Below, in pieces: positions 1 through 41,613 of a stretch of DNA of 41,613 nucleotides. Both the position numbers and the translations under genes were made by a program. Below the pieces are notes generated by a model. That model saw only the letters and a program-made list of their open reading frames with translations. It was not told where the DNA came from and did not search any database. The stretch covers positions 2,350,261 through 2,391,873 of the forward strand of contig NC_069010.1 in assembly GCF_001194135.2 (NCBI RefSeq), in the 5' to 3' direction. The DNA is from Octopus bimaculoides. Its lineage: Eukaryota. How positions within the stretch are numbered: the first letter of the stretch is position 1; every line of letters begins with the position of its first letter.

Positions 1-291
1 TATACGTTTCAGTTTCCATCTCTAAGCTTGGTGGGCCCAAGGCTATAGTAGAAGACACTTTGCCCAAGGTGTCATGCAGTTGGACTGAACCTAGAACCAT
101 GTGGTTGGAAGGCAAATTTCTTACCACACAGCCACGCCTGCGCATATATCATTCGTTTTGCACTTGTTTCAATCATTGGTCGGCCCGAGGCTATAGTAGA
201 AGACACTTGCCCAAGGTGCCGCGCAGTGGGACTGAACCCGGAACCATGTGGTTGGTAAGCAAGCTACTTACCACTCAGCCACTCATGCGCC
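1..291 (-). mobile_element. tRNA-derived SINE family A (CORE-like), two tandem 5' portions
   Basis: Reverse complement of the head ggcgcaggagtggctgtgtggtaag...ggttcagtcccactgcg and body gggcaagtgtcttctactatagcc. The same sequence recurs at about 1025-1365, 2120-2620, 16430-16610, 18055-18260, 25830-26141, 34382-34652, 34927-35305, 35480-35830 and 39870-40080. Confidence 0.85.
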
Positions 292-299
292 TATAAGTT

Positions 300-592
300 A
301 ACATATGAAAAACAAAATAGGAATTTTGAAAGAAGTTTCTGTAAAATTAGCTTTGCAAGAAACAACTAGGTTTCTTTCTCGAATGTTTTTGCATAGTTTA
401 ACATGTGTGCCCTGCAACTCCAACATGTTCTCTCAGAACGTACTATTGCAAGCCTACAAAATAAGAATTTTGAAAGAAGTATTTATAAAATTAGTTTTTA
501 AGCATTGAATGACTATGGGAGGGGAGGGGGGTCCACCAGAATGAAATAGTAATCAACGGGTCCATAGATAAAAAATGGTTGAGAACTCCTGG
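300..592. mobile_element. hAT-like non-autonomous element, one end only
   Basis: Ends in ggttgagaactcctg. Its gggtccac/gggtccatag subterminal motifs mirror those of the 5503-5781 element. Confidence 0.45.
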
Positions 593-723
593 TTAATACC
601 ATCAACACCAGTTATTGACTGGTACCTTATTTTAGCAACCCTGGAGGAATGGAAACAAAGCTGACCTCAGTGAGATTTGAACTCAGAACATAGTGAACCC
701 ATTATTTGCATTAGACAGATAGG

Positions 724-881
724 TGTCCTCACCTTGTTTGTTGTTACCACAACATTTCAGCTGATGTACTCTCCAGCCTTCATCAGGTGTCCTGGTGGAA
801 TTTCGAACCCAACACCTGATGAAGGCTGGAGAGTACATTGGCTGAAATGTTGTGATAACAGCAAACAACAAGGTGAGGACA
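724..881. mobile_element. Penelope-like inverted repeat (about 67-bp arms, about 21-nt loop) with hammerhead-ribozyme-like cores
   Basis: Arms 724-790 and 812-881 are reverse complements. The right arm reads CAC-CTGATGA-A-GGCTG...TTGGCT-GAAA-TGTT-GTG. This matches the minimal type I hammerhead layout known from Penelope-like element termini. Confidence 0.6.
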
Positions 882-1384
882 ATAGTGAGCCCAGTTGTAC
901 TCAGTTTGTGGGGAAAGGTCAGTAGGTTAAATCAACCTCATTTCTTGATTGGTACTTTATTTTACCGAACCCCAGTGGAGTGAAAGATATGGATGACCTC
1001 AAAAATGATTAAAAGAAATACAAACATAGCAGTCTCACTGTGTGGCACTTTGGGCAAGTCTCTTCTACTATAGCCTGAAGCCAACCAAAGCCTTGTGAGT
1101 GGATTTGGTAGATGGAAACTGAAAGAAGCCCATCATACATATATGTGATATATATCTATGAGCTATGTCTTTGTGTTTATATTTGTCTCTCCATACCACT
1201 TGACAACTGGTGCTGGTGTCCCTGTGACTTAGTAGTTCAGCGGAAGAGACCAATATACCAAGTACAAGGCTTTAAAAATGTAAGTACTGGAATCAATTCG
1301 TTTGACTAAGATTCTTCAAGGCTGTGCCCCAGTATGGCTACGGTCTGATGACTGAAGCAGGTAAAACAGGTAAAAGGATGATTA

Positions 1385-2615
1385 GTAAGACACAAACAAA
1401 TTAACTGGGGTGTGTGTGTGTATAATGGGATCAACAGATAGATGGGTGTATATGCAACTTAATAGATGTGTGTGTATACATGTAATGGGTTGACAAGATA
1501 GATGGGTATATAAGCAAAGTAATAGGCACATGTGTGTGTGTATAATAGGATGGCCAGATAAACAGGTATATATGCAACTTAATAGCTATTTACGCAACTT
1601 AATAGGTGCGTGTATAGCAGGATGGACAGATAGATGGGTATATACGCTACTTATGCGTGTATACACGTAATGGATTGGGAAGATAGATGAGTATATAGGC
1701 AAAGTATAAATATGTGTGTTTGTCCCCCACCACCACCACTTGACAACTGGTATTCGAGTGTTTACATCCCCGTGACTTAGCAGTTCATCAAATGAGACTG
1801 ATGGAATAAAAAAAAAGTTCTGGGGTTAGTTTCTTCAACTAAAAACCCTTTAAGGCAGTGCCCCAGAATGGCCCCAGTCTAATTACTGAAACAAGTGAAG
1901 GATAAAAGATAAGATATTTATATAATTAAATTCTTTTATACTTTTATTTATTTCAGTCATTTGATTGCGGCCATGCTGGAGCACCGCCAGACCTAAATAT
2001 TAAGAATTGTACTAAAAAATTGGTTTAAAATATTTTGCATATTTTAGAAGTTTATTGAATATAAATTTCAACAACACAATTTTTTGTGGAGCCCTGTTGA
2101 AAACCACTGGGATAGCAAAATAAGTGTCTTCTACCCTAGCCACAAGCCGACCAAAGCCTTCTGGGTGGATTTGGCAGACTGAAACTGAAAGAAGCTCATT
2201 GTGTGTGTGTGTTTATGGGTAGGCGGACAATCCATCGACAAACAGTTGGCTAACAGACAACTTAGAGACAGGACAATTGACCGATTCTATCAATAATATA
2301 GGCATACCCTTTGTATAGGAGCTTTCTGCCTCCTCGTTCCGTTTTGATGAACTCCATGATCGATACTTCCGCATGTTGGCTTATTGTCCAATCGGTGAAT
2401 TGTCTGCACATGATGTTTGTGTGTCTGTGTTCGTCCCCACCACCATCATTTGACAACCAATGCTGGTGTGTTTACGTCCCTGTAACTTAGCGGTTCAGCA
2501 ATAAAATAAGCACTAGGCTTACAAAGAGTAAATCCTGGGGTTGATTTGTTTGACTAAAGGCGGTGCTCCAGCATGGTGGCAGTCAAGCGACTGAAGCAAA
2601 TAAATGAGTAAAAGA

Positions 2616-2648
<33 letters not shown>

Positions 2649-3210
2649 CAAATGAACAGGTGTATGTGTGTATGTATAATGGAATGGCTATGTAGTTGGG
2701 TATATAGGTAAATTAACAAGTAATTATAATAAGATGACTGGATAGATGGGTATATAAGCAGTTTAACAGGTGTGCATTTATGTGTTAGTGTGTATAATGG
2801 GATGGCTAGATAAATGGGTCAATAGGCAAATGAACAGGTCTATGTGTGTATATATAATTGGATGGCTTTATAGTTGGGTATATAGGCAAATTAACAGGTG
2901 TGAATACAGGGTTGGTCAGACAGATGGGTGTATAGGCAAATTGACACTTGTGTATAATGGGATAGCCAAATAGATGGATATCTCCCCAGCTTACCAGTTT
3001 TCAATCAAACCGTCCGAACCATGCCAGCATGGAAAATGGACTTTGATGACGATGATGATGACACATATATACATATATATATATATATATATATTGGTAA
3101 ATTAATGGGTGTATGTATATATGTTTGTGTGTATATAATGGGATGGCTAGGTTAACAAGTGCCTGTATAATAGGTTCACCTGATAAATGAGTACCTATAT
3201 AAACAGGTAT
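1385..3210. repeat. Degenerate ~60-bp minisatellite interrupted by SINE A copies
   Basis: A unit resembling gtgtgtgtataatgggatggatagatagatgggtatataggcaaattaacag recurs at about 1385-1710, 2640-3000 and 3095-3210. Confidence 0.7.
2224..2406 (-). mobile_element. Mutator-like (MULE) deletion derivative retaining the start of a FLYWCH-type transposase
   Basis: Imperfect TIRs gcggacaatccatcga / tcggtgaattgtctgc, with gacaa subterminal repeats. The minus-strand MEFIKTERGGRKLLYKGYAY (ATG at 2357) fits the FLYWCH N-terminal pattern. Nested in the (TG)n linker of a SINE A. Confidence 0.55.
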
Positions 3211-3214
3211 GTGT

Positions 3215-3219
3215 GTGTG

Positions 3220-3250
<31 letters not shown>

Positions 3251-3353
3251 ATACACATATTTATGCATAAATATTACATATATATGTATATATATTGCAC
3301 ATATGTGTATATATTTATGTATACATATATATATATCATGTATATATATACAA

Positions 3354-3394
<41 letters not shown>

Positions 3395-3545
3395 ACACAT
3401 GTGTATGTATATATATATGTATATATATATATACATATATATATATATACATATATATGTGTATATATGCACATATATACTACATATATATATATGTGTG
3501 TATGAGTGTGTGTGTGTGTATACACATATATATATATATATATAT
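3215..3545. repeat. (TA)n/(TG)n compound microsatellite
   Basis: Seen directly. It explains the YIYI/CVCV ORFs. Confidence 0.95.
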
Positions 3546-3653
3546 GGCTAGCTAAGCAAATAGATAGACAGAAAGAAAAAAGATGGAGAGAGAGAGAGAG
3601 AAAGGGACCACCAAGGAGTTACAGACATAAATAGATGCTGCTATAGTTACACT

Positions 3654-3663
3654 GTGACGTCAC
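3654..3663. promoter_or_regulatory. Perfect CRE palindrome GTGACGTCAC in non-repetitive sequence
   Basis: TGACGTCA at 3655-3662. Motif match only, with no functional evidence. Confidence 0.2.
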
Positions 3664-3984
3664 TTCTTAAAGTGCATTTGACCTAATGACATGGATGTTC
3701 TTCAAACCAGCTTCACCTTTCGTCCTTCTACTCATACCCTTCCTCCCCCCTCTCACATTGTCCCTCACATTGTTCTCTCTGTTTCTGTTTCTCTTTTTTT
3801 TTTTTCTTCTTGTCCTCTTCTTCATGTTCTCTATCTTGTGAATGCTGCTAATGGTGATGATGAAGAAGGTCTTCTTTACCCCACCCCACCTCACCCCCAC
3901 TTTCACTTTCCTCAAATTATGTCAGTCTGTAATCGATATAATGTGGTGAAGATTATGATTGTAATCAGCGACGTTGCTGTGTTG

Positions 3985-4290
3985 TAGCCCTAGGTCAGTC
4001 CTCCACCACTAGACCTGTGGATCAAAAGATGTTCCAGGTGTGACCATTCCGTCTTTTATTCAGACATAATGTATCTAGGACTACATTAGCTAATGTGTTC
4101 CTCCTTCCCTATTTTTCTTTAGTCCCAGGCCAGCCTTAATCCAACAGATTTATGATACAGGTGTTCCAGCTGTGATCCATCTTGGCTTGTGTCCAGACTA
4201 CATTATATAATGTCTCCTTCCTTGTTTAGCCCTAGGTCAGTCTTAAACCAGCTGTCCTATGATGAAAAATGTTCCTATAGTGACCTTCCT
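3985..4290 (-). repeat. Three tandem fragments of the SINE-tail family also arrayed at 18630-20400
   Basis: tagccctaggtcag.../tagtcccaggccag... recurs at about 3986, 4120 and 4227. It is the reverse complement of ctgacctggggctaa seen at about 18985. Confidence 0.55.
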
Positions 4291-4575
4291 ACAGTGACCT
4301 TCGAGAGAAAGCTATGTCTGAAAGGTCAGGCAGAGGTGACTAACATTATATTACATGCCATCTACTATTGTTTGACTGTTGTACCTTGTCTTGGCCACCA
4401 TCTGATTATACTGAAGCACATACTTTTCTGCTTCTTGTGGAAGGGACGTGTCCCAATGGTCAGGCAGTCTGTCTGCTGCAACACCCACTGAGTGATGGTC
4501 AGGCCATGCCGAGGTTGATGATTCACAGACATGCTCTGAGTCTATGACATCTCCAGTGCTTCCTTGGCGGTGAAC
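4290..4575 (+). mobile_element. Decayed Tx1/L1-clade LINE ORF2 fragment (post-RT region)
   Basis: Translates as LKGQAEVTNII...IYYCLTVVPC...LFCFLWKGRVPMVRQSVC, then by frameshift QHPLSDGQAMPRLMIHRHAL. This resembles the Tx1 F-x-W...GGLG-x-P segment, with stops and frameshifts. Confidence 0.6.
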
Positions 4576-4626
4576 AGGTGTGGTCACCATTCACTAGACA
4601 CATATTTCTGCAGCTAGTTTCTTTAA

Positions 4627-4786
4627 CCCTTTAAGTGTTCACATTATTCTGCCATAATTAATGCTTTTTTATCCACATTGTTTTGAACTAATCATGCATT
4701 ATCTTGTAGCTATGAGATTTTGATGAGGTAGCTGTTAATTTTTAAAATGTTATTGTAGGGTTGGTGTGAAAGACTAGATCTGGTCN
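4627..4786. mobile_element. piggyBac-like MITE, truncated by gap
   Basis: Starts TTAA-CCCTTT and is homologous to 7641-7861. Confidence 0.7.
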
Positions 4787-5502
4787 NNNNNNNNNNNNNN
4801 NNNNNNNNNNNNNNNNNNNNNNNNNNNNNNNNNNNNNNNNNNNNNNNNNNNNNNNNNNNNNNNNNNNNNNNNNNNNNNNNNNNNNNNNNNNNNNNNNNNN
4901 NNNNNNNNNNNNNNNNNNNNNNNNNNNNNNNNNNNNNNNNNNNNNNNNNNNNNNNNNNNNNNNNNNNNNNNNNNNNNNNNNNNNNNNNNNNNNNNNNNNN
5001 NNNNNNNNNNNNNNNNNNNNNNNNNNNNNNNNNNNNNNNNNNNNNNNNNNNNNNNNNNNNNNNNNNNNNNNNNNNNNNNNNNNNNNNNNNNNNNNNNNNN
5101 NNNNNNNNNNNNNNNNNNNNNNNNNNNNNNNNNNNNNNNNNNNNNNNNNNNNNNNNNNNNNNNNNNNNNNNNNNNNNNNNNNNNNNNNNNNNNNNNNNNN
5201 NNNNNNNNNNNNNNNNNNNNNNNNNNNNNNNNNNNNNNNNNNNNNNNNNNNNNNNNNNNNNNNNNNNNNNNNNNNNNNNNNNNNNNNNNNNNNNNNNNNN
5301 NNNNNNNNNNNNNNNNNNNNNNNNNNNNNNNNNNNNNNNNNNNNNNNNNNNNNNNNNNNNNNNNNNNNNNNNNNNNNNNNNNNNNNNNNNNNNNNNNNNN
5401 NNNNNNNNNNNNNNNNNNNNNNNNNNNNNNNNNNNNNNNNNNNNNNNNNNNNNNNNNNNNNNNNNNNNATAAGGGTAGAGAGGGAAGTGTTGTCTTCTAA
5501 CT

Positions 5503-5781
5503 CAGGGGTTTTTTAACTTTTTGACTTGCGGACCCCTTTATATTTCAGGCTTTACCTTAGGGACCCCCTTATAAACGCTTATGAAATTTATACATAAATA
5601 TTTGCTTAAAATAACATATATTTTTACATTTATTTATTTAACAGTATTTAACAAAATAGGTTTATTGTCAATTAAAAGATTTCGATTAAAAAACATGTAT
5701 AAAATCAATTTGCCCATAAAAAGTATTTGCTGTCCACGGACCCCTGTCTTGTCCTTGCAGACCACAGTTTGAAAGCCCCTG
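5503..5781. mobile_element. hAT-type MITE
   Basis: TIRs caggggttttttaact / agtttgaaagcccctg (13/16 match). The 8-bp flanks ttctaact / ttctagcc resemble a decayed NTCTAGAN TSD. Confidence 0.65.
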
Positions 5782-6102
5782 TTCTAGCCAGTTTGCTAAA
5801 AGGTGAATGAAAGTGGCGAGAATGGTATGAGTGAACGGGCCTGCCCTGAACATACGTCTGTAGTTGGAAAAAAGAAGACTTGTCCCATAAGTCAGGGTAC
5901 CCATGGTTTTTATGAGCAGCCCTCAAATATCTCCTATTGAGGCTCATTGTTGATTTTTTAAATTTTGTTAGTCTTGTTTACACACAAAACCCTCACAACA
6001 ACACACTCACACACATTCTTTGTTTTGTCTTGTACTGTCCATAGTGCTTTTCTTAACGTAAACCCTTGTGGTTGATAAAGAAATCATTATTATTATTATT
6101 AT

Positions 6103-6622
6103 TGAGTGAGAGAGCAGGGCATGCCGTCAAAGTGACACTGGGGTAAAATATACGAAGCCCATTATACCCATCATGACTACCCTGTCTGATAAGGATACAC
6201 CAGGCACATGAATCACAACCATGTGTGTGCGATATAGTGGTCTCATATCAAGATAAACAGCGCATGACCTTGCAGGTGGGGCCAAGTTAGAATTTTCTTC
6301 AAGTCAAGTAGCCCATCCCGCTCAAAAGGTCCCTGAATAAGGGTTGTTTAAGGATGTTGAGCGAAACACCCATGTTTCCAAAGGTGGATTATTCAAACCC
6401 CAAAGAATTCCTCTCAACACATGGCTATGATGTTCCCCCACTACTTGTGTTCATGATCAGAGATGCACATATCGTCAGCCAAAAAGGGACATGCTCAACT
6501 GGTTAAGGTCAAACAACTGACAAGCAAATCTGTGGTATTCAGCAGAATATTTGCTGTAACCTATCTTTTTATACCAAGACAAAACAATGTACATGATAAC
6601 ACTTCCAATCAATTAAGATCAG
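6103..6622 (-). mobile_element. Interspersed retroposon family C, copy 1, with (AAT)n tail
   Basis: High similarity to 7393-8173. It abuts an (ATT)n tract. Confidence 0.75.
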
Positions 6623-6664
6623 ATTATTATTATTATTATTGTTATTATTATTATTATTATTTAA

Positions 6665-6880
6665 GTGGCAAGCTGGCAGAATCGTTAGCATGCCGGGCAA
6701 AATGCTTTGTGGCATTTCATTCTTCCTTACATTCTGACTTCAAATTCCACCAAAGTCAACTTTGCCTTTCATCGTTTCGGAGTCAATAAATTAAGTACCA
6801 GTTAAGTACTGAGGTTGATGTAATCGACTATCCCCCACTCCCTAATTTCAGGCCTTGTACCTATAATAGAAAGGATTATT
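6665..6880 (+). mobile_element. tRNA-derived SINE family D (Deu/Nin-domain-like)
   Basis: Contains gtcaactttgcctttcatc...cggagtcaataaa...gtaccag, which resembles the Deu/Nin SINE domain. Other copies lie at about 7168-7370, 14432-14642, 36058-36210, 36231-36480 and 39126-39340, with minus-strand fragments at about 615-690, 930-1000 and 30128-30810. Confidence 0.7.
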
Positions 6881-6888
6881 ATTATTAT

Positions 6889-7061
6889 TCAGTAGTTTTA
6901 TTTTTATAACATGCTTTCACTTCACTACCGAGCGCAGCTCTGTGTGCCTTGGGTATGTGCTGTGGTTTGCTGTGATGCTCTTATGGTTACTGTATTGAAA
7001 GTGTTTTGCGTAGGATGTGTGCAGTGCCCTGTAGTGCAATTTTCTGTATGTTATATAGAAA
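6889..7061 (-). mobile_element. 5'-truncated Dong/R4-clade LINE 3' end, copy 1
   Basis: Minus strand reads YNIQKIALQGTAHILRKTLSIQ* plus a 3' UTR. Flanked on both sides by (TAA)n. Confidence 0.7.
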
Positions 7062-7100
<39 letters not shown>

Positions 7101-7392
7101 TTCCATGCTGACATGGGTTGGACCATTTGACATGGAGCTGGCCATTGTTGTTGTTGTTGTTATAAAGGTAGCAAGCTGGCAGAATTGTTAGCATGCTTAG
7201 CGGCATTTTGTCTGCTGCTATGGTCTGAGTTCAAATTCCACCAAGGTTGACTTTGCCTTTCATCCTTTCAGGGTTGATGAAATAAGTACCAGTCAAGAAC
7301 TGGGGTCGATGTGATTAACTTGTTCCCTCCCCACAAATTTCAGGCCTTGTGCCTATAGTTGAAAGGATTATTATTATTATTATTATTATTAT

Positions 7393-8173
7393 TGAGTGAG
7401 AGAGCAGTGCATGCCATCAAAGTGACACTGTGATAAAATATATGAAGCCCAGTATACCCATCATGACTACCCGTCTGATAAGGGTACACCAGGCACATGC
7501 ACCACAACCATATGTGTGCAACATGGTGATCTCATATCAAGATAAACAGCACATGAACTTGTAGGTGGGGTCCAGTTAAAATTTTCTTCAGGTCAAGTAG
7601 CCCATCCCACTCAAAGGAACCCTGAATAAGGGTTGTTTAACCCTTTAGTATTCAGATTATTTTATCAAGTGTAATGCTTATTTATTTATGTTGATTTAAA
7701 TAACTCATGCATTATCTTGTAGCTTTGAGATTTTGATGATGTTATTGTTTATTTTTAGCATGGCATTGTAGAATTAATGTAAGAGGCTGGATCCAGTCAG
7801 TTTGAATGTAAAACAGGTAGAATATTTTGGGCCGGATATGGCCGGTTTAAATGCCAAAGGGTTAAGGATGTTGAACAAAAATCCATGTTTCCAGAGGTGA
7901 ATTATCCAAACCCCAAAGAATTCCTCACAACACATGGCTATGATGCTCCCCCACTACTTCTGCTCATGATCAGAGATGCACATATTGTCAGCCACCAAGG
8001 GACATGCTCAACTGGTTAAAGTCATACAACTGACAAGCAAACCTATGTTATTGAGCAGAATATTTGTTGTAGCCCATCTTTTTATACCGAGACAAAACAA
8101 CATACATGATAACACTTCCAATCGGTTAAGGTAAGAAGCCATTGGAGCCACTGCTTGGTATTGCATCAGGGCA
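7393..8173 (-). mobile_element. Interspersed retroposon family C, copy 2, interrupted by a piggyBac MITE
   Basis: Collinear with 6103-6622 apart from the 7641-7861 insert. Confidence 0.75.
7641..7861. mobile_element. piggyBac-like MITE with TTAA target-site duplication
   Basis: TTAA(7637-7640)-CCCTTT...AAAGGG-TTAA(7862-7865). The uninterrupted family C copy shows the empty site gggttgtttaaggatgttga at 6341-6360. Confidence 0.85.
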
Positions 8174-8224
8174 TTGTTGTTGTTGTTGTTGTTATTATTA
8201 TTATTATTATTATTGTTGTTGTTG

Positions 8225-8394
8225 TTCAGTAGTTTTATTTTTATAACGTGCTTTCACTTCACTACCGAGCGCAGCTCTGTGTGCCTTGGGTATGTGCTGT
8301 GGTTTGCTGTGGTGCTCTTATGGTTACTGTATTGAAAGTGTTTTGCGTAGGATGTGTGCAGTGCCCAGTAGTGCAATTTTCTGTATGTTATATA

Positions 8395-8396
<2 letters not shown>
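8225..8396 (-). mobile_element. 5'-truncated Dong/R4-clade LINE 3' end, copy 2
   Basis: Minus strand reads YNIQKIALLGTAHILRKTLSIQ*. Near-identical to 6889-7061 and embedded in (TAA)/(CAA) tracts. Confidence 0.7.
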
Positions 8397-8452
<56 letters not shown>

Positions 8453-9035
8453 ATTTCATTCTTTTTTTTTTCTATCTCTTTTCAGGTGTTATCCCACCCC
8501 TATTTTCCACCTCTCCAGTATTCACACACCCTTCTTCCGCACACATACACACACAGCTGGCCGATTCAATTCAAACCCCCCACTGAAACAGGAAAAAAGA
8601 AAGAAAGAAAGAAAGAAAAGGAATGTCTCCAAACCCAGTGGTGACAAGAAGGACTACAATGAATACAACAGAGAAGACTAAAATGATGACACTAACAACA
8701 ACAACAACAACATCAACAACAATTCCAAGGAAATCTTGTTCCACCGCTGTCTTTTATGCTAGCACTGTTGCCAATGATGTTGACCGTAGAAGAATCCATC
8801 TTCACTTCCACCAACTCAAGGACAAAATCCGTTTAGCAACGCTCATCCAACCAACGACCACTGTGCCTCTGTTGCTGGTCTAAGACTCATTGGTTCCACT
8901 CAACAATAACTAAATATTATTATATTATTATTATTATTATTCCTGTTCATATACGCCCGCATGGACTGAGCTGAATCTTCATTCTCCCATTTTTTTGTTT
9001 TCAAAACATTGGGTCACACATTTTTGAAATCACAT

Positions 9036-9077
<42 letters not shown>

Positions 9078-9482
9078 NNNNNNNNNNNNNNNNNNNNNNN
9101 NNNNNNNNNNNNNNNNNNNNNNNNNNNNNNNNNNNNNNNNNTTATGTTATTGCTGTTGAAATATAACATACACAGAGAAAACAAAAATATAAAACAATAA
9201 AAAACTGTATATGCTTGTATTTATATTGAAACATAACACACACACACACACACATATATATACTATATAACAACGCACACATACAATATATGTGTACTTA
9301 ACTGACAACTAAATTTTCTCTTGCTACCTCTTATAAAAATACATGCATATATAAAGTGTATATATATCATATATCATACATATATATATATATATTTTTT
9401 TTTTTTTCTTTCTTTCTGGGCTGAAAAATCTTTCAACAATACATTCATCTATATGTATACATATACACGCCTGTTACCTTAA

Positions 9483-9618
9483 CCCTTTGAGCCCTGGCCT
9501 CCTGAACCTTATTTGACCATATACCTGGCTTCCAGATGCACTCCACCGGCAGAGCGGTGGTGCAGTATAGAGCAAAATAAGCCATCCACCGGTAAACCAG
9601 TGTTACAGGATCAAAGAG
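9483..9618. mobile_element. piggyBac-like MITE (second family)
   Basis: TTAA-ccctttgagccctg ... caggatcaaagag-TTAA. Confidence 0.6.
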
Positions 9619-10101
9619 TTAACTCTTTCTGCAGTTGCTTTGCAAGACTTTCAAACTTTGTTGACTTCCATTTTATAAATTTGGTCAAGTTACATAAACA
9701 GAAATACACACACACACACACACACACATACATATATTTTTATAGACTATATAAACTGTAACTCTGACTGCCACCCATTCCCCTTTAACAAAATTAGAGG
9801 AGGAGTGAGAGTTTAGGTTCAGTGAGGTGGGTTTTGAATTGCACTAACATGATACCCCTTTTCTTCCCTGTGATCTTGATACCCTGTTTTGTTTTGTCTG
9901 GCCCTTTCAAACAGTTTGCCTCCAAATAACCCCTGAATGCAATCAGGGATAACAGGCTAAGGGTACATTTGTATACACTCTCAAAAAGAACATTCCTGTA
10001 AACATTAACCTACCTAAACTAAACACACACACACACATTTGTGGCTATATAAATATATATTTATATATTCATTCTTCACTGCTGGGTCTTAGAGTAAAAA
10101 G

Positions 10102-13100
10102 ATGGAGAGTTTACTCCGTGCCGTACTGACCTCCCCTCCAGACCTTCCTTTGCCAACCAAAGTCGACAATGTCCAGCAGAATACATCCACTCGGGCCACC
10201 AGTCCATATTTACATGCGGCATTGACAACCACTCTTCACCATGACCCTCACATTGAACAAAGTCACGGTCATGGTGCCGCTGAGCAGGCCACAGTGTCAC
10301 CTACTGCTGTCGACAGCAGTGGTGAGGCTCTGGGAGAGCATGAATCAAAACAGAAGGCAGGGGAAGGGGTAAGGACAGTTGCAGTTTGCAACAACAGTGG
10401 CATTGACAGTAAGAAGCCATCATCTCTGATCTCAAACAGGCACAGTAAACTTTTGGAAGCTTTGACATCAGATTTCCGACTCTCCACCAGTCGCCTGCGA
10501 GCGGCCTTAACTACCCCATTGCTGTCACCTCTACAGTCGTCATTAATGACAACAGCACCTCCGGTGCCACAACCACCATTAGAGACTAATTCACTGGTTA
10601 GTTCAGCAGACCCTAACCCACCATCAAATGCTGCACCCTACAAAAGTAAGTTATTTTTGGCCCTTACATCCCCTCTGGAATACTGGGACAAAGACTTGGC
10701 TTGTTCAAAAGAACCAAATTCTGTCTCCGACTCAAACAAAACCCATTGCCCCGGAAAGACAAGTGATCGGACAGTTGCTACTGCCACCAAAGCAGTGGGG
10801 AAGACAATCAAGCAAGAAAATGCAGCAGAAAGACTTGATGCATCACCAGCAGAGATTGAACCTAAAAACACCACCACCACCACCACCACTGTAGTCACAG
10901 GGTGGCAGCAGTGTTACCAACATAGAAGTCCTGGTGATGCCATCAAATCAGAGCTTCCAGTACCTCCTGAGTGTTTATCATCCTCATTTCAACCACCAAG
11001 CAAAAATAATGCCACTCCATACCATTCTGAGTTGCACAACACTGTGTTCCATGAAAGTCCTGAATGCACTAAGAGTCGAAGTGCACTTGTTGACAGACTG
11101 CAAGCAGCTCCAGTGTGTTCTTTTGTAGATTCACACCGTGAAAGCAAGAAACGAGAAATGCAGTCATGTCCTTTAGGGAGCGGTAAACACTTTCAGTTTT
11201 CTCCTGAAGCTGCAAGTTTTGATCAGAAGATCAAGACAGAAAGCACCACATTTGGGATTGGTCAGTCTAGTCTTGAGCACAAGCAGAACCCAACTTGTGC
11301 TGTTAAATCCCTTCCCAATGTTACCCAAGTCAGTCATAAACACGATAGTGACTCAGCAGTTTGTGTCGACATCTCTGAAGGAAGACAACTTTGTAAGGAA
11401 GAATTTGATCCCCACAACACGAAGAACCTTGTCGGCATTGGAAATACGGAACAGAGTGGAAAGTCTACAGTTTGTGTTGCTGTGTCTGTAGAAAAACAGC
11501 TCAGTGAAGAGGAAGTTATTCCACATAATGAAAAGAACGTTGTTAAAATTGGCCCCAAGATGAAGCGTATGCACTTCCGAAAGAAACTGCTCACCCGATC
11601 AAAGAGTCCCTCAAGGCCGTCTGGCATTTCTGTTGCCAAAAAGCGCAAGTTCCTGGATCATTGCAAAAGCAGGCTTGAAAATTCCGACCCTACTTTTTCT
11701 ATGGATTCTTCATCATCACTTCTTGAACACTTGGTGTGTAAAAAGCAGAAGGTGGAAAATGTGACAAAGCAAAATCTAGAGGAAGATGAAGGATCTAATT
11801 CTAACTTTGACAATCAAATAATCACAGACAATTCTTCATGTGAGTCATTGGAAAATTCAGTCTCTGATTCTGTAAAGAATGATGACAATTACATTAATGG
11901 TGATGGGGTTTCATCTTGTTTGACATTACAGGAAAATCTCCCTGAAAACTTTAGCAAATGCCAAAGAGAATCTATATTGCAATCAACAATCAAGGGGCCC
12001 AAGTCAGATGTAAAACCCAGTTGTGACTCTAAATTAGGTTCGGCAAGGAACTCTTCCTCTTCAAGAACACTTTGGGAGAAGAATACGGGTTATCCTAATA
12101 ATAGTCCAGCTACAAAATCGCAGATACTTCGGGAAGCTTTGACTTCTGCACCAATATCTTTGCATAAACCAAGTTTAGGGTTGATGCCAGCAGTCCCTGA
12201 ATTCGAGAAGATGAATGGTATGACAACAGATTTGTGTGACTCTGTCACAAATAATCACTCAAGCAGCCAGGACCCATTGACCAAGGAGCAGGATCAGAAC
12301 AAACAGACTGATGCTTGTAAAACGCCAAATGCAACACTGTCAGCATCAGAAAAACCCTGTAAGCCAGCTGGCAACACAAAACACTCTTCACAACTCTTGT
12401 TAGCAGCTCTTACAGCTGCAGATGACTTGAGAAAAACACCAGTTTCAAAACCCATCACGAGACAGACAAATTCTGAAATACTGAGAGCGGCATTGGACAG
12501 TTCTGAAAGAGCTGATTCTTTAAACTATCACAGCAAGCATTCACAATTACTACGTGCAGCTCTCATTGCTGTCGACACTAATAAGGCTATTAAGGAGAAG
12601 ACGCATGAAATTGGCCCCAAAAACTCCAACTCACGCTTATTGCGTGCTGTGTTGACCGGCAAGTACAGTCCTGAAACAGACAGGTTTTGTCACTCAAAAA
12701 CCTCGTCAAGTCCCCCTTTACCTTCATCTCGGCATCTGTCTGTTGCTTCTATGCCTCTCACAGGAAACAAGAACACATCTGGAGTCAAGAATGTATCACA
12801 AGACACCACAAAATCGTCTGTCAACACTGGCAGCTCTCGGGCCAGTGGTCACTCCATATTACGAGCTGTTCTCACAGGTGCTCTTGACGTGCCCCAGCAA
12901 TCTGTAACAAACAGCTCCAAGGGCTCTGCACCACAAGCACGACGACAATCAAGGAGGAGGAGGAGGAGGAGTGAACTAGACCTAAAGCCAAACCACGGCG
13001 GATATTTCCGCAACAGTGACTACAACATGAGCCAAACAATGGAGCTGACTTCTGCCGCAAATGTTAACGACAATCCTCAAACAACAGACATCGCCATGAA

Positions 13101-14313
13101 AACTGAACAGCCAAAGGAATCAACCAATAATGAAGGCAATTGCGAAACCAAACAACTCCAAAATACTGAGAGCTGTGTTAGACAGCGTCAAAAGACAGGC
13201 AACGAATGCATCTACTGTGGTCGGGTGCACTCAAGCGATGACACCCTGTGGTTGTACACAAGTTTGTTTGCCAGCAAGAAACAACATCACTTCTGTCATG
13301 TGTGTCGTCAGACTTTTAGCATCACGTGCCTCTTTCTGCAGCACGTGGAGCAGCATCATGATGCTCAGACAAAGTATCGCTGCGAATTCTGTGGCCGCTA
13401 TTTCGTTCATGTTCTCTCGTACATCATGTGCCGGCTGTCACACATGGACGCACAGAAGGAGGAGGGCAAAGCCAGCAATGACAATGACAGACCATTGGAG
13501 TGCCAGGTAAAACACGACGACAATCTTGATGTCCAGAAGGGCAGCAAGGACAACAACAACAAGAGTAACAACAACAACAACAACAATGATGATGATAATA
13601 AAATTAACGGTTTTTATATTCCTGCCAATAAAACTAATTACAAAGATAATAATGATGATAATAACAAGAACACTGAAGATGGTGTCAGTGTAGATGGATG
13701 TTGTCGGAGGGAATCTGGAGATTGTAAGCTCTGCAAAAATGGACTCTTCCAGCACCGTATAAACTGCTGCCTTCATGAGACCAATGCTACTGCTGCTGCT
13801 GCTGTTGATGAAGATGACTGTACAAGAGCGGAAGTCTCTAGTGAAGAGTGCACAGGAAACTGCAGATGTCATTGTGAACTACACCATCTCTGTGACCAAA
13901 TACACGACATGCCCACCACCACTACCAAAGACAACCATGTCCACAACAGTAACAGCAGCAACAATAACAACTGCTGCAATGATGAGAAAACGTTTCAGTG
14001 TATGGCATGCACGAAATGGTTTTTGTCCAGGAAGGAACTGTGCACTCACAAGCAACTGCACTTAGACATTCCAGCTGGTGAGCACCGTCAACATCGGGAG
14101 AAGAAGGGCACATCGGATTTCCAAGGCGACCCAGATGCACACCAGTGTTCAGCACCTGTTTTGACAAATATGCATCTTGGCTGCAACTCTTGTGGAGCGC
14201 TGCACCAAAGCAGGCAAAAATACAGGACACCTTGTTTGTGGAATAACTGCTCTGGAGACACGGCTGTACAACTGCATTCGGACAGTCGCTGCCTGCAATT
14301 GGTCAAAGACTAA
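10102..14313 (+). CDS. Intronless C2H2 zinc-finger protein, 1403 aa, with a long low-complexity N-terminal region carrying repeated L-x-x-[A/V]-L motifs
   Basis: A 4.2-kb uninterrupted ORF in AT-rich repeat DNA. Canonical C-x2-C-x12-H-x3-H fingers lie at 13294-13356 and 13999-14061, a C-x2-C-x12-C-x3-H finger at 13381-13443, and degenerate fingers at about 13207 and 14180. Basic NLS-like runs are AKKRK and RRQSRRRRRRS. An in-frame TAG at 10090-10092 just upstream could also be a splice acceptor. Confidence 0.85.
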   Translation: MESLLRAVLTSPPDLPLPTKVDNVQQNTSTRATSPYLHAALTTTLHHDPHIEQSHGHGAAEQATVSPTAVDSSGEALGEHESKQKAGEGVRTVAVCNNSGIDSKKPSSLISNRHSKLLEALTSDFRLSTSRLRAALTTPLLSPLQSSLMTTAPPVPQPPLETNSLVSSADPNPPSNAAPYKSKLFLALTSPLEYWDKDLACSKEPNSVSDSNKTHCPGKTSDRTVATATKAVGKTIKQENAAERLDASPAEIEPKNTTTTTTTVVTGWQQCYQHRSPGDAIKSELPVPPECLSSSFQPPSKNNATPYHSELHNTVFHESPECTKSRSALVDRLQAAPVCSFVDSHRESKKREMQSCPLGSGKHFQFSPEAASFDQKIKTESTTFGIGQSSLEHKQNPTCAVKSLPNVTQVSHKHDSDSAVCVDISEGRQLCKEEFDPHNTKNLVGIGNTEQSGKSTVCVAVSVEKQLSEEEVIPHNEKNVVKIGPKMKRMHFRKKLLTRSKSPSRPSGISVAKKRKFLDHCKSRLENSDPTFSMDSSSSLLEHLVCKKQKVENVTKQNLEEDEGSNSNFDNQIITDNSSCESLENSVSDSVKNDDNYINGDGVSSCLTLQENLPENFSKCQRESILQSTIKGPKSDVKPSCDSKLGSARNSSSSRTLWEKNTGYPNNSPATKSQILREALTSAPISLHKPSLGLMPAVPEFEKMNGMTTDLCDSVTNNHSSSQDPLTKEQDQNKQTDACKTPNATLSASEKPCKPAGNTKHSSQLLLAALTAADDLRKTPVSKPITRQTNSEILRAALDSSERADSLNYHSKHSQLLRAALIAVDTNKAIKEKTHEIGPKNSNSRLLRAVLTGKYSPETDRFCHSKTSSSPPLPSSRHLSVASMPLTGNKNTSGVKNVSQDTTKSSVNTGSSRASGHSILRAVLTGALDVPQQSVTNSSKGSAPQARRQSRRRRRRSELDLKPNHGGYFRNSDYNMSQTMELTSAANVNDNPQTTDIAMKTEQPKESTNNEGNCETKQLQNTESCVRQRQKTGNECIYCGRVHSSDDTLWLYTSLFASKKQHHFCHVCRQTFSITCLFLQHVEQHHDAQTKYRCEFCGRYFVHVLSYIMCRLSHMDAQKEEGKASNDNDRPLECQVKHDDNLDVQKGSKDNNNKSNNNNNNNDDDNKINGFYIPANKTNYKDNNDDNNKNTEDGVSVDGCCRRESGDCKLCKNGLFQHRINCCLHETNATAAAAVDEDDCTRAEVSSEECTGNCRCHCELHHLCDQIHDMPTTTTKDNHVHNSNSSNNNNCCNDEKTFQCMACTKWFLSRKELCTHKQLHLDIPAGEHRQHREKKGTSDFQGDPDAHQCSAPVLTNMHLGCNSCGALHQSRQKYRTPCLWNNCSGDTAVQLHSDSRCLQLVKD

Positions 14314-17221
14314 GAGAGTGACCAGTGTATCCATGCTACACATGCACCCATAAACACATGCACACATAAACACACAAATACCTGTACCCTGGCTCCTACA
14401 CACACTGCAGTGGTTTACATGCATACTGCAGCAAGCTAGCAGAATTGTTAGCACACCAGGCAAAATGCTAAGTGGCGTTTCGTCCATCTTTACATTCTGG
14501 GTTCAAATTCCGCCGAGGTGGACTTTGCCTTTCATCCTTCCAGGGCCAATAAAATAATAAGTACCAGTTGGACACTGGAGTGAATGTAATCAACTTACCT
14601 GCTCCCCTGGAATTGCTGGCCTTGTGCTAAAATTTGAAACTAACATTACATATACATACATATATTACAGTGCTAATTACACACACACACACACACACAC
14701 CACAATACAGGCATATGCTGCAATGTTATTGCTCACTTACGCACACACCACAATACATGCGTGTACTGCAGTTATATCACACACGCACACATACACTGTT
14801 GTGTTAACACAGAGTTACACTAACCCACTTTTATGGACACTAATGCCACATTTGAATAACTGGTCCCTGAGGTATGGAGAGGCAGGAGGGCCCAGAGCTG
14901 CAATGTTTTTGGACACAGTGGTCTGTTGTACTCGGGTTTGAAATGATTATAAACAACATTGTCACCAACACACATACATACCTATATATATATANNNNNN
15001 NNNNNNNNNNNNNNNNNNNNNNNNNNNNNNNNNNNNNNNNNNNNNNNNNNNNNNNNNNNNNNNNNNNNNNNNNNNNNNNNNNNNNNNNNNNNNNNNNNNN
15101 NNNNNNNNNNNNNNNNNNNNNNNNNNNNNNNNNNNNNNNNNNNNNNNNNNNNNNNNNNNNNNNNNNNNNNNNNNNNNNNNNNNNNNNNNNNNNNNNNNNN
15201 NNNNNNNNNNNNNNNNNNNNNNNNNNNNNNNNNNNNNNNNNNNNNNNNNNNNNNNNNNNNNNNNNNNNNNNNNNNNNNNNNNNNNNNNNNNNNNNNNNNN
15301 NNNNNNNNNNNNNNNNNNNNNNNNNNNNNNNNNNNNNNNNNNNNNNNNNNNNNNNNNNNNNNNNNNNNNNNNNNNNNNNNNNNNNNNNNNNNNNNNNNNN
15401 NNNNNNNNNNNNNNNNNNNNNNTATATATATGATGCTTTGCTATATCTCTGTCGGCTCTTTATTTTCTGAGTTGTTCAAATCTTGCCCAGGTCCACCTGT
15501 GTGGTAGGCTTGATCCATTGCTCATTATAACAACGCCACCACCATCATCACCATCACTACCACCACCACCACCATCTGACACCCTCGGTTGGGTGCCTCT
15601 TGTAGAGTCTACTCTGTTGTAAGCATTTGTGCCAGGGCCCCAGTTTGAGGATACCCTCCCCCCAACCACCCACTTTGCAGACACTGTAAAGGATTATGGG
15701 ATAGGGTACTACCTTCCCTTCTGACTAAATGATTGAAAAAAATATATAAATACATATCTATATTTATAGACATATATATATATATATATATATATACACA
15801 GTCATACATACATATATACACATACACACACATATATATACTTTAAACATGTACACATCTTTCTTTCATACACATTCATACACTTTCTGTATATATCTTC
15901 ATCAGTATCATAACCAGCATCATCATCATCATTAACTTCAATGCTGCCATGGGTTGGACAGGTCTATAAATGAACAACTACGGGTTTTGGTCCTCCCCCA
16001 TTTTCTTCCATTTAAAAATATATTTATTTTCTTTTTTTTTTAATTTATTTTCTTTTTGGTCTTAATCAGGAGAGGGGGATGGTAGTACCCAGGATTTCTC
16101 CTCCCACCAAGACTCCCTCTTCAGTCTCGAATCCTGGGCCCTAAACACTTGCAACAACACCCCAGGGTCACTATCATTGGTGTCCATGGTGACACCAGTG
16201 TTGTTAAATTAGATAACATATTAAGTTTAATCATCTGAAAACCAGAGCTGGTTTCCCTTCCTGTTGACCAACAGGTTTCCATACAGTTTCCTTCTGTCAA
16301 CCCTTAATTCCACTCAGTAAGGTCTTTAGTCAACCTGAAGTGCATGATTTAAATAACAAAAAAAAACCACACTTGCCTGGGATGGAACCTGAAACTGCAT
16401 AGTTGTGAGGCTGTTAGCCTGACTTCTTAACTACGGCGCCATGTATGTCTATGTGTAACTATATGTGTATGCACTTTGCCACCTCTAATGTTCTAGGTTC
16501 AATCCCACTGCATGGCATCTTGGAAAAGTGTCTTCTACTGTAGCCTCAGACTGACCAAAGCCTTGTGAATGGATTTCGTAGAAGGAAACTGATAGAAGCC
16601 TTTTATATAGATTTTTTCATACTGAACTACTTGGCAAAATTGTTAATTATTAATTTTATTACTAATTGACGATTCCCTGCCCTATATCTGTATATTTATA
16701 TTGATGCCTCTAATTGGATGGTTAAACTGTAACCCTTTTATACGGGACTTTTTATGCGGGACTATTTGTGGCGCACATGGAATAGATTCTTTGGAGTGAA
16801 GTGTTTGAACTTACTAGCCGATAAATTTTGTAAGTGCCTTCCTCATGTGTTTTTGATGTCGCATGGTCAAAATTCCCATGAGTTATATAGACACTTTCAA
16901 ATTTATTCGAATATTGTGCTGAAGATCGGAATAGAGTNNNNNNNNNNNNNNNNNNNNNNNNNNNNNNNNNNNNNNNNNNNNNNNNNNNNNNNNNNNNNNN
17001 NNNNNNNNNNNNNNNNNNNNNNNNNNNNNNNNNNNNNNNNNNNNNNNNNNNNNNNNNNNNNNNNNNNNNNNNNNNNNNNNNNNNNNNNNNNNNNNNNNNN
17101 NNNNNNNNNNNNNNNNNNNNNNNNNNNNNNNNNNNNNNNNNNNNNNNNNNNNNNNNNNNNNNNNNNNNNNNNNNNNNNNNNNNNNNNNNNNNNNNNNNNN
17201 NNNNNNNNNNNNNNNNNNNNN

Positions 17222-17278
<57 letters not shown>

Positions 17279-17518
17279 GTGTATCATCATCATCATTTAA
17301 AATCTGTCTTCCATGCTAGATTGGGTTGGACGGTTTGACAGGAACTGGTAAGCCAGAAGACTGCACCAAACTTCACTGTCTTCTTTTATATGATTCTTAC
17401 AACTGGATACCCTTCTTAACGCCAACCACTTTACAGGGTGGACTAAGTGCTTTCTTACATCGCACCAGTGTGTATGTGTATATATGTATATGTATGTATG
17501 TACAGGTATACATATGTG

Positions 17519-18030
17519 AAGGTGCATGGCTCAGTGGTTAGAGCGTTGAGCTCACAATGAGGTAGTGAGTCCAATTCCCAGGCCAGGCTGTATGTTGTGT
17601 ACTTGAGCAAGACTTTCTAAGTGCAATCCCATGGTCATTCATAACCAAAGAAGGTCTTTACCTTTATATATATATATATATATAAAGTACAAACTTACTT
17701 GCAAAAAGGACATGTGCGTTCGATGATGTAATAATGTGTGTATACATGCATATATATTCTTTGTATTTGGGCTGTGTATTGTGTTCTTGAGCAAGACACT
17801 TTATTTCACATTGCTCCAGTTCACTCAGCTGTAGAAATGAGTTGCGACGTCACTGGTGCCAAGCTGTATCAGCCCCTTTGCCTTCCTTTCCTTGGAATAA
17901 CATCGTGACATGGAGAGGGGAGGCTGGTATGCATGGGTTTCTGCTGGTCTTCCATTGACTTTACTTGGACTTGTGTCTCAGAGGTGGGTGCAAAACTTTC
18001 TAGGTGAAATTCCATGGTCATTCATGATCG
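17519..18030 (+). mobile_element. tRNA-derived SINE family G, split by a (TA)n-containing segment
   Basis: Head ggtgcatggctcagtggttagagcg and body ttgagcaagacactttatttcacattgctccag. Related bodies lie at about 27290-27530 and 33255-33480. Confidence 0.6.
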
Positions 18031-18329
18031 AAAGGGGTCTTTATGTATGCATGTATGTACCCTTTTACTCTTTACTCTTTTACTTGTTTCAGTCATTTGA
18101 CTGCGGCCATGCTGGAGCACCGCCTTTAGTTGAGCAAATCGACCCCGGGACTTATTCTTTGTAAGCCTAGTACTTATTCTATCGGTGTCTTTTGCCGAAC
18201 CGCTAAGTGACAGGAACATAAACACACCAGCATCGGTTGTCAAGCAATGCTGGGGGGGGGGGGGGNNNNNNNNNNNNNNNNNNNNNNNNNNNNNNNNNNN
18301 NNNNNNNNNNNNNNNNNNNNNNNTTTTTT

Positions 18330-18570
18330 TTTTTTTTTTTTTTTTGCATTTCCTTGCCTTGATGTCCTGCAGTAGTTGTAAATGAGTGTGACTGTCATTA
18401 CAAGCAATGTCATTCATTTTCAATGTTCTGTGAAAACATGTCTGGCCATAGGGAAATATTACCTTGCTTGGAAAACAGGTGATGGTTGGTGAGAGGAAGG
18501 GCATCCAGCTTAACAAATTCTGTCCAACACATGCAAACATAGAAAAGTGGACAGAACAAACATACACATC
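18330..18570 (+). mobile_element. SINE family F fragment
   Basis: ggccatagggaaatattaccttgcttggaaaacagg...ggttggtgagaggaagggcatccagc. A related copy lies at about 35330-35480, with minus-strand tails at about 3000-3060, 17285-17470 and 40890-41000. Confidence 0.55.
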
Positions 18571-18629
18571 AAGACACATGATTATACATACATACATGTA
18601 CACAAAGAACCCTGTATGTTGTTTCTCAA

Positions 18630-20396
18630 CCAGCTAGAAATAGCAGCCAAATCTGTCCACACATAACATCACCCTGCTATCATCTTCAATAAGGGACATA
18701 CAGGAATAGTATAATCCTTGGTATTCTTTGGTGTTATAGATGGAGCAAACTTTGATGACATCAACCCTAACATATCCTTGAGCCGACAAGAAAGGAGCCT
18801 CTACATGATCATAAAATATGCTAGAAATAGCAGCCAAATTTTTCTTGTATTACACCGTAAGACAGACAACACATTAGCTGGTGTAGTCCTTGATGCATGC
18901 TACCTGGCAAGGAAAAGGACACCCTACCCCCTCTCCCACCACTACACTGGAATGTCTTTGATCATTGGTATTCTTGACCAGGGCTGACCTGGGGCTAAAT
19001 AACAAACTGAAATACTCCCTCCACCACCATCACAACAACAGCATGAAAGCTATTACATCAATATCATCAATAACAACGCTACCTTAACTGCATTGTCATC
19101 CACCTCCATCATCATCACCATCACAACCAGCTACATTTGAATGAGCCAGTGAGGGCGCACATGCTAGAAATAGCAGCCAAAGTCCCTCGAACCCCCCCCC
19201 CCCNNNNNNNNNNNNNNNNNNNNNNNNNNNNNNNTTTTTTTTTTTTTAAGGACCACATTGGCCAGTGTAGTCCTTTATGTTATGACTAATATCTTCAATC
19301 CTAGATCTGCCCAACCAAAATGATCTGGAGCTAAGCTAAACCTCAAAATTTGTACAAAAGGAACTGCTACATGGTTTTTTTCAGCCTGCTAGAAATAGCA
19401 ACCAGATCTTAAATTTACACACCACTGTTAAAAAAAAAAGAGGGAAGAACTCATTGGAAATAATATAATCCATAATGCATTATACTTAAAAAAAAGAAAA
19501 AACAGGTTGGTTTGTCACAGTTGGAAAGTCTTCAATCAAATATCTGCCCAATCTGGATTTAACCTGAACTTAAACAACATCATCCAAATGAAACATCAAG
19601 AATGAGAAAAGCTTCCATGAGATTGCTTCACATGTTAGAAATAGCAGCCAAAACCTTCCTTGAAAGCATGAAATGTCAGACAGGATGATCATCACTGAAA
19701 ATGTTTACTTGTCTTTGGATGGGAAAGCAGGGGAAGTCATTATCTGCTAGAAATAGCAACCTGACTCTCCTTCAAAACATGAAGGACCCAGTCCATGAAG
19801 ACAGTACAATACTTAAATTGTCATTATTGGAAATGCCTGCTTTTGGTTGTAGGTCTTCTGGACTTGTGTTGACCTGTAGCTAAACGACAATTTGGCAGAA
19901 AAAGCCTCTACCTGACAGAAATAACAGTCAAAACTTCCTTAAAACATGATCTCGGGATATTCTAGTCTGTGAAGACACTAAGTATAAGATTGGATGGTCG
20001 TAGTTGGAAAGGCCTTTGGTCATTAGTCTACTGGATTAGTGTTAAGCTTGTGGTTAAACAGCAATGAACAGAAAAGCCCTCCACGTGCTGAAAATAGCAG
20101 CCAAATCTTCCTTAAAACATGAAGGACTCATGTTGGGATATTCTAGTCCATGAAGACACTAAGTATAAGACTGGATAGTCATGGCTGGAAATTCCTTTGG
20201 ATAAGGCAATATACTTACAGAAAATAGCAGCTAAACTTTCTTTACAATATGAAGGACTCATTTGGGGATATTCTAGTCCACGAATAAAACTGGATAATCA
20301 AGGCTGGAAGTGCCTGTATAGATTATTGGTTATAGGTCTACTGGGTCTAAAAACAAAAGCATACCTGCTAGAAATAGGCATACTAAGTTTTTTTGC

Positions 20397-20400
<4 letters not shown>
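18630..20400 (+). repeat. Degenerate tandem array of a retroposon-tail unit (gctagaaatagcagccaaa)
   Basis: The motif recurs about ten times, near 18633, 18820, 19163, 19388, 19634, 19746, 19915, 20088, 20219 and 20367. Confidence 0.7.
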
Positions 20401-20427
<27 letters not shown>

Positions 20428-21399
20428 CTGTGGTTAAACAGCAACACCAACATCTGAAATATTTTCACTCCAACACCTATCACCATCATAAACACCACCA
20501 CATCATAATATTTCATTCTACTGAGGGAACAGATTTTTTTTTTTTTTTTTTAATTTTCACTGCCATTTTTTTGCACATTGTAAAAAAAAAAAAAAATCTA
20601 CATCAAAACTTTTCTGACAAATTTCTATCTTTATTTATTTTATTATTACTATTATTATTATTATTATTATTATTTAACAAATTGATTGATTAATAAATAA
20701 ATAAATACTATCATAAAATAAAATTTGAAAAAAATCAACAAAATAATAAAAAGTTTTTTTTTTTTTAAATTAAATAAAAACAGGAAAAAATAAAGTTATT
20801 TTCAGTTACTAAATTTTAAAAAGAAAATTTGAAATTGTTGTTGTCATTATTATTATTATTATGCATAATGTTCTACAGTTTTCTGTATTTTTACATTTAC
20901 ACCAAGGGAGGTAATAACATGAATGGCAAAATACAGAGACAGGGAAGAACTATATTATTCTGCAATTGTATGAAATGTTTAATAATGTCATTGAGCTTTA
21001 TAAATTTGCTAGCAGAGATACCCCGGCATTGCCCGTGTCACATGGAATTTAAGAATTAGACTTTTCTTTTGTATTTTCTTTAATGAACTGGAATACCTGT
21101 GATTCTACAAGATATTCATTGGCCCATCCTTTGTTTCTGAACTCTATAACAATGTACAAGCTAAACTCTGCCCTCCCTTTTTACAGGCCATGCGTTTACT
21201 TAGAAATGCTTTCATAACTCCTTACAGTCATCTTCAAATGCCAGGTTCATAAACAGGATGGATTGAGGCATTAGATATCTTGAATACATTTATGTACAAG
21301 CATGGCCAGGAATTAAGAAGTTCACTTTCCAACTACATGGATTCAGGTTCAATCCTACTGCATAGCACCTCGAGCGTAGGGTAAGTGTCTTCTGCAATA

Positions 21400-21675
21400 A
21401 CATTCAACTAACCAATACCTTGTGAGTTAATTTGATAAATAGAAATTGTGTGGAAGTCGATCCCAGCATTTCTCCATCTCCACTAAATATTTTACTACTT
21501 CTAGCCTTTTGTTTCAATGTCCTTTTTTTTTTTATTATTGCCAGGGACACTGTGGAAACAGTAAGAATCTTCCAGTCACCCCCTAGAACCAAACCCAAAG
21601 CTATATCCTAGAATTTGCAATCAGAACCAAATATTTCACTGCTACTTGTCTTTTTGTCTTTGGATGTCCATTCTA
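21400..21675 (-). repeat. LINE(RTE)-tail-derived tandem array, left part
   Basis: Minus strand reads GHPKTKRQVAVK...GLVLGGDWKILTVST...GH*NKRLEVVKYLVE. Same unit as 24848-25829. Confidence 0.55.
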
Positions 21676-24600
21676 CTGAGTCATCCCATAAATAATGCGG
21701 GGTTTTTTTTCAATTTCATGAACTAAAAGTCAGAGGGGGGCAGGATCTGTTGAAAAAATTGCTAAACTTATTTGGCACGGAATGCATGGAGTTATTTAAA
21801 ATGTGGGATATCCCCATAAGTGTTCTCTGTGGAAATATAGTTGGGATGGTCAAAGGTTCAAATGAAGTCGAAGAACTGAGACAGAACGTGCCATTTGCGG
21901 TGATAGACCAGGTCAACAAAGAGCTGGAAAGTCTAGCTATAATTGAGAAAATCAACCTCTCAGACTGGGCAGCACCAACGGTTTGTGTGAAAAAAAAAAG
22001 AATAATAAACTAAGAGTGTGTGCAGATTTCTCAACAAGATTAAATGATTTTAGTCGAACACAACTATCCACTACCAAGCCCAGAAATATTTTCAAAACTA
22101 AATGGAGGGAAAATTTTCTCTAGACCTCTCAGAGGCTTATCTACAGATACAAGTAGAGGAAGATAGGGCACACCTTTTAACTATCAACACATACCGTGAA
22201 TTGTATAAATTCAAGCGGCTTCCTTTTGGAATAAAGGTGACACCTGCTATATTCCAGCAAGTGATGGATGCAATGTTAAATGATTGCGATTTTACTATCA
22301 CATATTTTGATAAAGAGCAAGTCAGTGGAGCAACACTTTGAACACATTGAAAATGTATTCAGAAAAATAAATGAATATGGGTTCAGACTAACAAGAAAAG
22401 TGTGAATTTTTGATGAGAAAAATCAAATATTTGGGTCAAGTAATTGATGAAAACCAGACCCATCAAGGGCTATGACAATATGGAATATGCCTCCTCCAAT
22501 GAACGTCAAAATGCTACAAGTGTTTCTAGGCTTGGTAAACTGCTATCAAGTATATATCCCAAACATACACAATGTAAGAGCTCCACTAAATGAGCTGTTA
22601 AAAAAGGATACTAAATGGTTTTGATCAGAAAAATGCCAGAAGGCATTTGAGGAATTAAAAAGTATTTTAACTTCAGACTTGTCTCTAACACACTTCAGTC
22701 CAAAGTTGGAAACGATATGGACCACAGATGCTAGTGCGTATGGGGTAGGAGCCGTACTCCTACACAAATGTGATGATAGCAGTAGAAAGGCTATAGCTCA
22801 TGCGTCAAGGATGCTGTTGCCAGTGGAAAAAAATTATAGCCAGATTGGAAAAGAGGCATTGGCAATTATATTTGGTATCAAGAAGTTCCACAGGTTTATA
22901 CATGGTAGACATTGCTGACCATTTATGGATCCAAAAAAGGAATTCCAATACATACAGCAAACAGATTACAATGATGGGGCACCATACTACTAAACTATGA
23001 CTACACAATGGAATATTTACCTTTAAAAAAGCTAGGACATGATGACGGCCTTTCCAGGTTAATACCCAAAAATGGCAAACCATCTAAGGATACAATAATA
23101 GTAGCTCTAAGAGCCGAAGATGAAATTAAGAACATAATGTGGAACATTGTACAAGAGTTACCAATAACCGTGGAGGATATAAAGTGAAATGTGTCAAAAG
23201 ATAAGTTCCTAAATGAAAAAAAAAAAAACACTGGTCAACAAATGGAAGTAAAAAAATGGTTTGGTATGAAAAATCACCAATACATAGATATATATTCAAC
23301 ATGTGACAGCTTTCTGATGTATGCCGAAAGGGTAGTAATACCAGAGACACTACAAAAAAGAATGTTGAAAGAATTTCACATTGGACATCCGAGGACCTCA
23401 AGGATGAAAGCACTAATGCAGTTATGTATTGTGGCCAAAGATGGACAAGGAAATTGACAATTTGGTAAAAAGCTGCAGAGGATGTACTCTGGCAGCAAAA
23501 TTGCCTACTAAAAAATGTGAACCTTGACCAGAAGTAAAAATCTCATGGTTGAGACTACACATCGATTTTGTGAGTCCATTGAATGGTTATTACTATTTAG
23601 TAGTAGTTGACAGTTTTACAAAATGGCCTGAAATTGTTAAGTGCAACAGACCGATCTCCCTAACTGTAATGAATTATTTGCAAGATTTGGTATCCCAGAT
23701 GTGATTGTGTCTGATAATGGAGCACAATTTGTGTCCAGTGAATTTAGGAAATGTTCACAGTAGAACATAATGATAGTGCCTTACCATCACAGCTCAAATA
23801 GACAAGCAGAACGTTTTGTAGGTACCTTTAAATAAGCTTTAAGAAAAACAAATAAAGAAGTCACTCTTCAACAATTTTTAAGAGTGTACAGGGTGATACC
23901 AAACCTGAACACCAGCAGGAAGCTTCCAGCAGAACTGGTGTTCACAAGGAAGGTGAAATCAGCTTTTGATAAACTGCTACCTGGTGAGGAAAGAAAAAGT
24001 GCCAGGTAAGACATATCAAAATTTTTCAAAATTGGTGATAGGGTGTACATGCGGTTATATAAAAATGGAAAACAGTACTGGAAAGAAGGCAACATTACAA
24101 AGTATGTAGGTAAAATGATGGATGGGATAAAAAGCAAAAAAGTTATTGAAAAAACGTCATAGAAACCAATGAAAGAAGGAATTCATAGAAAATGAACCAA
24201 ACAGATTGGAAGTAATTATGACACATTCCAGGTACCAACACCATCAGAGGTGGTTGAACCCATGCATACAAGTGGAAGAACACAGAGTTCCTAAAAATAG
24301 ATGCCAAAAAGAAAAAATATTAAGTCGTATAAATATTTTTTAAAAATTCAAAAATGGGAGGTGGGGTGAATATAGTAAAATAAAATTACTTGCTTCCCAA
24401 AAAAGAAAAAAAACTAAAAGGGGAGAAATTGTAGTGGAAATGGTACATCCCCTCCCACAGGATAAGTGGTATGAACCAGCCACTATCAAATGAGATGATG
24501 TCAACCAGTACACAGCAAGTCGTATGTCAGTCATTTTATGAGTCCTCAGTTGGAGTTAAGTGTCAATTAGGTGTTATAGTCGAGTTCGAATCACAGTCAA

Positions 24601-24845
24601 GGTAGAGAGTTCAAAGTCAGTGTCTTGCAGAGCTATCGGCGATAACGCGATAGATGAAGTGGTGTATTACCATTCCAGTATAGAAGAGATAGACTGTGTC
24701 CAATACCAAGAAAATATCGTGGCTACTAGAGTAGATACAACAGCGACAGTCTCAACAGTGGCCACACATTATAACAGGCGTAAAATACCACATCATAACC
24801 ATATAAAAAAAAAAAAAAAACCTCATTATTTATAGGATGACCCAG
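21676..24845. mobile_element. Tc1/mariner-type TIR pair with TA duplication enclosing the Gypsy pol remnant
   Basis: TA(21674-75)-CTGAGTCATCCCATAAATAATGCGG ... CCTCATTATTTATAGGATGACCCAG-TA(24846-47). The TIRs match at 22 of the first 25 nt and are followed by inward T/A runs. Confidence 0.75.
21750..24300 (+). mobile_element. Decayed Ty3/Gypsy pol (end of protease, RT, RNase H, integrase)
   Basis: Motifs across frameshifts: NLFGTECMELFKMWD; VPFA...SDWAAPTVCVKK; LDLSEAYLQI...RLPFGIKVTPAIFQQVMD; TDASAYGVGAVL...NYSQIGKEALAIIFGIKKFH; HIGHP; LHIDF...VVVDSFTKWPE; GIPDVIVSDNGAQF; SNRQAERFV. There are many stops, the YxDD box is damaged, and no gag or matching 5' LTR is seen. Confidence 0.92.
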
Positions 24846-24847
24846 TA

Positions 24848-25829
24848 TATGGCACAATACAGAAAGTGTAGAGAGTCTTACAGTCACCTCCTAGAACCAG
24901 CTCCCAAGTTTTTATTCCAGCATTTTCCATTGTTACTGAATCTTTCACAACTGCTAGCCTTTTCTTGTTTTGCTGTCTTTTGTTCTCGGAACAATGTGGA
25001 AACTATCAGAGATTTCTATTCATATCCAAGTACCCTCTTCCCCAAGACTGCTGTCAGGTTTTGCCATTATTCACCATGTCTTTCACTACTGCCTGCCATA
25101 TCTTCTTCGAACAACATTCCTTTTTGAGTCCATCTTCAAGTCTACCAGAACCTCCTGACCACACCCAGTACCAAATTTCATCCCAGACTTTCCCATCCCT
25201 CACAAAATCTTTATTTTTGTCAGCCTTTTGAGTTTTGGTATTCATTACTCCTTTGCCTCTGCAAAGACAATCAGGTTCCTCAAGTCATTTCTCTTAAGGG
25301 CCAGATCCCAGTTTCATTCCCATTTTTGTCATCGCTCAGATGAACTTACAGTACTAGTCATTCCTACTTTTGAAGTCATTGTTTCTTGAGATGCAATAAA
25401 GACTATCAGACACTTCCAACTTTTGACATCCTTTCTTCAAGTATTTCTTTGAGTTTACCAGAGCCTTTAAATCATCTCCAAGTGCCAGATGCCAAATGTC
25501 ATCCCAGCTTTTACTTTCACTCACAAAATCTTTCACTACTGCCAACCATTTCTTCTTTGGATGTTCTTACTTCTTAGGACCCTGTGGAGAGTAGCAGAAC
25601 CTATCAGCCCTCTCTATCACTTGCCAGGTCACTAGCCTCATCCCAGCTTTTGCCGTCGCTCACAAAATCTTTCACTATCTCTACTCCAAGTCATTTCTTT
25701 TCTGGACATCCTTTCTCCTTGTGACCTTGTGGAAACTACCAAAGCCTTGCAGCCACCTCTATCAAGTGCTAGATCCAAAGCTCAATTCCACTTCTGTTAT
25801 CACTCTAAAAATCTTTCTCTACTACTCTA
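24848..25829 (-). repeat. LINE(RTE)-tail-derived tandem array, right part (about 7 degenerate units of about 130-150 bp)
   Basis: Minus-strand units translate as GCPKKKWLAVVKDFVS-x-SKSWD-x-IW-x-LAL, KDFVRDGKVWDEIW and LDLALDRGGCKALVVST. Confidence 0.6.
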
Positions 25830-26141
25830 GGCGTAGGAGTGGGTGTGTGGTAAGTAGCTTGCTTACCAACCACATGGTCCCGGGTTCAGTCCCACTGCGT
25901 GGCATCTTGGGCAAGTGTCTTCTACTATAGCCTCGGGCCGACCAAAGCCTTGTGAGTGGATTTGGTAGACGGAAACTGAAAGAAGCCCGTCATATATATG
26001 TATGTGTTTGTTCCCCCAACATCGCTTGACAACCGATGCTGGTGTGTTTATGTCCCCGTAACTTAGCGGTTTGGCAAAAAGAGACCGATAGAATAAGTAC
26101 TAGGCTTCTAAAGAATAAGTCCTGGGGTCGATTTGCTCGAC
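25830..26141 (+). mobile_element. SINE family A, young near-full copy running into a gap
   Basis: tRNA-like A/B boxes (gtgtggtaag, ggttcagtccc) and intact CpGs. Confidence 0.9.
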
Positions 26142-26815
26142 NNNNNNNNNNNNNNNNNNNNNNNNNNNNNNNNNNNNNNNNNNNNNNNNNNNNNNNNNNN
26201 NNNNNNNNNNNNNNNNNNNNNNNNNNNNNNNNNNNNNNNNNNNNNNNNNNNNNNNNNNNNNNNNNNNNNNNNNNNNNNNNNNNNNNNNNNNNNNNNNNNN
26301 NNNNNNNNNNNNNNNNNNNNNNNNNNNNNNNNNNNNNNNNNNNNNNNNNNNNNNNNNNNNNNNNNNNNNNNNNNNNNNNNNNNNNNNNNNNNNNNNNNNN
26401 NNNNNNNNNNNNNNNNNNNNNNNNNNNNNNNNNNNNNNNNNNNNNNNNNNNNNNNNNNNNNNNNNNNNNNNNNNNNNNNNNNNNNNNNNNNNNNNNNNNN
26501 NNNNNNNNNNNNNNNNNNNNNNNNNNNNNNNNNNNNNNNNNNNNNNNNNNNNNNNNNNNNNNNNNNNNNNNNNNNNNNNNNNNNNNNNNNNNNNNNNNNN
26601 NNNNNNNNNNNNNNNNNNNNNNNNNNNNNNNNNNNNNNNNNNNNNNNNNNNNNNNNNNNNNNNNNNNNNNNNNNNNNNNNNNNNNNNNNNNNNNNNNNNN
26701 NNNNNNNNNNNNNNNNNNNNNNNNNNNNNNNNNNNNNNNNNNNNNNNNNNNNNNNNNNNNNNNNNNNNNNNNNNNNNNNNNNNNNNNNNNNNNNNNNNNN
26801 NNNNNNNNNNNNNNN

Positions 26816-27100
26816 ACAGACACGTGTACCCTTAACGTAGATCTCGGGGGATATTCAGCGTGACACAGTGTGACAAGGCTGACCCTTTGAATTACAGGCA
26901 CAACAGAAACAGGAAGTAAGAGTGAGAGAAAGTTGTGGTGGAAGAGTACAGCAGGGTTCGCCACCATCCCCTGCTGGAGCCTCGTGGAGCTTTAGGTGTT
27001 TTCGCTCAATAAACACTCACAACGCCCGGTCTGGGAATCGAAACCACGATCCTATGACTGCGAGTCCGCTGCCCTGACCACTGGGCCATTGCGCCTCCAC
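26816..27100 (-). mobile_element. tRNA-derived SINE family B, 5' part
   Basis: Same sequence as 31790-32176 and 37386-37770. Confidence 0.85.
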
Positions 27101-27543
27101 TGACTTATCATGTATGAAAGCCCTTATCTTCATAGTATTCCTACATTGGTGACACAGTCTCTGTACAAAATGAGACAAAATTTGGCATTTAGGATTTTTC
27201 ACACAGATGTATACTGGTTACAGCTGAGAGAGTGAATAGGGAATGCTATTTCAATGTGAGTATACATGGACATAAATTAATTCCAGCACATAAGGTCGAG
27301 AGTTCAATTCCTGGCAACGCACTGTGTCCTTGAGCAAGACACTTTATTTCACATTGCTCCAGTCCACTCGACCGGCAAAAACGAGTAGTATCTGCATTTC
27401 AACGGGGCCAGCCTTGTCACATTCTGTGTCATGCTGAATTTCCCTGAGAAATATGTTAAGGGTACAATTTTTCTGTGGAGCACTCAGCCTCTTTAACATT
27501 AATTTCACGAGGGAGCTATTCTGTTGATCATATNNNNNNNNNN

Positions 27544-27583
<40 letters not shown>

Positions 27584-27593
27584 CATACATACA

Positions 27594-27629
<36 letters not shown>

Positions 27630-27656
27630 TAATGTATGTATGTTTATATATATGTG

Positions 27657-27687
<31 letters not shown>

Positions 27688-27708
27688 ATACATACATACA
27701 TATATATA

Positions 27709-27893
27709 TGGTGGTGGTGGTGGTGGTGGTTTCAGGAGTGATGGTAATAGTTGTGATGGTGGTAGTGACGGTAATGGTTGTTGACATTGGTGGTGGTTGC
27801 GGTAGTAGTGATCGTGGTGATGGTGGTGTTTCAAGAGGTGGTGGTGTTGGCACTATTGGTGCTGATTGTGGTGGAGATAGCAGGAGTAATGGC

Positions 27894-27948
<55 letters not shown>

Positions 27949-28365
27949 ATGGTGGTGGTGGTGGTGGTGGTGATAACAGTAGCAGTGGTGGTGATGGTGG
28001 TAGCAGTGGTGGTGGTAATAGCAGTGGTGGTGGTGGTGGTGATGGTGATAGCAGTAGCAGTAGTGATGGTGGTAGCAGCGGTGGTGGTGGTGGTGATGGT
28101 GATGGCAGTAGCAGTGGTGGCGGTGGTGGTGGTGATAGCAGTAGTGGTGGTGGTGGTGATGGTGATAGCAGTAGCAGTGGTGGTGTTAGTGGTGGTGGTG
28201 ATAGCAGTAGCAGTAGCGGTGGTGTTGGTAGAGGCAAAAGTGACAGTGGTGGTGGTGGCGGTGGCGGTGGTAGTGGTGGTTTTGTTAGGAGAGGCTGTGG
28301 TGGTGGCAGTAGTGGTTGTGGTGGTAGTTGTTACCATCACAGTAACAGTAACAACAACAAGCAGC
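27709..28365. repeat. (GGT)/(AGT)/(AGC) trinucleotide mosaic
   Basis: Seen directly. It yields poly-G/S, poly-V, poly-P and poly-T ORFs in several frames. Confidence 0.9.
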
Positions 28366-28439
28366 AGATCTTTCCAAAGATGACTCACTTAGCAACAAGT
28401 CAGCTGATGCTGATAGCCATGTTTTTCTTCCCCCTATTT

Positions 28440-29905
28440 TGCATATGTGTGTGTGTGTGTGTATGTTTGTATATATGTGTGTATCGATGTTTGTGTATAT
28501 GTGTGTGTGCGTGTATGTTTGTGTATATGCATGTGTGCTTGAATTTATATGCATAAAAGTGTGTGTGTGTCTATATGTGTGCATATGACTGTATGTGTAT
28601 GACCGTAAGCATATGATTGTGTGTGTGTGTGTGTGTGAGTGTCTGTGTGTGCATGTGTGTATATATGTATGCGTGTTTGTATTTACGTGTATGACAGTAT
28701 GTGTGTGTAATACTGTGTGTATGCATGTTTGTGTATATGCGTATGTGTATGACTGTGTGTGTGAGTGAGAGTGTCTATGTGTATGCGTGTTTGTATTTAC
28801 GTGTATGACAGTATGTGTGTGTGTGTGTGTGTGTGTATTACTGTGTGTATGCATGTTTGTGTATATGCGTATATGTATGTGTATGCATATTTGTATTTAT
28901 GTGTATGATTCTGTGTGCGTGTGTGAGTGAGAGTGTCTATGTGTGTGTGTGTATATGTGTATGCGTGTATACATGTATGCGTGTTTGTATTTATGTGTAT
29001 GACAGTGTGTGTATGCATATTTGTGTATAAATGTGTATGCATATATGTATGCGTGTTTGTGTTTATGTGTATGACAGTAAGTGTGTGTGAATGAGTGTGT
29101 GTATGCATGTTTGCGTATAAGTGTGTATGCATTTGTATTTATGCGTATGACAGTGTGTGTGTGTGTGTGTGTGATATGACTGTTTGGGTATGGCTGTCGG
29201 TGTATGACTGTGTGTATATGACCTGTATATATGTATGTATACATATACACATGTGACTTGTGTATATGATCAGTGTATATGTATGTATATGTGTATGCAC
29301 GTTTGCATTTATGTGTATGACAGTGTGTATATATCTATGTGCATGTGTACAATTGTGTAGATGTGTGTGTGTTTGTATTTATGTGTGCAACTGTGTGTGT
29401 ATATTTGTGTGTGGTTGCATCTGAGTTTGTGCATGAGTTTGTTTGTATGCATGTCTCTGTATATGTGCATGCATATGTATATACATGTTTGTATTTGTGT
29501 ATGACTGTATGCATATATATATACATATGTGTGTGTGTGTGTATGTATGTAATTGTATGCGTATGTATATTTGTATGTATGTGTATGTCTGTACATGTAT
29601 ATATGTGAGTGTGATCGTGTGTATATGTATGCATGTGTATATGTGTGTGTGTAAGTGTGTGTATGTCTGTGCTTGTATGAGTATGTATGTATGTGTATGT
29701 ATAACAGTGTATATATCTGTGTATGACTGTGAATTTATGTGTGTATGTAGGTGTATGGGTATAACTGTCTATTCTGTGTATGTGCATGCATCTATTTGTG
29801 TATGTGTATATGCATGTATGTTTCTGTATGACAGATTGTATATGCAGCTGCATATATGTGTATAACAGTGCATATACTTCTATATATGTGTATAACATAT
29901 ATATA
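28440..29905. repeat. Degenerate (TG)/(TATG) satellite with higher-order units
   Basis: Recurrent gtgtatgcgtgtttgtatttacgtgtatgacag unit. Confidence 0.85.
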
Positions 29906-31067
29906 TAGGCGCAGGAGTGGCTGTGTGGTAAGTAGCTTGCATACCANNNNNNNNNNNNNNNNNNNNNNNNNNNNNNNNNNNNNNNNNNNNNNNNNNNNNN
30001 NNNNNNNNNNNNNNNNNNNNNNNNNNNNNNNNNNNNNNNNNNNNNNCTATGACCGCGAGTCCGCTGTCCTAACCACTGGGCCATTGCGCCTCCACCCACA
30101 ATGTTATACACGAATATTAAATCTACTCCAGTATTTCATTGGTAGTTTATTTCACCGACCGTCCCACAATTGACTTCAGCAAGATTTGAACACAGAATGT
30201 AAAGAGCCGGTACAAACATTTTTGTCCAACTTTCTACTGATCCACTACCTCAAAAATTTTTGATAACAGTTAACAAGTTGAAAGGAAGAAATAAGCGAAA
30301 TTAAGAGGCGAAAATTGTTAGATGAAAAACGAAGTTGTTAGTTGAGGTACACCCGAAATACGAACTTCTATTGTCTTTCAATTGAATTCTATTTCTATTG
30401 ATGATGCTTTATTGGAATATTAAATCGATTTCAGTATTTGATTGGTACTTTATTTCATCGAACCCCAGAAGGATAGAAGACAAAGTCGACCTCGGCGATA
30501 TTTGTACACAGAACGAAAGAAAAACCAGACCAAATTTTGAAAGGATTTTTTCTTTATTTTTTTCCAACAAAATTTAAAACCTGAAATTATTTACGTGAAA
30601 AACGAAACAATTCGTTTAGGTGCATATGAAAAATGAAATCATATTAGCGCCCGAAAGACGAACCTATCTTAGTCTTCCAGCATTATTCCATTCTCATCTA
30701 GGATGTTTTATAGGAATATTAAAATCTATTCTAATACTTGACTAGTACTTTATTTTATCACCCCCGGAAAGATGAAAGGCAAAGTTAATCTCGGCAGGAT
30801 TTGAACTCGGAACTAGAATTAAAAGCAGGTTCGATCGGTGTCCGATCGGTGTTTGATCCTTGAATGCTGGTTAGATTCTGAAGAGGGGACTTTTTATTTA
30901 TAATTATTTCACAGCGAGACTTTGTATATGAGATTTAGTGTATCTGTTATACATACATATATATATATTAGATACTAAATATACGTAATGTAGAGAACTC
31001 TTCTGTGTGGGACGAATAGATTACAACAGCAGCTGTTTTGTGCCAGAGCAGAGGAAAAGGCTTCATT

Positions 31068-31070
31068 ATG
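31068..31070 (+). CDS. RABGGTA: RABGGTA candidate first coding exon (ATG only)
   Basis: cttcattATG|GTGAGT is a strong donor immediately after an ATG. The next exon starts at codon 2 (His) in phase 0, so an ATG-terminal exon is required. The true one could instead lie in the 33796-34381 gap. Confidence 0.55.
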
Positions 31071-31789
31071 GTGAGTTGGTGTATATAATGTATATAGAAA
31101 CTTTGTTTATTGTTACATATTTTCTGTATTTTACAACTTCAGTTACCTTCATATGCAGTCTAGAATGAATTTAGGATATTGCTGATATACATGGCAAGGA
31201 ACGACAGACAAATCATTGAGTTTAATTTCTCTTCTTTCTGTAATTAGGGTGTGTTAAGGTAAATTCGTGTTCAGGCTTTATCGTCACATCTTTCTGCATT
31301 TTTTAAACCTTCAAATAGCTTGATATACGGTCTAGAATGGGTTTGGGATTCTGTTAGTATTTAGTAGAGCAACATATGTTTTCAAAATAGAAAAAAACCC
31401 CCAAAAACATTTAGTTAATTAACTTTAATTACGCTTCTTTCTGTAATTAGGGTGGATTCTGTATGACGAGTTCATTTGCGAGAACTTCGTTTATTGTCAC
31501 ATAGTTCTGTATTCCACGCCCTCATTTAGTATAGAGTCTAAGGTGGGTTTAGGGTACTGTAGGTACAAAAAAAAATCATTAAGTTTAATTATATCAGTTT
31601 CTTTTATTAGAGTGCGTATAGAGAATGCATCAGAAAAGTGGTTGATAAATAGCTAGAATGATTTTAAGTTTAAGGATGCTGAATCTGGAAGAGTGTGCGT
31701 AATTTAAGGCTCAACAATTGCCAGCTAAATATCGACACAATAACTAGTATTCACCAAACGTATTTTACATTAAATATTCCTACTGTATT

Positions 31790-32176
31790 TGTTGGCACTC
31801 CGTCGCTTACGACGACGAGGGTTCCAGCTGATCCGATCAACGGAACAGCCTGCTCGTGAAATTAACGTGCAAGTGGCTGAACACTCCACAGACACGTGTA
31901 CCCTTAACGTAGTTCTCGGGGAGATTCAGCGTGACACAGAGTGTAACAAGGCTGGTCCTTTTGAAAATACAGGTACAACAGAAACAGGAAGAAAGAGTGA
32001 GAGAAAGTTGTGGTGGAAGAGTACAGCAGGGTTCGCCACCATCCCCTGCCGGAGCCTCGTGGAGCTTTTAGGTGTTTTCGCTCAATGAACACTCACAACG
32101 CCCGGTCTGGGAATCGAAACTGCGATCCTATGACCGTGAGTCCGCTGCCCTAACCACTGGGCCATTGCACCTCCAC
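31790..32176 (-). mobile_element. SINE family B, full length with TSD
   Basis: Flanked by cctactgtatt (31779-31789) and ccgactgtatt (32177-32187). Confidence 0.88.
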
Positions 32177-32440
32177 CCGACTGTATTAATTANNNNNNNN
32201 NNNNNNNNNNNNNNNNNNNNNNNNNNNNNNNNNNNNNNNNNNNNNNNNNNNNNNNNNNNNNNNNNNNNNNNNNNNNNNNNNNNNNNNNNNNNNNNNNNNN
32301 NNNNNNNNNNNNNNNNNNNNNNNNNNNNNNNNNNNNNNNNNNNNNNNNNNNNNNNNNNNNNNNNNNNNNNNNNNNNNNNNNNNNNNNNNNNNNNNNNNNN
32401 NNNNNNNNNNNNNNNNNNNNNNNNNNNNNNNNNNNNNNNN

Positions 32441-32635
32441 CAGCACGGTCCCTAACGCGCAGTCGCTAGCTAGTCTTGAGTGGTCGATCCTAACCCTAAC
32501 CCTATCCCTAACCCTAACCCTAACCCTAACCCTAACCCGCGTGTGCAAATGAATACGTGTTTAGGATTAGGGTTAGGATCGACCACTCACGACTAGCTAG
32601 CCCGGACGCGCGACTGCGCGTTCGGGACCGTGCTG
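32441..32635. mobile_element. Fold-back/MITE-like element with internal telomeric repeats
   Basis: GC-rich inverted arms enclose about 8 CCCTAA units (32489-32538) and ttaggattagggttagg (32561-32577). The left end abuts a gap. Confidence 0.7.
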
Positions 32636-33587
32636 CTTTAGTAGTACCCGACTTAACTGCTTCCCCGAAATTGTTTGGTCTTATGCCAAAATTTGAAATC
32701 AGTATAATAATCTGACAGAATTTTTATTGTTTTTTTTTATCAATTTCGTTAAATGTTTTCATTAAATTTCTTTAAATGTTTTCCTTGTAAAAAGCAGTAA
32801 TGACACAAAAAAATGGAAATTATAAGTACCCTGACCCCCTGGTATAGAGACTTCATTTATTATCACATATTTCAGCATTTCGCACGTTAAACTAGCTGGG
32901 TACAACAGTCCAGAGGGATGTACTGGCATAGCATATATATATATAGCAGAACAAGTTTTATTATAAAAATACAAATAAACAGAACCACTTGAAGTTTATT
33001 TACTCCTCTTTCTGTAATTATTGTGGGTTAGAGAGAATTCGTGTAGAAACTTCGTTTAGTTATCGCATAGTTTTCTATTTCACATCTTCCCGTAACTGGA
33101 AATACATACAGTCTAGAACAGGGTAAGGAATCTACTGGTATATAACAAGGAAAGATTTATTATATTAAAAAAAAAAGTGAGGAAGAAACACATAATTGAA
33201 TTTAATTGCACCTCTTTCTGTAATTAGGGTGGGTTATGTATGATGAATGTAACTGCATGGCCTAGTATTTGGGGTGTTACATGTTCGTGATCGTATGATT
33301 GTGGCTTCGATCTTTGGACCGGGCAGTGCGTTGTGTTCTTGAGCAAAGCACTTTATTTCACCTGGTTCCAATCCGCTCAGCTTTAAATGAATCCCGTTCT
33401 GGGGGAGTTTTGTAACTCAGTCACTTAACACGTCATGGAAAACGAATTAAGCTTCGGCTTTATGAGTTTTAGAGCTCATGGCAGATTTAATGTACGCTGA
33501 GTTTCTGCATAATCTTCGTTTATTATATAGTGTAGTGACACCTTATAGCAGACGACTGTTATATGTTCAATGTCCGGAGTTTTATCC

Positions 33588-33670
33588 ACGCATGCGCAGG
33601 GACTAGTTCCGGAAGGAATACAGGAAGAGTCTCATGCGCATGCGTAGAGTTCAACACCCAGTTTTGGCGC
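33588..33670. promoter_or_regulatory. Housekeeping-promoter-like motif cluster (NRF1 x2, ETS, E2F-like)
   Basis: ACGCATGCGCA 33588-33598, CCGGAAG 33609-33615, ATGCGCATGCGT 33634-33645 and TTTTGGCGC 33662-33670, in locally CpG-rich non-SINE sequence. Confidence 0.5.
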
Positions 33671-36600
33671 CTTTTCTCAGTCTCTTCGTTGACTGATCTC
33701 CGTCGAGCCAAGACGTCCAACAGAGCTCTCTCACATGTCAGCACCAGAGCTTCACAAATAACCACGGAAATCATTCAGGAGGCGTCTCAGTAACCNNNNN
33801 NNNNNNNNNNNNNNNNNNNNNNNNNNNNNNNNNNNNNNNNNNNNNNNNNNNNNNNNNNNNNNNNNNNNNNNNNNNNNNNNNNNNNNNNNNNNNNNNNNNN
33901 NNNNNNNNNNNNNNNNNNNNNNNNNNNNNNNNNNNNNNNNNNNNNNNNNNNNNNNNNNNNNNNNNNNNNNNNNNNNNNNNNNNNNNNNNNNNNNNNNNNN
34001 NNNNNNNNNNNNNNNNNNNNNNNNNNNNNNNNNNNNNNNNNNNNNNNNNNNNNNNNNNNNNNNNNNNNNNNNNNNNNNNNNNNNNNNNNNNNNNNNNNNN
34101 NNNNNNNNNNNNNNNNNNNNNNNNNNNNNNNNNNNNNNNNNNNNNNNNNNNNNNNNNNNNNNNNNNNNNNNNNNNNNNNNNNNNNNNNNNNNNNNNNNNN
34201 NNNNNNNNNNNNNNNNNNNNNNNNNNNNNNNNNNNNNNNNNNNNNNNNNNNNNNNNNNNNNNNNNNNNNNNNNNNNNNNNNNNNNNNNNNNNNNNNNNNN
34301 NNNNNNNNNNNNNNNNNNNNNNNNNNNNNNNNNNNNNNNNNNNNNNNNNNNNNNNNNNNNNNNNNNNNNNNNNNNNNNNNNTTTGGTAGACGGAAACTGA
34401 AAGAAGCCCGTCGTATATATGTATATATATATATATGTGTATGTTTGTGTGTTTGTGTTTGTCCCCCCACCATTGCTTGGCAACCGATGCTGGTGTGTTT
34501 ACGTCCCCGTAACTTAGCGGTTCGGCAAAAAGAGACCGATAGAATAAGTACTAGGCTTACAAAGAATAAGTCCCGGGGTCGATTTGCTCGACTAAAGGCG
34601 GTGCTCCAGCATGGCCGCAGTCAAATGACTGAAACAAGTAAAAGAGTAAAGAGTAAAACAAAAAAGAAACCGATAATTGAGTTTAATTACTCTTCTTTCT
34701 GTAATTATGGTGGGTAACGTTTGGCGACTTGCTTCGTTCACTATCAAACATTTCTATAGTTGACTCCTTCACCTTGCACAAGTCTGTGTGCATGTATATT
34801 TGTATGCAAGCATAATTTATTAATTATTGTACTATTCTGATTCCTCACAACTGTCTGATGAAGTTACATGAAACTTTGTGTAATAGTTTGTGAAGTCTTT
34901 TCAGCCTCAATAAAATAGCATGTATAGGCGCAAGAGTGGCTGTGTGGTAAGAAGCTTGCTTCCCAACCACACGATTCAGGGTTCGGACCCACTGCATGGC
35001 AACTTGACCAAGTGTCTTCTACTATAAGCCGTGGCCAACCAAAGCATTGTGAATGGATTTGGTAGACAGAAACTTAAAGAAGCCCATCATATATGTGTGT
35101 GTGTGTTTTTGTGTCTGTATTTGGCCATCCTGTCCCACCACTTGACAACCGATGTGTGTTTACATCCTCATAACTTAGTGGTTCGGCAAAAGAGACCAAT
35201 AGAATAAGTACCGTGCTTTAAAATATAAGTATTGGAGTTGATGCATATGATTAAAATTTCTTCAAGGCAGTGCCTCGGCATGGCCATGTCTAATGACTAA
35301 AATATGTGTGTGTGTGTGTGTGTGTGTTGGTATCTCCTTATTTTGACAACGTGACAGTTGTAAATGTGTTCCACCATCATACAGGCAATGTATGATGTTT
35401 CCAATCTTCCATGTAAACTTTAAGCCATGGGGAAATGTTACCTTACTTGGAAACAAGTAAGGGTTGGCAACAGGAAAGGCACATGGTTCCTGGTTCAGTC
35501 CCACTCCATGGCACTTGGGTGTCTTCTACTATAGACTCAGGCCATCCAAAGACATATGTGTGGATTTGGGAGACGAAAACTGAAAGAAGCCTATCATGTG
35601 TATGCATATGTCTGTCTGTGTGTCAGTGTTTGTCCCACACCACTGCTTGACAACTAGTATTGATATGTCCCCATAACGTAGCAGTTCAGCAAAAGAGACC
35701 GATAGAATAAGTATCAGGTTTTACAAAAAATAAGTACTAAGAATCAATTTGTTTGAGTAAAATTCTTCAAGGCAGTGCCCCAGCTTGGCCCCAGTCTAAT
35801 GACAGAAACAAGTAAAGAGTAAAAGATAATCACATACTCAAAATCTCAAAGCTACAGGACAAAATGCAAGATGAATTCAAAACAAGGCTAGATCCAGCCT
35901 CTCACACCTACCCTATAATATCATTCTAAAAATAAACAATCACGTCATTGAAATCTCAAAGCTTTCTATGAGATAATGCAAAATTAATTTAAAACAATGT
36001 GAATAAATAAGGATTACATCTGGCAGAGTAATCTGAATGCTAAAGGGTTAATTAAGGTTAATGGATTCAAATTCTACCAACGTCGATTTTACTTTTGTCC
36101 TTTTGGAGTCAACGAAATAAGTACCGATTATGCACTGAGGTCAATGTAATCGACTTATCCCCTCCCCCCAAATTTCAGGCCTTGTTTATATAGTAGAAAG
36201 GATTATTATTATTATTATTATCATTATTATGGTGGCGAGCTGGCAGAACTGTTAGCTTTCCTGGCAAAGGATCATTAGCACGCCAAGCAAAATGCTTAGC
36301 AGCACTTTGTCCATCCTTATGTTCTGAATTCAAATTCTGCCAAGGTCAGCTTTGCCTTTCGTCCTTTCAGAGTCGATGTACCAGTTATGCACATAAGTAC
36401 CAGTTATGCACTAAGGTCAATGCAGTTGACTTATCCCCTCCCCCCAAATTTCAGGCCTTGTACCTGTAACAGAAAGGATTATTTTTGAGGTGGTAGTGAG
36501 GACATGCTATGTGGCTGTTCTGTAGTGTAGCAGCGATGGTGGTGACGGTGGTGGTGGTGGTGGTAACAGTGTTGCTTGATAGTGACAATGTGTGGTTGAG

Positions 36601-36742
36601 ACGTAGTGTGACAATAGTCAAGCCATCATGTGGTGATGTAGTGTGACAGTTCAGACATGTGTGTGTGGGTGTACAGTGAGCTAGTCAGGACGTCATCTAA
36701 CTTCTTAACGGAAGTCTTTATTTCTATGTTTTCCTTTCCCAG

Positions 36743-36853
36743 CATGGTCGTGTGAAGGTAAGAACAACAGCCGAACAGGCTGAAGCAAAAAGGAAGGAGA
36801 GGGAGAAGAAGCTGCAGTTATACACTGCTGCCTTGGAGAAGATATTTGATAAG
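36743..36853 (+). CDS. RABGGTA: RABGGTA coding exon (HGRVKVRTTAEQAEAKRKEREKKLQLYTAALEKIFDK)
   Basis: Matches the RabGGTase alpha N-terminus (human MHGRLKVKTSEEQAEAKR...). Polypyrimidine-cag acceptor, gtatgt donor, 111 nt, phase 0. Confidence 0.93.
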
Positions 36854-37219
36854 GTATGTAGATTGTGAGCCAAGTTGTGGGCTGGTGTTTTTCAAATTGC
36901 TTGGAATTGTTCCTAAGTGAAGTAGTCCTTGGACCTAGTCAGTCCTATAAATTTCAGGTTCTAACTATGTATGAGCATTTACAGTAGGCCTGAGCTAAAT
37001 TTGAGGATTTTGTTAAATTTGGAGTATGTGTGCAGTATGTATAATATATACAGTAGTGTATGTAGATTCTGTATATGTTAACGTACGTAGATTCTATATA
37101 CAGTAAGGTGTGTAGATTCTATACATAGTAGGGTATGTAAATTCTATTTATGATATAGTATATAGATTTTATATATGGTAGTGAATGTAGATTCTGTATA
37201 TAGTCAGTATATAGATTAT

Positions 37220-37314
37220 GTGGAGGCGCAATGGCCCAGTGGTTAGGGCAGCGGACTCGCAGTCATAGGATCACGGTTTTGATTCCCAGACCGGGCGTTG
37301 TGAGTGTTTATTGA
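37220..37314 (+). mobile_element. SINE family B head only
   Basis: gtggaggcgcaatggcccagtggttagggc...tgagtgtttattga. Confidence 0.85.
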
Positions 37315-37385
37315 CCAAATCTGGTTTCTCACACCAATCCTACAATATCATACTAAAGAATTAACAGTTACATCATCAGAATCTT

Positions 37386-37770
37386 GTTGTTGGCACTCCG
37401 TCGCTTACGACGTCGAGGGTTCCAGTTGATCCGATCAACGGAACAGCCTGCTCGTGAAATTAATGTGCAAGTGGCTGAGCACTCCATAGACACGTGCACC
37501 CTTAACGTAGTTCTCGGGGAAATTCAGCGTGACACAGTGTGACAAGGCTGGCCCTTTGAATTACAGGCACAACAGAAACAGGAAGTAAGAGTGAGAGAAA
37601 GTTGTGGTGAATGAGTACAGCATGGTTCGCCACCATCCCCTGCCGGAGCCTCGTGGAGCTTTTAGGTGTTTTCGCTCAATAAACACTCACAACGCCCGGT
37701 TTGGGAATCGAAACCGCGATCCTATGACCGTGAGTCCGCTGCCCTAACCACTGGGCCATTGCACTTCCAC
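37386..37770 (-). mobile_element. SINE family B, full length with 14-bp TSD, inserted in a piggyBac MITE remnant
   Basis: ATCATCAGAATCTT at 37372-37385 and 37771-37784. The flanks rejoin as piggyBac-MITE internal sequence. Confidence 0.9.
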
Positions 37771-38214
37771 ATCATCAGAATCTTATACCTGCAAGATAAT
37801 GCATGAATAACTCAAAACAAGGTGAATAAATAAGCATGTTTGGTAAGTTCAACAACATTAATTTACTTCAGGGAAAGTTCAGCGTCATCAATTCACCATT
37901 TTTTTTTTTTTTTCAGTAAAATAGTTTTAAACTATTAATGGTGAGATACTATGGATATATTTTCTTGGTAAACCTCCCACATAACGAACTTTCTTGACGA
38001 TGAATTGATGGTGGTGAACTTACCTGTAATCATAAATAAGCATGATTATAGTAAGACAATGAGGTAATGTTGTTAATAGGAGAGGATCAGAAGGTAAAGG
38101 AGAATGATTGATGAAATACTATTATCTTACTGTATTGTAACTCTAGTAGCCTGAGATACCCCAGCACAAACCAGCATTAGTTTTAACAGAATATTGTGAA
38201 TGCTAAAGAGTTAG

Positions 38215-38546
38215 CTCTTTAGCATTTAGACTGATCATATCCAGCCTAAATATGCTTCTTGTTTTATGTTCTAACTAGCCAGATCCAGCTTATCACACTT
38301 ACTCTTCAATGCCATTCTAAAAATCTACAATCACATCATCAAAATTTCAAAGCTATGTCATAATGCATGGTTAACCTTTAGCACACTGCATTTCCTCTAG
38401 ATTTGTTTCCCCTGCCACTGTCCTGTTACAACAGGGGAGAAGACTTATACGGTGACCTGATGCTCCCACAGTGTGCTAAAGGTTAATTAAAAACAATATG
38501 AATGAAAAAGCATTACTTTTCACAGCGTAATCTGAGTGCTAAAGGG
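38215..38546. mobile_element. piggyBac-like MITE containing a nested 108-bp MITE (38375-38482)
   Basis: Outer element ctctttagcat...gctaaaggg-TTAA. Inner element TTAA-cctttagcacactg...cagtgtgctaaagg-TTAA with a perfect 14-bp TIR. Another outer-type copy ends at 36047. Confidence 0.75.
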
Positions 38547-38609
38547 TTAAGTATGCAACATCAATAGTAGACTTGCACCTATTTATTCATTTATTTCTCC
38601 ACTTTCCAG

Positions 38610-38734
38610 CGAAGCAATTCCGTCTTTGATGAAAAGGGATTGAGTCTCTGTGCTGAGGTTCTCCTCCTCAACCCAGATTTCTACACTCTCTGGAACTTCC
38701 GCAAAGAAATCCTCGTAGCTTTCAAGGAGACACG
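38610..38734 (+). CDS. RABGGTA: RABGGTA coding exon (RSNSVFDEKGLSLCAEVLLLNPDFYTLWNFRKEILVAFKET)
   Basis: First prenyltransferase-alpha repeat motif NPDFxTLWNxR. ccag acceptor, gtatgt donor, 125 nt, ending in phase 2. Confidence 0.93.
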
Positions 38735-40099
38735 GTATGTTTATTGATTTATCTATTTATCTATGTCTGACAGCTGTTTCAGTAGCATTCTTTATTTGGC
38801 TATATACTAGCTTTTAAGTAACTGACCTCGAATGGGAAGATCTGCAAACAGATCTCTGACTTGTTTTGGAGAATTTGTTGCAATTGCTTCTCCAGAATCA
38901 TATCTCGATGATGATCATGTGAAAAAATCGCTCAAGACAATCACAGTAATGAAAACATAGGAATCCAAAATTTCAGGTTTGTGGTTCTGGATTTGACCCA
39001 AAATGTTTTTAATTTACTCACAGAGTTGGCCTGATTCCAAAATGGTATGATATGTTGGGTTATGGCCTCTAGGAGTAAATTTGGAAAAGCGTGACACACT
39101 GACATTCATAGTTATTATATTAAGGCGGGGGCTGGCAGAATCGTTAGCATGCCAGGCAAAATGCGTAGCTGCATTTCGTCTGCTATTAGGTTTTCAGTTT
39201 GAATTCCAATGAGGTCAACTTTGGCGTTCATCCTTTCGAGGTCAATAAAATTAGCACCAGTTACATACTGGGGTCGATGTTATCAACTTAATCCCTTTCT
39301 CCAAAATTTGAGGCCTTATGCTTCCAGTAGAAAGGATTTATTAAAGTTGAAAAAAGTGTGACACACTGACATTTAGATTTATTATATGAGATATGTTTAA
39401 TTTTGGGGAAACTTTATTTCAATTAAAGTGTATTTCGTGTGTATTAATGAAAGCCAAAAAAAAAATGGTAAAAGCAAAAGGCTAAATGTATGTGTAAAAG
39501 TGTTCAGTATGTTGGCCAAAGGAATTTCTGTCAAGGAGACATGGTTAAACAAAGTTGTACATCATCTCCCTCTTTCCCTCACATACCCACTCTTTCTCTC
39601 TCTCTTATTATTACTCCCACAGCCACCATCAACACTACTACTTTTAATAAAACATCATCAACTCTCCCTAAATTTCTTTGTCTCTCTTTCTCTCTCTGTT
39701 TGTCTTCACCACCGCCCTCACCATCTCTATGCCTGCTATTACACTCACCCCAGCATGAGGAATAGGAGAAGAGTCATTGAATAGTGAGAGAGGAAGTCAA
39801 AGTGTGACACTGACACACAGAAATTAGTTTTCGCATTTATTATATTAGGTATTTCTTTTGTTTATCTAACATATCCTTTTACTTGTTGCGGTCATTAGAC
39901 TGTGGCCATACTGGGGCACCGCCTTGGAGAATCTTTTAGTCAAATGAATTAACCACAGAACTTATTTTTTTAATCCTAATACTTATTCTATTGGTCATTT
40001 TTGCCAAACTGCTAAGTTACGAGGATATAAATGCACAAAAATTGTTGTCAAGCAGTGGTGGAGAACAGGCACAAACACACACACAGATATATGTGTGTA

Positions 40100-40163
<64 letters not shown>

Positions 40164-40318
40164 CAGGCTCCTTTTATTTTGTCTACCAAATCCACTCACT
40201 AGCCTTTGATCATAGACCCACTTGATTTAGGACTGACCTAGGGCTACACAACACCACCAACAAATAGCTTATGTCAGATAATGTATGGTGTAACAGATTA
40301 TCTCTTGTTCATTTTCAG

Positions 40319-40506
40319 ATCTACCAAGGATCTCCAGTGTTTGTTTGAGGAAGAACTATCCTTCATCGAGTCCTGTCTTAGAGTTAATCCAAAATCCTAT
40401 GGTTCCTGGGATCATCGCATCTTTGTCCAACAGAACATTCCACACCCAAACTGGACGAGGGAACTTGCTTTGTGTAACAAATTCTTGGAGTATGACGAGA
40501 GAAACT
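40319..40506 (+). CDS. RABGGTA: RABGGTA coding exon (STKDLQCLFEEELSFIESCLRVNPKSYGSWDHR...NWTRELALCNKFLEYDERN)
   Basis: Hallmarks CLRVNPKSYG-x-W-x-HR and NW-x-REL-x-LC-x-x-FL-x-x-DERN. ttttcag acceptor, gtaagt donor, 188 nt, with a phase compatible with the previous exon. The gene continues beyond the window. Confidence 0.95.
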
Positions 40507-40598
40507 GTAAGTCTAGTTAAGATCTGGTTTATCAGGTTTCAGATATTTAGTATGAGTTTTGAAGGAGGTGTAGGGACACAGTCTTGGCTTTGAGAAAG

Positions 40599-40778
40599 GT
40601 ACTCTACCCAAGGAAGGTACCACACCCAAGCAACATACCTTGCCCAAGGAAGGTACCTCATCTAAGCAGCGTACCTTATCTAAGTAGTGTACCTCACCCG
40701 AGCAGCGTACCTCATCTGGGTAGCGTACCTCATCCGAGCAGCATACCTCACCCGAGCAACATTCCTCGCCCAAGGAAG
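40599..40778. repeat. 18-bp minisatellite, 10 units (gtacctcacccgagcagc / gtactctacccaaggaag variants)
   Basis: Exact 18-nt register with no indels. Confidence 0.9.
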
Positions 40779-41059
40779 GTATCTTACTGTGTGGTAACCT
40801 TCTTGGGTGGGTATGTTTTACTTTAGTCCCAGGACAACTAAGAACTAGTCAGTGAATTTAAAAGATGGAAACTATGAAGAAGCTCATAGTATCATCATTG
40901 TAGTTTCAACATCCACATTTCCATGCTTTGCATGGGTTGGACAGAATTTGTTGAGGCAGATTTTGTTGTGGCTGAATGCCCTTCAAGTTGCTGACCCCTG
41001 CCTGTTTTGAAGCAAGATAATATTTCTCTTTGGCTGGACATATTTTCTTGGAAGAATGG

Positions 41060-41597
41060 CAATGAGCATTGTGACTGCTTTTGATCTTCCATGAGCAAGT
41101 CAAGTACAAATATTGCTGCAACTCTTTTCATTCGCAATTCCTTGCTCGAAAATTCATTGAGAGGAGCTCCAGGACACACCAGTCATATCAACAAGTTTGT
41201 TAATTGTTTGGCGATGGTCCTCAAAGTTCAGTTCAGTGACCCCCCAAACGAGCTTGGTCTTCAAGCGACCAATGACCATTCTTAAAGCAGGAAAACTACT
41301 CGTAAACTTGTTTTTGTTTATGGCAGCATCCTTGTAAGCTGTTTTGGCCTCTGTTTTCCATGGCAGAAGACAAAATTTTACAGAAGCACGCTGTCCTTTC
41401 CTTTCCTTTCAGTCATCACAAAAATCGATGACCAGAGGTGCACTGCAAAACAAAGATGCACGGTGTGGCAGTATGACCCCACTCAATGACATTGGTTGGC
41501 AGAAGGTTGCATAAAGTGGCTTCTAGCAGTAGAAGCCCGAACTACAATGGGCTTGTCCTACAGAGAACATTTCCATTTATTTTTGGGTACAGCCTCA
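41060..41597 (-). mobile_element. Decayed mariner element: one TIR plus transposase N-terminal half
   Basis: TA(41598-99) then tgaggctgtacccaaaaaataa on the minus strand. Frameshifted QRASVKFC...QVYE*FSCFKNG...RQTINKLVDMTGVSWSS...ELRMKRVAAIFV-x-x-LL-x-EDQKQ matches the mariner HTH and WVP-linker region. Confidence 0.75.
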
Positions 41598-41613
41598 TAT
41601 GCATACTTTTATA

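What the first reader, a model, noticed from the sequence alone, without database searches (positions are those of the whole stretch)
10108..12879. Zinc-finger protein with 11 repeats of an NR-box-like L-x-x-[A/V]-L-T helix in two clusters
Seen in the translation: SL-LRAVLT (10108), SPY-LHAALT (10201), SK-LLEALT (10444), SR-LRAALT (10489), SK-LFLALT (10645), SQI-LREALT (12118), SQL-LLAALT (12388), SEI-LRAALD (12472), SQL-LRAALI (12541), SRL-LRAVLT (12631) and SI-LRAVLT (12853). The codons differ between copies and the spacers are unrelated, so this is not a DNA tandem repeat and suggests protein-level selection. Established: LxxLL NR boxes with upstream Ser/basic residues and a following Thr (e.g. 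KLLQLLT in GRIP1) dock on nuclear receptors. NRIP1/RIP140 has nine of them in a single coding exon. Sin3-interaction helices use LLxAA. Inference: a multivalent co-regulator scaffold fused to C2H2 fingers, using a systematic Ala/Val variant at position +4, whose partner is unknown. This architecture differs from the long tandem-finger genes typical of the cephalopod C2H2 expansion. This is my best candidate for an undescribed system here.
Basis: partly seen in the sequence, partly recalled or inferred. Interest (0 to 1): 0.75.

Follow-up and report, generated by a model that had tools for sequence, protein, structure and literature searches.

The report
Conserved helix-motif array in octopus zinc-finger protein
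An intronless, cephalopod-only gene encodes a mostly disordered nuclear zinc-finger protein with eleven strongly conserved copies of a short helix motif (S-x-Φ-L-R-A-[A/V]-L-T) that looks like, but is not, a nuclear-receptor LxxLL box, so it is probably a multivalent docking protein whose partner is unknown.

Summary
Window 10102-14313 (+) is one 1403-aa ORF with 11 in-frame copies of L-x-x-[A/V]-L-[T/D/I] at exactly the stated coordinates. Shuffles expect 0.15 copies, and 0 of 20,000 reach the observed count. The copies use different codons and are not a DNA repeat.

Only two orthologues were found: O. sinensis LOC118768461 ("uncharacterized", 89% aa) and a 33%-identical protein (P0003) from an unidentified distant cephalopod. 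Ten of the 11 copies sit at orthologous positions in P0003. Motif columns are 82% identical and spacers 21%. In the first 1030 residues the motifs are the only conserved islands. Between the two octopuses the motif codons carry 9 synonymous and 0 non-synonymous changes (spacer dN/dS 0.32).

AlphaFold2 predicts disorder, with short helices on 10 of the 11 copies.

The motif is not a canonical NR box. Position +4 is never Leu in the 33 in-frame instances across the three orthologues, there is no LxxLL anywhere, and there is no sign of kinship with NRIP1. It also fails the Mad-type Sin3 SID pattern. It does share NR-box flank classes, differs from the Ftz "LRALLT" box only at +4, and weakly resembles SMRT/NCoR ID2.

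Best reading: a DNA-tethered multivalent docking scaffold. A nuclear-receptor partner is plausible but untested. A twelfth copy lies out of frame at 13157-13183.

The parts
10102..14313 (+). Single-exon coding sequence, 1403 aa, from ATG to stop. It is the orthologue of O. sinensis LOC118768461.
   Evidence: There is an in-frame stop 5 codons upstream. Start (MESLLRAVLTS) and end (..KD*) are conserved in P0003. Overall dN/dS is 0.31.
10108..10131 (+). Motif copy 1, S-L-LRAVLT (aa 3-10), at the extreme N-terminus.
   Evidence: Identical in all three orthologues; helix in AF2.
10201..10227 (+). Motif copy 2, SPY-LHAALT (aa 34-42).
   Evidence: LHAALT is kept in P0003. This is the only copy not predicted helical.
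10444..10467 (+). Motif copy 3, SK-LLEALT (aa 115-122).
   Evidence: RHSKLLEAL is identical in P0003.
10489..10512 (+). Motif copy 4, SR-LRAALT (aa 130-137). Octopus-specific copy with no counterpart in P0003.
10645..10668 (+). Motif copy 5, SK-LFLALT (aa 182-189).
   Evidence: P0003 has KSRLFMALTSP.
12118..12144 (+). Motif copy 6, SQI-LREALT (aa 673-681).
12388..12414 (+). Motif copy 7, SQL-LLAALT (aa 763-771).
12472..12498 (+). Motif copy 8, SEI-LRAALD (aa 791-799).
12541..12567 (+). Motif copy 9, SQL-LRAALI (aa 814-822), followed by the conserved AVDTNKA.
12631..12657 (+). Motif copy 10, SRL-LRAVLT (aa 844-852), followed by the conserved GKY.
   Evidence: Its resemblance to SMRT ID2 IIRKALMGKY is weak.
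12853..12876 (+). Motif copy 11, SI-LRAVLT (aa 918-925).
13157..13183 (+). Twelfth copy, S-K-I-LRAVLD, readable only in the +1 frame of the ORF. Probably a relic or out-of-frame duplicate of copy 8.
   Evidence: 72% DNA identity over 43 nt to copy 8 (family D3).
11557..11649 (+). Basic stretch KMKRMHFRKK...AKKRK (aa 486-516), a likely nuclear localisation signal.
   Evidence: This is an inference from composition; P0003 has KRKK and KKKK in the same spacer.
13207..13443 (+). Conserved zinc-finger module (aa 1036-1114): a degenerate finger, a C2H2 finger and a C2CH finger.
   Evidence: dN/dS 0.014. 60% identity to P0003. The module is shared with cephalopod paralogues P0004-P0007.
13541..13985 (+). 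N/D-rich low-complexity region with decayed fingers, where P0003 has canonical C2H2 fingers.
   Evidence: D1. dN/dS is 0.48.
13993..14061 (+). Last canonical C2H2 finger (aa 1298-1320, FQCMACTKWFLSRKELCTHKQLH).

Best explanation
Shown: the ORF is a real, selected, single-exon gene found only in cephalopods among the libraries searched. Its product is about 1000 residues of disordered, fast-evolving chain followed by a small, highly constrained C2H2/C2CH zinc-finger module. Embedded in the disordered part are 11 ancient copies of a two-turn amphipathic helix, each individually conserved, with consensus [S]-x-(L/I/K/R)-L-R-A-(A/V)-L-T-(small).

Inferred: each copy is a short linear docking motif. 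It would present L+1, A/V+4 and L+5 (plus the residue at -1) to a hydrophobic groove on a partner protein. The fingers would tether the array to DNA, so that one molecule can hold many partner molecules, or rebind one avidly.

Most likely partner class: the co-regulator (AF-2) groove of nuclear-receptor ligand-binding domains. That would make the protein a RIP140-like multivalent nuclear-receptor co-regulator that uses a non-canonical 'LxxAL' box. The obligatory small residue at +4 would then set a selectivity or affinity different from LxxLL boxes.
For: Reality and selection. There are 11 copies against 0.15 expected. Motif codons between the two octopuses show 9 synonymous and 0 non-synonymous changes, where about 13 non-synonymous would be expected at the spacer rate. 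Ten of 11 copies are positionally orthologous in the 33%-identical P0003, each keeping its own variant (LHAAL, LLEAL, LF[LM]AL, LLLAAL). Motif columns are 82% identical against 21% for spacers, and the motifs are the only islands with at least 6 of 9 identical residues in aa 1-1030. One copy was gained or lost in each lineage, which is typical linear-motif turnover.

Disorder with helices. AF2 mean pLDDT is 34 and 46, with helices on 10 of 11 copies.

Nuclear, DNA-tethered context. The finger module has dN/dS 0.014. There are basic clusters and an excess of psi-K-x-E sites.

Nuclear-receptor likeness. The geometry is Φ(-1), L+1, x, x, Φ+4, L+5. Residues at -1 and -2 reproduce NR-box classes I (basic at -1), II (Pro at -2) and III (Ser at -2) as described in PMC2233640. 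The core differs only at +4 from the Ftz 'LRALLT' box that recruits Ftz-F1 (PMC3203194). SMRT/NCoR ID2 (..IIRKALMGKY / ..IIRKALMGSF; PMC7031403) shows that a bona fide NR-binding helix can carry Φ-x-x-A-L, and it is the best-scoring of six known NR peptides (P about 0.03). BCL11A is a precedent for a C2H2 protein that docks on nuclear receptors through a non-LxxLL helix, and LxxML and FxxLL are accepted variants (PMC3834829).
Against: Position +4 is A or V in all 33 in-frame instances and never L, I, M or F, and there is no LxxLL in any orthologue. An NR-box array would be expected to drift through LxxLL at least sometimes. LxxLL-to-LxxAA is the standard inactivating mutation (PMC2233640), although that mutation also removes L+5. 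Canonical NR-box peptides (TRAP220) score at chance on the motif profile, and SMRT ID2 scores only -1.2 bits against 10-30 bits for true copies. No homology to NRIP1 or any named co-regulator was detected. No binding or complex modelling could be run. Only three orthologues are available, and two of them are close to each other.
Confidence: 0.35

Rival explanations
1. The architecture is the same (a multivalent docking helix on a DNA-tethered disordered scaffold), but the partner is another helix-binding domain of the transcription machinery. Candidates are Sin3 PAH domains, CBP/p300 KIX or TAZ, a TAFH/NHR1 domain, a Mediator subunit, or a cephalopod-specific protein.
For: All the evidence for a conserved linear-motif array applies equally. 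The strict need for small residues at +3/+4 (A at +3 in 16 of 22 copies, A/V at +4 in 22 of 22) points to a tight pocket, as with the Ala-Ala pair of Mad-type Sin3-interaction helices (own knowledge). The absence of any LxxLL argues for a specificity distinct from the AF-2 groove. psi-K-x-E sites are common in repressors.
Against: The Mad-type SID consensus (Φ-Φ-x-A-A-x-x-Φ, own knowledge) needs a bulky hydrophobic three residues after the Ala pair. Here +7/+8 are S, A, G, T or P, and the invariant L+5 is unexplained by that consensus. KIX/TAZ-type Φ-x-x-Φ-Φ motifs want a bulky residue at +4. A profile search of PDB chains found only chance matches inside folded domains (Hcp3, RTEL1).
Confidence: 0.3
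2. The copies are regulatory or targeting elements rather than docking sites for transcription partners. They could be phospho-regulated degrons, nuclear export signals or chaperone sites. The flanking Ser (-2/-3) and T-S/T-P (+6 to +8) would act as kinase sites.
For: Ser at -3 or -2 is found in most copies, often after a basic or His residue (RHS, KHS). Thr at +6 is found in 18 of 22 copies, and it is followed by S/T-P in cluster 1 (LTSP, LTTP).
Against: Eleven copies of a degron or NES would be unusual. The pattern lacks the four-hydrophobic spacing of classical NES, except at copy 11 (own knowledge applied). Invariance is centred on L+1, +4 and L+5, not on the Ser or Thr.
Confidence: 0.1
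3. The helices associate with each other or with the protein's own finger module. This would be intramolecular packing, oligomerisation or condensate formation, with no external partner.
For: There are many copies of one amphipathic helix in a disordered chain. Copies 3 and 4, and copies 8 and 9, are close enough that AF2 predicts longer helices across them.
Against: AF2 does not pack the helices against each other or against the finger (pTM 0.19 and 0.14, pLDDT below 50 nearly everywhere). A two-turn helix with an Ala-rich face is a weak self-association unit. Spacer lengths vary from 15 to about 490 residues and are not conserved.
Confidence: 0.1
4. Not a functional feature: the copies are a chance pattern, a low-complexity artefact, a recent DNA repeat or a non-coding ORF.
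For: Pfam finds nothing in the octopus protein. The window is repeat-rich and has assembly gaps.
Against: No shuffle out of 20,000 reaches the count. There is no DNA tandem repeat. dN/dS is 0.31 overall, 0.014 in the fingers and 0 in the motifs. The copies are conserved in a 33%-identical orthologue that is also a single ORF.
Confidence: 0.01

Closest known systems
NRIP1/RIP140 (multi-NR-box co-regulator)
   Same: It is a long, mostly disordered nuclear protein encoded by a single coding exon. Ser, basic or hydrophobic residues flank the motif at -2/-1, as in NR-box classes (PMC2233640).
   Different: There is no LxxLL at all, because +4 is always A or V. There are no PxDLS CtBP sites. No sequence homology was detected. 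It carries a C-terminal zinc-finger module, which RIP140 lacks.
Ftz 'LRALLT' box binding the nuclear receptor Ftz-F1 (NR5A3)
   Same: The core hexamer is LRA-x-LT. Octopus copies read LRAALT or LRAVLT and Ftz reads LRALLT (PMC3203194). Both lie in a DNA-binding transcription factor.
   Different: Ftz has a single copy with Leu at +4. Here there are 11 copies with Ala or Val at +4. There is no homeodomain and no homology.
SMRT/NCoR ID2 (CoRNR box 2), ..LE[AD]IIRKALMG[KY/SF]..
   Same: The pattern Φ-Φ-R-x-A-L-x-G is shared. Copy 10, LLRAVLTGKY, compares with SMRT IIRKALMGKY (PMC7031403). It is the best of six known NR peptides on the motif profile (P about 0.03). It shows that Ala is tolerated at the position equivalent to +4 in an NR-binding helix.
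   Different: The N-terminal extra turn with its Leu (L-x-x-x-I-x-x-x-L) that defines corepressor boxes is missing; the equivalent position (-4) is polar. The score is far below that of true copies (-1.2 against 10-30 bits).
BCL11A RID1/RID2 (F/Y-S-x-x-L-x-x-L/Y) and related zinc-finger co-regulators
   Same: It is a C2H2 zinc-finger regulator that docks on nuclear-receptor LBDs through a conserved non-LxxLL amphipathic helix with an upstream Ser (PMC3834829).
   Different: The spacing and anchor residues differ, with no aromatic residue before the Ser. BCL11A has two copies, not eleven. There is no homology.
Mad-type Sin3-interaction domain (LLxAA helix)
   Same: Several copies read L-L-x-A-A, and there is a strict need for small residues in the middle of the helix (the SID consensus is own knowledge).
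   Different: The downstream bulky hydrophobic of the SID is absent, and the invariant L+5 has no counterpart. Copies such as LLEALT and LFLALT break the LLxAA register.
Cephalopod C2H2 zinc-finger paralogues (e.g. O. bimaculoides 'zinc finger protein 227-like' XP_052834098.1, Sepia pharaonis CAE1319087.1)
   Same: They share the distinctive module CxxCG[KR]xH...(F)xCxxCxxxFSxxCLFxxH...Y[RQ]CE[FV]CG.
   Different: None of the paralogues carries a single copy of the motif. They have many more canonical fingers.

Membership tests
LxxLL nuclear-receptor box (NR box) | Core L-x-x-L-L, with Leu at +1, +4 and +5 | tested here: not met
   No L..LL occurs anywhere in P0001, P0002 or P0003. Position +4 is Ala 15 times and Val 7 times in 22 copies.
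LxxLL nuclear-receptor box (NR box) | Short amphipathic alpha-helix in a disordered region | tested here: met
   AF2 predicts helices on 10 of 11 copies within chains of mean pLDDT 34 and 46.
LxxLL nuclear-receptor box (NR box) | Flank classes: hydrophobic or basic residue at -1; Ser/Thr, Pro or basic residue at -2 (PMC2233640) | tested here: met
   At -1: L/I 15, K/R 5, Y/H 2. At -2: S 9, Q 7, P 2, E 2, R 2. The class definitions were read.
LxxLL nuclear-receptor box (NR box) | Binds the AF-2 groove of a nuclear-receptor LBD | not testable with these tools
   Complex modelling accepts only window or hit sequences, and no binding assay is available.
NRIP1/RIP140 family | Sequence homology to NRIP1 | tested here: not met
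   Pfam gives no family at E<=1. The exhaustive HMMER search found only two orthologues plus generic or cephalopod zinc-finger proteins.
NRIP1/RIP140 family | CtBP-binding PxDLS-type motifs | tested here: not met
   The regex P[LVIM][DN]L[STK] finds none in the three orthologues.
CoRNR box (NCoR/SMRT corepressor motif) | Three-turn helix L-x-x-x-I/L-x-x-x-I/L, or core [IL]-x-x-[IV]-I | tested here: not met
   The position four residues before L+1 is polar (S, K, N or H). The last two core residues are [AV]-L, not [IV]-I. SMRT and NCoR ID2 score -1.2 bits on the motif profile.
Mad-type Sin3-interaction domain | Φ-Φ-x-A-A-x-x-Φ amphipathic helix (consensus from own knowledge) | tested here: not met
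   Positions +7/+8 are small or polar in nearly all copies. Copies 3, 5 and 6 lack the A-A pair.
C2H2 zinc-finger proteins | C-x2-4-C-x12-H-x3-5-H fingers and a Pfam zf-C2H2 match | tested here: met
   Octopus has two canonical patterns plus a conserved C2CH finger, but is below the Pfam threshold. Orthologue P0003 has six canonical patterns, and zf-C2H2 scores 29.1 bits against a cut-off of 25.2.
Neuropeptide/propeptide-type repeated-peptide precursors | Signal peptide and dibasic cleavage sites flanking each conserved copy | tested here: not met
   The N-terminus is MESLLRAVLTSPPD, which is not a hydrophobic signal. The flanks are Ser, Thr or Pro, not KR or RR. Zinc fingers and basic clusters point to the nucleus.

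The most novel reading that the evidence does not exclude
The array defines a new class of co-regulator docking motif, an 'LxxAL box' with consensus S-x-Φ-L-R-A-[A/V]-L-T. The motif arose in cephalopods and is read by a groove that excludes Leu at +4. That groove could belong to a subset of cephalopod nuclear receptors (for example NR5A/Ftz-F1-like or NR2E/F-like) or to a partner not yet known to bind such helices. This would give cephalopods a lineage-specific, DNA-tethered, highly multivalent hub. The out-of-frame twelfth copy might also be used by an alternative transcript.
Probability: 0.25. Interest if true: 0.7.

Novelty: new variant of a known kind. Interest (0 to 1): 0.5.

Why it matters
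Short linear motifs are rarely found from sequence alone with this much support. Here there are eleven ancient copies, each individually conserved, and they are the only conserved islands in about 1000 residues of otherwise diverged disordered chain. If the partner is a nuclear receptor, this would be an invertebrate, lineage-specific analogue of RIP140 built on a zinc-finger protein. It would also be a natural experiment on what position +4 of an NR box does. If the partner is something else, it defines a new helix-groove recognition code. In either case it gives a concrete, testable handle (a 9-residue peptide and its L+1/L+5 and A+4L mutants) on a cephalopod-specific transcription regulator from the expanded C2H2 family, whose members are almost all functionally uncharacterised.

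Tried and rejected
1. The search for homologous proteins was run with the whole protein, with the three-orthologue alignment and with the cluster-2-plus-finger alignment. It returned only the window protein and O. sinensis, or nothing. The word filter appears to be swamped, and all three searches are now used.

The single job was therefore run with aa 1-1130.

3. Metagenome scans, one by protein pattern and one by back-translated NSRLLRAVLTGKY, found no relatives.

4. An exact look-up of the window protein found nothing on record, so there is no transcript evidence.

5. A profile of the 20 motif contexts against PDB chains gave only chance matches inside folded domains (Hcp3, the RTEL1 harmonin-like domain, PA4511).

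6. A literature search for LXXAL, LRAAL, LLRAAL, LRAVL and LXXVL found nothing relevant.

7. These readings were considered and rejected:
- eh1/Groucho motif: no Phe.
- Paxillin LD motif: wrong spacing.
- WDR5 WIN motif, cyclin RxL and SxIP: wrong residues.
- Classical NES: spacing fits only at copy 11.
- Neuropeptide precursor: no signal peptide and no dibasic sites.
These rejections come from own knowledge of the consensus patterns applied to the table.

Full report
**1. The observation**

Window 10102-14313 (+) is one uninterrupted 1403-aa ORF that starts at an ATG. An in-frame stop lies five codons upstream. A regex scan finds L-x-x-[A/V]-L-[T/D/I] at aa 5, 37, 117, 132, 184, 676, 766, 794, 817, 847 and 920.

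In 20,000 shuffles of the protein the pattern occurs 0.15 times on average and never more than 3 times. The observed count is 12 overlapping matches.

The copies use different codons. Tandem Repeats Finder sees only short trinucleotide runs in the ORF. A direct-repeat search links only copies 3 and 6 at the DNA level, over 21 nt.

**2. What the gene is**

Pfam gives no hit for the octopus protein, even at E<=1. The indexed protein search returned only the window protein itself and an 88-89% identical O. sinensis protein, annotated "uncharacterized protein LOC118768461". That protein lies in a syntenic region about 90% identical in DNA.

An exhaustive HMMER search with aa 1-1130 against 1.84 billion cluster representatives found one further orthologue, P0003 (E = 4e-49). 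P0003 is 1171 aa and comes from an ENA assembly, contig ctg71386l. There, too, it is a single ORF. It is 33% identical overall, and only the densest motif stretch and the finger module still align at the DNA level. I infer that it comes from a distant cephalopod; its species is unknown.

All other hits match only the finger region. The best of them (P0004-P0007) are cephalopod zinc-finger proteins, for example O. bimaculoides "zinc finger protein 227-like" and a Sepia pharaonis protein. They share a distinctive module, CxxCG[KR]xH...CxxCxxxFSxxCLFxxH...Y[RQ]CE[FV]CG. None of the paralogues contains the motif. The weaker hits are generic fingers, which I judged PRDM-like on reading the sequences.

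The gene thus belongs to a cephalopod C2H2 lineage and is itself known only from cephalopods. Metagenome scans added nothing.

**3. Selection**

Between the two octopuses the CDS is 93% identical in DNA, and dN/dS is 0.31. The 110 codons covering the eleven copies (-3 to +6) carry 9 synonymous and 0 non-synonymous changes. At the spacer rate about 13 non-synonymous changes would be expected. The finger module, aa 1036-1116, has dN/dS 0.014.

Against P0003, ten of the eleven copies lie at orthologous positions. Each keeps its own peculiarity (LHAALT, LLEAL, LF[LM]ALT, LLLAALT, and so on). Motif columns (-1 to +6) are 82% identical and all other columns of aa 1-1030 are 21% identical. A sliding window (at least 6 of 9 identical) picks out the ten shared copies, and nothing else, in the first 1030 residues.

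Each lineage has one private copy. Octopus has aa 132. P0003 has aa 471, where octopus now reads SSCLTLQEN. The caveat is that only three orthologues exist, and two of them are close to each other.

**4. Anatomy of the motif**

These counts come from the 22 copies of octopus and P0003:

| Position | Residues (count of 22) |
|---|---|
| -3 | S 10, H 4 |
| -2 | S 9, Q 7, P 2 |
| -1 | L/I 15, K/R 5, Y/H 2 |
| +1 | L 22 |
| +2 | R 14, L 4, H 2, F 2 |
| +3 | A 16, E 3 |
| +4 | A 15, V 7 |
| +5 | L 22 |
| +6 | T 18 |
| +7 | S, A, G or T |

AlphaFold2 on aa 661-1123 and on aa 1-210, using the three-sequence alignments, predicts disorder. Mean pLDDT is 34 and 46, and pTM is 0.19 and 0.14. Short helices fall on copies 1 and 3-11; only copy 2 is not helical. 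The helices do not pack on each other or on the finger.

The chain is about 66% disorder-promoting residues. It has basic clusters (KKRK, RRRRRR) and 4-5 psi-K-x-E sites where 1.1 are expected. This fits a nuclear regulator. Nuclear localisation and SUMO modification are inferences.

**5. Mechanism**

Shown: an array of short helices under purifying selection in a disordered chain, attached to a constrained finger module.

Inferred: each helix is a docking motif that offers the face formed by -1, +1, +4 and +5 to a hydrophobic groove. The array gives multivalency or avidity, and the fingers tether it to DNA.

I rank the nuclear-receptor AF-2 groove first as the partner, for four reasons:
- The geometry is that of an NR box.
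- The residues at -1 and -2 reproduce NR-box classes I, II and III (PMC2233640).
- The hexamer differs only at +4 from the Ftz "LRALLT" box that recruits Ftz-F1 (PMC3203194).
- Bona fide NR-binding helices can be non-canonical. Examples are BCL11A F/YSxxLxxL/Y in a C2H2 protein, and the LxxML and FxxLL variants (PMC3834829). Another is SMRT/NCoR ID2..IIRKALMG(KY).., whose last two turns resemble copy 10, LLRAVLTGKY (PMC7031403).

From structural work I recall but did not check here, L+1 and L+5 are the buried anchors of NR boxes and +4 sits on the rim. An Ala or Val at +4 could therefore weaken or retune binding rather than abolish it.

**6. Why this is not membership**

- No LxxLL exists in any of the three proteins, and +4 is never L, I, M or F. 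This systematic exclusion argues for a specificity different from canonical NR boxes.
- A position-weight profile of the copies gives true copies 10-30 bits in leave-one-out scoring. It gives SMRT and NCoR ID2 -1.2 bits (P about 0.03 against random 22-mers). TRAP220 LxxLL peptides score at chance.
- The extra N-terminal turn of CoRNR boxes is absent, because position -4 is polar.
- The Mad-type Sin3 SID pattern fails. There is no bulky residue after the Ala pair, L+5 is unexplained, and three copies lack A-A (the consensus is from own knowledge).
- There is no PxDLS motif.
- A motif-profile search of PDB sequences gave only chance matches inside folded domains.
- A literature search for LxxAL-type motifs gave nothing.

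The partner is therefore open. I put about 0.85 on "conserved multivalent docking motif". Within that, I put about 0.35 on nuclear receptors and about 0.3 on another transcription-machinery groove.

**7. Zinc fingers**

The octopus protein keeps these elements:
- a degenerate first finger (CIYCGRVH...);
- a C2H2 finger at aa 1065;
- a C2CH finger at aa 1094-1114;
- one further C2H2 finger at aa 1300.

P0003 has six canonical patterns, and its zf-C2H2 score is above the Pfam cut-off. Where P0003 has fingers at aa 988-1091, octopus has an N/D-rich low-complexity stretch and decayed fingers, with dN/dS 0.48.

**8. A twelfth, out-of-frame copy**

A six-frame scan of the whole 41.6-kb window with L[RLHEKQ][AEL][AV]L[TDISN] finds ten of the in-frame copies and only one other match. 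That match is KPNNSKILRAVLDS in the +1 frame at 13157-13183, inside the same ORF and just upstream of the fingers.

O. sinensis has it too, as KPSNSKMLRAVLDS. The two substitutions inside it are conservative (I to M) or silent (R to R) in the +1 frame, but both change the residue in the main frame. With only two changes this is not decisive.

Its DNA is 72% identical over 43 nt to copy 8, at a spacing of 685 nt, which is 1 modulo 3 (family D3). P0003 has no counterpart in any frame.

The most likely reading is a relic: either a copy knocked out of frame, or a small duplication of copy 8 that landed out of frame. Use by an alternative transcript cannot be excluded without RNA data.

**9. Verdict**

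Its interpretation is partly supported. A selected, multivalent, helix-type linear-motif array on a zinc-finger protein is well supported. "NR-box-like" is a resemblance, not membership, and the partner is unknown.

The gene exists in databases only as "uncharacterized", and the motif appears undescribed. I rate it a new variant of a known kind (the multi-motif co-regulator scaffold) and of moderate interest.

Noticed in passing
window 13143-13185 (motif residues 13157-13183), +1 frame of the ORF; L001 about 13024-13066: A twelfth motif copy (NSKILRAVLDS) is readable only in the +1 frame. It is the only other match to the motif in all six frames of the window, it is shared with O. sinensis, and it is 72% DNA-identical to copy 8. 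It is either a relic of a frameshifted or duplicated copy, or part of an alternative transcript.
   Followed up: partly
window 13541-13985: An N/D-rich low-complexity stretch (AAC/GAT runs) and decayed fingers sit where the distant orthologue P0003 has canonical C2H2 fingers (aa 988-1091). The octopus lineage appears to have lost part of its DNA-binding array (dN/dS 0.48).
   Followed up: partly
window 12634-12666 (copy 10 plus GKY): LLRAVLTGKY is identical in P0003 and resembles the end of the human SMRT ID2 corepressor peptide, IIRKALMGKY. By profile score the resemblance is weak (-1.2 bits).
   Followed up: yes
ORF aa 236, 281, 377, 999 (window about 10807, 10942, 11230, 13096): There are four psi-K-x-E (SUMO-consensus-like) sites in the spacers, against 1.1 expected (P about 0.025). 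P0003 has five (P about 0.005), at non-orthologous positions.
   Followed up: partly
window 176-295, 971-1175, 2122-2504, 16441-16645, 18063-18257, 25828-26141, 34382-34658, 34925-35129: These are multiple copies, in both orientations, of a 120-300-nt interspersed repeat (up to 98% identical between copies). The repeat is also present many times in the O. sinensis locus and is probably a SINE-like element.
   Followed up: no
window 27530-29950: A large block of microsatellite and low-complexity DNA: TA/CATA runs, then GGT/GGC/AGC-type triplets, then TG-rich repeats. GC skew reaches +0.6. The long 'ORFs' it produces in several frames are artefacts.
   Followed up: no
window 40581-40784: A tandem repeat with an 18-nt period (about 11 units; GTACCTCAYCYRAGCAGC-like).
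   Followed up: no
window 4786-5468, 14995-15422, 26142-26815, 33796-34381 and seven shorter runs: There are eleven assembly gaps (3166 N in total), so the window comes from a draft assembly. The gap at 14995 lies about 680 nt downstream of the stop codon, which may hide part of the 3' UTR.
   Followed up: no
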